Virus record (IMG/VR): IMGVR_UViG_3300024229_000994
Location: 1-58,877 of that record
Origin: a virus
Lineage: Duplodnaviria; Caudoviricetes
Length of the DNA stretch: 58,877 nt
Strand: one strand, 5' to 3'
Shown here: positions 1 through 58,877 of the stretch, in pieces
Layout of the letters: each line of letters starts with the position of its first letter
Position numbering within the stretch: position 1 is the stretch's first letter
Translations under genes and position numbers: made by a program
The notes under the pieces: generated by a model
Seen by the model: the letters and a program-made list of their open reading frames with translations, nothing else
Told to the model about the DNA's origin: nothing
The model's database searches: none

Positions 1-420
1 GTCAAAACTAATAGCGATATAATCCGCAAAGTCTGACATATACCGATAGCAATCAACAATTTCATCATACGTCTTACCTTGCACAGCTCCAATTTTTAAT
101 CCAGGCAGGTCGGGGTATTTAGCTGTAAAGCTTTGAAAACTCTCCATAGTAGCGTAACCATCTTCAAGTACATCAGGCACAATATAAAAGCTTGGCTTTA
201 ATTCTTTTGCATACGTAGCAAACTTATCCGGGTCGAACGCTTCTCCTAATTCAAAAATACTATTATCGAGTAGTACCTGTCTGCCCATTTTAATTGAATT
301 TTTAAAGAAATTATAATATTCAGGATGCGTTTCGAATAAATGAACTAACGCGTAATCGTAATCATTGTATGATCTAGACTCTTCTAGGAATGAGATCGGA
401 CTTTCATGTGATATATACAT
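1..420 (-). CDS. TGT/DpdA-like guanine transglycosylase (5' part; runs off the window)
   Basis: Not in the ORF track. My translation from ATG at 420: MYISHESPISF...DYDYALVHLF...VLLDNSIFELG...YIVPDVLEDG...IGAVQGKT...YIAISFD, open to base 1. The LDNS, PDV and VQG motifs match the TGT barrel pattern (DSG, D, VQG). TTGAAA-N16-TATAAT lies 6 nt upstream. Confidence 0.7.
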   Translation of the reverse strand, partial: MYISHESPISFLEESRSYNDYDYALVHLFETHPEYYNFFKNSIKMGRQVLLDNSIFELGEAFDPDKFATYAKELKPSFYIVPDVLEDGYATMESFQSFTAKYPDLPGLKIGAVQGKTYDEIVDCYRYMSDFADYIAISFD

Positions 421-467
421 ACGTATATTATAACCTATAAAACAGGTATTTCAAGTTAAATATATGT

Positions 468-1103
468 ATGGCATGTAAAAATTTTAGTACCGATAAGCTG
501 ACTAATAAATTGAAGGAGATTAACCCATCGCTTATTGAAGATAAATCACCGAAAATAAAAACAACAAAAATCACTGAAGCTTTTACGGCTGTAACTTCCG
601 ACATTAAAGGTAAGATTACGAGCGCGGTCGAAAATTTTAAAAATTTCAAAACCGGTCAGCTACCCGAAGTAAAGGTACCAAAAATTGATATTGATGCGTA
701 TTTAGAAAAGATAGACGATCCTGTTAGTAAGAGCCTTAATAAGTTTAGTAGAGTGAGAGAACTTATTAATACTGAAAAACAACAGCTAGAAGCAAATTTA
801 AAAAATCAATTTGACTGTACCGATACTGGTGAAGTATCATCTAGCGAGGTTTCAGTATCCGTAGGTGATATATTTAATAATGTAAAACAGAGTGTTAAAG
901 GTATCACAAATAACCAGCTACGCGATTTTAATAAAAATGCAAATAGTCAGATAGAAGTTGTTAATAGTATTACTGCAGATGTAGTAGAGTCTGGTAAAGC
1001 TGCTGCAGCGAAGGGATTATCAGATGGAGAAAAAGCTAAAACGCAGCTTAAATCTCTAGATACTCTCAATACGCTTGTTGATAACAATAAAGGTAACCTT
1101 TAA
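468..1103 (+). CDS. hypothetical late protein
   Basis: 211 aa ORF; TAAATA at 457-462, 5 nt before the ATG; upstream of the gp5-like gene. Confidence 0.75.
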   Translation: MACKNFSTDKLTNKLKEINPSLIEDKSPKIKTTKITEAFTAVTSDIKGKITSAVENFKNFKTGQLPEVKVPKIDIDAYLEKIDDPVSKSLNKFSRVRELINTEKQQLEANLKNQFDCTDTGEVSSSEVSVSVGDIFNNVKQSVKGITNNQLRDFNKNANSQIEVVNSITADVVESGKAAAAKGLSDGEKAKTQLKSLDTLNTLVDNNKGNL

Positions 1104-1116
1104 ATACTACTAGGAC

Positions 1117-3357
1117 ATGAAAAAATATTACGGTAATCATATAGGCATTGTTATACAGAACAATGATCCGGATAAAGCTGGTAAAATAAAGGTATTTGTA
1201 CCTCATATTTCGTCAACTATTTACAACGACTGGGTCAGGGCCAGTAAGAATAAAAGTTTAAAGTTTATTGGTAATAATATTAATGAAGATTTGACGGGAA
1301 TATTGGATGATCTTAAGAGAATAACCCCGTGGTGCGATTGTGCAGCGCCACTCGCCGGGGAGAGTTCGAGTGGTAGATTTAATAATTATAATTTGACCGG
1401 TAGTGTATCAGATAGTAATTTCATTGATACGGTGACCAGTGCTACATCAGCATTAACAGGTGAAGGAGCCGCTCCTAGTAATTTTTATGATGAAGCAATC
1501 AGAATAAACGATGCATTTGCTGATGCAGCAAATAATATAAATAGACCTAACCCGCTCTCATATGAATATAAACCTAACGGGTACTCTAATGAAGCGAAAG
1601 GTGCTTTTTGTATACCGGCGGTCGGAGCGCATGTCTGGGTATTTTTTAGAGAGGGTAATCCTAATTTTCCTGTATATTTTGCTGCTAGTTTCGGTCAATC
1701 AGATTGGCAGGGTATATACGAATCTCAAAATGAACCGGGTATAGATTACCCGGGAAGTTATGAGAATAAAAACCCGAGTATAGCTGAATACAATAACAAC
1801 GTTGAAGCATATAGAAATAAGTATGTTATTAATCAAAAAGGAGGAACGTTAGAGTTTGTAAATAGTGACTTAAATGAAAAGGTAAGATTGACACATTATT
1901 CTGGTTCATTCAAGGAAATGAATAATCAGTCAACTGTTGAGTTAGCTAGTAAGAATAACCAAAAACTTACGCTTAATGATTCATATGATACAGTAAGAGG
2001 TTTTAAGAATGAATATACCGGTAAGAATTTAGATGAAATTGTTTACAGAGACAAATATAAAAAGATAGGTTCGCTTAACACGGAATATTTCGAAAAATGG
2101 AGAGACGTAGTTGCTGGTATACAGGAATTTAAACAGTTGTTCGAGATAAAGAGAACTAATGATAATAGTGTTAAGAATGACGATGGTGTAACTGTCTTAA
2201 AGAGAAATAGTCTCTTACAGGAAAGATCCGGTGATTTTACAACATACCCCGTCACGGATGGTAGTATACAATACGGGGCGTTAACTAATACAAATAGCTT
2301 ACCGACATACTCTATGGTAGCTGATAATGACGGTGATGGTCCACAAGACTGGACAGATAGTCAAAAGGCAGGTCCTATTAATTCAAATCCATCTGCTGCC
2401 AGTTGGCCTGCAGAGAGTGGACGTGAATGGGGCCCAGGCGGTACCGGTAAGAGTATATCAACTCAAGATGGTACATGGGATATTGAAGAAAATAAAGATA
2501 AGCTAAAGGAAATTATTGAAGCTAGCTTGCCAGAACTTACTGAGATAGAAAACGAGCTTGGAGTCGGTGGTAGTGAAGTTATCCAAATAACTAAACATAA
2601 AATGGAAACTATCGGAATGCTAATGAACGATTTCGGAAGTATTCGTTTGGATAACATCGGTAAGTTAGTTAATAATGAGGTTCTAGTAGATTCAAACGCA
2701 GTTTATATGAATAAATCTGATAGCCCGTTAGTAGAGTACGTACATGTACAAGACTTACCGGGTGGTGATTATACATTAAATGTATGTAATAGATTCAATG
2801 TCATGGTAGGAGCAGGTGGGTTAAACCTCAAATCATACGGTGCTACTAATATAACTGGTACTATTACAAATATGGTAGGTGAGCAGGTTAATATAGCTTC
2901 CGAGAATGAAGTTAATATTGACGCAGGTACTATTAATATCAGCGCGGATATACTCAGATTGAGAAACAAGAGACAGCGACAAATATTAATTGAGAATAGT
3001 CTCGGAGTTAATAACAACGTTATTATTGGTGGTGGTCTACACGTGGAGGGAGAAACTTATTTGCAACACGTAACGGCGCCAGTCGAGTATCAGAAGACGG
3101 AGCCGACAATAGTATACAGTAAACTTAAAAACGGTTTAAGTTTCAGCGCGGAAATTGACGGTAATGCAGCAGATGTAGTATTAACAAGCGACAGCAACGA
3201 TAATCTAGTTGCCGGGTATGAACATTCCCATGTATTCCCGAATTTACCGTTGACATTACTAGCATCTAATCAAGCTGTTAGATCTGCTGCGTCAGAGCTT
3301 AATAATGGGAGTGTTAGGTCAGATGCTGACCCACAACACAATGAAGGTAAAGGATAA
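1117..3357 (+). CDS. baseplate hub/spike, gp5/VgrG-like with OB-fold
   Basis: GIVIQNNDPDKAGKIKVFVP and IPAVGAHVWVFFREGNPNFPVYF are gp5 OB-fold motifs; beta-helix-like C-terminal half; HSH motif near the end. Confidence 0.8.
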   Translation: MKKYYGNHIGIVIQNNDPDKAGKIKVFVPHISSTIYNDWVRASKNKSLKFIGNNINEDLTGILDDLKRITPWCDCAAPLAGESSSGRFNNYNLTGSVSDSNFIDTVTSATSALTGEGAAPSNFYDEAIRINDAFADAANNINRPNPLSYEYKPNGYSNEAKGAFCIPAVGAHVWVFFREGNPNFPVYFAASFGQSDWQGIYESQNEPGIDYPGSYENKNPSIAEYNNNVEAYRNKYVINQKGGTLEFVNSDLNEKVRLTHYSGSFKEMNNQSTVELASKNNQKLTLNDSYDTVRGFKNEYTGKNLDEIVYRDKYKKIGSLNTEYFEKWRDVVAGIQEFKQLFEIKRTNDNSVKNDDGVTVLKRNSLLQERSGDFTTYPVTDGSIQYGALTNTNSLPTYSMVADNDGDGPQDWTDSQKAGPINSNPSAASWPAESGREWGPGGTGKSISTQDGTWDIEENKDKLKEIIEASLPELTEIENELGVGGSEVIQITKHKMETIGMLMNDFGSIRLDNIGKLVNNEVLVDSNAVYMNKSDSPLVEYVHVQDLPGGDYTLNVCNRFNVMVGAGGLNLKSYGATNITGTITNMVGEQVNIASENEVNIDAGTINISADILRLRNKRQRQILIENSLGVNNNVIIGGGLHVEGETYLQHVTAPVEYQKTEPTIVYSKLKNGLSFSAEIDGNAADVVLTSDSNDNLVAGYEHSHVFPNLPLTLLASNQAVRSAASELNNGSVRSDADPQHNEGKG

Positions 3358-3498
3358 AAAACTTAACTTTTACCTGTATTTTATTACCCGACAGGTCATT
3401 TTATAATAAATAGTATTATAGCTGCTCATAATTAAAGTAGATATATCGACGATGAAAAATCAACAACAATTAACCCTTAACCTCTCCTTATATAACAA

Positions 3499-3801
3499 AT
3501 GAATGCTACTGAAAAAACGCGTTTAGATAGAATTGAGGAGAAGATCGATAAGATGGCAGATGCTATCATTGCTCTGGCTCGTGCTGAAGAAAAGATATCT
3601 AATCTCGATGAAACAACTCGAATTATCTTAAAGCGAATGGTAGCTCAAGAAGAACGTTTAAGGGTAGTTGAGCAGCAGCAAGCAGACGCTGAAGGAACAC
3701 TAAAGACAATCAAATCCATTGCTTGGACATTTGTTTCGGCAATTATCACCGCTCTCGGCGGTGCTATTATATGGATGTTAGGGTTTCCAGGTAATGAGTA
3801 A
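3499..3801 (+). CDS. coiled-coil protein with C-terminal TM helix (XhlA/holin-like)
   Basis: RLDRIEEKIDK coiled coil followed by hydrophobic IAWTFVSAIITALGGAIIWML. Confidence 0.6.
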   Translation: MNATEKTRLDRIEEKIDKMADAIIALARAEEKISNLDETTRIILKRMVAQEERLRVVEQQQADAEGTLKTIKSIAWTFVSAIITALGGAIIWMLGFPGNE

Positions 3802-3818
3802 ACAGTTAAAGCTTCAAG

Positions 3819-4271
3819 CTATTTAGCTCGATTAACTAGCCATTCACGTCTGTGGTTTTTATTCCACAAAAAAACCGCTTTATATCTTCCAATATCGCGG
3901 CCAGCTTTTTCTGATTCTATCCATTTCAATTTATCGATTTCCTGTTGCTCTTGCTTGAGAAATTGATAGTAGCTTGAATTCTGAAAATCATCTGTAGCCA
4001 TTATATCAGTATTTAATCTGCATCGGTACATAAAATATACTATTATCATAATTAAGCTGCAAATACTACCTAAAGTATAATTTGTTAATAATACAGCATT
4101 AAACCCTATTGTATAAATAGTATATATACTAGCACAGAGATATCCAATAAGAGATAGAACAAATAACGAAATACTTATATCTTGCACTTTTTTTGTTTTT
4201 ATAGATTTTACTATTTGCGGGACATAACAAATAGCAAAACATACGGTGTAAACCCAACCAATAACTTCCAT
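3819..4271 (-). CDS. PQ-loop/SemiSWEET-type transporter fused in frame to a small DUF4032-like domain
   Basis: CYVPQIVKSIKTKKVQDISIS PQ motif and 3 TM helices (likely start ATG 4271). C-terminal EIDKLKWIESEKAGRDIG domain has its own ATG at 4001. Confidence 0.7.
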   Translation of the reverse strand: MEVIGWVYTVCFAICYVPQIVKSIKTKKVQDISISLFVLSLIGYLCASIYTIYTIGFNAVLLTNYTLGSICSLIMIIVYFMYRCRLNTDIMATDDFQNSSYYQFLKQEQQEIDKLKWIESEKAGRDIGRYKAVFLWNKNHRREWLVNRAK

Positions 4272-4279
4272 TCTATTAC

Positions 4280-4720
4280 TTAGTAGCTCCAAAAATATTC
4301 TATTTCTTTGCCAACTCTTTTAAATTTTTCCTTATAATAATTATTATCTTTCTTTATAAGATTGCTTCTATGAGATAAATGTACACGTGCATCGTTAACG
4401 AATTTCGGATAAACTACAGGTCTTGATTTGTCAAAATGAGCTTCTATCTTTTCAGTGCATGTATCTTTATAGCCTCTACGTTTCCATTCTTTGCAGATAG
4501 ATAGACCGTATAGACATAAAGCATTTGTATAGTCGCCTTTATCATTATACCACATTTTCCTAGCCGGGTGATTCCTCCACCCTTTAACCGGCTCGTTATT
4601 CTTAAGCTTTTTAATGCTATTTAGTAACTGTAGAACCTCAACTCGCTGCTTGCCGAGTCTTCTGTAGTCTAAAGCTTTAGCTGATTCTTTAAATGATGCG
4701 TAAGGTAAAAAGGTCTGCAT
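4280..4720 (-). CDS. pyrimidine-dimer DNA glycosylase/endonuclease V-like (MSMEG_6728 family)
   Basis: MQTFLPY...LDYRRLGKQRVE...HPARKMW...SHRSNL motifs. Confidence 0.8.
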   Translation of the reverse strand: MQTFLPYASFKESAKALDYRRLGKQRVEVLQLLNSIKKLKNNEPVKGWRNHPARKMWYNDKGDYTNALCLYGLSICKEWKRRGYKDTCTEKIEAHFDKSRPVVYPKFVNDARVHLSHRSNLIKKDNNYYKEKFKRVGKEIEYFWSY

Positions 4721-4743
4721 TCATATATTATATGAAAGTTCCT

Positions 4744-5007
4744 TTATATACTGATGTACTGATCAATAAGTTTTTTAAGCTCGTCTTTTGTAATTATACC
4801 AACAGTAGTATTCAGCTCGACTCCATTTTTACATATAACGGTTGTTGGAATTGATCTAACATTAAATTTCTGTGTATTTAAACTATCATCATCTACGTCA
4901 ATGTTTTTAATTTCGAGATCTGAATAATTCGCCGTAACTTCGTCGAATATTTCCTTATAAGCTTTACAGGGACCGCACCATTTTGCAGAGAATTTATAAA
5001 TTTCCAT
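4744..5007 (-). CDS. thioredoxin
   Basis: WCGPC active site and RSIPT cis-Pro motif. Confidence 0.9.
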   Translation of the reverse strand: MEIYKFSAKWCGPCKAYKEIFDEVTANYSDLEIKNIDVDDDSLNTQKFNVRSIPTTVICKNGVELNTTVGIITKDELKKLIDQYISI

Positions 5008-5097
5008 ATATGTTATTTATATAGAAATTTAACTGAAATCAATGAACGCTAAAAAATACCAACTATCTCCTGTTTAGTTACCTCGATCTTTAACTAT

Positions 5098-8000
5098 TTA
5101 TAACATTGTCTGCAACCATGCACATACTCTCGCACTTGTGAGTGCGACATTTCCATCTTTAACTGTTCTAAAATTAATTACATCGTTTTCATCGAATATT
5201 ATATTTAAATTTGAAACAACCTCTACCTGTGATTTTTTAGAACTAGAGCTTGATAAAGGGTGTGTTATTACACCTTTCGCGCCAGTAGCAACACCATTTT
5301 TATAAACCTCTACTTCGATATCCTCAGTAGTTGTATTTCCCGATGAAATTTCAACATTTAATGATACCTTTAATAGTTTTGATTTAAATGCAATTGGTAT
5401 ACCTTGTTTCGCAGGTGTTTCATCCCCATTTCCAAAGCTCCATTCAAGCCCATCATCTGTAATATCCGCGGCTTCTTCTGACCATATTGGATATACTGAA
5501 CCATAGATATTATCAGCTTGAACATATCCATCAACATCGATACCATCAGATTTAATATTAAGAGTCTCATTATCATAACCAATCTTAACTGTAGAAGCGT
5601 CTTTATTATAAACGTTCTTACCTATAGCAATACAATCTGAATCGGTTTGACATCCTGGGCCGATCTGGAAAGCTTTATAGTTACCTACATTATCACTATC
5701 GAAGTTCAATAAAATATCTCCTATAGTTTCGTTATGTATACCATCAAAACTTCCTTTATACAGTGTCCACCCTGTACCATCGAATGGCGCAAAAGATGTT
5801 AAATCTGCCTGACTAAGTCTATTACCATATATTATAATGGCACTCAAGCCGTCTCCATCTGGATCTGGGTCAAGCACCCACCCATCTTTAAATATTTCTA
5901 AATCTCCTCGCCCGTCAGTAATAAAAACAATATGTTCATTTTGAATGAGATTATGTGGAGTATCCCATGTAGCTTTAAGAGTTTCATCTGTTAAGCGCGC
6001 TGGACTAAAGTTTGTTTTTGAATAATGTGATAAACTAACTTGATTGTTTGGATTTACCGCATTCTCCGCGGCAACTGTACTTAAACTAACCGAACCAGGC
6101 GATAAAGCACTTTGATCTGTTCCAAGCGGTACTTCTTGTGTTGTTTTATAATTACCGCCATATAATTCAATGGAAAATGTATCAGTTGTTACTGCTGAAA
6201 CTTTTCCAAATAACGCGGCTGCGACAATTGGGCCCTCAAAAGAAGTGGAAAACGACATTCTCACATTTTGACCTAAGGAAATACCGTGCCCCGCTAATGT
6301 AACTACTACAGGTTCTGATTTTTTAAGTGGCGTAGTATTTGTGATAAATGGTACCTGTGTTTCAGAACTACGATTACTTGAATTTTGTAAAGCCGATACA
6401 TCAAGAGTGGCTGCAGATAAATTAACAGTGTTCCATATATTTACAGTTCTAGCAACCTTATGCCAAGCCCAGAACGCAGCTTTATTATTGCGTAAAAAGT
6501 TATCTGGAATCGCATAATATTTTTCTTGAACTCTTAGAATATTAAGAGCATCATCATCACTATTATTAATTCTATCAATAACAGTTAGATTATGGAAATG
6601 ATTTGAACCTGAAGCAAACCCACCACTGAATCCACTTTGCTTAAAAAGGTCGTGTCCAATCGTTGCCGGACCTTCGACTACTAAATTGGAGCTTGGGTTA
6701 CTAGGTAGATTTGATTTAATTCTCAGACCATTCCCACCATGATTAGTGTTTATATCAACTCTTTTATTAAATTCAGAATATCCTTCTACGCTTAATTCTT
6801 CAGTAACATTTAAATTGTTAACGAACGTGGTGTTCTCAGCATTTGATGTTAAACCGCTACCAACGATGAATGAATCAGCGTGACTTACTGTATTATTAGA
6901 ACCACCTAAAATGCCTGAACGGGCACCACTAGCAATATTATTTTGACCACTACCTATAAATGAACTATTACCACCAGCTGTATTATCTTGCCCGCTACCT
7001 ATAAATGAACTATCTCCACTAGCAGTATTACGGAAACCACCTACAACTGAACTAGTCATACTAGCAGTATTACGGAAACCAGCGCCTACAAATGAACTAC
7101 TACCACTAGCTGTATTATCTTGACCATTACCTATAAACGAACGAGACCCACTAGCAGTATTACGGACACCACCTAATACTGTTGCGTGATCTCCGCTAGC
7201 GGTATTAGTTTCCGTTCCACCTATAATCTTCCCAAAAGCGGATAACGCTGCTACAGATAAGCTACCATTCATCGTACCACCATTTGCAAATTGCTTAGCA
7301 ACACTACCACCTCCAGAAGACATCTCTATCAATCTCTTGATAGACATCATTTCATTCTGGAATTGTTTTGAAATATCTAGTTTAAGAGAATTAAGCTGTT
7401 TATCATTTATCTTCTCACTTAGTATCTCTTTTACTTCACCTTTATTTAAATTATTTAAATTTTCTAATAATTGTTTATATTTTTTATCCTCTTCATCGGA
7501 AAATATATTAAGCTTTTCATTAATATTAGATAATTCATCAGCAAGTATTTTTTCAACTTCATCTCTTTTTATATCAACTTGTTCGTTAATTTCTGAAATT
7601 GTATTTTTTAGCGATGTTTCAATCTCAGTTTTATTATCAGATATTTTCCCAACAACAGCTGTCAATGTATCAACTTTATAATCTTCGACCTTGTCGTTAA
7701 TTTTTTTAACTTTAAAGTTAATTTTTTCTTCAATACTTTCCGTTTTAGATTGTATTAAATTATTTGTTTTTTCTTGAAGTTTATCAATTTTTCTATTACT
7801 ATCATGTAGGGTGATATCTAACTGATCATTTAAATCCTTTATTTTATTATCTAAATTATTGTTGATATTAACAATATTTTCAGATAAAATCTTAGCTAAT
7901 TCTTCCTTATTTAAATTAGATAATTTATCTACTTTAGAAAGAATTTCTTTATTATTTTCATCAATAGAAAGTGTAATATCATCTATATTACTTTTAATGA

Positions 8001-8580
8001 GATTGTTTACCTTTTTATCGTTACTTGATAAAAAGTCAATATATTGTTCATATAGTTCTTGCCTAATACTTTCAGATTTTTCATTTAAGTATTCTTCAGC
8101 TTGTTTAGCAATTAATTGTTTTTGTTTTTTATATTCTTCTAATTTATTATCATATAGTTTTTGAGCCTTTTCTTGACTCTCTTTAATTATCTTTTCCGAT
8201 ACATCTCTAACCTTATCTTCGTAGATAGTATTGGAAGGTATAACCTTTTTAACCTTCTCTTCAATTATAGTCTTAACTGGAGTTTTTTGAATACTTTTTA
8301 AAAATTGAAGATGATTTTCGTTAAGAAATAATTCACTTTCCCCGCTTTCAACTAATAAAGCCTCGCATTTATACTTTTTATTATTTTTAATTGCTTCAAA
8401 ACTAACAATAGGTAACCCGTCCGATGTACCTACCTTCTCAACGATAATGTTTTTATCGTTGTACATACATTCATATACATCAAAAAATATTTCTTTTTTA
8501 CTTGTAACTTTAAGAACATTTTTATTATCATCTGTAAATTTTGGTGTAATATCGACACCGAACACGGACCATTGACTCAT
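5098..8580 (-). CDS. long fibre/adhesin-like virion protein (coiled coil, beta-roll repeats, beta-rich C-terminus)
   Basis: 1160 aa; long N-terminal coiled coil, SSGGGS hinge, NTASGxxSFIGxG repeats; TATAAATA 5 nt upstream. Confidence 0.65.
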   Translation of the reverse strand: MSQWSVFGVDITPKFTDDNKNVLKVTSKKEIFFDVYECMYNDKNIIVEKVGTSDGLPIVSFEAIKNNKKYKCEALLVESGESELFLNENHLQFLKSIQKTPVKTIIEEKVKKVIPSNTIYEDKVRDVSEKIIKESQEKAQKLYDNKLEEYKKQKQLIAKQAEEYLNEKSESIRQELYEQYIDFLSSNDKKVNNLIKSNIDDITLSIDENNKEILSKVDKLSNLNKEELAKILSENIVNINNNLDNKIKDLNDQLDITLHDSNRKIDKLQEKTNNLIQSKTESIEEKINFKVKKINDKVEDYKVDTLTAVVGKISDNKTEIETSLKNTISEINEQVDIKRDEVEKILADELSNINEKLNIFSDEEDKKYKQLLENLNNLNKGEVKEILSEKINDKQLNSLKLDISKQFQNEMMSIKRLIEMSSGGGSVAKQFANGGTMNGSLSVAALSAFGKIIGGTETNTASGDHATVLGGVRNTASGSRSFIGNGQDNTASGSSSFVGAGFRNTASMTSSVVGGFRNTASGDSSFIGSGQDNTAGGNSSFIGSGQNNIASGARSGILGGSNNTVSHADSFIVGSGLTSNAENTTFVNNLNVTEELSVEGYSEFNKRVDINTNHGGNGLRIKSNLPSNPSSNLVVEGPATIGHDLFKQSGFSGGFASGSNHFHNLTVIDRINNSDDDALNILRVQEKYYAIPDNFLRNNKAAFWAWHKVARTVNIWNTVNLSAATLDVSALQNSSNRSSETQVPFITNTTPLKKSEPVVVTLAGHGISLGQNVRMSFSTSFEGPIVAAALFGKVSAVTTDTFSIELYGGNYKTTQEVPLGTDQSALSPGSVSLSTVAAENAVNPNNQVSLSHYSKTNFSPARLTDETLKATWDTPHNLIQNEHIVFITDGRGDLEIFKDGWVLDPDPDGDGLSAIIIYGNRLSQADLTSFAPFDGTGWTLYKGSFDGIHNETIGDILLNFDSDNVGNYKAFQIGPGCQTDSDCIAIGKNVYNKDASTVKIGYDNETLNIKSDGIDVDGYVQADNIYGSVYPIWSEEAADITDDGLEWSFGNGDETPAKQGIPIAFKSKLLKVSLNVEISSGNTTTEDIEVEVYKNGVATGAKGVITHPLSSSSSKKSQVEVVSNLNIIFDENDVINFRTVKDGNVALTSARVCAWLQTML
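6870..7215 (-). repeat. intragenic tandem 13-14-codon repeats (YadA-head-like)
   Basis: Recurrent ctagcagtattacgg and cctataaatgaacta units encoding GxxNTASGxxSF(I/V)G; boundaries approximate. Confidence 0.8.
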
Positions 8581-8648
8581 ATAGTTATTTATATAGGTTT
8601 ATTAATATTTCCAAGAAAGTATTCAATCTCTTTATGTATTATACCCAC

Positions 8649-8672
8649 AAAAAAAGGTACATACGTACCTTT
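8649..8672 (-). terminator. intrinsic terminator
   Basis: aaaggtac-atac-gtaccttt inverted repeat with an A7 tract on + (U7 on minus). Confidence 0.65.
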
Positions 8673-8722
8673 AAATGCCCACCATCCATCCCCTATTTAG
8701 CGTTTAGTTATGCCCCGGCCTA
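8649..8722 (-). ncRNA. candidate small late RNA (~74 nt, G-rich)
   Basis: TATAAATA (8727-8734, minus strand), then AGGCCGGGGCAUAAC...UAGGGGAUGGAUGGUGGGC, then hairpin AAAGGUAC-GUAU-GUACCUUU with a U tract; no start codon at the predicted +1. Confidence 0.45.
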
Positions 8723-8755
8723 TTTTTATTTATACGAACAATAGGGTTTCGATAC

Positions 8756-8786
8756 AAAAAAGCGCGACCCCTTTCGAGATCACGCT
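8756..8786 (-). terminator. intrinsic terminator of the OMP gene
   Basis: AGCGUGAUCUC-GAAA-GGGGUCGCGCU followed by a U tract on the minus strand. Confidence 0.85.
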
Positions 8787-8820
8787 ATCAGAGATAAACT
8801 CTGGTGGTTCTAATTATTTA

Positions 8821-9564
8821 TTAGAATGAGTAGGCAAGACCTACCGTAACTGATGTATCAAAATCACCATCAGTACCTTCAGACGAAATACCATTAGCGA
8901 TACCAAGATCATTCTTTAGTGCATTAAACTGCACAAATACAGGAATTACATCATTAATAGTTGATGTAATTCTTACATAACCATGAACATATTCAAAGTC
9001 TTCATCATAACCGAAAGACTGACCATATTCACCACCTACAGTAACATCTGCATACTTAGCATCAAATGTCTTTGAAACATTAAATGCTGGTGTAGTGATA
9101 GTACTATCAGTGCTAGTACCAGCTTCGCTACCATCTTCAAAAGCTACGGTAACTGATGTATCGACGAACTCAAACCAATTGAGATCATATGCACCATTGA
9201 GCTCGAAAGTGGTATCAGCATCTTCACCAGTATGTACAACAAGACGTGTATCAATACCACCGAGAGGAGTGTTAAGATAAGTACCTACCGTACCGTGTAG
9301 TTGATAGTCTTCAGTATTAACATACTCTAAACTACCGACAAAAGCAAGCCCTTGAAAGTTACCGAGCTTTGTAGATGCTTTAACATAAGCTGAATCTTGA
9401 GCTCCATATAGACCACCTGAAATACGCTTTTCATAATAGCCTACCTCAGTATCTAGTTTCCAGTTCTTTTCCGTTACTACTTCTTGAGCTTCGCATTTAC
9501 TACACATTGTAAACAATGCAATAGCAGCAACTACTGCTCCGATAATAATATATTTCTTATTCAT
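8821..9564 (-). CDS. outer-membrane beta-barrel protein (porin-like)
   Basis: Signal peptide MNKKYIIIGAVVAAIALF; alternating aromatic beta strands; C-terminal VTVGLAYSF BAM-type signal ending in Phe. Confidence 0.75.
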   Translation of the reverse strand: MNKKYIIIGAVVAAIALFTMCSKCEAQEVVTEKNWKLDTEVGYYEKRISGGLYGAQDSAYVKASTKLGNFQGLAFVGSLEYVNTEDYQLHGTVGTYLNTPLGGIDTRLVVHTGEDADTTFELNGAYDLNWFEFVDTSVTVAFEDGSEAGTSTDSTITTPAFNVSKTFDAKYADVTVGGEYGQSFGYDEDFEYVHGYVRITSTINDVIPVFVQFNALKNDLGIANGISSEGTDGDFDTSVTVGLAYSF

Positions 9565-9604
9565 AGCCTTTAATTATATACTACGATTCACAGGTGTTCA
9601 ACTA

Positions 9605-10666
9605 TTAAAGATCAAAATCTTCAAAGACTTCTTCATCGATTTCTGTATCCCGTGCGCCTATCTTATAGGAGCTAATCTCAGTTTCTTGCGGAGCTACTTG
9701 AACTTTAGAGCTATCCGTAAAACTATTCAACCAGCCACCGATTGGATTTGTAGGTTGATCAAATATCTTATTATATCCTAATGATCGGAGACGTGAGTTA
9801 GCTAACCATTCAATATACCCGCTTAGCATTTCAGAGTTTAAACCGAGTAATGAGCCTTGCGAGAAGAGATACTCACCCCACTTCTTTTCATTTTCAGCTG
9901 CTAGACCATACATGTCATAAATCTTCTGCTCGTTATCCTTAACTACTTGCTGGAAACCTTCATCTTTATTTTCTTTCCAGTACTTGATAATGTTTTGAGT
10001 AATAGCTGCGTGTAAGTTTTCGTCACGTGCAATCAACCCGATAATCTTAGAGTTACCTTCCATCTTACCTTTGTATCCAAAGAAAAAAGAACAAGCAAAC
10101 GAGGTATAAAATGATAATCCTTCAGTAATCTGCGTTGATAATACCGCGTTAAAAATCTTCTGTTTAATATCGCTTGTATCATCACCGAGTAATGTATTAT
10201 AAGCGCTACTAATCTCTGTAGCTCTCCTCACAATTTCTTTATCTTCTAAGATAGAATCAAAGAATTGAGTTGCATCTTTTGCGATATTTTGCAGTGTATA
10301 CGTATACGAGTAACTATGAATTGTTTCAAATCTTGCCCAAGTAGTCATGCAAATTTCAAGTTCTGGATTCGAAACATAATTTTTAATATTATGAATACTT
10401 CTAGAGAGCATACTATCGGTCATAGTTTGCCATCTAAGATTACTATTAAAGATAAATCTCTCCGTATCGGAAAGATTTTCGTAATCATTACGATCTTTCG
10501 TCAGTGATACCTCTTCAGGTAACCAGTGAAATTCTTCTTGCTTTCTCCACAGGTCGAAAAACTTAGGATATTTAAACCTATCATATCTTTGCAGAGCTAA
10601 ATCCTCTCCAAGAAACATTGGTTGTTTTGTTGTATCTACATTAGTTGTGTTTAAGACAGTTTCCAT
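9605..10666 (-). CDS. nrdB: ribonucleotide reductase class Ia beta subunit
   Basis: FHWLPEEV, ETIHSYSY, EGLSFYTSF, RDENLH, VAPQETEISSY. Confidence 0.97.
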   Translation of the reverse strand: METVLNTTNVDTTKQPMFLGEDLALQRYDRFKYPKFFDLWRKQEEFHWLPEEVSLTKDRNDYENLSDTERFIFNSNLRWQTMTDSMLSRSIHNIKNYVSNPELEICMTTWARFETIHSYSYTYTLQNIAKDATQFFDSILEDKEIVRRATEISSAYNTLLGDDTSDIKQKIFNAVLSTQITEGLSFYTSFACSFFFGYKGKMEGNSKIIGLIARDENLHAAITQNIIKYWKENKDEGFQQVVKDNEQKIYDMYGLAAENEKKWGEYLFSQGSLLGLNSEMLSGYIEWLANSRLRSLGYNKIFDQPTNPIGGWLNSFTDSSKVQVAPQETEISSYKIGARDTEIDEEVFEDFDL

Positions 10667-10686
10667 AAATTTTTATTCCCTTTATA

Positions 10687-12945
10687 TTATAATGCGCATG
10701 CACCAGATTCACATTCATTATCAATCTGTTCCTCTTCCCCCATGCTCTGTTTATCACCGTCATCAGTATTTAGATAATAACCGGTTCTCCAACCTAACTT
10801 ATATGCTAGAAGAATCTCTTTAATTACTTTTGAATCTGGTAATGCACCATTTTCGTAATGAGCGTAATTATAGTACATATTAGCACTAATACTCATATCA
10901 ATCCATTTTTGTAATGCACCAACAATCTTAATAAGACCTTCATTATCTTCCATTTCATACGCTAACGTATACTTATTTTTAAGAGATGAGTAGTTCGGCA
11001 CAATAACAGGTAGTGTACGAGCTTTTGATTTTTTATAGGTAATGTAGTTTCTAATAGGTTCTATGCCATTCGTAGAGCACTGAATTACCGATGAGCTCTC
11101 ACATGGCATTATAGCAGATACGGTGCTATGGCGCAGGCCATGCTCTTTAATTCTCTCTCTCAGACCTTCCCAGTCCATAGCATGATCACGAGTTACAAAC
11201 TCATCAATTTCCTTCTTATACGTATCGATTGGTAACCATCCCTGGCTATATTTTGTTTTATTAAATTTAGGACATTTACCCTTCTCACTCGCAATATTAC
11301 AAGATGAGCTAAGAAGAAAATACTGAATCTTCTCCATAAGTTCATCCGCTACGTTTGGTGCTTCTGCATCCGTATACTTAACGCCGTGTTTAGCGAGATA
11401 AGCTGCAAAGTTCGTTACCCCAATACCTAGAGATCTTCTATTCTTAGTAAAGTTTTCAGCAGCAGGTAAGAAGTAATCTTGGTAATCAATTAACTGATCT
11501 AGAATACGTACAATAATATCACATACCTTTTCCATCTCTGCATCTGAGTTAACTTCCAGTACATTAATAGCTGATAAGATACAGATACCAATCTCAGCAT
11601 CTTTATCATCTAAATGCTGGAGAGGTTTAGTAGGATGTAATACCTCAACGCATAGATTAGTCATCTTAACATCGTCATTCCACGCTGAACGTTGATTACA
11701 GTGATCAATATTCATGAAGTATATACGACCAGTCTCTACTCTTTCCTTAACGAACAAAGACATTAGCTGTCTTGCTTTAACCGTCTTCTTAAACTTAAGG
11801 CTTGTCTTACGTTCATATAACTCATATAACTCATCAAAATTTTCATGACCGAAAGCATCGTATAATTCTTTAGCTTCGTAGGGAGAAAAAAGAGTTACGT
11901 CCTCGTTCTTTAGAAATCTTTTATAAAAGAGCTCGCTGAACTGAATACAGTAATCAAGTTTACGCACGCGATTGTCGTCTGTACCAGAATTATTCTTGAG
12001 TACCAACATATCTTCAGCTTCATAATGCCAAAACGGAAAGTTGACCGTAGCTGAACCACCGCGGATACCATTCTGATGGCATGACTTAACAGTAGATTCC
12101 ATTAGCTTTAGAAAGGGAATCACCCCGGTATGAACCACCTCACCATTACGGATAGGAGAATTAAGCGGTCGAATTCGACCGATATTTAACCCTATACCAT
12201 ATCTTGAACCGGTTGCATAGCCGGCAGCTGTCGATGACGAGAAGATAGAGGGGAGAGTATCGTCGATATCAATTAAGCAACAAGACGCATATTGTCTAAT
12301 TTGACTACGTACACCTGCCATAAGCGGAGTTGGTATGTTAATTTTAAATTTAGAGAAATAATCGTATGCCTTCTTTACATACTGCATACGTGTTTGACCT
12401 TCATATTGACCGAAGCATACCATCGCAATAATCATATAAGCAAACTGCGGGGTTTCATAAATCTTCTGAGTCGATCGATCTTGAATTAGATACTTATCGC
12501 ATAATTGCCTCATACCGGCGTATGTAAAGTTATTGTCTCTATCATGCTGAATATACTCATCTAATTTATTAATTTCTTTCTCAGTATAGAGCATCAAAAT
12601 GTCTTCATCGTACACATCGTATTCATGCACATTTTTATTAATAAAATCAACAAGCTTAGGTGGATTCTTACCGCCCCAGACGTCTTTACGTAACTGATAG
12701 GATAATAAACGCGACGCGACAAATTGATAATTTGGCGTTGCGAGTGAAATTAAATTAACAGCTGAGTCAATTAATACATTATGAATTTCATCAGTTGTTA
12801 TACCTTCTTTCATTTGAAGCTTGGCGTTAATCTCGATATCAGAAGCTGTAACTCCTTTAATATCTTCAACCGCCCAATTAACAACCTTGTGAATCTTCTC
12901 TACGTCATATGGGACTGATTCACCGTTTCTTTTTACAATATTCAT
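10687..12945 (-). CDS. nrdA: ribonucleotide reductase class Ia alpha subunit with ATP cone
   Basis: IVKRNG ATP cone, ASCCL, TNLCVE, C-terminal CESGAC. Start placed at the second ATG (12945), 6 nt after TAAATA; the track start is 12951. Confidence 0.97.
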   Translation of the reverse strand: MNIVKRNGESVPYDVEKIHKVVNWAVEDIKGVTASDIEINAKLQMKEGITTDEIHNVLIDSAVNLISLATPNYQFVASRLLSYQLRKDVWGGKNPPKLVDFINKNVHEYDVYDEDILMLYTEKEINKLDEYIQHDRDNNFTYAGMRQLCDKYLIQDRSTQKIYETPQFAYMIIAMVCFGQYEGQTRMQYVKKAYDYFSKFKINIPTPLMAGVRSQIRQYASCCLIDIDDTLPSIFSSSTAAGYATGSRYGIGLNIGRIRPLNSPIRNGEVVHTGVIPFLKLMESTVKSCHQNGIRGGSATVNFPFWHYEAEDMLVLKNNSGTDDNRVRKLDYCIQFSELFYKRFLKNEDVTLFSPYEAKELYDAFGHENFDELYELYERKTSLKFKKTVKARQLMSLFVKERVETGRIYFMNIDHCNQRSAWNDDVKMTNLCVEVLHPTKPLQHLDDKDAEIGICILSAINVLEVNSDAEMEKVCDIIVRILDQLIDYQDYFLPAAENFTKNRRSLGIGVTNFAAYLAKHGVKYTDAEAPNVADELMEKIQYFLLSSSCNIASEKGKCPKFNKTKYSQGWLPIDTYKKEIDEFVTRDHAMDWEGLRERIKEHGLRHSTVSAIMPCESSSVIQCSTNGIEPIRNYITYKKSKARTLPVIVPNYSSLKNKYTLAYEMEDNEGLIKIVGALQKWIDMSISANMYYNYAHYENGALPDSKVIKEILLAYKLGWRTGYYLNTDDGDKQSMGEEEQIDNECESGACAL

Positions 12946-12962
12946 ATTCATTATTTACAAAA

Positions 12963-13472
12963 TTATACTAGGATTAATAGCTTGAATGCACCGAATTTTT
13001 GGAAATCAAACTTATCTTCGTTAAGATTTAAGAGATGCTGTAATATTTTATTATCATCTCTAATACTATCATTAGTTATTTTTTTAAAGTGTTTAAAATC
13101 AACAGGATATACTCTCTTATTGAGATATGAGTATGCATCTTTACATGACATATTATGTTCATCTAGAATAGTTTCGTAGATATTAATATTCATATTACCG
13201 GCGACTTCTTGATTTAGTAATGTCTTAGCTAATACGGCACCAACTGCATTTAGAGATATAAACAACCCGTATAGCGGTAATACGCTAAATCCATCTTTAT
13301 TTTCGAATATAAAAAGACGCTTTTTTGGATTATATTTTTCGCAAATTTCTAGGCGCTGGTTATCATATTCATTCTTTATAGCGAACCCCAAAAATAAGCA
13401 AGGTAACTTTTCGTCGAACGCGTCAAATGAGTCTGTATTAACTGGCTGTTCTGTTAATGATATATCAATCAT
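12963..13472 (-). CDS. hypothetical protein
   Basis: 169 aa ORF in a tightly packed operon. Confidence 0.7.
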   Translation of the reverse strand: MIDISLTEQPVNTDSFDAFDEKLPCLFLGFAIKNEYDNQRLEICEKYNPKKRLFIFENKDGFSVLPLYGLFISLNAVGAVLAKTLLNQEVAGNMNINIYETILDEHNMSCKDAYSYLNKRVYPVDFKHFKKITNDSIRDDNKILQHLLNLNEDKFDFQKFGAFKLLILV

Positions 13473-13474
13473 GG

Positions 13475-13696
13475 TTACATGCTAATATCGCTAACAATTG
13501 ATCCTGTCTGCATGTTGATTGTTCTAATCTTATCACCCGAATAAGGTGTTTGGATAGTTACAGATACCATATCACCAGCAATTGCCAGATTTGTATAATT
13601 ACCTGGTGGTAATGAGTGAGTACGGTATATACCACCTGAAACGGCATCAAATATCTCAATTTTATCTTTTCTAATCCTTGCTGTTAATGTTTTCAT
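13475..13696 (-). CDS. hypothetical protein
   Basis: 73 aa; ATGA overlap with the upstream gene. Confidence 0.7.
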   Translation of the reverse strand: MKTLTARIRKDKIEIFDAVSGGIYRTHSLPPGNYTNLAIAGDMVSVTIQTPYSGDKIRTINMQTGSIVSDISM

Positions 13697-14061
13697 ACTC
13701 CAATTATATACTGGTTTATAAAATTTTCAACGTCATTATCAGATTTATTATAAGTAAAGCATGTTAATGCCTCGTTAAATGTTGGATGGTCTTTTAAGAT
13801 ACTAACTTTAAGAAATGCAGCTTCTATACTGGTAAGAGTCTCATCATTAGGTAGAGGTGTTTTATCATCAACATTTAAAATCTTTCGAATATCTACAACT
13901 TTATATCCTTTTTTAAGAAAGCTTTTTACTTCTCTGCATATATACATCTCATTTAACTTTTCTTCAGAGCCATATTCATCTATTTTTTTCTGTAAAAAGT
14001 CACCGGAATAAATAGTTTGCTTACCAGTGACAACACAAGTTATCTTTTTTGTCTTTGCCAT
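13693..14061 (-). CDS. hypothetical protein
   Basis: Likely start MAKTKK at 14061, 7 nt after TATAAT. Confidence 0.7.
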   Translation of the reverse strand: MAKTKKITCVVTGKQTIYSGDFLQKKIDEYGSEEKLNEMYICREVKSFLKKGYKVVDIRKILNVDDKTPLPNDETLTSIEAAFLKVSILKDHPTFNEALTCFTYNKSDNDVENFINQYIIGV

Positions 14062-14086
14062 TAACATAATTATAATAAATATTTAT

Positions 14087-14317
14087 ATGAAATTCAATAG
14101 CCTAGTTGATAATATATTAGAAGATTTCCGTGCACCTATAGATGTTCAACGCCCAGGTAAAGTTAAACCACGTGGTAAATTTGGTACAGTTAACCCTCAA
14201 TTAAATGTACCTCATAGTACGAAATCAGTTAGCGGATTTAAAGGTCAACCAGGCGGTAAGATGAATACGCTATTTATTAAGTTACCGAAGCGTAAAAAGA
14301 AATCTACCAAGAAGTAG
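14087..14317 (+). CDS. small basic protein with a putative capsid-targeting N-terminus
   Basis: Start re-placed at ATG 14087 (TAAATA + 5 nt): MKFNSLVDNILEDF... Confidence 0.7.
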   Translation: MKFNSLVDNILEDFRAPIDVQRPGKVKPRGKFGTVNPQLNVPHSTKSVSGFKGQPGGKMNTLFIKLPKRKKKSTKK

Positions 14318-14855
14318 ATAACCATTTTGCAGCTGCCATTGTAGCTCCTAACGCATCATTCTTCTCTAGAATATTAGACCAAGCTTTCTCATCATAATCT
14401 TGTAATCTTTTTAATGCATCTTTACCAAACGCTTTATGAAATTTAGGTCCAAAATATTGGTGAGAATTTTTGACTAGACTCATAGCAGTTTTAGGTTCAA
14501 CTTGCCAGTAACTTCTAGCAGGGCCACCACCACTCTGCACTCTCGTACGGTAACCAGATTCTACAGCACCTGTTTTTGTTAAGATATCAATAAATTCTTG
14601 CTCTGAATGACCTTCATCACCGGCAAAAATCTTTGCAGCTACCTGTATTGCCATTTTAGCATCTGCGGGTGTTTCAATATCGGCTTTTAGTACTCTTGTA
14701 GCTCGAGCTTCTTTCTGAGGATCGTTACTAGTCTGATAATATTTCGACCAATCTTGTACGAAATCTCCGAATAGAGAGGATGTAGCTAATGCTCCCATCG
14801 CTAAAGCTTTACTCAACTTACCTTCTTCGATATAGTACTCTTTAAACGTCTGCAT
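14304..14855 (-). CDS. lysozyme/transglycosylase-like virion protein
   Basis: TGAVESGY catalytic-Glu motif and ARSYWQVEP; N-terminus MQTFKEYYIEE followed by a hydrophobic segment; TATAAATA 5 nt upstream. Confidence 0.65.
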   Translation of the reverse strand: MQTFKEYYIEEGKLSKALAMGALATSSLFGDFVQDWSKYYQTSNDPQKEARATRVLKADIETPADAKMAIQVAAKIFAGDEGHSEQEFIDILTKTGAVESGYRTRVQSGGGPARSYWQVEPKTAMSLVKNSHQYFGPKFHKAFGKDALKRLQDYDEKAWSNILEKNDALGATMAAAKWLSTSW

Positions 14856-14863
14856 AATATTAT

Positions 14864-16492
14864 TTATATAAACCTCTCGAGAAAGTACCTGGGTAGTTTA
14901 TTCTTATTACGTATAACAGCATTAAAAATATTTGCATCTAATACATATGTAACGCAATGATCATCTTTACTTCTAATACCTCTACCACACTGCTGTATAA
15001 AATTTGAAAGCATCTTGTTCTCGTACCATTGTTTATCTTGATTGAACATTTTTTTAATTCTATCATCACCTAAAGGTAAATAGGCTGCTTTTACGATAAT
15101 TTGAAATCTTGCTAAATCGCCTTTAAGGTCTACACCGAGTCCAAGAGACGGGCTAACGAGAACAGTAGGGTTCTGAGATTTTTCGTGCATATCGAGAATA
15201 TCTTCATTCTTATTCATTTGATCTCTATATAAAAATCTATTACTATTTGTATTATTCTTAATAAAGCTTGTTATACTATTAGTATGTGTATGTATAATCC
15301 CCTTCTCGTCTTTATGCTTTTCACATATAGCATCAATCTGCTTAACTATAGAAGGTAAAGCCTTCTGGAGATTAGCATGATTTAATTTATTTGTTTGAGA
15401 AATATAAATAGGTGCTTTCGCAGGATCAAAACCGCTATCTGATTCAATGTATTCGTAATCAGCTATACCTAATGTTTTAGCTAAATTTTTATGATCAATA
15501 ATAGTAGCTGACATTAATAAAACCTTATCAGCATATTGAAAGATATATTTGGTTAATGTATTAACTTTAAGAGGTGTAAGCTTTATATTATCTCTATCTA
15601 CTACCTGTACAACATACTCGCATGTTTCCCATGTTTCATCAATTAGAGTTAATGTTCTATGTATATTTTTTAAATACTGTAACTTACCTTTTTCACTCTG
15701 AGTTAGACCTGCTTTCTTCTTCATATTATTATGAAGATCATTCATATGCTCTGTTACCTCTGCACGAATTGTATTAATCCAAGTTCTAACGGTAGATGGT
15801 GAAGTAGATGATAGAGGAAAGATTTTAACCTTAAACACTCGAAGCTTCTTAATATCAATAGTCGCGGAGAATTGCTTAACTATCTCATCTTCTAACTCCG
15901 ATGCTTCATCACAAATAATATAATCTCTATATTTAACGTGATTAGGTAAAGCCAAAAACATATTATAATTCAACGCGCTAAATTTACTTGTTAGTGAATT
16001 ATTACGCGCGTTATAATACGGGCAGATATTTTTGCGCCAGCAATCATCTCTTATATGTCTTGTATGTATACAAGGTGCAGTATCAACATCATAATTAGGA
16101 TCTACCTCACATTGATAATTTGATTTACCTTTAAGTATAGCTGTATCGTCAAATATACTCTTATACTGATCCTGTAATGTTTTAGTGATTGTTAATGCAA
16201 ACGCCCCTGCAGGTAATTCATCTTTACATTCTTGTTCGTATGTATATGAACCTGCTTGATCCATTTTATACGCCTCATATGTATTAATATAATTTTTAAA
16301 TGTTGCAGTTGGATCGCTTGAGACGTTCGCTAATGTTTTTGATACAAAGCTCTTACCAGAACCTGTAGGCGCGCTGCATATAACAAATTTACTACCGCTG
16401 TTAAACGCCTTTTCAATTTGCTGAATAATATTAACCTGCTGATCGTTAGGTTTAAAATTCTCTGGAAAGTTAGCTAAAAAATGGCTTATCAT
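14864..16492 (-). CDS. DinG/XPD-family SF2 helicase
   Basis: APTGSGKS, LQDQY, Cys cluster, DEAS, MSAT, QQCGRGIRS. Confidence 0.9.
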   Translation of the reverse strand: MISHFLANFPENFKPNDQQVNIIQQIEKAFNSGSKFVICSAPTGSGKSFVSKTLANVSSDPTATFKNYINTYEAYKMDQAGSYTYEQECKDELPAGAFALTITKTLQDQYKSIFDDTAILKGKSNYQCEVDPNYDVDTAPCIHTRHIRDDCWRKNICPYYNARNNSLTSKFSALNYNMFLALPNHVKYRDYIICDEASELEDEIVKQFSATIDIKKLRVFKVKIFPLSSTSPSTVRTWINTIRAEVTEHMNDLHNNMKKKAGLTQSEKGKLQYLKNIHRTLTLIDETWETCEYVVQVVDRDNIKLTPLKVNTLTKYIFQYADKVLLMSATIIDHKNLAKTLGIADYEYIESDSGFDPAKAPIYISQTNKLNHANLQKALPSIVKQIDAICEKHKDEKGIIHTHTNSITSFIKNNTNSNRFLYRDQMNKNEDILDMHEKSQNPTVLVSPSLGLGVDLKGDLARFQIIVKAAYLPLGDDRIKKMFNQDKQWYENKMLSNFIQQCGRGIRSKDDHCVTYVLDANIFNAVIRNKNKLPRYFLERFI

Positions 16493-16510
16493 ATATAGCC
16501 ATATTATACA

Positions 16511-16855
16511 TTATACAGCTGATAAAACAAGCATCGAATTATATAGTTTAGATGCTGTTGATGTATTCATCGCCTTTACCTTGTAATATAAACTACTGTC
16601 TTTTAATGTAAAGTCTTCAATATTATAGGAGAAGTTAATATGATCATCGTAAATATTATGAGCATACGGATAAGGTATTTCATATATTTTATGATCACCT
16701 TTTTCGTTTTTTAGAGTAAAATTAAAGTGAAATTCTTTAAATCTAAACAATATTAGCTTACCTTTCTTGAGCGTCTTACCTTCTTTTATATAAAAAACGA
16801 CATCTCTTAATAGGAATTTACTAATACTATCTTCTACACTATCTATATTATTCAT
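16511..16855 (-). CDS. hypothetical protein
   Basis: 114 aa, coupled to the upstream ORF. Confidence 0.7.
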   Translation of the reverse strand: MNNIDSVEDSISKFLLRDVVFYIKEGKTLKKGKLILFRFKEFHFNFTLKNEKGDHKIYEIPYPYAHNIYDDHINFSYNIEDFTLKDSSLYYKVKAMNTSTASKLYNSMLVLSAV

Positions 16856-17229
16856 CGTCCCATAAATTGATTTTTCTCTTGTATAGTCATATTATAGATA
16901 TGCTTATTAAAATATTCCCAAAATTCATCACTTGGAATAGTCTTAATTAAATCGCAGCTATCCATGCTAACCATTCTCCAATCCTGCATAAAAATATCCC
17001 ATACTAATAATAGATTTTTACTTTCCGGGTTATATTTTGGTGCGCCTGTAGGTGGCTTGAAGTTAAGAGTTGTACGCCCATTAACACTATTTAAAAGGCT
17101 ATTATCTAGAGAACAGAGCATCGTCCTATAAAGCTGACCTGTTAACTCAGGTCTTCTTTTTGTGAATCTAATCTCGCAGACATTACTCTGTAATATCTGC
17201 TTTAAGCTCTGTAAACCTATTTGCGGCAT
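16852..17229 (-). CDS. SH3/WYL-like small protein (DUF2693-like)
   Basis: CEIRFTK...RTMLCSL...VWDIFMQDWRMVS pattern. Confidence 0.55.
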   Translation of the reverse strand: MPQIGLQSLKQILQSNVCEIRFTKRRPELTGQLYRTMLCSLDNSLLNSVNGRTTLNFKPPTGAPKYNPESKNLLLVWDIFMQDWRMVSMDSCDLIKTIPSDEFWEYFNKHIYNMTIQEKNQFMGR

Positions 17230-17642
17230 TATTTACTAGGTTGTTCTTTACAAATTCCAAATAAACGCTGCTCGTTTAAGAACATACCCTTTTTAATTCT
17301 ACCGTAACCTTCAACATCCATATTTGCAATCGAAGCTCCTTTATCGTTAGGAAACATAACAATATCTCCTTGCTTTGCATATTTAACTTCCGGGCCCGCT
17401 AAAATAACTTTAGCTTTTCGCCAAGCCTTATTAAGAGCGTTAGTTGGTATATAAATACCTCCTCTTTTAACTGCATCGCCAGATTCATCAGACGCCTCGT
17501 CAATAAACTCTACTAGTAGGATATCATCAAAAAGAAATGAGAGAATATACTCATCTCCCATTCCAAAATCACCTTGACTGTGACCTTCAAGGTCAATTAA
17601 ACTTCTTTTTGTTGCTAAATTATCAATACTTGCTTGTGCCAT
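17229..17642 (-). CDS. GroES/gp31-like co-chaperonin
   Basis: DDILLVE...GGIYIP...KAKVILAGPEVKYAKQGDIVMF. Confidence 0.8.
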   Translation of the reverse strand: MAQASIDNLATKRSLIDLEGHSQGDFGMGDEYILSFLFDDILLVEFIDEASDESGDAVKRGGIYIPTNALNKAWRKAKVILAGPEVKYAKQGDIVMFPNDKGASIANMDVEGYGRIKKGMFLNEQRLFGICKEQPSK

Positions 17643-17661
17643 ATATAAAGTTATTTAAACC

Positions 17662-18324
17662 TTATAAATCACAAATCAACGGGAAAATTTTAGCAATTTC
17701 TTTTGCGCATTCTTGTGCGATTAATCTATGTTCTAATTGAGTTTCAACACCGGATCTAAGTTCGATATAATGTACCCAACTACGAAGAGTACCGTTCATA
17801 TACATTCTACTTACTGTGTTTCCTTCAGGTAGAACGGCTCGGGCCTGCTCTTTCGCAATACCTTTACCGATAGCCCACTCATATGCGTCTTTAGCTGCAT
17901 TGATTACTTTTTGCTGTTCAGCAAACCATTCAATTGTTAGGTCAGGGTTATCAGATTTAATACTATTCTGTCTATTCTTTAGATCTTGTAATCTAGATTC
18001 TCTTAAAATAAATGGATTATCCTTTAAAGGGTCTGCATACCGTTGACTGAATTCTTGAAAGGAGAACGAGCGGTGTCTTAGAATCTGCCGTGCGATATCC
18101 CTTGTTGTATTAATCTCTACACAGGCGGATACCATTTCTAATGGGCTCCAATGTTTATGTTTAATCAGATAATTAATAAGCTTTTCGGCTGTATCTTTAT
18201 TAAACTGATTTGATGGGTTTGAAACGCGCGCGCAGAAAGCAATAAGATCTTGACAGTCATTTAAACCTTTACCATGGAATTCAATTGCAGGTGTTGAATG
18301 TGAAACTAATTTTACGTTATTCAT
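17662..18324 (-). CDS. thyX: flavin-dependent thymidylate synthase
   Basis: HWSPLE, RHRSFSFQEFSQRY, KEQARAVLP. Confidence 0.97.
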   Translation of the reverse strand: MNNVKLVSHSTPAIEFHGKGLNDCQDLIAFCARVSNPSNQFNKDTAEKLINYLIKHKHWSPLEMVSACVEINTTRDIARQILRHRSFSFQEFSQRYADPLKDNPFILRESRLQDLKNRQNSIKSDNPDLTIEWFAEQQKVINAAKDAYEWAIGKGIAKEQARAVLPEGNTVSRMYMNGTLRSWVHYIELRSGVETQLEHRLIAQECAKEIAKIFPLICDL

Positions 18325-18330
18325 AATATT

Positions 18331-18696
18331 TTACTGATTAAGCAATAAGTCTGACATTTCTCTGTTATGCTTGTATTCTCGTTCACTATAAAACTCCGGG
18401 ATGATTTGCTTCTCTTCTTTACTCTTCTTCTCCTTTTTAGTCTTCTTAAGGTAGTTTAGCTTTTTAAACCTCAATCTCGGAAATACTGAATAGATATAAT
18501 CGTACTGCGATAGCTTATCATCGAACAAACTCCAATACTTGTTAGTTGTTTCGTTCACGTATTCATTCATCTCTTTTGAATACATACTCGTCCATCTATT
18601 AATCATAAATAAATTGAATTGCGACTCATCATCACAATTCATATCTATTTTCTTTTTACTAAATAAGAGACTATTTAGATATTGAAATATTGTCAT
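18331..18696 (-). CDS. clamp-loader small subunit (gp62-like)
   Basis: IFQYLNSL...FMINRWTSM...QYDYIYSVFPR pattern of gp62. Confidence 0.6.
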   Translation of the reverse strand: MTIFQYLNSLLFSKKKIDMNCDDESQFNLFMINRWTSMYSKEMNEYVNETTNKYWSLFDDKLSQYDYIYSVFPRLRFKKLNYLKKTKKEKKSKEEKQIIPEFYSEREYKHNREMSDLLLNQ

Positions 18697-18872
18697 AAAT
18701 TAGTAAGCTCTTTCTCTATCATTTCTTTAGCTTTTAATAGCGCTGTATTTCTAGCTACAAAGGAATTAATAGATTTTTCTTCATTATGAGATTTAAATCT
18801 CTGATACTCCCATGCAGTATCGCTTAGCAGCATACGAAGTACTACTTTAATCTTATTTTCAATTTCTACCAT
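18693..18872 (-). CDS. hypothetical 59-aa protein (not in the ORF track)
   Basis: MVEIENKIKVVLRMLL...EKELTNL; TAATG overlap upstream and ATGA overlap downstream fill the gap exactly. Confidence 0.75.
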   Translation of the reverse strand: MVEIENKIKVVLRMLLSDTAWEYQRFKSHNEEKSINSFVARNTALLKAKEMIEKELTNL

Positions 18873-19462
18873 TAAAGATTAATTTTAGTTGTTGCGATAA
18901 ACATATCGTCGACCATTGCGTAGAATAGATCGATAATATCTTTCATAAACTGCTCAGTTTGCTCATCTGTTAATTCGGTACTATATGCAAAGTTTGGAGC
19001 CTTACGACCAGCATTAACATTGATACCGGTATGTCCAATAGCGACGTTATCTTTAGAATACGTAATACTAACACTGCACTTACCTACCTTCTGTAAAGTA
19101 CCATCACTGCCTTCAAACTCAGCATGTACCATAAGATCATCACCATCTACTTCGATAGGTTTTTTAATATATTTTGATGAGAGAATATTAGCAATTTGAG
19201 TATTGAGTAGCCGCTGAAACGCGACAGCTCCGAGCTTATCCAGATTAGGAATTTCCCAGCAGAAGTTAATAGCATCGTCACTAGCAATATAATCACCTTG
19301 TAAAACATCTTCCTGATCAATCATACCATCAATACTAACATCCATCGGACATCTAAATGCAATAATATTACCAATTGGTAGAGTCTTATTGCGGAAGTAA
19401 TCATATGCGAAACGCTTATGAATTAATGGGCCATCATATACTTTGATATCTTTAATAATCAT
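18872..19462 (-). CDS. DUF366-family protein (lipoate/biotin-ligase-like fold)
   Basis: YDGPLI..FAY, IIAFRCPMDV, MIDQED, FQRLL, DGDDL, KCSVSI, HTGINV motifs. Confidence 0.75.
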   Translation of the reverse strand: MIIKDIKVYDGPLIHKRFAYDYFRNKTLPIGNIIAFRCPMDVSIDGMIDQEDVLQGDYIASDDAINFCWEIPNLDKLGAVAFQRLLNTQIANILSSKYIKKPIEVDGDDLMVHAEFEGSDGTLQKVGKCSVSITYSKDNVAIGHTGINVNAGRKAPNFAYSTELTDEQTEQFMKDIIDLFYAMVDDMFIATTKINL

Positions 19463-19512
19463 ACATTAATTATATGATACGGTTTTAATGAATCAACTAT
19501 TTATGGTTATAA

Positions 19513-20022
19513 TTACGTTAGAATAGCATAGCTACGTGCATGGTAAATTGGATCACGTACAATTTCCATCTGCTTATGGAATCTATCCCTAATACATTCA
19601 GCTATTTTTAAAGCTGATTTATAATGTATATCATCAACTATATAATTCGAATCTGGATCAAACAACTCTATATGATTGATAATATTACCTCTGTTATCAC
19701 CAACCGGACCATCTACTATAACCAGTTTGTATTCTTTTAAAACACCTTTACTAAAAGCTTCAATATCATACCAACCATCTTTGATAGGGCAGTAAACGTA
19801 ATTAACATCATCGACTATATCTATAAAATTTTTATCATGTTCAATTGATGTTATTTCCCAAAAAGTATTTAGTATCTTTGTACCATAACCTGCTCCAACT
19901 TCTAGTATTCGCGAATCTCTCGAAATGTTTTCGTATATCCATTTATATACAGTCCATGATAAGCTCGAGCCTGTCAGAGATGTTGTATCAATTCCTTTAT
20001 CTTTTAATTCAGCTCTTGTCAT
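19513..20022 (-). CDS. class I SAM-dependent methyltransferase
   Basis: ILEVGAGYGT, SIEHD, VIVDGP. Confidence 0.8.
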   Translation of the reverse strand: MTRAELKDKGIDTTSLTGSSLSWTVYKWIYENISRDSRILEVGAGYGTKILNTFWEITSIEHDKNFIDIVDDVNYVYCPIKDGWYDIEAFSKGVLKEYKLVIVDGPVGDNRGNIINHIELFDPDSNYIVDDIHYKSALKIAECIRDRFHKQMEIVRDPIYHARSYAILT

Positions 20023-20749
20023 TAATATTCTTATAGTTTAAAATTAAATCAAAGGCCTTACTTTGGAAAATTCCTCGTAGAAGTTCTGTATTTGGAATGA
20101 CACAGTGCCCGCCAATAAATTTATCTGGCGGTGTTAGTACTGGTCTAACTACATCCTCTTTGCCTAGCTCTTTATACCCATTGTTATACGTTTTATTCCA
20201 ATCAGTTATTATATCGTAATTTAAATTTAATTCCTCAAAATGCTTTTTCATTTCACCGTGAAAAGCTATGCATAACCCATAATATGTTGTACTATATAGT
20301 TTAGCTAGCTCTGTATTAGCTGGACCCTTTATGCTTTCGAATGGTATTTTTAATTCATTATAATGACATTCGCATAATTCCTTACCTTCATTATCTACAT
20401 AACCAATGTATTTTTTAAACGTTTTTAAACCATCATACAAATTTGGATGTACGCCTCGTACTGGTGAGTGTACAACACTGCAACTAACCCTCCCAGCAAT
20501 ACGTTCTGTTATACCGGGAGTGGTTGAAGTATGAATTATACAAAGTTTGGGATTATATTTCTTAATATAATTAACTACTACCGTATCGAAAAAATCTACT
20601 AGAGGTAGGCAAATATTCATTATATCGATATTTTTATCACCGGTAATGAAATTCTTATCTATTATTGTAAGTTTAAATTCACTATAATCGTTATAAACCT
20701 GCTCTAAGGATTTACCTATTTCCCCGTACCCTACTATCGCTATATTCAT
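20009..20749 (-). CDS. NDP-sugar 6-dehydrogenase-like protein (short form)
   Basis: IVGYGEIG Rossmann motif, VHSPVRG, ELAKL, IGGHCVIPN. Confidence 0.8.
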   Translation of the reverse strand: MNIAIVGYGEIGKSLEQVYNDYSEFKLTIIDKNFITGDKNIDIMNICLPLVDFFDTVVVNYIKKYNPKLCIIHTSTTPGITERIAGRVSCSVVHSPVRGVHPNLYDGLKTFKKYIGYVDNEGKELCECHYNELKIPFESIKGPANTELAKLYSTTYYGLCIAFHGEMKKHFEELNLNYDIITDWNKTYNNGYKELGKEDVVRPVLTPPDKFIGGHCVIPNTELLRGIFQSKAFDLILNYKNINDKS

Positions 20750-21567
20750 TTTATGTTTAAATATTCAAGTATAGGTTTCAACGTATGGCTATTATACGGT
20801 CTAACTGGCTGACTATCGTAATATCCTCCGGATTCAAGCAAGTTGTTATCAATATTCCAGTATAATCTATCAATTCGTCTAATAGCTCTCTCACCAGACC
20901 AGTCTTCTCTTTCAATACCTATACAACGAGGGTGATCATAACCATATTTTCCACCGTAATTTTCCCATCTACTTATTAATCCTCTTAGTAACGATTCATC
21001 AGAAAATTGATGGAAAGGCTGATTAACTTTTTCCATTGAATCGTGTTCGTGTATATCATACCAACTTTTAAATAATTCTTCATAAGTTAAGTTATTTGGA
21101 TTTACTATTTCTCTCCATACCGAGCCAGTTGCGGTGGTAAATGCCATAGGAAATTTACCGATGTCTGTTCCGCTGTAAGGTGCGTTTCGACTTATACAAA
21201 GTAATTTATCTTCCTCTGCGTACGAAAACCATTTGGTCCATGTTTCGGTTTTATTGAGAATATACATATCAATATCTGCTATTATACAATAGTCATCAGG
21301 ATATTGTGTTGCGAGAAATAAGCGGGTCGCTTTAGATTGTATATCGTCAGTTACGATATTTTTTAAAGGCTTGATTAGAATTATCTCGCCATATTTTTTC
21401 ATTTCCTGTATAACCGGGTCATCTTCATTTCTTTCTGTTATAACAGCACACGTTATTTTTTCAATGCCATACCATTTAGTCCAATTCTGCGCCATACTTG
21501 GCCAAAAGTGGATATAGAGATCTCTTTCATTTGTACATGTTATTATTCTAAAATTTTCTTTATTCAT
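20746..21567 (-). CDS. putative glycosyltransferase (GT-A-like)
   Basis: IIADIDM DxD-like motif and SDESLL; cluster context. Confidence 0.55.
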   Translation of the reverse strand: MNKENFRIITCTNERDLYIHFWPSMAQNWTKWYGIEKITCAVITERNEDDPVIQEMKKYGEIILIKPLKNIVTDDIQSKATRLFLATQYPDDYCIIADIDMYILNKTETWTKWFSYAEEDKLLCISRNAPYSGTDIGKFPMAFTTATGSVWREIVNPNNLTYEELFKSWYDIHEHDSMEKVNQPFHQFSDESLLRGLISRWENYGGKYGYDHPRCIGIEREDWSGERAIRRIDRLYWNIDNNLLESGGYYDSQPVRPYNSHTLKPILEYLNIK

Positions 21568-22208
21568 ACAGAGCCTTGAGGTATATTGTTTATAAAATCT
21601 TGACCGACAAAAGTACCACCATTATATATAGGAGGGTGCACCGGAAACATCAATTCTTTATTGTTAGAGTCATGCACAGTACAGCTATCTTTAATTTTAG
21701 GAAACACCTCATCCATTAAAAATCTTTCATCACATCCGTAATAATTTAAATTACTAACTTTATTAATCAGAGGCATAATTTTAAACTTGTTAGCTTTACC
21801 GCCCCACATCCCCGCCTGGATAGGCCATTTATGATTTGGGTGATCGCGCATTATATGGTAATCTTTATCAGCTGAAATCCACTCTTGGACAGCTGCATAC
21901 TCGCGGAAGTTTAACCGCGAATCGATATCCCTGACTAGATATCGATCTACACTCTCATCATCATTAACAAAAAATCTCCAAAATGCGCCGTAGAACAGTC
22001 CTTTATTATTATTTTTTACAAGTCTAATATCAGCGCCATTTTTATGTAACTCTTTACAGTAATCAAGAGTTACAGTAGTATCTACATAAATTCTTACTGA
22101 CCACCCAGGGTATATTTCCGAGGCTAATTTTAAATTCTCTAATGCACCGGTAATATATTTTTCTTCACTACCCCAGAGACTAAATGATATTACATTTGTT
22201 TTTTTCAT
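21564..22208 (-). CDS. putative glycosyltransferase
   Basis: ISFSLWG, FWRF, VRDIDSR, IMRDHPNH, AGMWG. Confidence 0.6.
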   Translation of the reverse strand: MKKTNVISFSLWGSEEKYITGALENLKLASEIYPGWSVRIYVDTTVTLDYCKELHKNGADIRLVKNNNKGLFYGAFWRFFVNDDESVDRYLVRDIDSRLNFREYAAVQEWISADKDYHIMRDHPNHKWPIQAGMWGGKANKFKIMPLINKVSNLNYYGCDERFLMDEVFPKIKDSCTVHDSNNKELMFPVHPPIYNGGTFVGQDFINNIPQGSV

Positions 22209-22216
22209 TGCTAGTT

Positions 22217-23812
22217 TTAGAATAATGACGAATAGTTATCAAAAATATAATTTTCTGGTATAATAAAATATTTATAACTGTCGAAATTTTTATCAATACT
22301 CTTACTCATTTTTTGATAGTCTTGCTCGGTTAAGTTATCAAGTATTTCTCTAAGTTCTTCAACAGTATTAAACAAAATAATACCATCCTTATCGAAGAAA
22401 TCAGTTATTTTTGATGTACCGTAATATATAGGCACGGTTTTAGTTGCAAAACAATCTATAATTTTTTCCGTGAAGTATGTGTCTTGGATTGAATTTTCTA
22501 TAACGATTGAAAACCTATATTCATCTAGCGCAGATTTTTTATTTGCAAATCGCTTATAGCCACTCCCAAGAACGTCTATTGATGAGTCGTCGATCATACC
22601 CAACTCTTTAATTACTTGATGTCTTAATTGATGACCTGGAGTTTGATTTTTACCGGACGCTATTATAGACATATGTTTTGTCTTTTCAACCTCAGCGCCT
22701 GTTATATACGGGTGTACCCAGCAGCAACCGAACGGATAAAATAAAAACTTTGAACTTATATTAATTAATGCTTCGTCATATGTAAGTATGAAATCAAATT
22801 TTTCGTAATTATTTTCAATATAATTATAGATGTGTGGTATTATAGCTCTAGGCTCCAGTAACCACGCCACTTTTTGTTGATCCGTATTTAAATTATCAAT
22901 AGTAGGAATTGAAGTGTCAGTTAAAAAAATACTCTTACTACCAGAGGTAAGTGTTGGATCCCATTCTATGTTATTTGGACGCTGAAATCGACAACAACTG
23001 CGATCGTAGCTAACAAAATTTTTGTCTATAATATCAATTTTTACCCTTGAATCTTTTTCTGATGATATTTGCCACGACTTAATATAATTGCTCAGCTCTG
23101 CAGATCTCATTTTTTGGATCTTTGTAAATTCTACAAGATTATGATTTTCATTTTTCTGATGAGTACGATCCTCGTGTTGGTTTGATGTACTACTCTCATC
23201 CATATGAGGCAGGTGAAAAAGATACGGCTTATCTGTGTTTATATATACAACCTTCTTACCGAGTTTATGGCTCCGGAGAATAATTTCATTATCTTCATAT
23301 CCCCACCCGGTAAAGTGAGGGTTAAAACCGTTTATATCTTTAAAGCATGCTTTATCCATTAATAAGCACCCACCGACGGCTCTAAGATTTGATACTTCAA
23401 ACATATCATTTTTTTCTAAAAGCTGTAGTTTATACCCCTGCGGGATGATATCATTTAAATCTCTATATGTAAATGTTTCATGCAAGCTAGCTTTTGCGGG
23501 GTAGCTTAGATATAGGGCCGTACCGTTATATCCTATAGCTACTGTGGTTATATCATCCTTTATGGCTTCTATACTCTTACAGAGAGATTCACGCGAAACA
23601 AAAACATCACTATCCAAAAAACATAAGCTATCATAAGTAGCACGTCCAACTCCTTCATTATATAATCTACATTTATTAAATGTTTCATCGGATGATTCCT
23701 GTACAATAATTTCGCAATTAGGTATCATCTGGCGGTAATATCTCTTACAGTATTCTAGATTTTTTTCACGTTCCACCGTATCTGACTTATATGCTATAAT
23801 AAAAGAAATCAT
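22217..23812 (-). CDS. bifunctional glycosyltransferase (GT2/GT7-like plus GT10 fucosyltransferase-like)
   Basis: FLDSD and GFNPHFTGWGYED in the N-half; YRFSIVIENS..DTYFTEKIIDCF..TVPIYYG in the C-half. Confidence 0.85.
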   Translation of the reverse strand: MISFIIAYKSDTVEREKNLEYCKRYYRQMIPNCEIIVQESSDETFNKCRLYNEGVGRATYDSLCFLDSDVFVSRESLCKSIEAIKDDITTVAIGYNGTALYLSYPAKASLHETFTYRDLNDIIPQGYKLQLLEKNDMFEVSNLRAVGGCLLMDKACFKDINGFNPHFTGWGYEDNEIILRSHKLGKKVVYINTDKPYLFHLPHMDESSTSNQHEDRTHQKNENHNLVEFTKIQKMRSAELSNYIKSWQISSEKDSRVKIDIIDKNFVSYDRSCCRFQRPNNIEWDPTLTSGSKSIFLTDTSIPTIDNLNTDQQKVAWLLEPRAIIPHIYNYIENNYEKFDFILTYDEALINISSKFLFYPFGCCWVHPYITGAEVEKTKHMSIIASGKNQTPGHQLRHQVIKELGMIDDSSIDVLGSGYKRFANKKSALDEYRFSIVIENSIQDTYFTEKIIDCFATKTVPIYYGTSKITDFFDKDGIILFNTVEELREILDNLTEQDYQKMSKSIDKNFDSYKYFIIPENYIFDNYSSLF

Positions 23813-24627
23813 ACAGCTTTTAGTTTTTTTAAAAAGGCTATTACCTCTTGATCTGTTACTATAGGCGGGTTATTAGGGGCATGGCCATGCTTCTTAATAT
23901 ATATTTCACCGCCTATCTTAACATTTTTATGAAACGTTTCATTGTTTTTACTAATAGCTGATTTTTCAATCGCATCTTTATGTTCAGATAAAAAATGATG
24001 ACTATTAAATATATCTGCAAAATACCAAAATGGTGGATGGAAACCTTTCTTAATTATTCTATACGTATGATCGACATGCTCCCAAGCATTATAAAAATCT
24101 TCATCTATATAACCAACCTCTTCTATTACACTCCTTGTAAAAAAAGAGAACATACCCGCGACGTGTTGATATAGAGATATTTTTATATCACCGTAATCTA
24201 TAATTTTTCTCGGGGTAGGCTCTGATTCTTGATTAAGCTCGTGTCTGTTATGTATATCAAAATTTTGGCTTTGTCTCCTATTAAACGGAGTACCGGGACC
24301 ATAATTGAAATGTTGAATACCTGTTATATTGGAAGCCTTTATATATTCGGTAAAAACATTATTATCTTTAATAATGATATCATCTTCAATAACAAATATA
24401 TATTCACATCCTCTTTCATATAGATATTTTAGGATTTTATTCTTAGATTTACCAACTCCAATATTTTCACTGTTATTGATAATATGAAACTGTTCGTGTT
24501 GAACATCTAGCATACCGTCGTTAACTATTACCGCTTCATCCACTCTCGATAGATCTACACTAGCAATACAGTCAAGCAAAAAATCATTTCTATTACATGT
24601 AACTATACCTATCCCTATCTTTGACAT
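23809..24627 (-). CDS. GT2-family glycosyltransferase
   Basis: GIVTCNR, IVNDG, IEDDI, VGYIDEDF..AWEHVD. Confidence 0.85.
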   Translation of the reverse strand: MSKIGIGIVTCNRNDFLLDCIASVDLSRVDEAVIVNDGMLDVQHEQFHIINNSENIGVGKSKNKILKYLYERGCEYIFVIEDDIIIKDNNVFTEYIKASNITGIQHFNYGPGTPFNRRQSQNFDIHNRHELNQESEPTPRKIIDYGDIKISLYQHVAGMFSFFTRSVIEEVGYIDEDFYNAWEHVDHTYRIIKKGFHPPFWYFADIFNSHHFLSEHKDAIEKSAISKNNETFHKNVKIGGEIYIKKHGHAPNNPPIVTDQEVIAFLKKLKAV

Positions 24628-24655
24628 TATATATAATTTATATTAAATAATTAAT

Positions 24656-24955
24656 ATGGCCAGCACAGAAGTAAGTATCAAACAACTCCCTACAGTCTCG
24701 AGCATTGAATCTGGTAATTTTGTTATTGTTCAGACTGAGAACTCTACAAATAAGTTAGACTTTAAAGATTTTGTTATAGGTTTCGAGAATATAACTTTTG
24801 CAAATACTATTGAAGCTAATACGACTGGTATTGAAGCTCTTTCAAGTACATTATACGGTAGTACACCTGATACTAATGCAGGACAATCTACCCACTCGAT
24901 ACCTATAACAATAGGCGGTGTAAATTACGCAATAATGCTGTCAGCTACTAGCTAG
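24656..24955 (+). CDS. small structural (tail/fibre-type) protein
   Basis: SIKQLPTV...ITIGGVNYAI; TAAATA 6 nt upstream. Confidence 0.6.
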   Translation: MASTEVSIKQLPTVSSIESGNFVIVQTENSTNKLDFKDFVIGFENITFANTIEANTTGIEALSSTLYGSTPDTNAGQSTHSIPITIGGVNYAIMLSATS

Positions 24956-25745
24956 TAACCTCACCATCAGAACCTAATACCCTCTTAATCTGCTCGCGCT
25001 CGTAAGCTAGCGCTTGCTGGAGATCTTTTGCTTCAATTTGGGAATCGATTAGATTTTGCATTGATTGAGCGTCGGAATCTAAGAACTGACCATCAGAAGG
25101 GTTAATTAATTCATTTAAACTTTCTTCAGTACCACCGATTAGATCACCATCGACATCTAAATATTGCTTAATCATAGCAATTCGAGTTTGGCGATCTCCA
25201 AAAACTTCGATCCAACCAGGAGCATCGTCTTTAGGGAAGAAAGGATTTTTTCCATTATTTTCATGATGCTGCGCACCAATCATCTTAAAGATATTATCAA
25301 TCTCTTTAATATACTCAGGATCAGTTTCACGTACACCGTCGTTCTCGATTTCAACAGGAGCCGCTTTTGTAATAGGTATAAAGAATATAATATCTAAATG
25401 CTTCATACTCTCGCAAACCAATGGTATACATTTATCAATAAATTCCTTATCAATATCACCTACACCCTTTTCAAAACACCAGAGAGAATAGACTAGATTA
25501 TCAATCGGACATCTATCCATAATCACATAATCATCAGACTTAAATGTCTGCATTTCATCGATCATGTGATTTAAAATCTTCCACTGCGTATCTTTTGTCG
25601 CGTTTTTACTATGCGGTAACTTCTCAGATACTAACTTAGCTCTATATGTCGAGCTCTCTGTTCTATGATTCGGCCACTCTTGTACGACGTCGTTAATTAA
25701 TGTAGACTTACCTTGATTACCTGTACCGCTAATTGCAATTCTCAT
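24948..25745 (-). CDS. P-loop nucleotide kinase/ATPase (AAA_28/dNMP kinase-like)
   Basis: RIAISGTGNQGKST, DRCPID, IENDGVRE. Confidence 0.75.
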   Translation of the reverse strand: MRIAISGTGNQGKSTLINDVVQEWPNHRTESSTYRAKLVSEKLPHSKNATKDTQWKILNHMIDEMQTFKSDDYVIMDRCPIDNLVYSLWCFEKGVGDIDKEFIDKCIPLVCESMKHLDIIFFIPITKAAPVEIENDGVRETDPEYIKEIDNIFKMIGAQHHENNGKNPFFPKDDAPGWIEVFGDRQTRIAMIKQYLDVDGDLIGGTEESLNELINPSDGQFLDSDAQSMQNLIDSQIEAKDLQQALAYEREQIKRVLGSDGEVTS

Positions 25746-25802
25746 AATACTATTTTATACTATAAACTTGATTTTTCAAGTACTTAATTTATAATATATC
25801 GT
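25746..25802. promoter_or_regulatory. divergent overlapping sigma70-like promoters
   Basis: Inverted repeat acttga-tttt-tcaagt supplies TTGA on both strands; TATAAT (+) and TAAAAT (-) each lie 16 nt after the hexamer and 6-7 nt before an ATG. Confidence 0.7.
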
Positions 25803-26486
25803 ATGATAGTTTTTAACGAGGAAGAGCATACCTATATAGATACCGAAACAGGCAAGAAGCTTATATCTGCAACTACCTTGATTGGTAAGTATAAGCCGCG
25901 ATTTGATAAGATTGGTAATGCTACACGTGTTGCGAAAAGAGAAGGAGTGACTGTAGATTTCATACTCGAAGAATGGGAAGCAGAAAAGAATAGAGCTTGT
26001 GATTACGGTACACATGTGCATAAGGTAATGGAAGATTTTCTCGGTGAAGGTATTGAAGAGTCAGAATATGAACAGCTATACTCATCATATAAAAAATGGG
26101 AGCATATATTTAAAAAGTTTCCGGCACTCACATGTGAGATGAGACTTAATAATATTGATCTGAATATTGCCGGTACGGCGGATTTAGTATACGAGAATAA
26201 AGACTACTTTTATATCGGAGATTTTAAAACGAATAAAGCTTTTAGATTTTATAGTGAGTATAATGAGTTTTTTAAGAAACCAGTAGACCATCTAGGGGTA
26301 TGTGAATTTAATACATACTCATTGCAGCTCTCACTATATGCATATCTATACGAATTAAGCAGTGGAAAAAAATGCAGCGGTTTAGTTATCTTCTATAAAA
26401 ATAACGACGCTTGGTATCCAATTCGTTTAAACTATATGAAGAAGGAGATTATTGCTCTAATTGAAGATTACAATAATCCCAGTTAA
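25803..26486 (+). CDS. PD-(D/E)xK exonuclease (Cas4/RecB-like)
   Basis: GTHVH, IAGTADL, GDFKTN, QLSLYAY. Confidence 0.85.
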   Translation: MIVFNEEEHTYIDTETGKKLISATTLIGKYKPRFDKIGNATRVAKREGVTVDFILEEWEAEKNRACDYGTHVHKVMEDFLGEGIEESEYEQLYSSYKKWEHIFKKFPALTCEMRLNNIDLNIAGTADLVYENKDYFYIGDFKTNKAFRFYSEYNEFFKKPVDHLGVCEFNTYSLQLSLYAYLYELSSGKKCSGLVIFYKNNDAWYPIRLNYMKKEIIALIEDYNNPS

Positions 26487-27069
26487 CAATTTTTAAGAAT
26501 TGCTTGATATACTTTTCTCGATCCGGTCCGTACTTCTTATAATATGCATGCTCCCATACATCAATTCCTAAGATAGGAGTACCTTGATCAAACATAAGCG
26601 GGTTATCTTGTTTGTCTGTCTGTACAATTTTTAATGTATTACCCCTCTTGACGAGCCATACCCACCCTGAACCGAAGTGTGATTTAGCTTGTTCTGTAAA
26701 TTCTTTATAGAAGCTCTCTACTGTTTTATACTTCTTTTCGATAGCATCTTTTATATTGCCTCTAATTGGATGTCTATTAGGCGTCATCATATTCCAGAAA
26801 AGTTGATGATTATAAGCTCCTCCTGCATTATTACGAACAGCGGCTTTTTTATTACCGGCCTTTTTAATTAATTCTTCTAAAGGAGGCTGTGATACACCTA
26901 CAGCATTATTTAATTTTTGTACATAACCCTTATAATGCTTATTATAGTGGAGCTTCATTGTCTCCTCATCAATATAAGGTTCTAACGCATTAAATGCGTA
27001 TGGTAGTTTTACTGGCTTATAACCGCCTACCTCTTCTAGAATTAAATCTGCTAACTTATCATAGTTCAT
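26449..27069 (-). CDS. sod: Fe/Mn superoxide dismutase with an N-terminal extension
   Basis: LPYAFNALEPYI, HYNKH, NHQLFW, FGSGWVWL, DVWEHAYY. Confidence 0.95.
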   Translation of the reverse strand: MNYDKLADLILEEVGGYKPVKLPYAFNALEPYIDEETMKLHYNKHYKGYVQKLNNAVGVSQPPLEELIKKAGNKKAAVRNNAGGAYNHQLFWNMMTPNRHPIRGNIKDAIEKKYKTVESFYKEFTEQAKSHFGSGWVWLVKRGNTLKIVQTDKQDNPLMFDQGTPILGIDVWEHAYYKKYGPDREKYIKQFLKIVNWDYCNLQLEQ

Positions 27070-27266
27070 TTCTTACCACCTTTCATATTTGCACACCAAT
27101 GGTACATCTTACCTTTTTCACCACCGTATTTTTTAGCTTTTTTACGGAGTTCGGTAACCGAACCTTTACAACTAGCTCCGGCTCTCTTAACTCTACCTGG
27201 TTTACTCTTACCCTTCTTTTTACCATCGGCATAGTTTTCTGAAAAAAATTGTATAAATGAATTCAT
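27066..27266 (-). CDS. small basic Cys/His protein
   Basis: MNSFIQFFSEN followed by a K/R-rich body with C and HWC. Confidence 0.75.
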   Translation of the reverse strand: MNSFIQFFSENYADGKKKGKSKPGRVKRAGASCKGSVTELRKKAKKYGGEKGKMYHWCANMKGGKK

Positions 27267-27652
27267 TTTTTAAGGAAGAGTAAGTCTTTGTAAGCTTTTT
27301 TACTTAGTCTCAAGCTATATACCATATTTATATCAACGAACCTAAAGCCTACATGCTCGTGACTTAATTTTATAAATCTCGATTTAAGTTTACTGTAAAA
27401 AATTACTCTTTTCGGTTTTTTGCTGAGAATACGCACTGGTACCATATCTACTCCGGTCTCTTCTTTAAATTCACGCTTTGCGCCAGTTAATATATCCTCG
27501 CCTACTTTGATATGACCGCCTGGTAATTCATACGTGCCATCTTTATTCTGTAGGAGTAATAATTTACCCATGTAAATTGCTATAGTTTTCGCTGAAATAC
27601 TCGAATCATTCGCTGAACGTTCGCTTTCTTTAGTAAAATTAGGTGGAGACAT
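27263..27652 (-). CDS. NUDIX hydrolase
   Basis: PGGHIKVGEDILTGAKREFKEETG Nudix box. Confidence 0.9.
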   Translation of the reverse strand: MSPPNFTKESERSANDSSISAKTIAIYMGKLLLLQNKDGTYELPGGHIKVGEDILTGAKREFKEETGVDMVPVRILSKKPKRVIFYSKLKSRFIKLSHEHVGFRFVDINMVYSLRLSKKAYKDLLFLKK

Positions 27653-27657
27653 ATAAG

Positions 27658-27669
27658 TATTTATAAATA
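27658..27669. promoter_or_regulatory. palindromic bidirectional T4-type late promoter
   Basis: TATTTATAAATA reads TATAAATA on both strands, 5 nt (minus) and 8 nt (plus) from the ATGs. Confidence 0.8.
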
Positions 27670-27677
27670 TTTATGAC

Positions 27678-28160
27678 ATGTTTGGACTTATTACAATGTT
27701 ACTTACAACGCTCGGTGCAACGGGTATGGGCTCGATGCTCAAGATTGTCGGTGGTCTCTTCGCAGGTATATCAGACGCTAAAGACTCTAAAGCTAAAAGA
27801 GAGCTTATTAGAGATATGCAAATGCAAAAAGCAGATCTCGAATTTCAAAAAGCTGTTTTTGGTGAAATGGATAAAGATACATCTGCTTTTACCCGTGGTA
27901 CTCGCAGGCTCATTGCTCTTATCGGGATGTGTAACTTTTTCGTCATCTCAGTCCTCTGCACCCTCTGGCCAGGAGTTGAGCTCGTTACCTTTACCCCTCC
28001 CGAAAACAAAGAGTCGTTCAAAATCCTCTGGGGATTGGTTTCTTTCCCCTCAGGAGCAGACATTACCACCTCAATTACGACAGGGCACATTGCTTTGGTC
28101 TCAATCGCCACTTTGGGAGCGATAATTGGTTTCTACTTTACACCAGGAGGTAAGAGATGA
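27678..28160 (+). CDS. multi-TM membrane protein (holin-like)
   Basis: Several hydrophobic segments; C-terminal IIGFYF. Confidence 0.65.
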   Translation: MFGLITMLLTTLGATGMGSMLKIVGGLFAGISDAKDSKAKRELIRDMQMQKADLEFQKAVFGEMDKDTSAFTRGTRRLIALIGMCNFFVISVLCTLWPGVELVTFTPPENKESFKILWGLVSFPSGADITTSITTGHIALVSIATLGAIIGFYFTPGGKR

Positions 28161-28441
28161 TAGGTGATATATTGACATTTATTGAAAAAGTTGGTTTACC
28201 TATTACAGCTGCATTAGCTGTTGGTTGGTTTTTATTTATAATTCTTAAGTTTATTTTAGCTCAAGTAAATAGTAGGATTTCAGGTTTAGGTAACTCTTTA
28301 TTATCTTTAGAAAATAAAGTTGATGTAATGAATAATGATATTGTGAAAATTGACGCTCTTTTTTCTAGTGCATTTAATGTTGAACCAAACCTTGATCGCA
28401 TTGCAGCGAGCGAAGGTAAAGAAGATTGTAGAGACGATTAA
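28157..28441 (+). CDS. TM plus coiled-coil membrane protein
   Basis: KVGLPI..TM..NNDIVKID; AGGAGG SD upstream. Confidence 0.75.
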   Translation: MIGDILTFIEKVGLPITAALAVGWFLFIILKFILAQVNSRISGLGNSLLSLENKVDVMNNDIVKIDALFSSAFNVEPNLDRIAASEGKEDCRDD

Positions 28442-28443
28442 TT

Positions 28444-28740
28444 ATGAGTGGTTACGAATTTTCACACTGGGCTGATATTATAACAAAATTTGGATTCCCT
28501 GTTATTGCTTTAATAGGTTTAGGTTCATTTATATGGTATATTTGGAAATGGGTAACTAAACAAGTTAATCCTTCTCTAGATAAAGCTGGAGCTTCTCTAG
28601 GTAAACTTAAAAAACAAATACAAGCTCTAGATAATGATATGATAAGACTGGATATGAAATTAAAAATATTAATTCAAGAACGTCATATTATAGATAAAAA
28701 TAGAAAAGAACTTATATCAGAGAAAGAAAAACCCTACTAA
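28444..28740 (+). CDS. TM plus coiled-coil membrane protein (paralogue of the previous gene)
   Basis: KFGFPV..TM..DNDMIRLD. Confidence 0.75.
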   Translation: MSGYEFSHWADIITKFGFPVIALIGLGSFIWYIWKWVTKQVNPSLDKAGASLGKLKKQIQALDNDMIRLDMKLKILIQERHIIDKNRKELISEKEKPY

Positions 28741-28784
28741 CCGCAGCTAGTAGGGGACTTAGATACTCCAAGAGACAATCTAAG
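28727..28784 (-). terminator. double hairpin/terminator between convergent genes
   Basis: ccctacta-N8-tagtaggg with an A tract, plus cttagat-N13-atctaag. Confidence 0.65.
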
Positions 28785-28798
28785 GGGTGAAAAAGTAA

Positions 28799-29005
28799 TT
28801 ATTTTTTAGCAGCAGGTTTTCTACCTCTCTTAATAGCTGGCTTCTTCTGCTTAGCTTTAAACTCTGCAAGTTCCGCCTCCGCTTTAGCAGCTAATTCCTT
28901 TGCTTCTTGAACTACTTTGTTAACTTCTTCTAGGTTGTTACGCGTAACTAAAGCACCGGTGATGATACCAGCTACAAAAACAACAATATATGTTAGTATT
29001 TCCAT
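28799..29005 (-). CDS. small membrane-anchored protein with a basic tail
   Basis: N-terminal TM, helical middle, KRGRKPAAKK. Confidence 0.75.
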   Translation of the reverse strand: MEILTYIVVFVAGIITGALVTRNNLEEVNKVVQEAKELAAKAEAELAEFKAKQKKPAIKRGRKPAAKK

Positions 29006-29055
29006 AAGACAATTATTTAATCAAAATATAACCATGTTCAACAATAAATATTAAT

Positions 29056-29295
29056 ATGGACAACACACAATTAAAAAAACTTTCTAAAATTGAATTAGAG
29101 GAATTAGGTAGAACAAAAGGTATTGAATTGGATAGAAGATCTAATAAAAAAACATTAATAGCTCAGATATCCAGTTTATTGAAAAGGAAACCCTCAACAA
29201 CATCTAAAGCAGCTAGTTCATCTAAACCTGTTAAGTCATCTGCAACCCCAGCATCGCGCGGATTTCGTGTAAGTCCTGGTAAATCTAACGCATAG
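29056..29295 (+). CDS. small helix-extension-helix (Rho-N/HeH-like) basic protein
   Basis: LKKLSKIELEELGRTKGIELDRRSNKKTLIAQI; TAAATA 5 nt upstream. Confidence 0.65.
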   Translation: MDNTQLKKLSKIELEELGRTKGIELDRRSNKKTLIAQISSLLKRKPSTTSKAASSSKPVKSSATPASRGFRVSPGKSNA

Positions 29296-29311
29296 TTTAT
29301 TAAATAATAAT

Positions 29312-29656
29312 ATGAGCAATCTTTCTTTTAATAACGAACTTCTTTTTGGTGGCGGGTCTGTAACTGACGGCGTTTCAGGTATAGCTGGTACTAATACATC
29401 TAAAATTCTTTATAACGCTAATGATAAGGGTACTGACACTACTGTCGTTACAACATCTGCTACATTAAATGGTACTGAGTATGAAATCGATATATTCGCT
29501 GGTTATAACGGTAGTACTTTAGCTATTATTGATAAAGATCGCTTTTCAACACAATTTGTTTTTGCATCAGGCGCATCAACTCAAACAGAAACAGCTTCTG
29601 GGTTTATTTCAGTAAGCCCTTCATTGCGTAGATTATATACGCTCGGTTACGTTTAA
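29312..29656 (+). CDS. hypothetical late/structural protein
   Basis: T/S/G-rich beta protein; TAAATA 5 nt upstream; terminator downstream. Confidence 0.7.
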   Translation: MSNLSFNNELLFGGGSVTDGVSGIAGTNTSKILYNANDKGTDTTVVTTSATLNGTEYEIDIFAGYNGSTLAIIDKDRFSTQFVFASGASTQTETASGFISVSPSLRRLYTLGYV

Positions 29657-29675
29657 AAAATAATTTATAAACATT

Positions 29676-29713
29676 AAAAAAGCCGTAATTAAATTTAATT
29701 ACGGCTTTTTTTT
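29676..29713. terminator. bidirectional intrinsic terminator
   Basis: Perfect palindrome aaaaaagccgtaattaaatttaattacggctttttt between convergent genes. Confidence 0.9.
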
Positions 29714-29762
29714 ACTTTTTAGATTTTGAATCGCTCGTCTTCCAGTAATACTCACTCACAAT

Positions 29763-30509
29763 CTAGACTTTAAGGGCCATATCCCAGATTACTAATTGTA
29801 GTCTCGGGCTAAACTTAAGTGTATGTTTTTTACATAACTCAGCTACCATTGCAGATTTAGCAGTGTGCTCTTCCCTACTACCACAGCAAGGCATTAACCA
29901 AACTCTTTCACGGCTAACTAAACCATTATCAATATATTTTTCAAATAGTTCCTTCTCATCATCTTCATTATTAATAACAAATTTAAAGCAAGAACCTAAT
30001 TCATTATGATACTTTAACACATCAGGTTTATACCTACGCTTTTCCGGATCGCCGTTATTACTCATCTTCGGAGATACAGTAAACGTCGCTCTATATATTG
30101 AGGACCATTCCGGTAAAGGCATTAAAGATCCATTTGTTTCGAAGTCAATACGCGGGCAAAAACTGAACCTTTCCATAAAGGATACTAACCATTCTATAAG
30201 TCGCTTCTGTTGCAGCAACGGTTCTCCGCCGGTAATCTTAAGAATTGCACCGTCCTTAAGATTCTTAACGAACCCGTTATTCTCATAGAAATTATTGAGC
30301 TCATCATATGTATATCGGTTCTTCACAGACCATGAAACAAACGAATCGCATCCATGCGGTGAATCTTCGGATGCAAAGCCTTGACATGTAAGGTTACACA
30401 TAGCAAGTCTCATAAAAACAGAAGGTTCACCAATGAATTTACCTTCACCTTCTACAGTATAAAAGACGTGATCATCGCTAAGAGATAGCGTTTTATTTAG
30501 ATTAGACAT
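29763..30509 (-). CDS. queE: 7-carboxy-7-deazaguanine synthase (radical SAM)
   Basis: FYTVEGEG, FMRLAMCNLTC...CDS, TGGEPLLQ, ETNG, SPRLQLVIW. Confidence 0.92.
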   Translation of the reverse strand: MSNLNKTLSLSDDHVFYTVEGEGKFIGEPSVFMRLAMCNLTCQGFASEDSPHGCDSFVSWSVKNRYTYDELNNFYENNGFVKNLKDGAILKITGGEPLLQQKRLIEWLVSFMERFSFCPRIDFETNGSLMPLPEWSSIYRATFTVSPKMSNNGDPEKRRYKPDVLKYHNELGSCFKFVINNEDDEKELFEKYIDNGLVSRERVWLMPCCGSREEHTAKSAMVAELCKKHTLKFSPRLQLVIWDMALKV

Positions 30510-30623
30510 ACATTAATTATATATATGTTCCGTCGCGTATCAAGCAGTAATATTATATTTATTCAAAAACATACAATTTTACACGTGTAATTTATCATGT
30601 ATATACGTATTAAATATATGTAT

Positions 30624-31397
30624 ATGTCAACAAAAACTAGTACTCGAAAGAGTACAAAAGCCGCGAAAAGACAACCCGTAAATAAATCAGAACTTGTTTT
30701 TGATAATAGAGTCGCGATGCCAGGTGATGACTGGGATCTAGATTTTAAAATCAAACAAGATTATGATCTAACTGAGAGGCAACAAGCCTTCTTTAATACA
30801 GCATTACAGCAGCAAACGCGAATGTGTATTGTAGATGGACCAGCTGGTACAGCTAAAACATATATAGCAGTATTAGCAGCATTAAAGTTGCTTCATAATA
30901 GACAGATAGATAATATTGTATATATTAGATCAATTGTGGAGAGTGCCTCCAGAAGTATGGGAGCTCTACCAGGTGAATTGGAAGATAAATTCGCACCATG
31001 GTCTATGCCTCTTATTGATAAGTTAGACGAGATACTAGTAGGTAATACTAGTAACAATCTAATGTCTAAGGGGTATATTAGATGTATACCAGTTAATTTT
31101 ACAAGAGGTCTAACATTTAAGAATGCTTGCGTTATTATTGACGAAGCTCAAAATATGACTAATTCTGAATTAACTACTATTTTAACTCGATTCGGTCAAG
31201 ATAGTAAATATCTAGTCGTCGGTGACACGTATCAAGCAGATATCGGTGAAAAGAGTGGGTTCGCTGGAATATATAAAGCTTTCGATGCGGATATCTGCAG
31301 TGAAAATAATATCAATACCTTTAAATTTGACGGTGACGATATTGTTCGAAGTGAAATCTTAAAGTTTATCGTCGAGAGACTGCACACCATTAAGTAG
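30624..31397 (+). CDS. phoH: PhoH-family ATPase
   Basis: GPAGTAKT, MGALPG, RGLTF, DEAQN, GDTYQAD; start re-placed 7 nt after TAAATA. Confidence 0.95.
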   Translation: MSTKTSTRKSTKAAKRQPVNKSELVFDNRVAMPGDDWDLDFKIKQDYDLTERQQAFFNTALQQQTRMCIVDGPAGTAKTYIAVLAALKLLHNRQIDNIVYIRSIVESASRSMGALPGELEDKFAPWSMPLIDKLDEILVGNTSNNLMSKGYIRCIPVNFTRGLTFKNACVIIDEAQNMTNSELTTILTRFGQDSKYLVVGDTYQADIGEKSGFAGIYKAFDADICSENNINTFKFDGDDIVRSEILKFIVERLHTIK

Positions 31398-31631
31398 CTC
31401 TTTCATCGCTTGCTCAAGCCCGACCGGTTGAATTTCCTGTACCGGTTCGGGCTTTTGCTCATTCTTAATTTCAGTTGGTGGAGTTACTGCATGTTGCATT
31501 TTTGCAAATACATTATTTTCTAACTCGACTGATTTTGGATCTCTCTCTCGTGTTGTAGGTATACCACCGGTAGCTCCATTAGAGTGAATAGGTGCTTTGG
31601 ATATGCCTTGGTATATATCACCTAAATTCAT
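31359..31631 (-). CDS. hypothetical protein
   Basis: 90 aa, 2 nt downstream of queD. Confidence 0.6.
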   Translation of the reverse strand: MNLGDIYQGISKAPIHSNGATGGIPTTRERDPKSVELENNVFAKMQHAVTPPTEIKNEQKPEPVQEIQPVGLEQAMKELLNGVQSLDDKL

Positions 31632-31633
31632 TA

Positions 31634-32245
31634 TTAATTACCCCATGATGTACCGCCAAATAAATTACCCATACCAGTAGTAACTTTACTATTAAGTGGT
31701 GGAATTTTTGGTTTATCTTGAGGAATTTCAGTAACTGTATTTTCTACAACTGCAGTTACATTTTCTTTCTCTGTATTATCTTGAATCTGTAGCGTAATAT
31801 CACCGAGACTCTCTTCATAAATTGCACTATTCCCTTCATGCTCCCAGACCTCTACTTTGATAACTCTTACACGGTTATTTGTTTGTTCGGTTACAAATTT
31901 ATTTGTTGTTTCATAAACCCATTCAGCAGTTCTTTCAATACCGACGCCTTTCTCAGCAATGCGAAGATCAATCATACCCTTATCAGACATCAACTTAAAT
32001 GTATCCAATTCAGGATCATCAGCAGCTACTACAGTTGTATGATCGAATTGCTTTTCTAAAAGTTTTTTAATTTCTCTACAACCACCGAAATCATAAATCC
32101 AATTCTTATCATCTAATTGATCTGCTGTAAACCATAACTTACATTGCAATCTATAACCATGAATTAACTTGCAATGACTATCTGCTCTCCATTGACGAAA
32201 AGCTGTACTACCCATAGGAATAATCTTCGTTGAAATATATCTCAT
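31634..32245 (-). CDS. queD: 6-carboxytetrahydropterin synthase
   Basis: FRQWRADSHCKLIHGY, DFGG, FDHT, EVWEH. Confidence 0.9.
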   Translation of the reverse strand: MRYISTKIIPMGSTAFRQWRADSHCKLIHGYRLQCKLWFTADQLDDKNWIYDFGGCREIKKLLEKQFDHTTVVAADDPELDTFKLMSDKGMIDLRIAEKGVGIERTAEWVYETTNKFVTEQTNNRVRVIKVEVWEHEGNSAIYEESLGDITLQIQDNTEKENVTAVVENTVTEIPQDKPKIPPLNSKVTTGMGNLFGGTSWGN

Positions 32246-32297
32246 ATTATTATTATGAAGTATATATCATGATAATCAACTTTTTTTATGATAAGAG

Positions 32298-32369
32298 TTG
32301 ATTTATATTTTTAACCTATTAAAATACCTTTAGGTGGAAGGGAGGAGGAGATCATTCAGTTATTTTTTT
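32298..32369 (+). promoter_or_regulatory. orphan promoter followed by a GGA-rich tract (candidate small RNA)
   Basis: TTGATT-N16-TAAAAT, then AGGTGGAAGGGAGGAGGAGATC...T7; no annotated + gene follows. Confidence 0.4.
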
Positions 32370-33835
32370 ACCTCTGATGTAGGTGAAGGGTTAGCTTTTG
32401 CTTCAGCTTCTTTAATTTCAGCTTCAGTTGCTGCAACACCTTTTTTGTAGTTAATTAAATATTGCTTTGTTGTTGGTAAATCTTGCAATATTTGAAATTT
32501 CATGTAACCTGACTTTTCATCGGGTCTCATGAGAATATGCTTACCGTCAGTTAAAGGCTTTACATCTGTTTTATTAATAGGGTATTGACCGTCACTATAT
32601 TTAACACCCATTAATTGTTTATTTTCACTGCTCAATGTATATAACTTTTCTTGACCGTTCCATTGAAAATTTACACCTTCTGTAGTTATAGCATTAATAG
32701 GTTGGTTTTCATTATCATATGCATATATAATACCGGTATTACTTTCCGCGGATTTAAATTCATTATCTTTTGCTTGTAACAAGTATGTGAGGTATTTTAT
32801 GTCGCGATCCTTTAGTATATTAGCAACATCTGGTGTTAACGGTTTTAGCGTATACTGAATACCTTTTTCACCGAAACTAGTTCTACCTGTCAATTCGAAT
32901 AATGCGTTATCGATTGTCAGTCTTGAATCTGGAGTTACTACCGGGTCTTCTGCTGGTTCTGGATCTTCTGCTGGTTCTTCAAATTCAATCCTATCACCGG
33001 GGTATATATCCTTGAGGCCCTGTACAATTTTTTTAGCTTTGTCTTCACCGAGAGATTTAATCCAATCACCTTTATATGATTTTTGAAAGTTAAATTCCGG
33101 TTCTTCAGCATCTTCTACGCTCGATCCGGATAATCCCTTCTTAGGGTCATGACCTTTAAAGGTAAACGGTATATCAGGGTATGTTTCTTTAACAGCTTTC
33201 AGGAAACTAGGTACACCTTTTGATATCCATTGCACGCGCCTATCAATTACCTTCTTGCCTGTATCCGGGTCAGTTAATTTCATTTCGGTATCTAATTTTA
33301 AAACATCTTTAAGTATATCCCAAACACGTACAGCTTTTGATTTACCGTCCTTATTACCAGCCATTTGCTCCATATTCTTGAAGCTACCCTTTTCATTTCT
33401 ATCTAACGAGGCTTGAGCTTCATTTATTTTTTTTAAAAAATGTGCTGGTAGTACTGCCTCATTTGCTTCTGAAGCTTCCGGAGCCTCTTCAGAAGCAGCA
33501 GATGCATCTTGACCATATGCATTTATTTTTTTTATAATATCATCACCGAGTTTAATTTTGTTAAATCCACCTTTACCAAAATATCCCATTTTATTAGTAC
33601 TTTTATCAAGTTGTTTATCTAATATTTTTTGTAGAGCATCTCCGATATCCCATTTGCCTCTTGCAACTTCAGCGCCTTTCTTAATAAAGTTAGTGGATTT
33701 TTGAGCTGCACTTGCAACTTTATTTAAGATCCCCCCTTTCTTAACAGGTTTATTTGCATTTGCAGCTAATTGACCTGTATCGGTAGTGTTAGATTCAGGC
33801 GTTGCTTCCTGTATTAATTTTAAAAAATTACTCAT
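32360..33835 (-). CDS. hypothetical late protein (putative head-internal)
   Basis: 491 aa, MSNFLKLIQEA, acidic linkers; TAAATA upstream. Confidence 0.75.
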   Translation of the reverse strand: MSNFLKLIQEATPESNTTDTGQLAANANKPVKKGGILNKVASAAQKSTNFIKKGAEVARGKWDIGDALQKILDKQLDKSTNKMGYFGKGGFNKIKLGDDIIKKINAYGQDASAASEEAPEASEANEAVLPAHFLKKINEAQASLDRNEKGSFKNMEQMAGNKDGKSKAVRVWDILKDVLKLDTEMKLTDPDTGKKVIDRRVQWISKGVPSFLKAVKETYPDIPFTFKGHDPKKGLSGSSVEDAEEPEFNFQKSYKGDWIKSLGEDKAKKIVQGLKDIYPGDRIEFEEPAEDPEPAEDPVVTPDSRLTIDNALFELTGRTSFGEKGIQYTLKPLTPDVANILKDRDIKYLTYLLQAKDNEFKSAESNTGIIYAYDNENQPINAITTEGVNFQWNGQEKLYTLSSENKQLMGVKYSDGQYPINKTDVKPLTDGKHILMRPDEKSGYMKFQILQDLPTTKQYLINYKKGVAATEAEIKEAEAKANPSPTSEVKK

Positions 33836-33884
33836 TATTAATATTATTTATTGATTTTATATTTATATACTATATAATTAGTGT

Positions 33885-34928
33885 ATGTCAGATAAAAGTA
33901 AAAATTATGAATGGTTAGGTGAAGATGATGAACTTACTGGAGAAAAGGACGTTATTGCAAAAGAAATTATGGGTGAAGAGTTTAGTAAAGGCTACTTTCC
34001 TCCTATTAGAGTATATGATGATAATGTCAATGCAGATAAAGAATACATTTCTTCATTACCTGACCTTCAGAACGGCCCTTCTAGTTTAATTCAAGGTGCA
34101 CCTGTACCTATTCAACAAGTAGGTATCCATAACTTTAAACTACCGTTAACTTATAAGAAGAGAGATGGTAAGACTATTGAGTTAGAGACGAGCGTTACTG
34201 GCAGCGTTAGTCTCGAAGCTCATAAGAAGGGCATTAATATGTCTCGTATCATGAGAAGCTTCTATGACCATAAAGATGAAGTATTTAGTATGGGTAAGAT
34301 TAGAGATGTTCTCGAGACATATAGGAATAATCTTAAGAGCTTCGACTCTCGTATTATGCTTAAGATTTCATATCCTATTAAGCAACAGAGTCTACGTAGT
34401 GGTTTAGAAGGCTTCCAGTATTATGACGTAGTATTTGAAGGCGATCTAACTAAAGAAGGTGAATTTAAAAAGTATATTCACTTTGATTTCGTTTATTCAT
34501 CGGCATGCCCTTGTAGTTTTGAATTAAGTGAGCATGCTGAAAAGTATCGTAATAGAGCTACAGTGCCTCATAGTCAACGAAGTGTTGCTCGAGTTAGTGT
34601 GAAGTTTGATGATATGCTCTGGGTCGAGGATCTCCAGGAATTATGCTTAGCTGCTCTTCAAACCGAAACTCAAGTAATGGTCAAGAGAGAAGACGAGCAG
34701 GCGTTTGCTGAAAAGAACGGTGCTTATCTTAAGTTCGTAGAGGATGCAGTTAGACTACTCTTCGAAAAGCTTAATAATGAATCTCGTATTAAAGACTTTA
34801 AGATTGTAGCTTCGCATAACGAAAGCTTGCATAGTCATAATGCTGTATCAGTTATTGTAAAGGGTGTAGAAGGTGGCTTCTCAGCTGGAGTAGCTAGAGA
34901 TGTATTCGAATCAACTGGATTACGGTAG
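33885..34928 (+). CDS. folE2: GTP cyclohydrolase I type IB
   Basis: LPDLQN, QVGI, KGINMSR, SACPCS, HSQRS, VKREDE, FVEDAVR, ESLHSH. Confidence 0.95.
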   Translation: MSDKSKNYEWLGEDDELTGEKDVIAKEIMGEEFSKGYFPPIRVYDDNVNADKEYISSLPDLQNGPSSLIQGAPVPIQQVGIHNFKLPLTYKKRDGKTIELETSVTGSVSLEAHKKGINMSRIMRSFYDHKDEVFSMGKIRDVLETYRNNLKSFDSRIMLKISYPIKQQSLRSGLEGFQYYDVVFEGDLTKEGEFKKYIHFDFVYSSACPCSFELSEHAEKYRNRATVPHSQRSVARVSVKFDDMLWVEDLQELCLAALQTETQVMVKREDEQAFAEKNGAYLKFVEDAVRLLFEKLNNESRIKDFKIVASHNESLHSHNAVSVIVKGVEGGFSAGVARDVFESTGLR

Positions 34929-34950
34929 TTTAAATATATAACAATATTAC

Positions 34951-34981
34951 AAAACTGTTAGTGAAAGCTAACAGTTTTTTT
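34951..34981. terminator. intrinsic terminator (bidirectional)
   Basis: aaaactgttag-tgaaag-ctaacagttttttt. Confidence 0.85.
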
Positions 34982-34985
34982 ATGT

Positions 34986-35426
34986 TTAATCTAAATTACC
35001 TTCAGCACTTACATCAATTAAACCGCCGAGTTGTTCGATGAAATCCTTACCTACAAGAATTTTATACTCGTTTTCTTCTCTATCACCGATTGAGAATTTA
35101 GTAGCAGGGTAAACTTCGTCGCCGATTTCAATATCAAATTCTACTACCGGTCTCTCTTCAATATTACCAGAACCAATATTGATATCAATAAATTCAACAA
35201 CACGCTTTTTTATCGTCTTACCGTCTACTGTTTCAAAAGTAACATGAGATTTACCTTCATAGCTGTCATCGAGACCACTGTACTGTAAATTTATACCATG
35301 TAAGACATTATAAGCCCCATTGCCGCTATCAACTTTAGCTTCAATGGGACCTAATTCTTTAAATGTTATTGTTTCAATCAACCCTAGTGGTTGAGTCGAT
35401 TCAAAAAATTGTTTAAAAGTAATCAC
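34986..35426 (-). CDS. retropepsin-like aspartic protease (RimK-associated 'ATP-dependent Zn protease' family)
   Basis: LGLIETI, IEAKVDSGN, EERPVV, FSIGDR, ILVGKDF; GTG start 5 nt after TAAATA. Confidence 0.8.
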   Translation of the reverse strand: MITFKQFFESTQPLGLIETITFKELGPIEAKVDSGNGAYNVLHGINLQYSGLDDSYEGKSHVTFETVDGKTIKKRVVEFIDINIGSGNIEERPVVEFDIEIGDEVYPATKFSIGDREENEYKILVGKDFIEQLGGLIDVSAEGNLD

Positions 35427-35434
35427 ATTATTAT

Positions 35435-35629
35435 TTATGCTTTACCTTCATTCTTTATCTCCTGAATCTGCTTTCTAATGTCTTTACATAGCTTCGAAAT
35501 CTCTAGCAATGACTTACGTGCACGTGTTGCAGCAGCCTTATTACCTTTTTCGAGAAAAAGCTCTACATCAGTAGAGAAGTGTTCGAAGTATACCTTAATA
35601 TCACTATTATTGTCTTTTATATTGCTCAT
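35435..35629 (-). CDS. histone H1-like protein, Hc1 family
   Basis: EKGNKAAATRARKSLLEISK matches the Hc1/HctA core (EKGNKAAAQR). Confidence 0.8.
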   Translation of the reverse strand: MSNIKDNNSDIKVYFEHFSTDVELFLEKGNKAAATRARKSLLEISKLCKDIRKQIQEIKNEGKA

Positions 35630-35700
35630 ATGCAAATATTTAATTATATAAAAAATGATTTCAAGTTTATTTTTAAGAAATATAAGCTATAATATAAGAT

Positions 35701-36579
35701 ATGGATAGTAAACCTACCAATGAGTTTATTGAATTTAGAAAAAATATCTTTGATACATTCGAAATCGATGCATCGGACATTATGTCTGCATTGCAGATTA
35801 TTGATGTAAACGTTACAGAAATATGTACCCGTAAATGTGTTTTTTGCCCGAGAGTAGATAAAAAAATATACCCTAATAGAAGCTTACATATGTCAATTGA
35901 TACATGTGAAAAGCTCGCTAATGATTTAGCTGAGTTTGAATATAAAAATCAAGTTGTGTTTGCTGGGTTTAGTGAACCTCTAGCCAATAAAAAGATATTT
36001 GAGATTGTAAAAACATTTAGAGACAAGCTACAATATAATAATAATATTTCTATTACAACAAATGGTGATCTATTAAAAGATGATACTCTTAAGAGGCTAT
36101 TTGATAACGGGCTTAATCTATTAAAGATGAGTCTATATGATGGACCGGAGCAAGAAGAGAGATTCTTAGAGCAATTTAATAGATGTAATATTAAACCAGA
36201 TCAATATGTTATTAAGAGATTCTGGTACGGCCCTGAAGAAGAATATGGTATGTCGGGTATTAGTAACCGAGTAGGTATGATGAAATTAAATGATAGGGAA
36301 GTACCTATTAGACCGTGTTATATGTCTTTTAACTCATCATTTATTGATTGGAATGGTGATGTGCTATTATGTACCCATAATTGGCGAAAGGATGTTAAGT
36401 TTGGTAATATACATAAAGCTAGCCTTAAAGATATATGGTTATCAGAAGCAGCTAAAACAATGAGGCAACATCATATAATAAACGGTCGAAAAGGAAAATC
36501 ACCGTGCACTGACTGTGAAGTACATGGTCAAGTATATGGTGAAGATTCATTTAATTTATTTAAAAAATATTATGCATAA
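35701..36579 (+). CDS. radical SAM/SPASM protein
   Basis: CTRKCVFC, FSEPL, TNG, C-terminal CY..IDWNGDVLLC..CTDC. Confidence 0.9.
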   Translation: MDSKPTNEFIEFRKNIFDTFEIDASDIMSALQIIDVNVTEICTRKCVFCPRVDKKIYPNRSLHMSIDTCEKLANDLAEFEYKNQVVFAGFSEPLANKKIFEIVKTFRDKLQYNNNISITTNGDLLKDDTLKRLFDNGLNLLKMSLYDGPEQEERFLEQFNRCNIKPDQYVIKRFWYGPEEEYGMSGISNRVGMMKLNDREVPIRPCYMSFNSSFIDWNGDVLLCTHNWRKDVKFGNIHKASLKDIWLSEAAKTMRQHHIINGRKGKSPCTDCEVHGQVYGEDSFNLFKKYYA

Positions 36580-37234
36580 AAAAATTAAAATATTTGTAGG
36601 TTTAGACGAGCCCCATAAAATTGCATATGATAAGTGTGTGAAGAGCATACATGATAAGAATGTAAAATATGATATCGATATACATCCTATTAATTATAAT
36701 ACTGTAAAAGAATATAGTAGAAAAAAAGACCCATATGAATCTACACAGTTCGCATTTGCGAGATTCTTCGTACCATATCAAAGTAGATATGAAGGTGTAA
36801 GTATATTTCTAGATGGTGACTTTTTATTCCTTGAATCGATTGATAAGCTTTTAGATCTATACGATCCGAAATATGCTATCATGTGTTGTAAGCACGAATA
36901 TAACCCAACTAACTTACAGAAGATGGGTGGAAAACCACAGACTGCCTGGCCTCGTAAAAATTGGAGTAGCTTAATGATTTTTAATAATGAGCACACAAAA
37001 AATAAAACGTTAAACCCACTCACTATTAACAATCAAACCGGAGCCTTTCTTCACAGGTTTAAATGGTTAGAGGACGAAGAGATTGGTTCACTACCTATAC
37101 AATGGAACTGGTTAGTCGATTGGTATAAAGAACCTAAGGATGGTAAGCCATTAGCTCTGCACTATACCGAAGGCGGTCCATGGCTTAAAGAATATAATCA
37201 ATGCGATTATGCGGATATATGGCTAAATTACTAA
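36572..37234 (+). CDS. GT8-like glycosyltransferase
   Basis: IFVGLD, STQFAFARFFVP, FLDGDF, PRKNWSS, WNWL, LHYTEGGPW; start re-placed at 36572. Confidence 0.8.
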   Translation: MHKKIKIFVGLDEPHKIAYDKCVKSIHDKNVKYDIDIHPINYNTVKEYSRKKDPYESTQFAFARFFVPYQSRYEGVSIFLDGDFLFLESIDKLLDLYDPKYAIMCCKHEYNPTNLQKMGGKPQTAWPRKNWSSLMIFNNEHTKNKTLNPLTINNQTGAFLHRFKWLEDEEIGSLPIQWNWLVDWYKEPKDGKPLALHYTEGGPWLKEYNQCDYADIWLNY

Positions 37235-38208
37235 TAAAAAACTCTACTATTTTTTAGTTCTCTACCAATAATATCAATTGCTTGACTTTTGTTTCTTGTT
37301 ATAAATTTATCATAATATGAACCATTATATTTTTCCATACCATAATTGAAAAGTTCATCTCTATATGTATTATATACAGACATAAAGTCAATATAACTAG
37401 CAGGTGAATTTTGTATATACATACAATCTGTAAGTAGACTCTCTAAAGAGCCTTTTTCTTTACATTTAAACCCAGCTTCTGTCTTTTGGAATCCTAGCTT
37501 CTCACTCGAGAATCCACCGTCGTATAAATGCGTAGTATCCATTCCAAATTTATTGCAAAAATGAGATTTATAATCATTACTACCGCTTATTAAAATTAGA
37601 TCTTTGTAGGGGGTCTCTTTGATCAGAAAATCACAGAAAATATCCAACATCTTTATATCCTCATCTTTATCTATTCTAAATGTGGGTAGTGTTATAAAGT
37701 ATTTCTCTTTTGTAAAATTCTTTATCAGCTTAGCGTCGACGCTGATATCAGCATTTAATTTTATACTATCTTTATTCTTACGCTTTTTTGTATTATTAAT
37801 ATAATGCAGTTCATTATCATTATAATTATCTAGATAATAAAACTTAACAGTGTTATCTAATAAGAAATTACTACCATCGCTTATTCCATTGATATACATA
37901 TCATTGATATTGTCAACCTTTGTAACTCTTTCTATAAACAATTTTTTAATATATGTATCATCGCGATGCATCGGATCTACCTTTCTACCCTTAACTGCTT
38001 TTAATCTCATATCTCTTATAAGCTTATATGAATTATTATTCTCTATATTATTGAAAGTAAACATCTTATTTTCAAAGACATTAGTAAGATCTCCTTTGAT
38101 ATAAAAGGTTTTATTATGATCCTTATAATATTTAGATAACATTATCAACCCGATCATAAAATCAGTATATGTTACTCTCTCTCTTATAGCCTGCGCGAAG
38201 TATATCAT
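37231..38208 (-). CDS. hypothetical protein, possibly a divergent fucosyltransferase-like GT
   Basis: LILISGSNDYK motif shared with 40196..41086. Confidence 0.55.
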   Translation of the reverse strand: MIYFAQAIRERVTYTDFMIGLIMLSKYYKDHNKTFYIKGDLTNVFENKMFTFNNIENNNSYKLIRDMRLKAVKGRKVDPMHRDDTYIKKLFIERVTKVDNINDMYINGISDGSNFLLDNTVKFYYLDNYNDNELHYINNTKKRKNKDSIKLNADISVDAKLIKNFTKEKYFITLPTFRIDKDEDIKMLDIFCDFLIKETPYKDLILISGSNDYKSHFCNKFGMDTTHLYDGGFSSEKLGFQKTEAGFKCKEKGSLESLLTDCMYIQNSPASYIDFMSVYNTYRDELFNYGMEKYNGSYYDKFITRNKSQAIDIIGRELKNSRVFY

Positions 38209-39062
38209 AGTTTATAGTATTTTGTATATTGTTTACCGACTTTCTCGCCATGTATATTACATCTATTACATACCGGTAAGTCTCGTTTACCTTCTTTCAG
38301 ATGTGATCTGTAATTATTTAAGAAAGTTGATTCCCATATTTCTTTTAAGGTATGAGTATTAATATTTAACTTATTCTTCGATAGTTTAAACCAATCCTCG
38401 CAGCATAAAATCTGATCACCATTCCAGTCGATAAAAAGTTTATAAAAAGGCAAATAGCATTTATTTTTTATATTATCTTTCAGTAAATCAGTATTCATTT
38501 TAACTGCTCCAGCTCTATTTGTAAATCCTGAAAAATTATCTGAATGATAATAACTCTTCCTTAACGTAAATGTATCAGAATTGTAACTCTCGAACATCTT
38601 ATTGAATTTTTCTAGCTGTTCATCACCGTCATATAAACTAACAACAATATGATTAATACCAGCTTCATATATTTTCTCGATGATGCCTTCCTTTATCTTA
38701 TCACCATTAGTATTAATTTCATGTACTCTTAGTTGTGGATTTTCGTCACTAACAATCTTTACGAGTTTATAAAAATCTTTTGTTAGTAAGGGCTCTCCAT
38801 TACCGGACCAGCCTATTCTATTCGTGTAGTTATTGAGCTTGAGCTCAGAGCTCAGCTTTCGGATCGTCTCTTCAGTTATATGTAAATTTTGATTCGGATA
38901 CACCTTAGGGTCACTTCTAGGGCAAAAATGGCAGGTACGGTTACATAGCTCAGTCGGATTAATAGTAATACTCTGCAGAGCTTTCATCGGCGTCATCTCG
39001 ATATCCGTAGCTATTTGCCTTTTTCTCAGATCGATTATATCTTGCTTATTATCTGCTATCAC
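38205..39062 (-). CDS. radical SAM/SPASM protein (paralogue of 35701)
   Basis: CNRTCHFC, GEPL, TNG, TNRAG, CY..IDWNGDQILCC..CNRC. Confidence 0.9.
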   Translation of the reverse strand: MIADNKQDIIDLRKRQIATDIEMTPMKALQSITINPTELCNRTCHFCPRSDPKVYPNQNLHITEETIRKLSSELKLNNYTNRIGWSGNGEPLLTKDFYKLVKIVSDENPQLRVHEINTNGDKIKEGIIEKIYEAGINHIVVSLYDGDEQLEKFNKMFESYNSDTFTLRKSYYHSDNFSGFTNRAGAVKMNTDLLKDNIKNKCYLPFYKLFIDWNGDQILCCEDWFKLSKNKLNINTHTLKEIWESTFLNNYRSHLKEGKRDLPVCNRCNIHGEKVGKQYTKYYKL

Positions 39063-39095
39063 TTAAGTAATTATTAATAGTTTTGCAGATATCCA

Positions 39096-39638
39096 ATGAG
39101 ACAAATATATAGTAATTTTTACATCGATACATTTATAAATTTAGATAAATCAATAGAAAATGAACTGAATGATTTAATTACAAATAAAATAGAATATGTT
39201 ATTAATTTAACTGAATATGAACAGCTGAATGTTAATCACCGAATTGCTCTTATAAGTAATGGAATCAAATCATTAGATTTTTTTGATGATCCAGAGCTTC
39301 ATCGAATAAAACGCATACCTCCGCAGAGTAGATCCGGTGAGGAGATTAGCAGTAGAATTACAATACGAGCTCGTATTATAAAGGAAAGAAGTGAATTTTT
39401 ATTAAACCTCAGTGAGATGACAGGTAATATACTTTTTATATGTAACCGTAATAATGTACTATCGCCGTTATTTGTATGTTTAATGATGCACTTACAGTCA
39501 TGTACTGCAAGTCATATAGATAGTATATTAAGAGACAAAGAGGTGGTTACATCTGCTAAATATAAGGCTGATATAAAAAACTATCTTGATAAGTATATAG
39601 ACATAATCTATAATAGTATTAATGAAGTTTCGAAATAA
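39096..39638 (+). CDS. dual-specificity-phosphatase-like protein, degenerate
   Basis: IEYVINLT and GNILFICNRNNVLS resemble DSP motifs but lack the CX5R Arg. Confidence 0.45.
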   Translation: MRQIYSNFYIDTFINLDKSIENELNDLITNKIEYVINLTEYEQLNVNHRIALISNGIKSLDFFDDPELHRIKRIPPQSRSGEEISSRITIRARIIKERSEFLLNLSEMTGNILFICNRNNVLSPLFVCLMMHLQSCTASHIDSILRDKEVVTSAKYKADIKNYLDKYIDIIYNSINEVSK

Positions 39639-40212
39639 ACAGTGCAGCAGCGATCCATTTAATCACTACACATTTACTGATTTTTTTTGTGATAGAGAGC
39701 TAGCTGATATTGATAGTATCAAATTACAGAGTCATTCAGCATCTCTCGACGGAGCGCGCACTACAAACAGTAATAGATTCTTTGTTGATAAGGAAAATAT
39801 GTGGAGTAATTCCGCATTAAATAGAATTGTAGATTTTTTCTTGCGCGATGACATAATTCTTATGTTTGAGCAAGAATCTGGTAAAAGGATAAGAGGTAAT
39901 TATTTACGCGTAGAGTTTATAGAAGATAAAGAAAAATCTTGGCTTGAGCCTCATGTCGATATAAGTGAAAAGATAATGAGCTTTCTAGTTTATCTTAATA
40001 ATACTGATGAATCAGAGAGTATCGGTACTGCTCTATATAATAAAGATAAAGAGTATATTAAAACTGTACCGTATATTAACAATCAGGGGTTTTACTTCTA
40101 CCCGGGAGACGATACATGGCATGGTTTAGAGTCAGTTGATATAAAAAAGCGTAGAAGAGCGGTAATGGTCAATTACTGTACCTTTAAAACGGAATTTAAG
40201 ATTCCTGAATAA
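39622..40212 (+). CDS. 2OG-Fe(II) oxygenase
   Basis: PHVD (HxD), TWHG, RRAVMVNY. Confidence 0.88.
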   Translation: MKFRNKQCSSDPFNHYTFTDFFCDRELADIDSIKLQSHSASLDGARTTNSNRFFVDKENMWSNSALNRIVDFFLRDDIILMFEQESGKRIRGNYLRVEFIEDKEKSWLEPHVDISEKIMSFLVYLNNTDESESIGTALYNKDKEYIKTVPYINNQGFYFYPGDDTWHGLESVDIKKRRRAVMVNYCTFKTEFKIPE

Positions 40213-41086
40213 TAATATACTTTGACAAATATTCAGCTAGTATATCAAATTTTTCTACCTTCTCGGTAACAAAGTTTAAATCTTCATATTGACTTAAAAT
40301 TTCTGAATATTTTTTTCTTAATTTAATAAACGGTATAAAGCTTGTACAAGCGCATGTGATTAGATCGTTGTATATTTCTTCGGCTTTTCCTCTAATAATA
40401 TTGTTACCTCTAACGTTAGAAAAATCTGTCTCTGTTTTTAAAATTTCATATAAGCAGCGATGCTTATCGCCGATATACTTCTTAATATCATTATTACCTG
40501 ATATTAATAAGATAGGCTTGTTATAATCTTCTTGTAGACGTGGTATGATTGTATCCCAAAACTCGTAAATTCTATGATTATCGGGGTTATTAATTTTAAT
40601 ATTAATCGTTAAAAAATCCTTGCTGTACTTAACATATTTTTTTTGAATCTTAATTGGTGGTATTGAGTTTAAGTTTAATATTTCAGTATCATATGTACCG
40701 TCATTATAGTCAACTATAATAAATCTATCATCCGTATTCTTAATATCATACATGCACCCGTTAAACATTTTAAATTCATCTATATTTGGAATATTGAATA
40801 AATTATCAAAATATTGATTCTTTAAGAACCGTAAATACTTTAAATCGTAGAGGACCTGAAGGTTTTGCCTTCGAGTAAAATTGTTAAATTGCTTTGTATG
40901 ATCTTCTATATATGGTATAAACAAACACTGATGATTAAACTTCTTCAATATCGGTATATGACTAGGTTTAGTTAAAAATATCAGGGATCTATTATATTGT
41001 TCTGATAATTTTGTTAATATAATTAACCTCATTATATTAAAACATAGACCTGAACTCTTTACTGATATTAAATAATTAGATTTCAA
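40196..41086 (-). CDS. hypothetical protein, possibly O-fucosyltransferase/NodZ-like
   Basis: SSGLCFNI N-terminal motif and ILLISGNNDIK. Confidence 0.5.
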   Translation of the reverse strand: MKSNYLISVKSSGLCFNIMRLIILTKLSEQYNRSLIFLTKPSHIPILKKFNHQCLFIPYIEDHTKQFNNFTRRQNLQVLYDLKYLRFLKNQYFDNLFNIPNIDEFKMFNGCMYDIKNTDDRFIIVDYNDGTYDTEILNLNSIPPIKIQKKYVKYSKDFLTINIKINNPDNHRIYEFWDTIIPRLQEDYNKPILLISGNNDIKKYIGDKHRCLYEILKTETDFSNVRGNNIIRGKAEEIYNDLITCACTSFIPFIKLRKKYSEILSQYEDLNFVTEKVEKFDILAEYLSKYIIIQES

Positions 41087-41672
41087 TTATATCACCTCGC
41101 CGTTTCATTTTAGAATACCATAATCTTTCCCAGGTATAAGGGTGCATATTAGAGTCATCTCTGTTATGCCGTGGGTCCCAGTACCATCCTGTTTTGAAGA
41201 AATCAAATCCCGTGGTGTATATTTTTTTACGTGGAAATAATTTACGTATAAAATAGAATGTTTTAAAGCCGAGAGAAAAATTAATTTTATCTATTTGATT
41301 AAAAGGGGACATAACCTCACAGAACATATTTTTAAATCCTTCTATATCAGCCTCTGTATTTAGATATAATATATTATGTTTATAATCAGTAAATTCTTTA
41401 TCAATATACTCTCTACTTTCTAAAAAACTTTCCTGGTAATTTAAAGGTACGTTTAATATAACTTTTGTTTTCTTTAACCTTTCTGTACATAGCTTCCAGT
41501 ATATTGTCGAAATTATATCCGTTTTACTACCGACATACTCTTCAAAGCCATCTGTTACATATCTACCTAACCGTACAACTGTATCAAACTCATCTATTAA
41601 TGCGCCATTTTTTTTATCTAGAACAGCTTCACCGTTACCGACGATTATAATATCATGCTCCGAGTGCATCAA
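41076..41672 (-). CDS. GT29 (sialyltransferase-like) protein
   Basis: IIIVGNG..LDKKNGALIDEFDTVVRL..VGSKT sialylmotif-L-like; SLG..GFDFF. Confidence 0.8.
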   Translation of the reverse strand: MMHSEHDIIIVGNGEAVLDKKNGALIDEFDTVVRLGRYVTDGFEEYVGSKTDIISTIYWKLCTERLKKTKVILNVPLNYQESFLESREYIDKEFTDYKHNILYLNTEADIEGFKNMFCEVMSPFNQIDKINFSLGFKTFYFIRKLFPRKKIYTTGFDFFKTGWYWDPRHNRDDSNMHPYTWERLWYSKMKRRGDIIEI

Positions 41673-42369
41673 ATGGAGATGGATTTAAAAGAGTTGGCCA
41701 TTGATTAAAGAGTTTATAAAATTCTAACCCCTTCATATGTTTTCTAAAGTTATCGACATTTTCTATCAGATCGTCCTTTATAAGGTTAGCATCTTTTTCA
41801 AATTCCTCATCATTTGCCTCCTTAATACTCTCATTAATTTCATTAATTGCTTCATCAAGTTTTGTATTTACAAGATTCCAGTATAGCTGCCTAATATCTA
41901 GATTTTCTCGTACATCTGCTTGACTGAAGGTAATTACTCTTTCAGCGCCTAACACTTTTAATTTTTCTAAATCTACAGTATTATTATTAATGACACATCG
42001 TTTAATTTTTTTACTGTCATCTTTACTGAAGCTTTCAATATAACCCTTAGATTGTTCGACTAGCTCGTCAAATTTAATATTTGAAGCATCGTGAGCTTCT
42101 TTATTTATTATAAAGAAATCACTTGAATCGTTAAAAATTTCCTCTTGTTGTATTTTTGACGGTATAGTATTTGTATCGTAAGTAATTATACTTGAATCAG
42201 CTAATTTATCTCTATTAATATTATATTCTAAACTATCTGCAGGGTCAGTAAAGATCAATTGATCATCTTTAATAATAGCCGTACAATCGACGAAATAATA
42301 TTCTTCATTATTGGTATGTAAGCAGAATTTAATATTCCCGCGTATAGCTTTTATTATATCAAATATCAT
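41653..42369 (-). CDS. hypothetical late protein
   Basis: TAAATA 5 nt upstream; C-terminal WP..P reminiscent of fibre-assembly chaperones. Confidence 0.65.
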   Translation of the reverse strand: MIFDIIKAIRGNIKFCLHTNNEEYYFVDCTAIIKDDQLIFTDPADSLEYNINRDKLADSSIITYDTNTIPSKIQQEEIFNDSSDFFIINKEAHDASNIKFDELVEQSKGYIESFSKDDSKKIKRCVINNNTVDLEKLKVLGAERVITFSQADVRENLDIRQLYWNLVNTKLDEAINEINESIKEANDEEFEKDANLIKDDLIENVDNFRKHMKGLEFYKLFNQWPTLLNPSPFDALGA

Positions 42370-42385
42370 TACGGTATTTAGTGGT

Positions 42386-43363
42386 TTAGAAAGTAAATGC
42401 CAGTATACGCGTGAGACCGTTAAATGAGTATGTATTGTGGATTCTATTAGTATTGTAGTTAACTTTACCTATGTTAAATACCATGGATGTACTTATACCG
42501 GTTAAATCATCCTTAATATATACTGTATACGCCTTGCTAGGTAGACCAGTAAATATAAAATTTCTATCACCGGTATGACTTATGTTTTTACAAATTGATT
42601 TTATATTAGGTATTGTAACGGTAACCGTCCCATTACTGAATCCTATAGGGTCTAGTTTAACGACTATATAACCAGAATTTGTTTCACTTATATATTTACC
42701 GGTTCTAGAAGTTCTGATGTTTGCCGTGCCATGAATAACCTGCGCGCCTCTCCAATCACTTAGAGCAGCGTCAACCGGCGTCGGTGTATCTGGTAATTGT
42801 TTAGGTATTTGAACGTTATCCTTTAGTTGATAGTTAGCAGTTACATTTCCGTTGTCCCTAGCTATAGCAATATCTACTATTGGATATTCACTAAAAAAAG
42901 CTATAGGTTCATACACAAATACGTTGCCGAGAGTTCCAATTGGAATATTATTAATACTCGCAGTTCGAGATGAAGGAGATATCTCCACTATCGTTAAGTC
43001 ATAATCAAAATTACTGCTATAACTACCTGCAGGCTTATAATTAGTAATATGACCTTTACTAAAACTACCAGTCTTACCTGCCAATCCATTAAAATTGATA
43101 TTTTTCTTTTGACCTGGCGATAAAGTTAAAGTTTGAGTACCGTATTCAGTACCTTGCCGGTTTAAGGTTACTTTAAGTGTTATATTGCCTGTTGGTTGTA
43201 TATTTTGCAGTACTGTCTGTACTGTTCCAGTTGCTTGGTCAGCGCCGTATAGGCCATACGTTGTACCGCGATATCTCACCTGCCCTAGTATGACAGCTTT
43301 CTGGTTTATAACATCTCGTATTGTTCTTATACTGATATCATTGGTTATAGGTACAATAGGCAT
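42386..43363 (-). CDS. putative fibre/structural protein
   Basis: T/N/G-rich beta-sandwich composition; TAAATA 5 nt upstream. Confidence 0.6.
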   Translation of the reverse strand: MPIVPITNDISIRTIRDVINQKAVILGQVRYRGTTYGLYGADQATGTVQTVLQNIQPTGNITLKVTLNRQGTEYGTQTLTLSPGQKKNINFNGLAGKTGSFSKGHITNYKPAGSYSSNFDYDLTIVEISPSSRTASINNIPIGTLGNVFVYEPIAFFSEYPIVDIAIARDNGNVTANYQLKDNVQIPKQLPDTPTPVDAALSDWRGAQVIHGTANIRTSRTGKYISETNSGYIVVKLDPIGFSNGTVTVTIPNIKSICKNISHTGDRNFIFTGLPSKAYTVYIKDDLTGISTSMVFNIGKVNYNTNRIHNTYSFNGLTRILAFTF

Positions 43364-43374
43364 ACCAATATTTA

Positions 43375-43653
43375 TTATGATTTACTTTTTTTCTTCCAAC
43401 TGACTCGTTTAGAGCTCTTCTTTTTATACATTTTACCTTTTATCTTCTTGCAAGCAGCTTTAGTAGGTCTACATGCAGGGTAACTACCACCGGATTTTTT
43501 AGATTTTCTACCGCAAGGACCTCCTGTTTTGCAGTTTATCCATCCGCTAAACTTTTTACCAGTTTTAGGATCAGTACCTCCGCGTTTAAACCATTTATGT
43601 AAGCTATCGCTTGCTTCAGTAAGATAATTATCAACTAGATCGTCGAATTTCAT
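43375..43653 (-). CDS. small basic Cys-rich protein
   Basis: MKFDDLVDNYLTEA, then LHKWF..WINC..PCGR..YPACRP. Confidence 0.8.
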   Translation of the reverse strand: MKFDDLVDNYLTEASDSLHKWFKRGGTDPKTGKKFSGWINCKTGGPCGRKSKKSGGSYPACRPTKAACKKIKGKMYKKKSSKRVSWKKKSKS

Positions 43654-43910
43654 TTCTTTTTCCAGATTTTACCTTTACGGCATCTAACAATCGCTCCTGA
43701 TTTATAAGCTGAAGTCTTCTTACCATAAACACTATCAGCTTTTCTCTTACAGCGATCCTGTGCATCTTCGCTACTAACTTTACCGCGAGCTTTTGTCTTT
43801 GATTGCTCTTTCTTTTTGTCTTTTTCTATACGTGTACCGGTGTAAGAAGATTTACCTGCACCGCCTTTTCTAACTTTAGTTTGCTCAAAAAAATTAATGA
43901 ATGTATCCAT
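43650..43910 (-). CDS. small basic Cys-containing protein
   Basis: MDTFINFFE, then DRCKRKA..SAYKSGAIVRCRK. Confidence 0.8.
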   Translation of the reverse strand: MDTFINFFEQTKVRKGGAGKSSYTGTRIEKDKKKEQSKTKARGKVSSEDAQDRCKRKADSVYGKKTSAYKSGAIVRCRKGKIWKKK

Positions 43911-43921
43911 ATTAGTATTTA

Positions 43922-44803
43922 TTAATTATCTACTAAGATAACATTATATGATGTTGAAACTGGTACCCCGGTTGCAGTATCATATGCTCTTACTTCAATA
44001 TCAGTCTTTTCTAATGCCTGTAAAGGTACCTTGTAATCTTTAATCGAAAAATTATTTAGAAACATTATATCCTTAGTTCTCATAATAGGTCCGTCATTAG
44101 GTTCAGATAACATTAAGAAAGCCTGAACACCGGAATTATAGACACTCGACCCTACAGACCATTGAGTTATATAACCTGTTTTACCAGCTGGTATAGTGTA
44201 TACACTGGTTTGAGATTGACCGAACCCTTCTTTATTAACACTTGTACCTTTTGTACCGATTGATATAACAGTCGTGCTACCAGCATTTATATCGATATGC
44301 CCTTCATTAGTACCAGTTGAACCAGCTGTTTTAACTAAAGCTCTATATATTCTTAAAAATTCGTTTGTCGACGCTGATCCGCTACTCGTACCATTAGTTG
44401 AAATGACCTCCGTTACAGTGTTATAATTCGAATCTAACCCTTGGATCTCAATAGTTCTCGCACCGGTACCGGTAACCGTATCACCAGAATCATCGCTTAT
44501 AGCTGATACGGTAGACGCTACAGTTAAGTATTCGTATATACCGCCAGTTTCCCAGATTGTTTCTATATCAGCTCCAACAGATAGATTAGCGCCAAACTTT
44601 TCGATATAATCTTGCTGCCCCGTTCCGCTACCAATCCCAGTATTTAAAGGGTCAACTTGCTGTACTAAAACGGCTGATTTATTGAAAACTCCTTGACCTA
44701 AACCACCTGTTACCGCAGGGTATCGAGAATCATTTTCAATCTCAACATATTTCATATAGTTGAGAGTGTTCTCCGGGGTTCTTATATCTGTTTTAATACT
44801 CAT
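43922..44803 (-). CDS. putative virion structural/decoration protein
   Basis: KFGAN..ETIWE..GTGARTIEIQGLD..VYTIPAGKT; S/T/G-rich. Confidence 0.65.
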   Translation of the reverse strand: MSIKTDIRTPENTLNYMKYVEIENDSRYPAVTGGLGQGVFNKSAVLVQQVDPLNTGIGSGTGQQDYIEKFGANLSVGADIETIWETGGIYEYLTVASTVSAISDDSGDTVTGTGARTIEIQGLDSNYNTVTEVISTNGTSSGSASTNEFLRIYRALVKTAGSTGTNEGHIDINAGSTTVISIGTKGTSVNKEGFGQSQTSVYTIPAGKTGYITQWSVGSSVYNSGVQAFLMLSEPNDGPIMRTKDIMFLNNFSIKDYKVPLQALEKTDIEVRAYDTATGVPVSTSYNVILVDN

Positions 44804-44809
44804 AAAAAA

Positions 44810-45130
44810 TTACCACTTTCTGCAAGACCAGTATCTCGCTTTTGTTTTAGGGCCAGGGTTATCGCAATTATGTCTCGCTCTAAAAGATTTACGAGCTTTC
44901 GGATTACTCTTTCTAATTTTCATCGTTTTTTCACCTTTACGTTTAGCAGATGTACCGCCATGTCCAAAGTTGACTTTTTTTACATTACCAGTTTTAGGGT
45001 CTTTTACGTATACTTTAAATTTTTTAACGTCACCTCTTGTTGGCTTGTTAAGAGTTACTTTTCTACCTCTATATTCAGCATCTTCTTCAAATGCTTCCAT
45101 TAAATAAGTATATAATTTATCGAAGGTCAT
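44810..45130 (-). CDS. small basic protein
   Basis: MTFDKLYTYLMEA; KVNFG..RKSFRARHNC..ARYWSC. Confidence 0.8.
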   Translation of the reverse strand: MTFDKLYTYLMEAFEEDAEYRGRKVTLNKPTRGDVKKFKVYVKDPKTGNVKKVNFGHGGTSAKRKGEKTMKIRKSNPKARKSFRARHNCDNPGPKTKARYWSCRKW

Positions 45131-45153
45131 TTAATTATTTAATAAATATTATT

Positions 45154-45693
45154 ATGGATAGTGAAACAAATCTAATATTCGAGCAATATAAACAAGTTAA
45201 TGAGAATATTGGCTTAGGACCGAACGGTATGTCTACCGTAACAATTACAGTAGGATCTAATACTAATCACCCACCGAGACGTCAACCGGGCGGTACAACA
45301 TTTAGTGCATTCAGTGATGAAGAACACGCTGATGTAAAGAAAGAGGAAGAAGCAGTATATATACAAGCAGGTGATGCATCAGATGATGATTGTGGTTGCA
45401 GTGATTGTAATGGCGATCATGACGGTGAAATAGACATGGCGAGGGCTGAATTACTTAAAGCTGCTGAATATGCTACGAAACTATTCAACCATCTTCAAGA
45501 TGTCGATAACTTAGAAGGTTGGACAGCTAGTAAAATTACAAAAGCTTCCGATTATCTATCATCCGTTTACCATGCTTTAGAGTATGATGCTTTAGATGCA
45601 AACGTTGAAGATGAAGAAGTTGATGATGAGCTTGAAATCGACGATTACGATGCTGCAAAGACAGCTAAAGATACAGGTTTCGCAGGAGCTTAA
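45154..45693 (+). CDS. acidic hypothetical protein (putative head-internal)
   Basis: Start re-placed at ATG 45154 (TAAATA + 5); DMARAEL..LEGWTASKITKASDYL. Confidence 0.75.
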   Translation: MDSETNLIFEQYKQVNENIGLGPNGMSTVTITVGSNTNHPPRRQPGGTTFSAFSDEEHADVKKEEEAVYIQAGDASDDDCGCSDCNGDHDGEIDMARAELLKAAEYATKLFNHLQDVDNLEGWTASKITKASDYLSSVYHALEYDALDANVEDEEVDDELEIDDYDAAKTAKDTGFAGA

Positions 45694-45697
45694 GATA

Positions 45698-47608
45698 TTA
45701 GCTTAATATTTGTTTAATTGTAGCTTTATCTTCAGTAGATAATACCTCAGGGGTAAAATATTCGATAGCTTTATCGATATCTGAAGCAATTAACTCTCTT
45801 GTCATTGTACCTGATATACCTTCTGCTTGTAGAGGTATCTTTACAACTCTAACAAGAGGATATTTATCAATATTCTTATCAAAGTACGAATATCTTTTTA
45901 CATCATCATCCTTATCCCCAGCACCGACAATTATATTAACATCTTTATTTTCATCTGCATATTCATACACGGATCTAACAGGAGTTACATTAGCTATAAC
46001 AACTTCAACGGGTTTATCGAGATATTTCGCGTAGATCTCCCATATTTGCTTTGATTGATCGGCAGTAATACCATCCCTATCCTTCTTTCCAATGAATATT
46101 ACTCCTTTGTCAGCATCTTGTAAGATGTAATCGAAAGAATGGAAATGTCCTTTTGTAGGTGGCTTGTATCCTCCTGGATATAAAGCAACAGTCGGTTGTG
46201 TCTCTTCATCTTCACCCATAATTTTTGTATATAGACTACTGAAAGAGTCGTTTATAGGAGCAGATTTTGAGGAAAATCTACCCTTACCATAAAAATCGCC
46301 ACGGGTAGGAGGGTTAGTTATATAAGACTCTTGATCTTCTTTAGTTGCTGGTGAAGTTGGCTTACCAGTACCGAAATTAGCGCGACTAAACTCGCCTCTA
46401 TCAACTAATTTCGTAATTTGAGCACCGTCATCAGTAACTTTCGAAAGAGCAAACCCTTCTGGAGCTGTCGTTTGCCATTCCCCTGGTGCTTCTTCTAGAT
46501 ATGTACCTAATAAGTCATTCTGCGTGATTTCGTTAAAGATTTTAATAAGGTTGTTCTTAAGATTTGCAATAATTTTAGTAATTTCAAATGCATTCTTGAT
46601 AGAAGGTTTAAGTTTTTTAAGAGCTGATAGAGTATTCTTCATCTGCTCTGTCTTTTTCGCTTTACCTTTCTCGCTCTTTAGTTTTTCGATATCCTTTACA
46701 AACTTACCTGATATCCAATTAACAAACTCTTCAGATGAAATAGCTGTATCTTCTAGAAATCTACCGGCTCTTATTTCTGAGTTAATATATGTCTTTAGTA
46801 AAGCGGTATAATCATCTAGAGAACTAAAATCTACTTTATCAGCTAATTTTAAAACTTGTTTTTTCTTCTTTTGAACGTCTTTAAGCAGTAATTTACTGAA
46901 TGATGACTTAGCATTTTTAGGTTTATTAGCTAATACATTAAAGACAAATACGGTACTTGATGGAGAAAACTCTTCCGGAGAAGACGTATATTTCTTAACC
47001 TTTAAAATACCATTTTGAATCATATATTCAATATGAATAGCTACCCCAATCTTTGCTTTATTGATCTCATCACCGTACGGGCTATTTTCTGTAACAGCAT
47101 ACTTAATTGTATTAGGAGTAAATGTAAGAAATCGATTTTCATTCTTAACTCCGTCAATAGTCTGAGGAGTTTCAATTTGCTTCATCTGCGGATCAAACAT
47201 ATAATCCATTTGATAAATACCTTTAAGGTTTAAAGACGGTAAATACCGTAATGCTAACTTAAGCTTATCAGCTAAACCACCAGTACCGTGATTGTTGATA
47301 ATATCTTGCTCAGTATAGTTAATTTTTGGGTTTTTAGCAAACGCTGACTTACTAGCTACAAAAAATTTATTATTAGTATCGACACCTGCGACAATAGCAG
47401 GTGCACCGTCAAATTTAGTCGAAATTTTATAATCAGACTCATCAACAAAGTAAGAAATAGATGATTCTATTTGATTAATAGCTTCTATTACCCCTTGTTT
47501 GCCTTTATTAAGTATATTCTCTTCTAGATGGTCGATATGCTTTACAGCTCCGTCGATAGCATCGAAGAATTCTAAAATTATGCTGTGATGTTGTTTGAAT
47601 GTTTTCAT
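45698..47608 (-). CDS. DUF6267-like ligase-fold domain fused to a HIGH-type nucleotidyltransferase
   Basis: HIDHLEE, TKFDGAPA (KxDG), PEGFAL, TKLVDR; C-terminal YPGGYKPPTKGH and ISGTMTR. Confidence 0.7.
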   Translation of the reverse strand: MKTFKQHHSIILEFFDAIDGAVKHIDHLEENILNKGKQGVIEAINQIESSISYFVDESDYKISTKFDGAPAIVAGVDTNNKFFVASKSAFAKNPKINYTEQDIINNHGTGGLADKLKLALRYLPSLNLKGIYQMDYMFDPQMKQIETPQTIDGVKNENRFLTFTPNTIKYAVTENSPYGDEINKAKIGVAIHIEYMIQNGILKVKKYTSSPEEFSPSSTVFVFNVLANKPKNAKSSFSKLLLKDVQKKKKQVLKLADKVDFSSLDDYTALLKTYINSEIRAGRFLEDTAISSEEFVNWISGKFVKDIEKLKSEKGKAKKTEQMKNTLSALKKLKPSIKNAFEITKIIANLKNNLIKIFNEITQNDLLGTYLEEAPGEWQTTAPEGFALSKVTDDGAQITKLVDRGEFSRANFGTGKPTSPATKEDQESYITNPPTRGDFYGKGRFSSKSAPINDSFSSLYTKIMGEDEETQPTVALYPGGYKPPTKGHFHSFDYILQDADKGVIFIGKKDRDGITADQSKQIWEIYAKYLDKPVEVVIANVTPVRSVYEYADENKDVNIIVGAGDKDDDVKRYSYFDKNIDKYPLVRVVKIPLQAEGISGTMTRELIASDIDKAIEYFTPEVLSTEDKATIKQILS

Positions 47609-48639
47609 TAAATTGTACCTAGAGATGGATCGAGGTCGAGGGTTGTAATTGCCCCAGCTTTGATTATATTTTTATCAATTAGAGTTGATATTTGATCTGT
47701 ACTAAAAATAATATAACGGCTAAAATATTTATTTCTACTTGTATTAACAAAAACAAAATAGTCGACTCCTTCGTGGTTAGCGTAGTTATCGAAGTATATT
47801 TTTGTTAAAGCCTTTCTTACCTCTCTAGAGTCATTGAGATTGATATTATCTAAAATATTGATAATAGTACTATGTGGGTATTCTACCTTCGCAAAAGTTT
47901 TTAACGCGGCGAATATATCTTCACTATTAGCTCCCGGCTCATTAGCTAAATTAGCGATGAGAGTATCGATTCGTTTATCAGATTTATCGTACTGCGTAGC
48001 TAATTGACCTAAAGGTGTTTTATTAAAGTTACTCGCAGCTCTATCTCGCTTACCTAAACGAGCATTAGTACCCTTAGCTTCAAGATATTTACCGTTCCAA
48101 TCTAGATCTCCTTTACTAGCACTCATACTAACATCATCAAAGATAGTAGCTAGAGCAATCTCCCCTCTACCGACTCCTCTACCGCTCTCCGTACCGATGA
48201 GGTTTATTAAATCGCGGACAGTCTCTGGTTTCAACTTAGTTGTCTCAACTACTTTTTCAATTAACATACCAGTATTGCCAATTGTTGAAAGCGCTACCGG
48301 TGTTTCGATATACTGCGCGTACGTTGCAACATCATTATGTTTTGAAAGTATTTGTATAATGAATTTTCTAACATCACCTTCGCTGATAGTTGTTTCTGTT
48401 AAGTTTTGTTTATCGAGGTAATTATATATTTTTTCAGCATACGGTTTAACGCTCAAATGCTTTTTAATAAAATTAACATCCGTTTCCTGGTCTAATAAAT
48501 TTTTACTATCAAGGTCTCTAATAAGCTCAATCAGCTCTTCACCTTGTGGTGTTTCACATAGTTGCTGTCGACGTAGCTTTGGCACTGCCTTACCTGCAGA
48601 TTCCTGAAGATAGATTTGGTCTAATGATTTCCAACTCAT
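47608..48639 (-). CDS. PD-(D/E)xK endonuclease-like protein
   Basis: VGRGEIAL...KGDLDWNGKYLEAKG. Confidence 0.6.
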   Translation of the reverse strand: MSWKSLDQIYLQESAGKAVPKLRRQQLCETPQGEELIELIRDLDSKNLLDQETDVNFIKKHLSVKPYAEKIYNYLDKQNLTETTISEGDVRKFIIQILSKHNDVATYAQYIETPVALSTIGNTGMLIEKVVETTKLKPETVRDLINLIGTESGRGVGRGEIALATIFDDVSMSASKGDLDWNGKYLEAKGTNARLGKRDRAASNFNKTPLGQLATQYDKSDKRIDTLIANLANEPGANSEDIFAALKTFAKVEYPHSTIINILDNINLNDSREVRKALTKIYFDNYANHEGVDYFVFVNTSRNKYFSRYIIFSTDQISTLIDKNIIKAGAITTLDLDPSLGTI

Positions 48640-48944
48640 AACTCAATATCTATATCTGTAGAATAACTTTTCATTAGTTGAAGGATACTACCCAGTACTT
48701 GCTTGGCATTATCTTCATTAACATCAGCAAGATCATTGATATTATCAATGTCTTCTGGATCCAGATTCATTACCATAGCTTTTTTAAGAAGTCTAACATA
48801 CATTACTTCACTTTCCGGTGAAAGAGCTACTGTTACTTCTTCAGCCGGAGCATCTTCTGCTGGTGTTTCAGCACCTGGAGGTGGTGGAGCTTCATCAGCT
48901 TCATTAATTAAATTAAGATCGTATATTTTTTTAAGAAATTTCAT
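48636..48944 (-). CDS. acidic hypothetical protein
   Basis: MKFLKKIYDLNLINEA followed by a P/A/E linker. Confidence 0.7.
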   Translation of the reverse strand: MKFLKKIYDLNLINEADEAPPPPGAETPAEDAPAEEVTVALSPESEVMYVRLLKKAMVMNLDPEDIDNINDLADVNEDNAKQVLGSILQLMKSYSTDIDIEL

Positions 48945-48945
48945 A

Positions 48946-49743
48946 TTATTTAGCTGTCTTTAATAGGTCTTTATACCCTTGTTCGAGTTTTTTTGTTACT
49001 GCGTCATATGCTGGTATAGCTTTCGCGACGGCTTTTGCTCTTTTATCTAATGATGCTTTTGCTGCCTGCGCTTTTGTACCTAGTAGCTTACCTGCTAAAC
49101 CTTTAGCGCCTGAACTTGCAGTAGCTGCTAGATCACTGAGACCTTTCTCAACAGTATTCATATCTACTTCTTGATCTTCAATATGTGTTTCTTCATCACT
49201 AAAGAATCCATCTAATGAACGGATACCGCTTTCTTGATCTTCTATTTCGATTTCTTCAATATAACTTTTTGGTTCAACTGGAATAAATTTATCACCTTCA
49301 ATACGTCCATATCTGCCATCTTTATAAAATTCTACAGCATCTCTAAATCTTGTTAAAAAATCACTTCTTGGTCTAAAACCGTTTTCATCTTTAAAATCAT
49401 CAGAATAATCACCAGCTAAATCTGGATCGATTAAGTTTACCGGGCCATCAATTCCGAATCTCTCTATAGCTTTATCTCTTATAGCATCATATTTACGCAA
49501 TACTGCTAAGTGTGCTTGTTTATCTTTCTTTTGTATAGCATCAAAAATATCATCAGTAAGAGCTTCCATTTGATCAGAATATTCACGTGCATCGGGTCTA
49601 TCAAAAGGGCTTTCCGGTTTATCTTCTTTATTATTAAACGGTGAATCTTCGAAACCTTTTTTAAGAAGCTTTTCTATTTGGTCTGCTTTTATATCTCTTT
49701 GCTCAGTTAAGATTTTATTTGCTAATGTAGTAAAGTTATCCAT
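48946..49743 (-). CDS. hypothetical late protein
   Basis: MDNFTTLANKILTEQ; TAAATA 5 nt upstream. Confidence 0.75.
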   Translation of the reverse strand: MDNFTTLANKILTEQRDIKADQIEKLLKKGFEDSPFNNKEDKPESPFDRPDAREYSDQMEALTDDIFDAIQKKDKQAHLAVLRKYDAIRDKAIERFGIDGPVNLIDPDLAGDYSDDFKDENGFRPRSDFLTRFRDAVEFYKDGRYGRIEGDKFIPVEPKSYIEEIEIEDQESGIRSLDGFFSDEETHIEDQEVDMNTVEKGLSDLAATASSGAKGLAGKLLGTKAQAAKASLDKRAKAVAKAIPAYDAVTKKLEQGYKDLLKTAK

Positions 49744-49751
49744 ATTAATAT

Positions 49752-50309
49752 TTATTTAATCAAAAGAAATTTAGTTGACAGTCTATTGAAGTAATTACTA
49801 TTAAGCCATTTCAGATCATATTTCTTACTAAAAGCTTTAGCTTTACTAAATGTAAATTCAGCAAAGTCTTTCTTCGGTTTTTGTATATCGTTAAGTAGTA
49901 TGTCACCTTTACCACTTTTGCTTTTTAAGAGATGGTCGAAATAGGGTAGACTATATTTACTGATGTATATTTTAATAGGTAATATACGTTTCATACGATT
50001 TAATGTCGTATTTATTAAATTTATAACATCAAACTCATCATAGAACTTAAGCATGGAGCATTCCGGTAATTGAGTATTGTTAAAAAATAATATATGCTTA
50101 TTTCTATTTGCGCTATTGAGAATAGCTTCAGAAAATCCAAAAATAATGTAATGATACGCGATCTTCTTAACATCTGCGTTATTAATACTCTTATCTAGAA
50201 TACCGAACATATGCAGATCATTTATAATATTATCGCTAATATTATCTGCAAAAATCTCATTACAATTAATGAGACATATATTATACACACCTAAATCTAA
50301 TGATTCCAC
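49752..50309 (-). CDS. hypothetical protein
   Basis: 185 aa; GTG start 5 nt after TATAAT. Confidence 0.65.
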   Translation of the reverse strand: MESLDLGVYNICLINCNEIFADNISDNIINDLHMFGILDKSINNADVKKIAYHYIIFGFSEAILNSANRNKHILFFNNTQLPECSMLKFYDEFDVINLINTTLNRMKRILPIKIYISKYSLPYFDHLLKSKSGKGDILLNDIQKPKKDFAEFTFSKAKAFSKKYDLKWLNSNYFNRLSTKFLLIK

Positions 50310-50320
50310 ACGATATTATA

Positions 50321-50731
50321 TCAGTGTTCCAAAAAATTCTTAGGTGGTTTACCTATTCTACAGTTGATTATACCATTATAATAGTCTTCACTTAACAGTA
50401 CATCTTTATCAAACTGCATCTTTGATTCATAATAACCTAGTTCATATTTATTTCTACAGAATCTTAGTATTTTAAATAAAAATCTATCCTTACCGTGTGT
50501 GGCTATATCGATATTGAGCCTATCACTTGAACCTGTATAGGTCTTCCAGTCACTTTCCACATAATCAATACGCTTCCTCTTCTTACCTTTAAGAGGTGCT
50601 CGCTTAATCTTTTTAACCATCTGCTTTCTACCGATATATTTCTTATCGTTTATTAAATTGGTAATTTCGTATATAAATCCGAAAGCGTCCTCTGGTATTG
50701 CTTCATAAACTTTCCAATGACCTGTATCCAT
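50321..50731 (-). CDS. GIY-YIG endonuclease (T4 endonuclease II-like)
   Basis: AFGFIYEITN..KKYIGRK..ESDWKTYTGSS..YYNGII. Confidence 0.85.
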   Translation of the reverse strand: MDTGHWKVYEAIPEDAFGFIYEITNLINDKKYIGRKQMVKKIKRAPLKGKKRKRIDYVESDWKTYTGSSDRLNIDIATHGKDRFLFKILRFCRNKYELGYYESKMQFDKDVLLSEDYYNGIINCRIGKPPKNFLEH

Positions 50732-50739
50732 CTATGTAT

Positions 50740-51150
50740 TTACTTCTTTTTCTTTTTCTTTCTACGCTTGATACTACCTCTTCTAGTCTGGATAGCACCT
50801 AATGCAAAAGGTCTTCTGTAGTCTCCAGGTGCATACCAATCACCTGACTGGGAATGACCAACAGCAGCTGCCGGTCCTAGCGCACCACCACCAACAGTAT
50901 TATCGTCCTCATCATGAATGGTTTTAAGTTTACTATAATATCTAGGATCTTCAGCTAAATGCTGTTTAGCTATAGTAGTTGCAACTGATACATCGTCTGT
51001 ATGTTCGAGTTCGACCTTAATACCCATTTTAAGTTCTTTTTCATCATAATCAATATCTTCAACAGGTTTTAAAAGATCTATAAATCTACGCTCAAATAAG
51101 TTAACAACATTATTTTTAGCTAAATTATCCTTTGTAGTTGTTTTCTGCAT
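50740..51150 (-). CDS. hypothetical protein (DUF5661-like domain, basic tail)
   Basis: ELKMGIKVELEHT..IAKQHLAEDPRYYSKL; start re-placed at 51150 (TAAGTA + 5). Confidence 0.7.
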   Translation of the reverse strand: MQKTTTKDNLAKNNVVNLFERRFIDLLKPVEDIDYDEKELKMGIKVELEHTDDVSVATTIAKQHLAEDPRYYSKLKTIHDEDDNTVGGGALGPAAAVGHSQSGDWYAPGDYRRPFALGAIQTRRGSIKRRKKKKKK

Positions 51151-51171
51151 AATAGTACTTATAATCATAAT

Positions 51172-51567
51172 GTGAGTATTATAGATCAATACGTAAAAGA
51201 AATTGAGAAGGATCTGCATGTCGATGAGTTTAATATCAAAGATGTATCGATGAAGACGCCTGGTCGTAAGCATTTTTGGGTCAGTAAGCTAATACAACAT
51301 AAAAAAAATCTTATTAATGTTAAAGCGCAGCGATTTCAATTAAAGAAGGAAATAACTAAACAGATTATCGAAAAATCGCCCGTTAAGGTAACGACTCCTA
51401 TTGCAGAGAAGACTGCATATCAACATGAACAAATGGTCGAGCTGCAAGCCAGGATAGACGAGCAAGAGCTTATAATTGAACTATTAGAAAAAACCGAAAA
51501 AACGTTCAGTTCACTTAGTTTTGATATTAAGAATATTGTCGAGATTATGAAAATGGAAACATTATGA
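51172..51567 (+). CDS. uvsY: recombination mediator UvsY-like
   Basis: EIEKDLHVDE..FDIKNIVEIMK; directly before uvsW. Confidence 0.75.
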   Translation: MSIIDQYVKEIEKDLHVDEFNIKDVSMKTPGRKHFWVSKLIQHKKNLINVKAQRFQLKKEITKQIIEKSPVKVTTPIAEKTAYQHEQMVELQARIDEQELIIELLEKTEKTFSSLSFDIKNIVEIMKMETL

Positions 51568-52982
51568 TTACTTTTAGTTTTGACAGAGGTAAAGTTCGTA
51601 TACAAGGCGAGTTATTTTCAGATATACGCGAACATTTTAGTGTTAAAGATGATACTGCACGTTTTCGTAAAGGTAGAGCAAAATATTTTGCAAGTCGTAT
51701 ATACTGCATCACTCCTACCGGTTTATTCGAGCCTGGTTTATTTTATGATATTATGCGCTTTATTAAAGAGACGTACCCTAACGAAGAAGTTAGAATAGAT
51801 AAGTCGATATCGTGTGTAGTTAAACCCGGTCTATTAGACGCTAGAGTATATGATAATCTAACGCATAGTCTTAGAGATTACCAATATGCTGCATGTGAAA
51901 ATGCAATTAAACACGGTAGAGGTATATTAAAAATGGGTACAGGTGCGGGTAAGACTCTAACTATATGTTCAATCCTAATGAGTGCTTTCCTACAGCGTAA
52001 AGATAGTTTTAAATGTTTATTAATTGTACCTGATCTTACATTAGTTAACCAGACATTTACCGATTTTGAGGAATATAATGCTCTATTTAAATTTACAAGA
52101 TGGACTGGTAAGCTTAAACCTGATCTAACAGCGAATGTTATAATTGCTAATTTAGGAGTACTGCAGAGTCAATTCAAGGATAACGAGTGGCTGCAAGATG
52201 TCGATATGTTGATTATTGATGAATGCCATAAATTAAAGAAGAATAATAAAATTAACAAAATGGTGCAGTCTATTAAAACTGTACATAAATTTGGATTAAC
52301 TGGTACGTTGCCTGATAGTAAGCCAGATGAATGGAATATTATTGGTAAAGTAGGTAGTATAATATATGAAAAAGATAGTTATAGTTTGAGAACCGAGCGT
52401 CATCTAACTACCGCTAAAACATCTATACTCAATATAGACTACAATACAAAACCTATACATATTAAAGGTCAGAATCCGTATAAAACGGAATTAGATTTTC
52501 TGTATGAAAATGAATTTCGAAATAATATAATTCATCGGGTATGTACTAACTTTAATAATAATATACTCGTACTTGTAAATCATATTGTACACGGTGAAAA
52601 GTTATATGATATACTGAGCGCTGTAAAAGATAAGCAAGTATATTTCATACGTGGAGATGTTGAAGTTGAAGAAAGAGATAGAATAAAGCAATTAATGGAA
52701 ACAAATACAGATGTAATATGTATTGCAATTAGCGCTATTTTCTCGACAGGTGTCAATATTAAAAATATACATATGATTATTTTCGGTGCCGGTGGTAAAA
52801 GCTCTATTAGAACAATTCAATCTATAGGTAGAGGCTTGAGATTACATGATAATAAAGAAAGACTTACAATTATAGATTTAGCTGATAATTTAAAATACGG
52901 TAAACGTCACGTTGAAAAGAGGATAGAGATTTATAAACAAGAAAAAATACCATTTTCAATTACGGATATAGTTGAAAAGTAA
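51564..52982 (+). CDS. uvsW: UvsW-like SF2 helicase
   Basis: LRDYQ, GTGAGKT, DECH, GLTGT, QSIGRGLR. Confidence 0.92.
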   Translation: MITFSFDRGKVRIQGELFSDIREHFSVKDDTARFRKGRAKYFASRIYCITPTGLFEPGLFYDIMRFIKETYPNEEVRIDKSISCVVKPGLLDARVYDNLTHSLRDYQYAACENAIKHGRGILKMGTGAGKTLTICSILMSAFLQRKDSFKCLLIVPDLTLVNQTFTDFEEYNALFKFTRWTGKLKPDLTANVIIANLGVLQSQFKDNEWLQDVDMLIIDECHKLKKNNKINKMVQSIKTVHKFGLTGTLPDSKPDEWNIIGKVGSIIYEKDSYSLRTERHLTTAKTSILNIDYNTKPIHIKGQNPYKTELDFLYENEFRNNIIHRVCTNFNNNILVLVNHIVHGEKLYDILSAVKDKQVYFIRGDVEVEERDRIKQLMETNTDVICIAISAIFSTGVNIKNIHMIIFGAGGKSSIRTIQSIGRGLRLHDNKERLTIIDLADNLKYGKRHVEKRIEIYKQEKIPFSITDIVEK

Positions 52983-53010
52983 CTACTAGTACTATATAAT
53001 TAACTTAGTT

Positions 53011-53496
53011 ATGGCGGTAGAAAAAATAAAAAAAGTTGAACCGGTTAAGGTCAAGAAAAAAAGAGGACCTAAACCTAAAATAGACGAATATTATGTTAAC
53101 CCTGCTGACTTTAAGCAGCAAATTCGTGATTATTATAAGTCTGAAGTATGTATTCATGAGCTAGCTAACTCTCTGAAAAAAATTGCGTATGGTTTAGGTA
53201 ATAAGTCTAATTTTATCAATTATACATATAAAGAAGAGATGATCGGCGACGCGTTAGTCAAGATGTATACAGCTCTTAAGAATAAGAAGTTTAACGTAGA
53301 TTCCGAATACAATCCTTTTTCATATTTTACAACTATTGCGTTCCATGCCTTTATTAATAGAATTAAGAAAGAGAAGAAACATCACGAAACCCTTACAAAT
53401 TATAAAGAAATGGTGTATGAGGAAGAGATGGCAGCGGTAACTGATGGTCAGGTGTACGTTAAGCCGAATAGTGATGATCTAGAATATAGCAGTTAA
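53011..53496 (+). CDS. late-transcription sigma factor gp55
   Basis: YYVN, NFINYTYKEEMIGDA, NPFSYFTTIAFHAFINRIKKEKK. Confidence 0.92.
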   Translation: MAVEKIKKVEPVKVKKKRGPKPKIDEYYVNPADFKQQIRDYYKSEVCIHELANSLKKIAYGLGNKSNFINYTYKEEMIGDALVKMYTALKNKKFNVDSEYNPFSYFTTIAFHAFINRIKKEKKHHETLTNYKEMVYEEEMAAVTDGQVYVKPNSDDLEYSS

Positions 53497-54545
53497 TGAA
53501 AAATAGAGTTGCAATATTTTCTGATATTCATCTGGGTGTACATCAAAATAGCGATTTCTGGTTAGGCATTGCTAATAAATGGGTGGATTGGTATATTCAA
53601 GAATTACATAAACAGGATATTAGTGATATAATATTCTGCGGTGATTTCTTCCATTATAGAGATGAGATTAGTGTCAAGACATTAAACTTTGCTAAAGATC
53701 TTTTAGATAAATTTAAAGACTTTAACATTACCATGATTACTGGTAATCATGATGCCTGGTATAAAGATACTTCAGAAATTAACAGCCTTTCAATATTAAA
53801 AGGTAGACGTAATCTAACTATATATGATAAACTTGAGACGGTCACCGTTGATGGTAAGCGTTTAACTTTCTGCCCATGGGGTACTCAGATTAATGATATA
53901 CCTGATAGTGATATAGTATTTGGTCACTTTGAGTTAGAGAACTTTAAGATGAACGGTTTTAAAGTTTGCGATCACGGAGATGACCCGGAAGTTCTTATAT
54001 CAAAAGCTCCGTTAATATTCACAGGTCATTTTCATTTAAGAGATGAGAAGACATTTCAGGATAAAAAGCGAATTGTATATGTAGGTAATCCGTATGAAAT
54101 GGACTTTGGCGATTCGTTGCAAACAAAAGGATTTTATACTTTAAATATAGACGAAATGTCGTACGAGTTTACAGAGAATACAATAACACCTAAACATGTT
54201 AAAGTATTTCTATCAAAACTTATTACTGATCCAGACCCTATAAAATTTTTCAATGATATTATTGCAAATAATATTATTAAACTTATAATTGATAAAAATA
54301 TTAATACTGATCATTTAGATTTATTAATAGCTAAATTGACAAGTTATAAGCCTTGTGAGATTAGAATAGATTATGACGTCAATTATAATAAAGTTAAGTT
54401 TTCTGAAGAAGGTGATTTTGATCTCTCCGGTGTTGATATAATTGAAGCTATAACTGAATTTGTAAATTTACTTGATATTGAAAATAAAAGAGAGGTTGTG
54501 AAATACACAGCTGATCTCTTCGCAAGATCTACCGATAGACCATAA
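53496..54545 (+). CDS. gp47/Mre11-SbcD nuclease
   Basis: SDIHLG, GDFFH, GNHD, GHFE, GHFH. Confidence 0.93.
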   Translation: MKNRVAIFSDIHLGVHQNSDFWLGIANKWVDWYIQELHKQDISDIIFCGDFFHYRDEISVKTLNFAKDLLDKFKDFNITMITGNHDAWYKDTSEINSLSILKGRRNLTIYDKLETVTVDGKRLTFCPWGTQINDIPDSDIVFGHFELENFKMNGFKVCDHGDDPEVLISKAPLIFTGHFHLRDEKTFQDKKRIVYVGNPYEMDFGDSLQTKGFYTLNIDEMSYEFTENTITPKHVKVFLSKLITDPDPIKFFNDIIANNIIKLIIDKNINTDHLDLLIAKLTSYKPCEIRIDYDVNYNKVKFSEEGDFDLSGVDIIEAITEFVNLLDIENKREVVKYTADLFARSTDRP

Positions 54546-56350
54546 TGAAATACGTTACATTTAAACAACTTAAAATAAAGAACTTCCTGTCTGTAGGTGA
54601 AGATGAGGTGCGTGTCGAATTTAATAAAGGGTTACATATTGTAACCGGTATAAATCGAGATAAAGAAGATAGACGAAATGGAGTAGGTAAGAGTACAATT
54701 GCCGATGCTTTATATTTTGCTATCTTTGGTAGTACTCTTAGAGAGATTAGAAAACAATTTATACCTAATAATTTAACAGAAGGTAAATCAATTGTTGAAC
54801 TATCATTTGCAATTAATGACCCGCATTACGGTACAAACGATTTTCATATAGTACGTACTTTAGGTCCATCTAAATGTAATATATTTAAGAATGGGGTTGA
54901 TAAGACCAGGGATACGATTGGTAATACTAATAATTATATTGAAACTATCCTATCATCATCACCAGAAGTTTTTCAGAATTGTGTTATAATGACTCTCAAC
55001 AACCATATACCCTTTATGGCAAAAAATAAGGTTGAGAAGAGAAAGTTTATTGAAAAGATATTTAGCTTAGAGATATTCTCAAAAATGTTAACGGAGTTAC
55101 GGTCTGATCAAAGTCTTATTAAGCAAGATTTTGATACTAATATAACCCGACTTGAAGAAACTAATAATTACCTGACTGTGCAAAAATCTCAAAGAGATAG
55201 TTTTAATGTTGATAAAGAAAAGAAAACTGAAACTTTACAAACTAATCTAACAAAGCATAGAGATGATTTAAAAGATGCTAACGATCGATTAGAAGCTATT
55301 GAAAAATTAGATGAAAAGCCATATAAAAATAAGCTGACTGAGCTAATAGCATTAATAGATTCCAAAAAAGATGATAGGAATAATATTAATAACAATATTA
55401 TCGAATTAAAGCTTAATTTAAAGAACTCAGCGGAAACCTATAGACGTATAGGTACAGGTGAAGAAAATTGCCCCGTATGTTTACGCTCTATTGAAGATCA
55501 TGACTTAGAGCTTATTAAAAAAGAGAAAGAAAATCTTAAAAATATTATTAATAACAGTAAGTCAGAGTTAGCTAATCTTACAAATGAATTGACTGCTATT
55601 GATAGTGAAATAGAAAAAGTCGACCAGGCAGTTAGAGTCGTATCTGATAAAATAGCTAATATTGAAAAGCAGAAATATGGTATCGGTCATATTAGAGAAT
55701 CAATAGATTACATTAAGAGATGCGTATCTGAGATGGAAGAGGAGTTAAAATCTACATGTAATGATACGAATACATTCAGCGATATTGTAGTTGAGTTAGA
55801 GACTAAATCATCGACGATTACCGCAGAGCTAAGCAATATTAAAAAGAATATTGATATGCTTGATGTAGTTAAGTTTGTGGTAAGTGAAGAAGGTGTAAAA
55901 AGTTACATTGTTAAAAAGATACTAAGAAATTTTAACTCTAAACTAACTCACTACCTAAAAAAGCTTGATAGTAATAGTATATGCGTTTTTAATGAATATT
56001 TTGAGGAAGAGATTTTAAACGAAAAAGGTAAGATATGTCTCTATAATAACTTCTCCGGGGCAGAGAGAAAGGCTATTGATTTGGCATGTCTCTTCTCTTT
56101 TATGGATATGAGAAAAGCTCAAGGAGATGTACATTATAACTTAAGTTTCTACGATGAATTATTTGATAGTAGTTTGGATGAAAAGGGAGTTGATCTAGTT
56201 TTAGAGATCTTAAATGAAAGGGTTGAGAAGCTAAATGAATGTGTATTTGTTATTAGCCATCGAAAGGAAAGTATAAAAGCGGCGACCGGTGATATTATAT
56301 TCCTAGAAAAGCATAATGGTATCACAAAGCGTGTAAACTTTGTGGATTAG
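54545..56350 (+). CDS. gp46/Rad50-SbcC ATPase
   Basis: NGVGKST, CPVC zinc hook, FSGAE, YDELFDSSLD, ISH. Confidence 0.95.
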   Translation: MKYVTFKQLKIKNFLSVGEDEVRVEFNKGLHIVTGINRDKEDRRNGVGKSTIADALYFAIFGSTLREIRKQFIPNNLTEGKSIVELSFAINDPHYGTNDFHIVRTLGPSKCNIFKNGVDKTRDTIGNTNNYIETILSSSPEVFQNCVIMTLNNHIPFMAKNKVEKRKFIEKIFSLEIFSKMLTELRSDQSLIKQDFDTNITRLEETNNYLTVQKSQRDSFNVDKEKKTETLQTNLTKHRDDLKDANDRLEAIEKLDEKPYKNKLTELIALIDSKKDDRNNINNNIIELKLNLKNSAETYRRIGTGEENCPVCLRSIEDHDLELIKKEKENLKNIINNSKSELANLTNELTAIDSEIEKVDQAVRVVSDKIANIEKQKYGIGHIRESIDYIKRCVSEMEEELKSTCNDTNTFSDIVVELETKSSTITAELSNIKKNIDMLDVVKFVVSEEGVKSYIVKKILRNFNSKLTHYLKKLDSNSICVFNEYFEEEILNEKGKICLYNNFSGAERKAIDLACLFSFMDMRKAQGDVHYNLSFYDELFDSSLDEKGVDLVLEILNERVEKLNECVFVISHRKESIKAATGDIIFLEKHNGITKRVNFVD

Positions 56351-56376
56351 CATAAAAAACTTATTAATTATTAAAT

Positions 56377-57588
56377 ATGTTAATTCAAGGAAACGTACCA
56401 TTTCAGCTTAAGTCACCAGCTCGGCCAAATAGCGGTCAACCTAATGCAACTAGTGTCAAACCGAAACCTGTAGCAGCTCCGGCTGAGGTTGGATTACCTC
56501 GCTTTATGAATTATTATGCTGATTATAGTGGTTGCGGTCACTGGAGGATGATATGGCCGGAGCAAGTTATGAATGCTCATAATAAAGCAGTTGTACACGG
56601 GACGACTGTAATGAATGGTGACCCTAGATATTACGGTGGAGTTAAGGGTGTTAGAATTCAGAGACAAGCAACTCCGCAACAGTTAGAGTTTGTTAAATTT
56701 CTTAGAAACATGGCAGATAAAACTGGTATGCGTCTTATATATGAAATTGATGATATATGTTTTGCGGAAGATATTCCTGATTATAACAAATATAAAGGAG
56801 CATTTACAGATCCAAAGATAAGACAATCAGCTCAGGAAATGATGGCTATGTGTGATGAGATTACCGTTACATGTCCGTTTATGAGAGATTATTATCGCGA
56901 TAAGACAGGTAATCCGAACGTCACAGTTATTCCAAATTTTATGCCTAAATTCTGGATAGGTGGTAAATCTGATCTTAACCGTACGATGGAGAGCTATGAG
57001 AAGAACAAGAAGAAACCTCGTATTTTATATGCCGGTTCAGGTGCGCACTTTGACGTTGATAATAGAGTAAAACAGCGTGATGATTTTCATCATGTAAATG
57101 AAGTTATCGCTAAAACAGTTGATAAGTATCAATGGGTATTCTTAGGTGCTTTTCCATTAACGTTAAAACCTCTTGTCCAAGCTGGTAAGATCGAATTTCA
57201 CCCATGGAAGCGTTTATATGAATACGGTCAAGGCTTATATGATCTAAATGTAAACATGATTGTAGCTCCGTTACAGGATAGTATTTTTAATCGTTCGAAA
57301 TCTGACCTGAAATATATTGAAGCATGCGCGCTTGGATTGCCTATTGCATGTCAAGATATGTGCACATACGAGAACGCTCCTATCAAGTTTAAGACCGGGG
57401 AGGAGATGATTGCTCAGATTGAAAGTACATTGCAAGATAGAAAACGCTATAAAGCTTTATGTAAAAGAGCTAGTCAATATGCTGATACCCGGTGGTTAGA
57501 GGATGATAAAAATATTGATTGCTATACCGAACTCTATCAGTATAGTGTAGGTGACCCTCTAAGAGTTAATCTGAACAGGTATAATTAA
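56377..57588 (+). CDS. GT-B fold glycosyltransferase
   Basis: ADYSGCGHWR, IQRQ, YEIDD, VIPNFMP, APLQDSIFNRSKSDLKYIEA. Confidence 0.8.
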   Translation: MLIQGNVPFQLKSPARPNSGQPNATSVKPKPVAAPAEVGLPRFMNYYADYSGCGHWRMIWPEQVMNAHNKAVVHGTTVMNGDPRYYGGVKGVRIQRQATPQQLEFVKFLRNMADKTGMRLIYEIDDICFAEDIPDYNKYKGAFTDPKIRQSAQEMMAMCDEITVTCPFMRDYYRDKTGNPNVTVIPNFMPKFWIGGKSDLNRTMESYEKNKKKPRILYAGSGAHFDVDNRVKQRDDFHHVNEVIAKTVDKYQWVFLGAFPLTLKPLVQAGKIEFHPWKRLYEYGQGLYDLNVNMIVAPLQDSIFNRSKSDLKYIEACALGLPIACQDMCTYENAPIKFKTGEEMIAQIESTLQDRKRYKALCKRASQYADTRWLEDDKNIDCYTELYQYSVGDPLRVNLNRYN

Positions 57589-57633
57589 CTTTTTGTTATT
57601 GATAATAACGAAGCATCATATATAATCATATAT

Positions 57634-58877
57634 GTGAGTTATCGTAATGCAATTTATAATGGACGTGAAGGTACTGTAACTCTCTTCACTTGGGATGAAG
57701 AGGGTAATAGAGTACGATTTGAAACTAGTGTAGAGCCATATCTTTATGTTGAAGGGCCCGGAAAACACGAATCTATATTCGGTACGAAGTTAATTAAGAA
57801 GAAATTCAATAGTCAGTATAACCGCTATAAGTTCTTAAAAGATTCTGGTACAAAGCGAGTATTCGAAAATCTACCAGCACATCAGCAGTTCCTAGTTGAT
57901 ACATATTGGAAGGTAAATGAGGAACCGGAATTTAATAGTAATCCTATTAAGACGATGTTTATTGACATCGAAACCTATTCACCAGATAGTTTTCCAGATA
58001 TTAAAACAGCTAACCATCCCGTAACCGTTATAACTGTTTATGATTCACTTGAAGATAAATTTACTGCATGGGGAATAAAGCCATATAATAATACACAAGA
58101 TGATGTTACGTATATTCACTGTGCAAATGAAAAAGACCTTTTCATGGCTTTCATACAATTCTTGGAAGTAGATTACCCGGATATTTTATCTGGTTGGAAT
58201 TCAGAGTTTTTCGATATCCCGTATATAGTAAACCGTTGTCGTCGTATACTGGGCGATGAATGGGTTAATCGTATGTCACCTGTCGGCAATGTCTATAGTA
58301 GAACGATCAGAGGTCAGTTCGGCGCTGAACAGGTAAAATGGTATATCGAAGGTATTTCACTGATTGACTATCTTGACGTATATAAGAAGTTTACTCAAGG
58401 TCTCCGTGAGAGCTATAAGCTAGACGCTATCGGTGAGCTAGAGTTAGGGCAGAAAAAAGTTGAGTTCGGTAATATGAACCTTGCGACTTTATCTGATGAT
58501 GATTGGCAGACGTTTGTTGATTATAATATTCAAGACGTTAGATTACTTAAACATCTCGAGGTAAAACTGAAGTTTATTGAATTATTACGTATGTTAGCAT
58601 ATACCGGTTTAACTACTTTCGAAGCAGCTATGGGTGCCCTATCTGTAATTAACGGCGCAACAGCTATTAGAGGTAGACGACGCGGTCAACTTATACATAC
58701 CTTTATACGTAACGAAGATACTGGTAAAAACCCGGGAGCATATGTAGGAGTTCCACTTAAAGGCTTTCAGACTGATATTATATCATTTGATGCTAACTCG
58801 CTATATCCGAATGTGATGATATCCTTAAATATGTCACCGGAAACTAAGGTAGGTAAGATCGAAGATAAAACAGATAA
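57634..58877 (+). CDS. family B DNA polymerase gp43 (5' part; runs off the window)
   Basis: Not in the ORF track. GTG start; FIDIET, GWNSEFFDIPY, SYKLD, YNIQDV, SFDANSLYP; TTGATA-N16-TATAAT 7 nt upstream. Confidence 0.95.
   Translation, partial: MSYRNAIYNGREGTVTLFTWDEEGNRVRFETSVEPYLYVEGPGKHESIFGTKLIKKKFNSQYNRYKFLKDSGTKRVFENLPAHQQFLVDTYWKVNEEPEFNSNPIKTMFIDIETYSPDSFPDIKTANHPVTVITVYDSLEDKFTAWGIKPYNNTQDDVTYIHCANEKDLFMAFIQFLEVDYPDILSGWNSEFFDIPYIVNRCRRILGDEWVNRMSPVGNVYSRTIRGQFGAEQVKWYIEGISLIDYLDVYKKFTQGLRESYKLDAIGELELGQKKVEFGNMNLATLSDDDWQTFVDYNIQDVRLLKHLEVKLKFIELLRMLAYTGLTTFEAAMGALSVINGATAIRGRRRGQLIHTFIRNEDTGKNPGAYVGVPLKGFQTDIISFDANSLYPNVMISLNMSPETKVGKIEDKTD

Follow-up and report, generated by a model that had tools for sequence, protein, structure and literature searches.

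The region between the hypervariable gene and queD

The stretch of DNA analysed here, referred to as the window, comprises the 58,877 nt of IMG/VR record IMGVR_UViG_3300024229_000994, from a virus of the Caudoviricetes (Duplodnaviria), a phage in which many genes start leaderless, without Shine-Dalgarno (SD) sites. Two of its minus-strand ORFs, 31634..32245 and 32360..33835, are separated by a 114 nt gap with what appear to be two back-to-back promoters of the sigma-70 type; the one on the minus strand would start a leaderless queD mRNA, and the other, denoted P(+), would fire the opposite way from about position 32332, in the middle of a 10 bp palindrome. The features of the locus are as follows.

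31634..32245, minus strand: queD, 6-pyruvoyl-tetrahydropterin synthase family, 203 aa (PF01242, 1.6e-18; phrog_2389, 2.2e-35)
32252..32257, minus strand: -10 hexamer of the queD promoter, CATAAT, 6 nt ahead of the ATG at 32245 (leaderless)
32274..32279, minus strand: -35 hexamer of the queD promoter, TTGATT, an inverted repeat of the P(+) -35
32298..32303, plus strand: -35 hexamer of P(+), TTGATT (TTGATT, TTGACT or TGGATT in 37 relatives)
32304..32319, plus strand: spacer of P(+), 16 nt (16 in 32/37 relatives, 17 in 5/37)
32320..32325, plus strand: -10 hexamer of P(+), TAAAAT (TAAAAT, TATAAT or TAGAAT in 37/37)
32326..32335, no strand: palindrome ACCTTTAGGT across the predicted start site, with a two-sided base-pair switch
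32332, plus strand: predicted transcription start, an A 6 nt past the -10 (A in 36/37)
32336..32353, plus strand: conserved purine tract GGAAGGGAGGAGGAGATC, CT-rich on the gene-sense strand (AGGGA in 37/37)
32363..32369, plus strand: T7 run at +32 to +38, overlapping the stop codon of the upstream gene
32360..33835, minus strand: hypervariable modular gene, 491 aa here, the 3' end of which is the putative antisense target

Read along the plus strand, TTGATT-16-TAAAAT (32298-32325) is followed by AGGTGGAAGGGAGGAGGAGATC and the T7 run, all antisense to the 491 aa gene; more precisely, ACCTTT follows the -10 and AGGTGGAAGGGAGGAGGAGATCATTCAGTTATTTTTTT begins at 32332, a start position that we infer from the TATAAT-N6-ATG spacing of the leaderless genes. 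The first ATG 3' of P(+), at 32377, immediately precedes a TAG. The initial annotation had described a promoter with the geometry of the other early promoters, pointing antisense to 32360..33835, with an SD-like tract at the expected +1 and no ATG after it, and this description is borne out by the sequence and the coordinates; 11 leaderless ORFs of the phage have the same hexamers and spacing. The phage's own leaderless early promoters, such as those of FolE2 (33851) and QueE (30543), share with P(+) the -35 TTGAww, the 16/17 nt spacer, the -10 TAwAAT and the 6 nt to +1, but their +1 falls on an ATG, while that of P(+) falls on AGG or AGA and no ORF follows. The strict pattern TTGAHH-16/17-TANAAT occurs 17 times in the window, compared with 4.4 +/- 2.2 in shuffles, and 11 of these matches are placed 6-10 nt ahead of an ORF start. 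The remaining six are orphans (7862+, 32298+, 42259+, 57599+, 51053- and 22689-), and with 4.4 expected the P(+) match is within chance when the window is considered alone.

The 491 aa protein has no Pfam or PHROG match and no usable Protein Atlas match; its relatives range from 82 to 758 aa and mostly have the N-terminus alone in common. Searches of 50,697 phage records with its gene (megablast and tblastn) gave no match, and because the matches of QueD, QueE and the helicase are all below 60% identity, neither a cultured relative nor a host is assigned. A tRNA search of the phage found none. A Bacteroidota host was considered as a simple cause of the missing SD sites and set aside, as Cellulophaga phage phiSM has TAnnTTTG promoters and long A-rich leaders, unlike this phage. 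The genomes of the clade are probably about 200 kb in length, judging from a 185 kb relative that is estimated to be 88% complete.

Conservation of the promoter, palindrome and purine tract

The case for P(+) is made by comparison among 37 distinct relatives, which correspond to 18 clusters at 85% identity. The column identities of the -35 are 1.0, 0.92, 1.0, 1.0, 0.73 and 1.0, only positions 2 and 5 varying, and within the -10 the sole variable column is position 3 (0.57), which is the least constrained position of this hexamer. The spacer, by comparison, is present as 27 distinct sequences with a mean column identity of 0.60. P(+) thus combines near-consensus hexamers at a spacing within the 16-18 nt of sigma-70-type promoters with conserved hexamers around a spacer of free sequence. 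Since the hexamers, the 16/17 nt spacing, the A at +1 and the purine tract are kept across the 37 relatives, P(+) is, as judged from sequence, a genuine and conserved sigma-70-type promoter without an ORF behind it. The initial annotation had named conservation in relatives as a check on its proposal, and the promoter geometry and an AGGGA-centred purine tract are indeed retained in 37/37.

The position of the unit is also constant: it is flanked on one side by the hypervariable gene and on the other by the leaderless queD promoter, with which it stands back to back, in a conserved gene order of ZnProt-FolE2-variable gene-[unit]-queD-orf90-PhoH-QueE. Two more distant relatives (L026 and L028) have, ahead of queD and in the sense orientation, a similar promoter with a AGGTATAGAAA module, an arrangement that does not fit an antisense role. 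The longest purine run within the tract is 8-16 nt across the 37 relatives, and AGGGACGAG-type sequences are a variant form of it. The invariance of AGGGA is left unexplained by a purely cis-antisense or roadblock role.

The palindrome is maintained by two-sided change, the variable pair being T:A in 19 and C:G in 14 of 33 distinct rows and unpaired in none, and its covariation score was reached by 0 of 500 shuffles. Such symmetry, in a palindrome placed right on the predicted +1 so that just half of it would be in the RNA, would be consistent with a site acting at the DNA level, where a phage or host protein would bind the palindrome and the adjacent tract and control one or both of the divergent promoters, with any plus-strand transcript incidental; the AGGGA found in 37/37 relatives would suit protein recognition, and folding revealed no RNA structure on either strand. 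No candidate regulator emerged, however, 10 bp is short for the palindrome of a dimeric operator, and the enrichment of T-runs described below would be left unexplained. Judged by eye from the alignment, the spacing of the two -35 boxes differs by about 20 nt from one relative to another, as does the spacing from the palindrome to the queD -35, which is awkward for the fixed geometry of an activator. We therefore consider a DNA-level site to be possible but rather unlikely.

The unit is single-copy, the CT-rich tract occurring once in the window and the combined -10 and palindrome core being found a single time per record in five related records, including the 185 kb one. Promoter-dependent origins and polypurine primers offer an analogy for a single-copy intergenic unit in which a promoter is followed by G clusters (GG, GG, GGG, GG, GG) and then by an AT-rich run: the G-clustered non-template strand could favour a persistent RNA:DNA hybrid serving as a replication primer or as a barrier to oncoming polymerases. 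We regard such an R-loop as very doubtful, as the G clusters are not conserved, many variants having GGG plus GG only, and no iterons were seen. In the 185 kb relative the unit is at 68.5 kb, within a long minus-strand arm, whereas the extremes of cumulative GC skew and the strand switches fall near 31 and 90 kb; the GC-skew minimum of the window is at 50-52 kb, beside a 290 nt divergent gap. With the GC-skew extremes elsewhere, a replication origin at the P(+) unit was likewise discarded.

A pattern scan of species genomes gave at least 120 matches, with no true copy of the unit among the matches listed. Chance matches to the pattern include the Bacilli rpsU leader, TATAAT-ATCTTTAG-...AAGAAGGGAGGG, in which, as in P(+), a -10 is followed by a purine-rich SD leader; there an ATG follows 5 nt after the SD, leading a gene product that we take to be bS21, and the organisms are unrelated, without homology to P(+). 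By analogy, this likeness shows only that the P(+) unit resembles a promoter and ribosome-binding site without a gene.

Coding potential and Shine-Dalgarno likeness

A small protein encoded behind P(+), either the 38 aa GTG-start peptide at 32334-32450 suggested initially or a micro-ORF following the SD-like tract, is extremely unlikely. The ORF is present in the window, and two close variants (L250 and L252) have GGAGGAG-N6-ATG, but the GTG is found in only 15/37 relatives, the frames run from 5 to at least 22 codons with unrelated tails, and insertions of 0-8 nt vary among relatives inside the ORF region. Of the 36 variants that fit the core pattern of the script, 9 have a start codon within 16 nt of the tract, at inconsistent positions, and there is no Pfam or PHROG match. 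With a reading frame that is not conserved among the 37 relatives, the 38 aa peptide is rejected.

The tract had also been called the strongest SD-like sequence noticed, and this holds genome-wide: when scanned with a consensus motif for the anti-SD tail, it is the best binder of the genome at -21.0 kcal/mol (mean -3.5, sd 2.6), followed by a site at 33745 on the minus strand (-20.9), and all 37 variants, at -10.0 to -21.0, are in the top 2.2% of genome windows. These values would be consistent with a purine-rich small RNA that acts in trans, whether as a decoy for the 16S anti-SD tail (or CsrA) or as a milder SD-like 5' stabiliser. The tract would be at the 5' end of such an RNA, most variants have no start codon at SD distance, and a phage that is itself largely leaderless and SD-free would be immune. 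As a specific form of this proposal, an abundant purine-rich RNA of about 38 nt would bind the 3' tail of host 16S rRNA, which is pyrimidine-rich, or some other host RNA rich in pyrimidines, and block leadered host translation while leaderless phage mRNAs are spared; this scenario we consider highly improbable.

The pairing does not appear to be directed at the anti-SD. GGAGG is present in 16/37 relatives and GGAGGAGGAG in 2/37, so that complementarity to the CCUCC core is not conserved. When the tail was replaced by 300 permuted pyrimidine 12-mers, the median fraction of permutations that bound a tract as well was 0.37 (0.097 for the window), and the pairing is thus not specific to the anti-SD as opposed to any pyrimidine-rich sequence. 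Because permuted 12-mers of the same composition bind as well, the SD likeness of the tract looks like a side effect of base composition and not evidence for a decoy. The genes of this phage show no SD enrichment ahead of them, which suggests that the host may hardly use SD sites. CsrA fares no better as a target, the GGA count within +1 to +30 being one in 15 of the 37 variants, too few for a sponge, and two in 10, three in 10 and four in 2, and there are no hairpin loops to present them. Neither the 30S decoy nor the CsrA sponge put forward initially is supported by these comparisons. No high-depth contig was seen at the P(+) site in RNA runs, though libraries of this type would not retain short RNAs; the literature search returned no phage anti-SD decoy, and nothing on the P(+) unit, among the matches listed. 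Duplex scans of the window and of the 185 kb relative found no trans target shared by the two. A trans-acting RNA of any of these kinds is therefore improbable, and the present evidence makes it unlikely that the phage uses an RNA decoy to retune ribosome specificity.

RNA stabilisation by SD-like 5' sequences that have no start codon at working distance is described for the cryIIIA STAB-SD and the polypurine stabiliser of phage SP82 early RNA (PMC7509114), and the predicted P(+) RNA would likewise be polypurine and SD-like near its 5' end. Those elements belong to Bacillus, act on a coding mRNA downstream of them and need true anti-SD pairing. Downstream of P(+), in contrast, there is nothing coding, GGAGG is found in 16/37 relatives, the pairing is non-specific, and the phage otherwise avoids SD sites.

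Transcript ends and a possible action in cis

The predicted P(+) RNA meets a T-run early. A run of at least five T residues at +25 to +41 is found in 23/37 variants and 10/18 clusters (hand tally from printed alignments), compared with 4.6-6.3% of random 17 nt windows and 12-15% antisense to gene 3' ends. No hairpin ahead of the T-run was found in folds of the predicted RNA, which are weak (-0.7 to -7.9 kcal/mol, mean z -0.6); the fold z at the site is -1.08 on the plus strand and +0.23 on the minus strand. With no hairpin and such weak folds, termination at the T-run is a prediction. An intrinsic terminator, defined as a G+C-rich stem with 5 or more pairs and a T-run behind it, was found on neither strand at 32246-32359, while the same scan found 12 elsewhere in 28000-38000. 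Convergent junctions of this phage carry terminators with 12-16 bp stems, and the co-directional junction between the hypervariable gene and queD has none. An Rfam covariance-model search of the whole window gave 0 matches at the gathering score, and a permissive search of 32200-32480 gave three chance-level matches only (E 1.4-5.8, far below gathering); a preQ1 riboswitch or folE motif was set aside after these searches.

Viewed from the other strand, the same sequences could form an RNA element of the upstream mRNA, in which the C/U-rich tract, a mini-hairpin and AUUUUAA serve as a Rho-loading, 3'-end or processing signal and the plus-strand hexamers are secondary. The co-oriented upstream ORF ends 4-54 nt before the tract in 37/37 relatives, the tract is C-rich and almost G-free within an AT-rich genome, and there is, as noted, no canonical terminator between the two co-directional genes. 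Yet the fixed 16/17 nt spacing, free spacer and position-specific variation of the hexamers are the signature of a promoter and no by-product, and the minus-strand fold is no better than shuffles, with a hairpin of 3-5 pairs only. Provided that they represent RNA, the contigs from two RNA runs that span the gap speak against efficient termination, and overall we consider a minus-strand element unlikely.

These contigs come from four RNA runs, and they carry neither strand nor start, nor can their depth rank genes. Contig X16 (depth 2.9) and contig X17 of a relative (depth 14.1) span the whole gap, and therefore either read-through RNA or contaminating DNA exists. A hole in contig cover over 32233/32259-32340 is present in 3/4 runs, with one contig beginning at 32341, although holes prove nothing; in two studies the contigs stop at 32232 and 32228, near the queD start, a weak hint.

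The best reading of the P(+) unit, which we put forward tentatively, is a short cis-antisense or insulating transcript with a layout like that of lambda OOP. The P(+) RNA would be non-coding, with the conserved purine tract forming its first 25 nt or so; it would meet the T-run at +30 to +41 in most lineages, giving a predicted length of about 35-42 nt, and its sequence would be antisense to the 3' UTR, the stop codon and the final codons of the hypervariable gene. It could act in cis by convergent transcription (polymerase roadblock or collision) or by pairing with the read-through mRNA, and would thereby limit or process transcription from the hypervariable gene into the queD promoter, keeping queD on its own leaderless start. 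Production of the RNA, its length and its action in cis should all be taken as predictions from the DNA. Of the alternatives offered initially, an antisense RNA is the one that gains, in that P(+) is conserved, has no ORF and lies antisense to 32360..33835, while the RNA itself is predicted only.

Lambda OOP is a short RNA from its own promoter, whose overlap with the 3' end of cII amounts to 52 bases (PMC5869508). P(+) similarly would have its own intergenic promoter, convergent with the upstream gene and overlapping the 3' end of that gene's mRNA, with 32332 lying 28 nt beyond the stop codon at 32360-32362, the RNA here being predicted. OOP (pO-oop-tO) ends at a hairpin terminator, whereas P(+) has an enriched U-run without a hairpin; the predicted RNA is about half the length of OOP, its overlap is mostly with the 3' UTR, and there is no sequence similarity between the two. 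The sequence of the P(+) RNA is also conserved across lineages, which antisense pairing alone would not need.

If the RNA is made, P(+) would represent a single-copy non-coding unit found throughout a clade of uncultured marine phages, and a concrete case of neighbouring transcription units kept apart without terminators. It would also help in studying how the 7-deazaguanine DNA-modification genes FolE2, QueD and QueE, and the fast-evolving gene among them, are regulated. In the duplex scans of the window and the 185 kb relative, the predicted RNA pairs most strongly with its own complement, at -58 and -55 kcal/mol compared with -32 and -25 for the next matches.

The queD-proximal unit and its promoter

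The minus-strand genes for QueD and a 491-aa protein are separated by a 114 nt gap (32246-32359) containing a unit composed of a plus-strand sigma-70-type promoter, P(+), a palindrome at its predicted +1 (32332) and a purine tract. Judged by sequence comparison, this unit is real, conserved, clade-specific and non-coding. The features of the locus are:

32298-32303, plus strand: P(+) -35 box, TTGATT
Between TTGATT and TAAAAT, plus strand: P(+) spacer, 16 nt
32320-32325, plus strand: P(+) -10 box, TAAAAT, then ACCTTT
From 32332, plus strand: AGGTGGAAGGGAGGAGGAGATCATTCAGTTATTTTTTT, directly after ACCTTT
31634..32245, minus strand: QueD gene (PF01242, 1.6e-18; phrog_2389, 2.2e-35)
32360..33835, minus strand: gene for the 491-aa protein, without a family match
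33885..34928, plus strand: FolE2 gene
29763..30509, minus strand: QueE gene
Plus strand: neighbouring PhoH-like gene

The initial annotation described this sequence accurately; the first ATG after P(+), at 32377, is followed immediately by TAG. The neighbourhood is one of 7-deazaguanine synthesis, and two radical-SAM/SPASM proteins are encoded nearby (35701-36579, plus; 38205-39062, minus); neither QueC nor a transglycosylase was seen among the scanned subset of window ORFs. The window covers the whole 58,877 bp record and is probably a genome fragment, since another, related record reaches 185 kb at an estimated 88% completeness.

A loose consensus scan gave 65 promoter-like sites in 10 kb against 45 expected, and the strict pattern TTGAHH-16/17-TANAAT has 17 occurrences in the window, where shuffles give 4.4 +/- 2.2. 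Of the 17, eleven end 6-10 nt ahead of an ORF start and are thus leaderless promoters; the other six, P(+) among them, are orphans, a number that is uninformative alone against the four or so expected, so that the window by itself gives P(+) no edge over chance.

Relatives were collected by searching viral contigs with the 491-aa protein and QueD, and by searching viral, metagenome and species-genome collections with a DNA pattern, chance matches being filtered out. At least 37 distinct versions of the unit were found (18 clusters at 85% identity), all 37 directly upstream of queD, with gene order kept as ZnProt, FolE2, variable gene, unit, queD, orf90, PhoH and QueE. There was no true copy among the 120 matches listed from the species-genome collections. 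The CT-rich tract is single-copy in the window, and five related records each carry the -10 plus palindrome core once. Chance pattern matches in Bacilli MAG contigs (L334, L336, L367, L376, L388, L397 and similar) precede a gene whose product begins MTKVVVRNG..., which we take to be bS21. Their form, TATAAT-ATCTTTAGCCAAGAAGGGAGGG-N5-ATG, is that of an ordinary promoter with a strong SD, and it closely resembles the phage unit.

Every version has a -35 of TTGATT, TTGACT or TGGATT and a -10 of TAAAAT, TATAAT or TAGAAT, varying only at position 3, the least constrained position of a -10. Spacer length is 16 nt for 32 of the 37 and 17 nt for the other five, and AyCTTT follows the -10, with A at the predicted +1 in 36. 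The spacers themselves comprise 27 different sequences (mean identity 0.60). Such a constant arrangement around a spacer of free sequence marks a working promoter, and P(+) is therefore very probably real. Its -35 is an inverted repeat of that of queD, whose own promoter is conserved and leaderless (TTGAwT-16/17-yATAAT-N6-ATG); thus the two promoters stand back to back, with about 6 to 26 nt between the -35 boxes as read by eye from the alignment.

The region is present as contigs, which show neither strand nor start, in six RNA runs, of which four were examined. Those covering queD end at 32232 and 32228 in two studies, a weak hint that its transcript starts near the ATG at 32245. Another starts at 32341, a low-depth contig (2.9) bridges 32233-32486, and one from a relative runs from queD across the gap into the upstream gene.

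Sequence downstream of P(+)

A 10-bp palindrome, ACCTTTAGGT or in other lineages ATCTTTAGAT, spans +1. At one of its pairs both sides change together: of 33 distinct rows, 19 have T:A and 14 have C:G, and none leaves the two bases unpaired. That the unit is a DNA operator is unlikely. After 0-8 variable bases follows the purine tract, with consensus GAAGGGAnGAG, often with TAATCATC next.

The initial annotation saw in this tract an SD-like decoy for 30S subunits and suggested conservation in relatives as a check. The promoter and AGGGA are indeed present in 37/37 versions, but the proposed GGAGGAGGAG is kept in only two and GGAGG in 16. The window tract is the genome's best anti-SD binder (duplex energy -21.0 kcal/mol; genome mean -3.5, sd 2.6), with a consensus tail standing in for that of the host's own 16S rRNA; the 37 variants range from -10.0 to -21.0 kcal/mol. 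Among 300 permuted tails of the same composition, however, a median of 37% bind as well as the anti-SD (9.7% for the window tract), and the SD likeness is thus largely that of any purine tract pairing with any pyrimidine tract. Nor are SDs enriched among the phage's 76 ORFs, where the upstream duplexes have mean energies of -0.4 and -1.4 (background -2.1); of 61 genes that lack a close -10-like motif, 4 have energies of -8 or better. The host itself may make little use of SD, and the Bacteroidota-type promoter and leader pattern was not seen in this phage. The decoy is accordingly unsupported, and a trans-acting RNA, including a decoy or an SD-like stabiliser (a concept from PMC7509114), is highly improbable. 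A CsrA sponge is also unlikely, because 15/37 variants carry a single GGA. The suggested 38-aa GTG ORF is not conserved (GTG in 15/37, reading frames between 5 and at least 22 codons long), and no micro-ORF after the tract is conserved.

A T-run of at least five at +25..+41 is present in 23 of the 37 variants and, by hand tally, in 10 of 18 clusters, the background being 4.6-6.3% for random windows and 12-15% for windows opposite the 3' ends of genes. No hairpin was found ahead of it in the predicted RNAs, which at 28-44 nt fold weakly (-0.7 to -7.9 kcal/mol, mean z -0.6). On both strands, longer folds score no better than shuffled sequences; that the unit is a minus-strand 3' element is improbable. 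The unit has no Rfam family match, and was not found in a limited literature search.

Possible roles of the unit

Upstream of the unit lies a hypervariable gene (82 to 758 aa), whose members mostly share an N-terminal stretch alone and which has no match in Pfam, PHROG or Atlas. Without exception among the relatives it ends 4-54 nt before the tract, so that P(+) would always fire into its 3' end; the antisense RNA that the initial annotation listed as an alternative is the best fit. This gene (32360-33835, minus; homologues in contigs L005-L316) is a mosaic with shuffled C-terminal parts, two N-terminal types (MSNFLK... and MTDKELFEK...) and Lys/Pro/Ala-rich tails. About 90 nt into it, in coding sequence at 33745 (minus), lies the second-best anti-SD binder, AAGAAAGGGGGGATC (-20.9 kcal/mol).

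We tentatively suggest that the unit makes a short transcript that acts in cis, as an antisense RNA or an insulator. P(+) occupies the place where a terminator is expected between two co-directional units; its transcription would oppose incoming polymerases, and its RNA would be antisense to the upstream mRNA in the 3' UTR and stop region. Read-through onto a leaderless gene would occlude its promoter and yield an mRNA with an internal AUG, which is why insulation would make sense. Canonical terminators are used elsewhere, as indicated by those at convergent gene junctions:

29676-29711: long-stem bidirectional terminator
34951-34978: long-stem bidirectional terminator

The layout is similar to that of lambda OOP, which shares 52 bases with the 3' end of cII and terminates at tO (PMC5869508); OOP has a terminator hairpin, whereas the unit has none. 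The antisense or insulating reading leaves the conservation of the tract sequence unexplained and misfits the module of two more distant relatives, and for these reasons the rival explanations keep some probability. These relatives (contigs L026:3896-3960 and L028:3906-3965, both plus) have a sense-oriented TTGATT-16-TATAAT with AGGTATAGAAA(A)GAA after it, placed in tandem with the proximal queD promoter; this may be an inverted form of the same module.

An R-loop primer is very unlikely. Strand switches and extremes of GC skew argue against it: in the window they fall at 50-52 kb, and in the 185-kb relative, whose copy of the unit maps to 68.5 kb, at about 31 and 90 kb. The 290-nt gap between divergent gene blocks at 51274-51563 coincides with the cumulative GC skew minimum of the window, is matched by the switch at about 90 kb in that relative, and is a better origin candidate than the unit.

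Start signals elsewhere in the genome

The phage is largely leaderless, as the following strict promoters illustrate, and canonical SDs precede only two ORFs, odd exceptions in an SD-free genome:

33851-33887, plus strand: leaderless promoter
30543-30507, minus strand: leaderless promoter
19496-19460, minus strand: leaderless promoter
454-418, minus strand: leaderless promoter
28127-28156, plus strand: SD CAGGAGGTAAGAG-ATG, before 28157
41087-41116, minus strand: SD GAGGTGATATAA-TTG, before the start at 41086

Another motif, TATATAAATA or TAAATAA, recurs about 5-6 nt ahead of the ATG in minus-strand genes whose starts are at 5007, 8580, 14855 and 17642. It resembles the T4-type late promoter (TATAAATA) and again points to leaderless starts.
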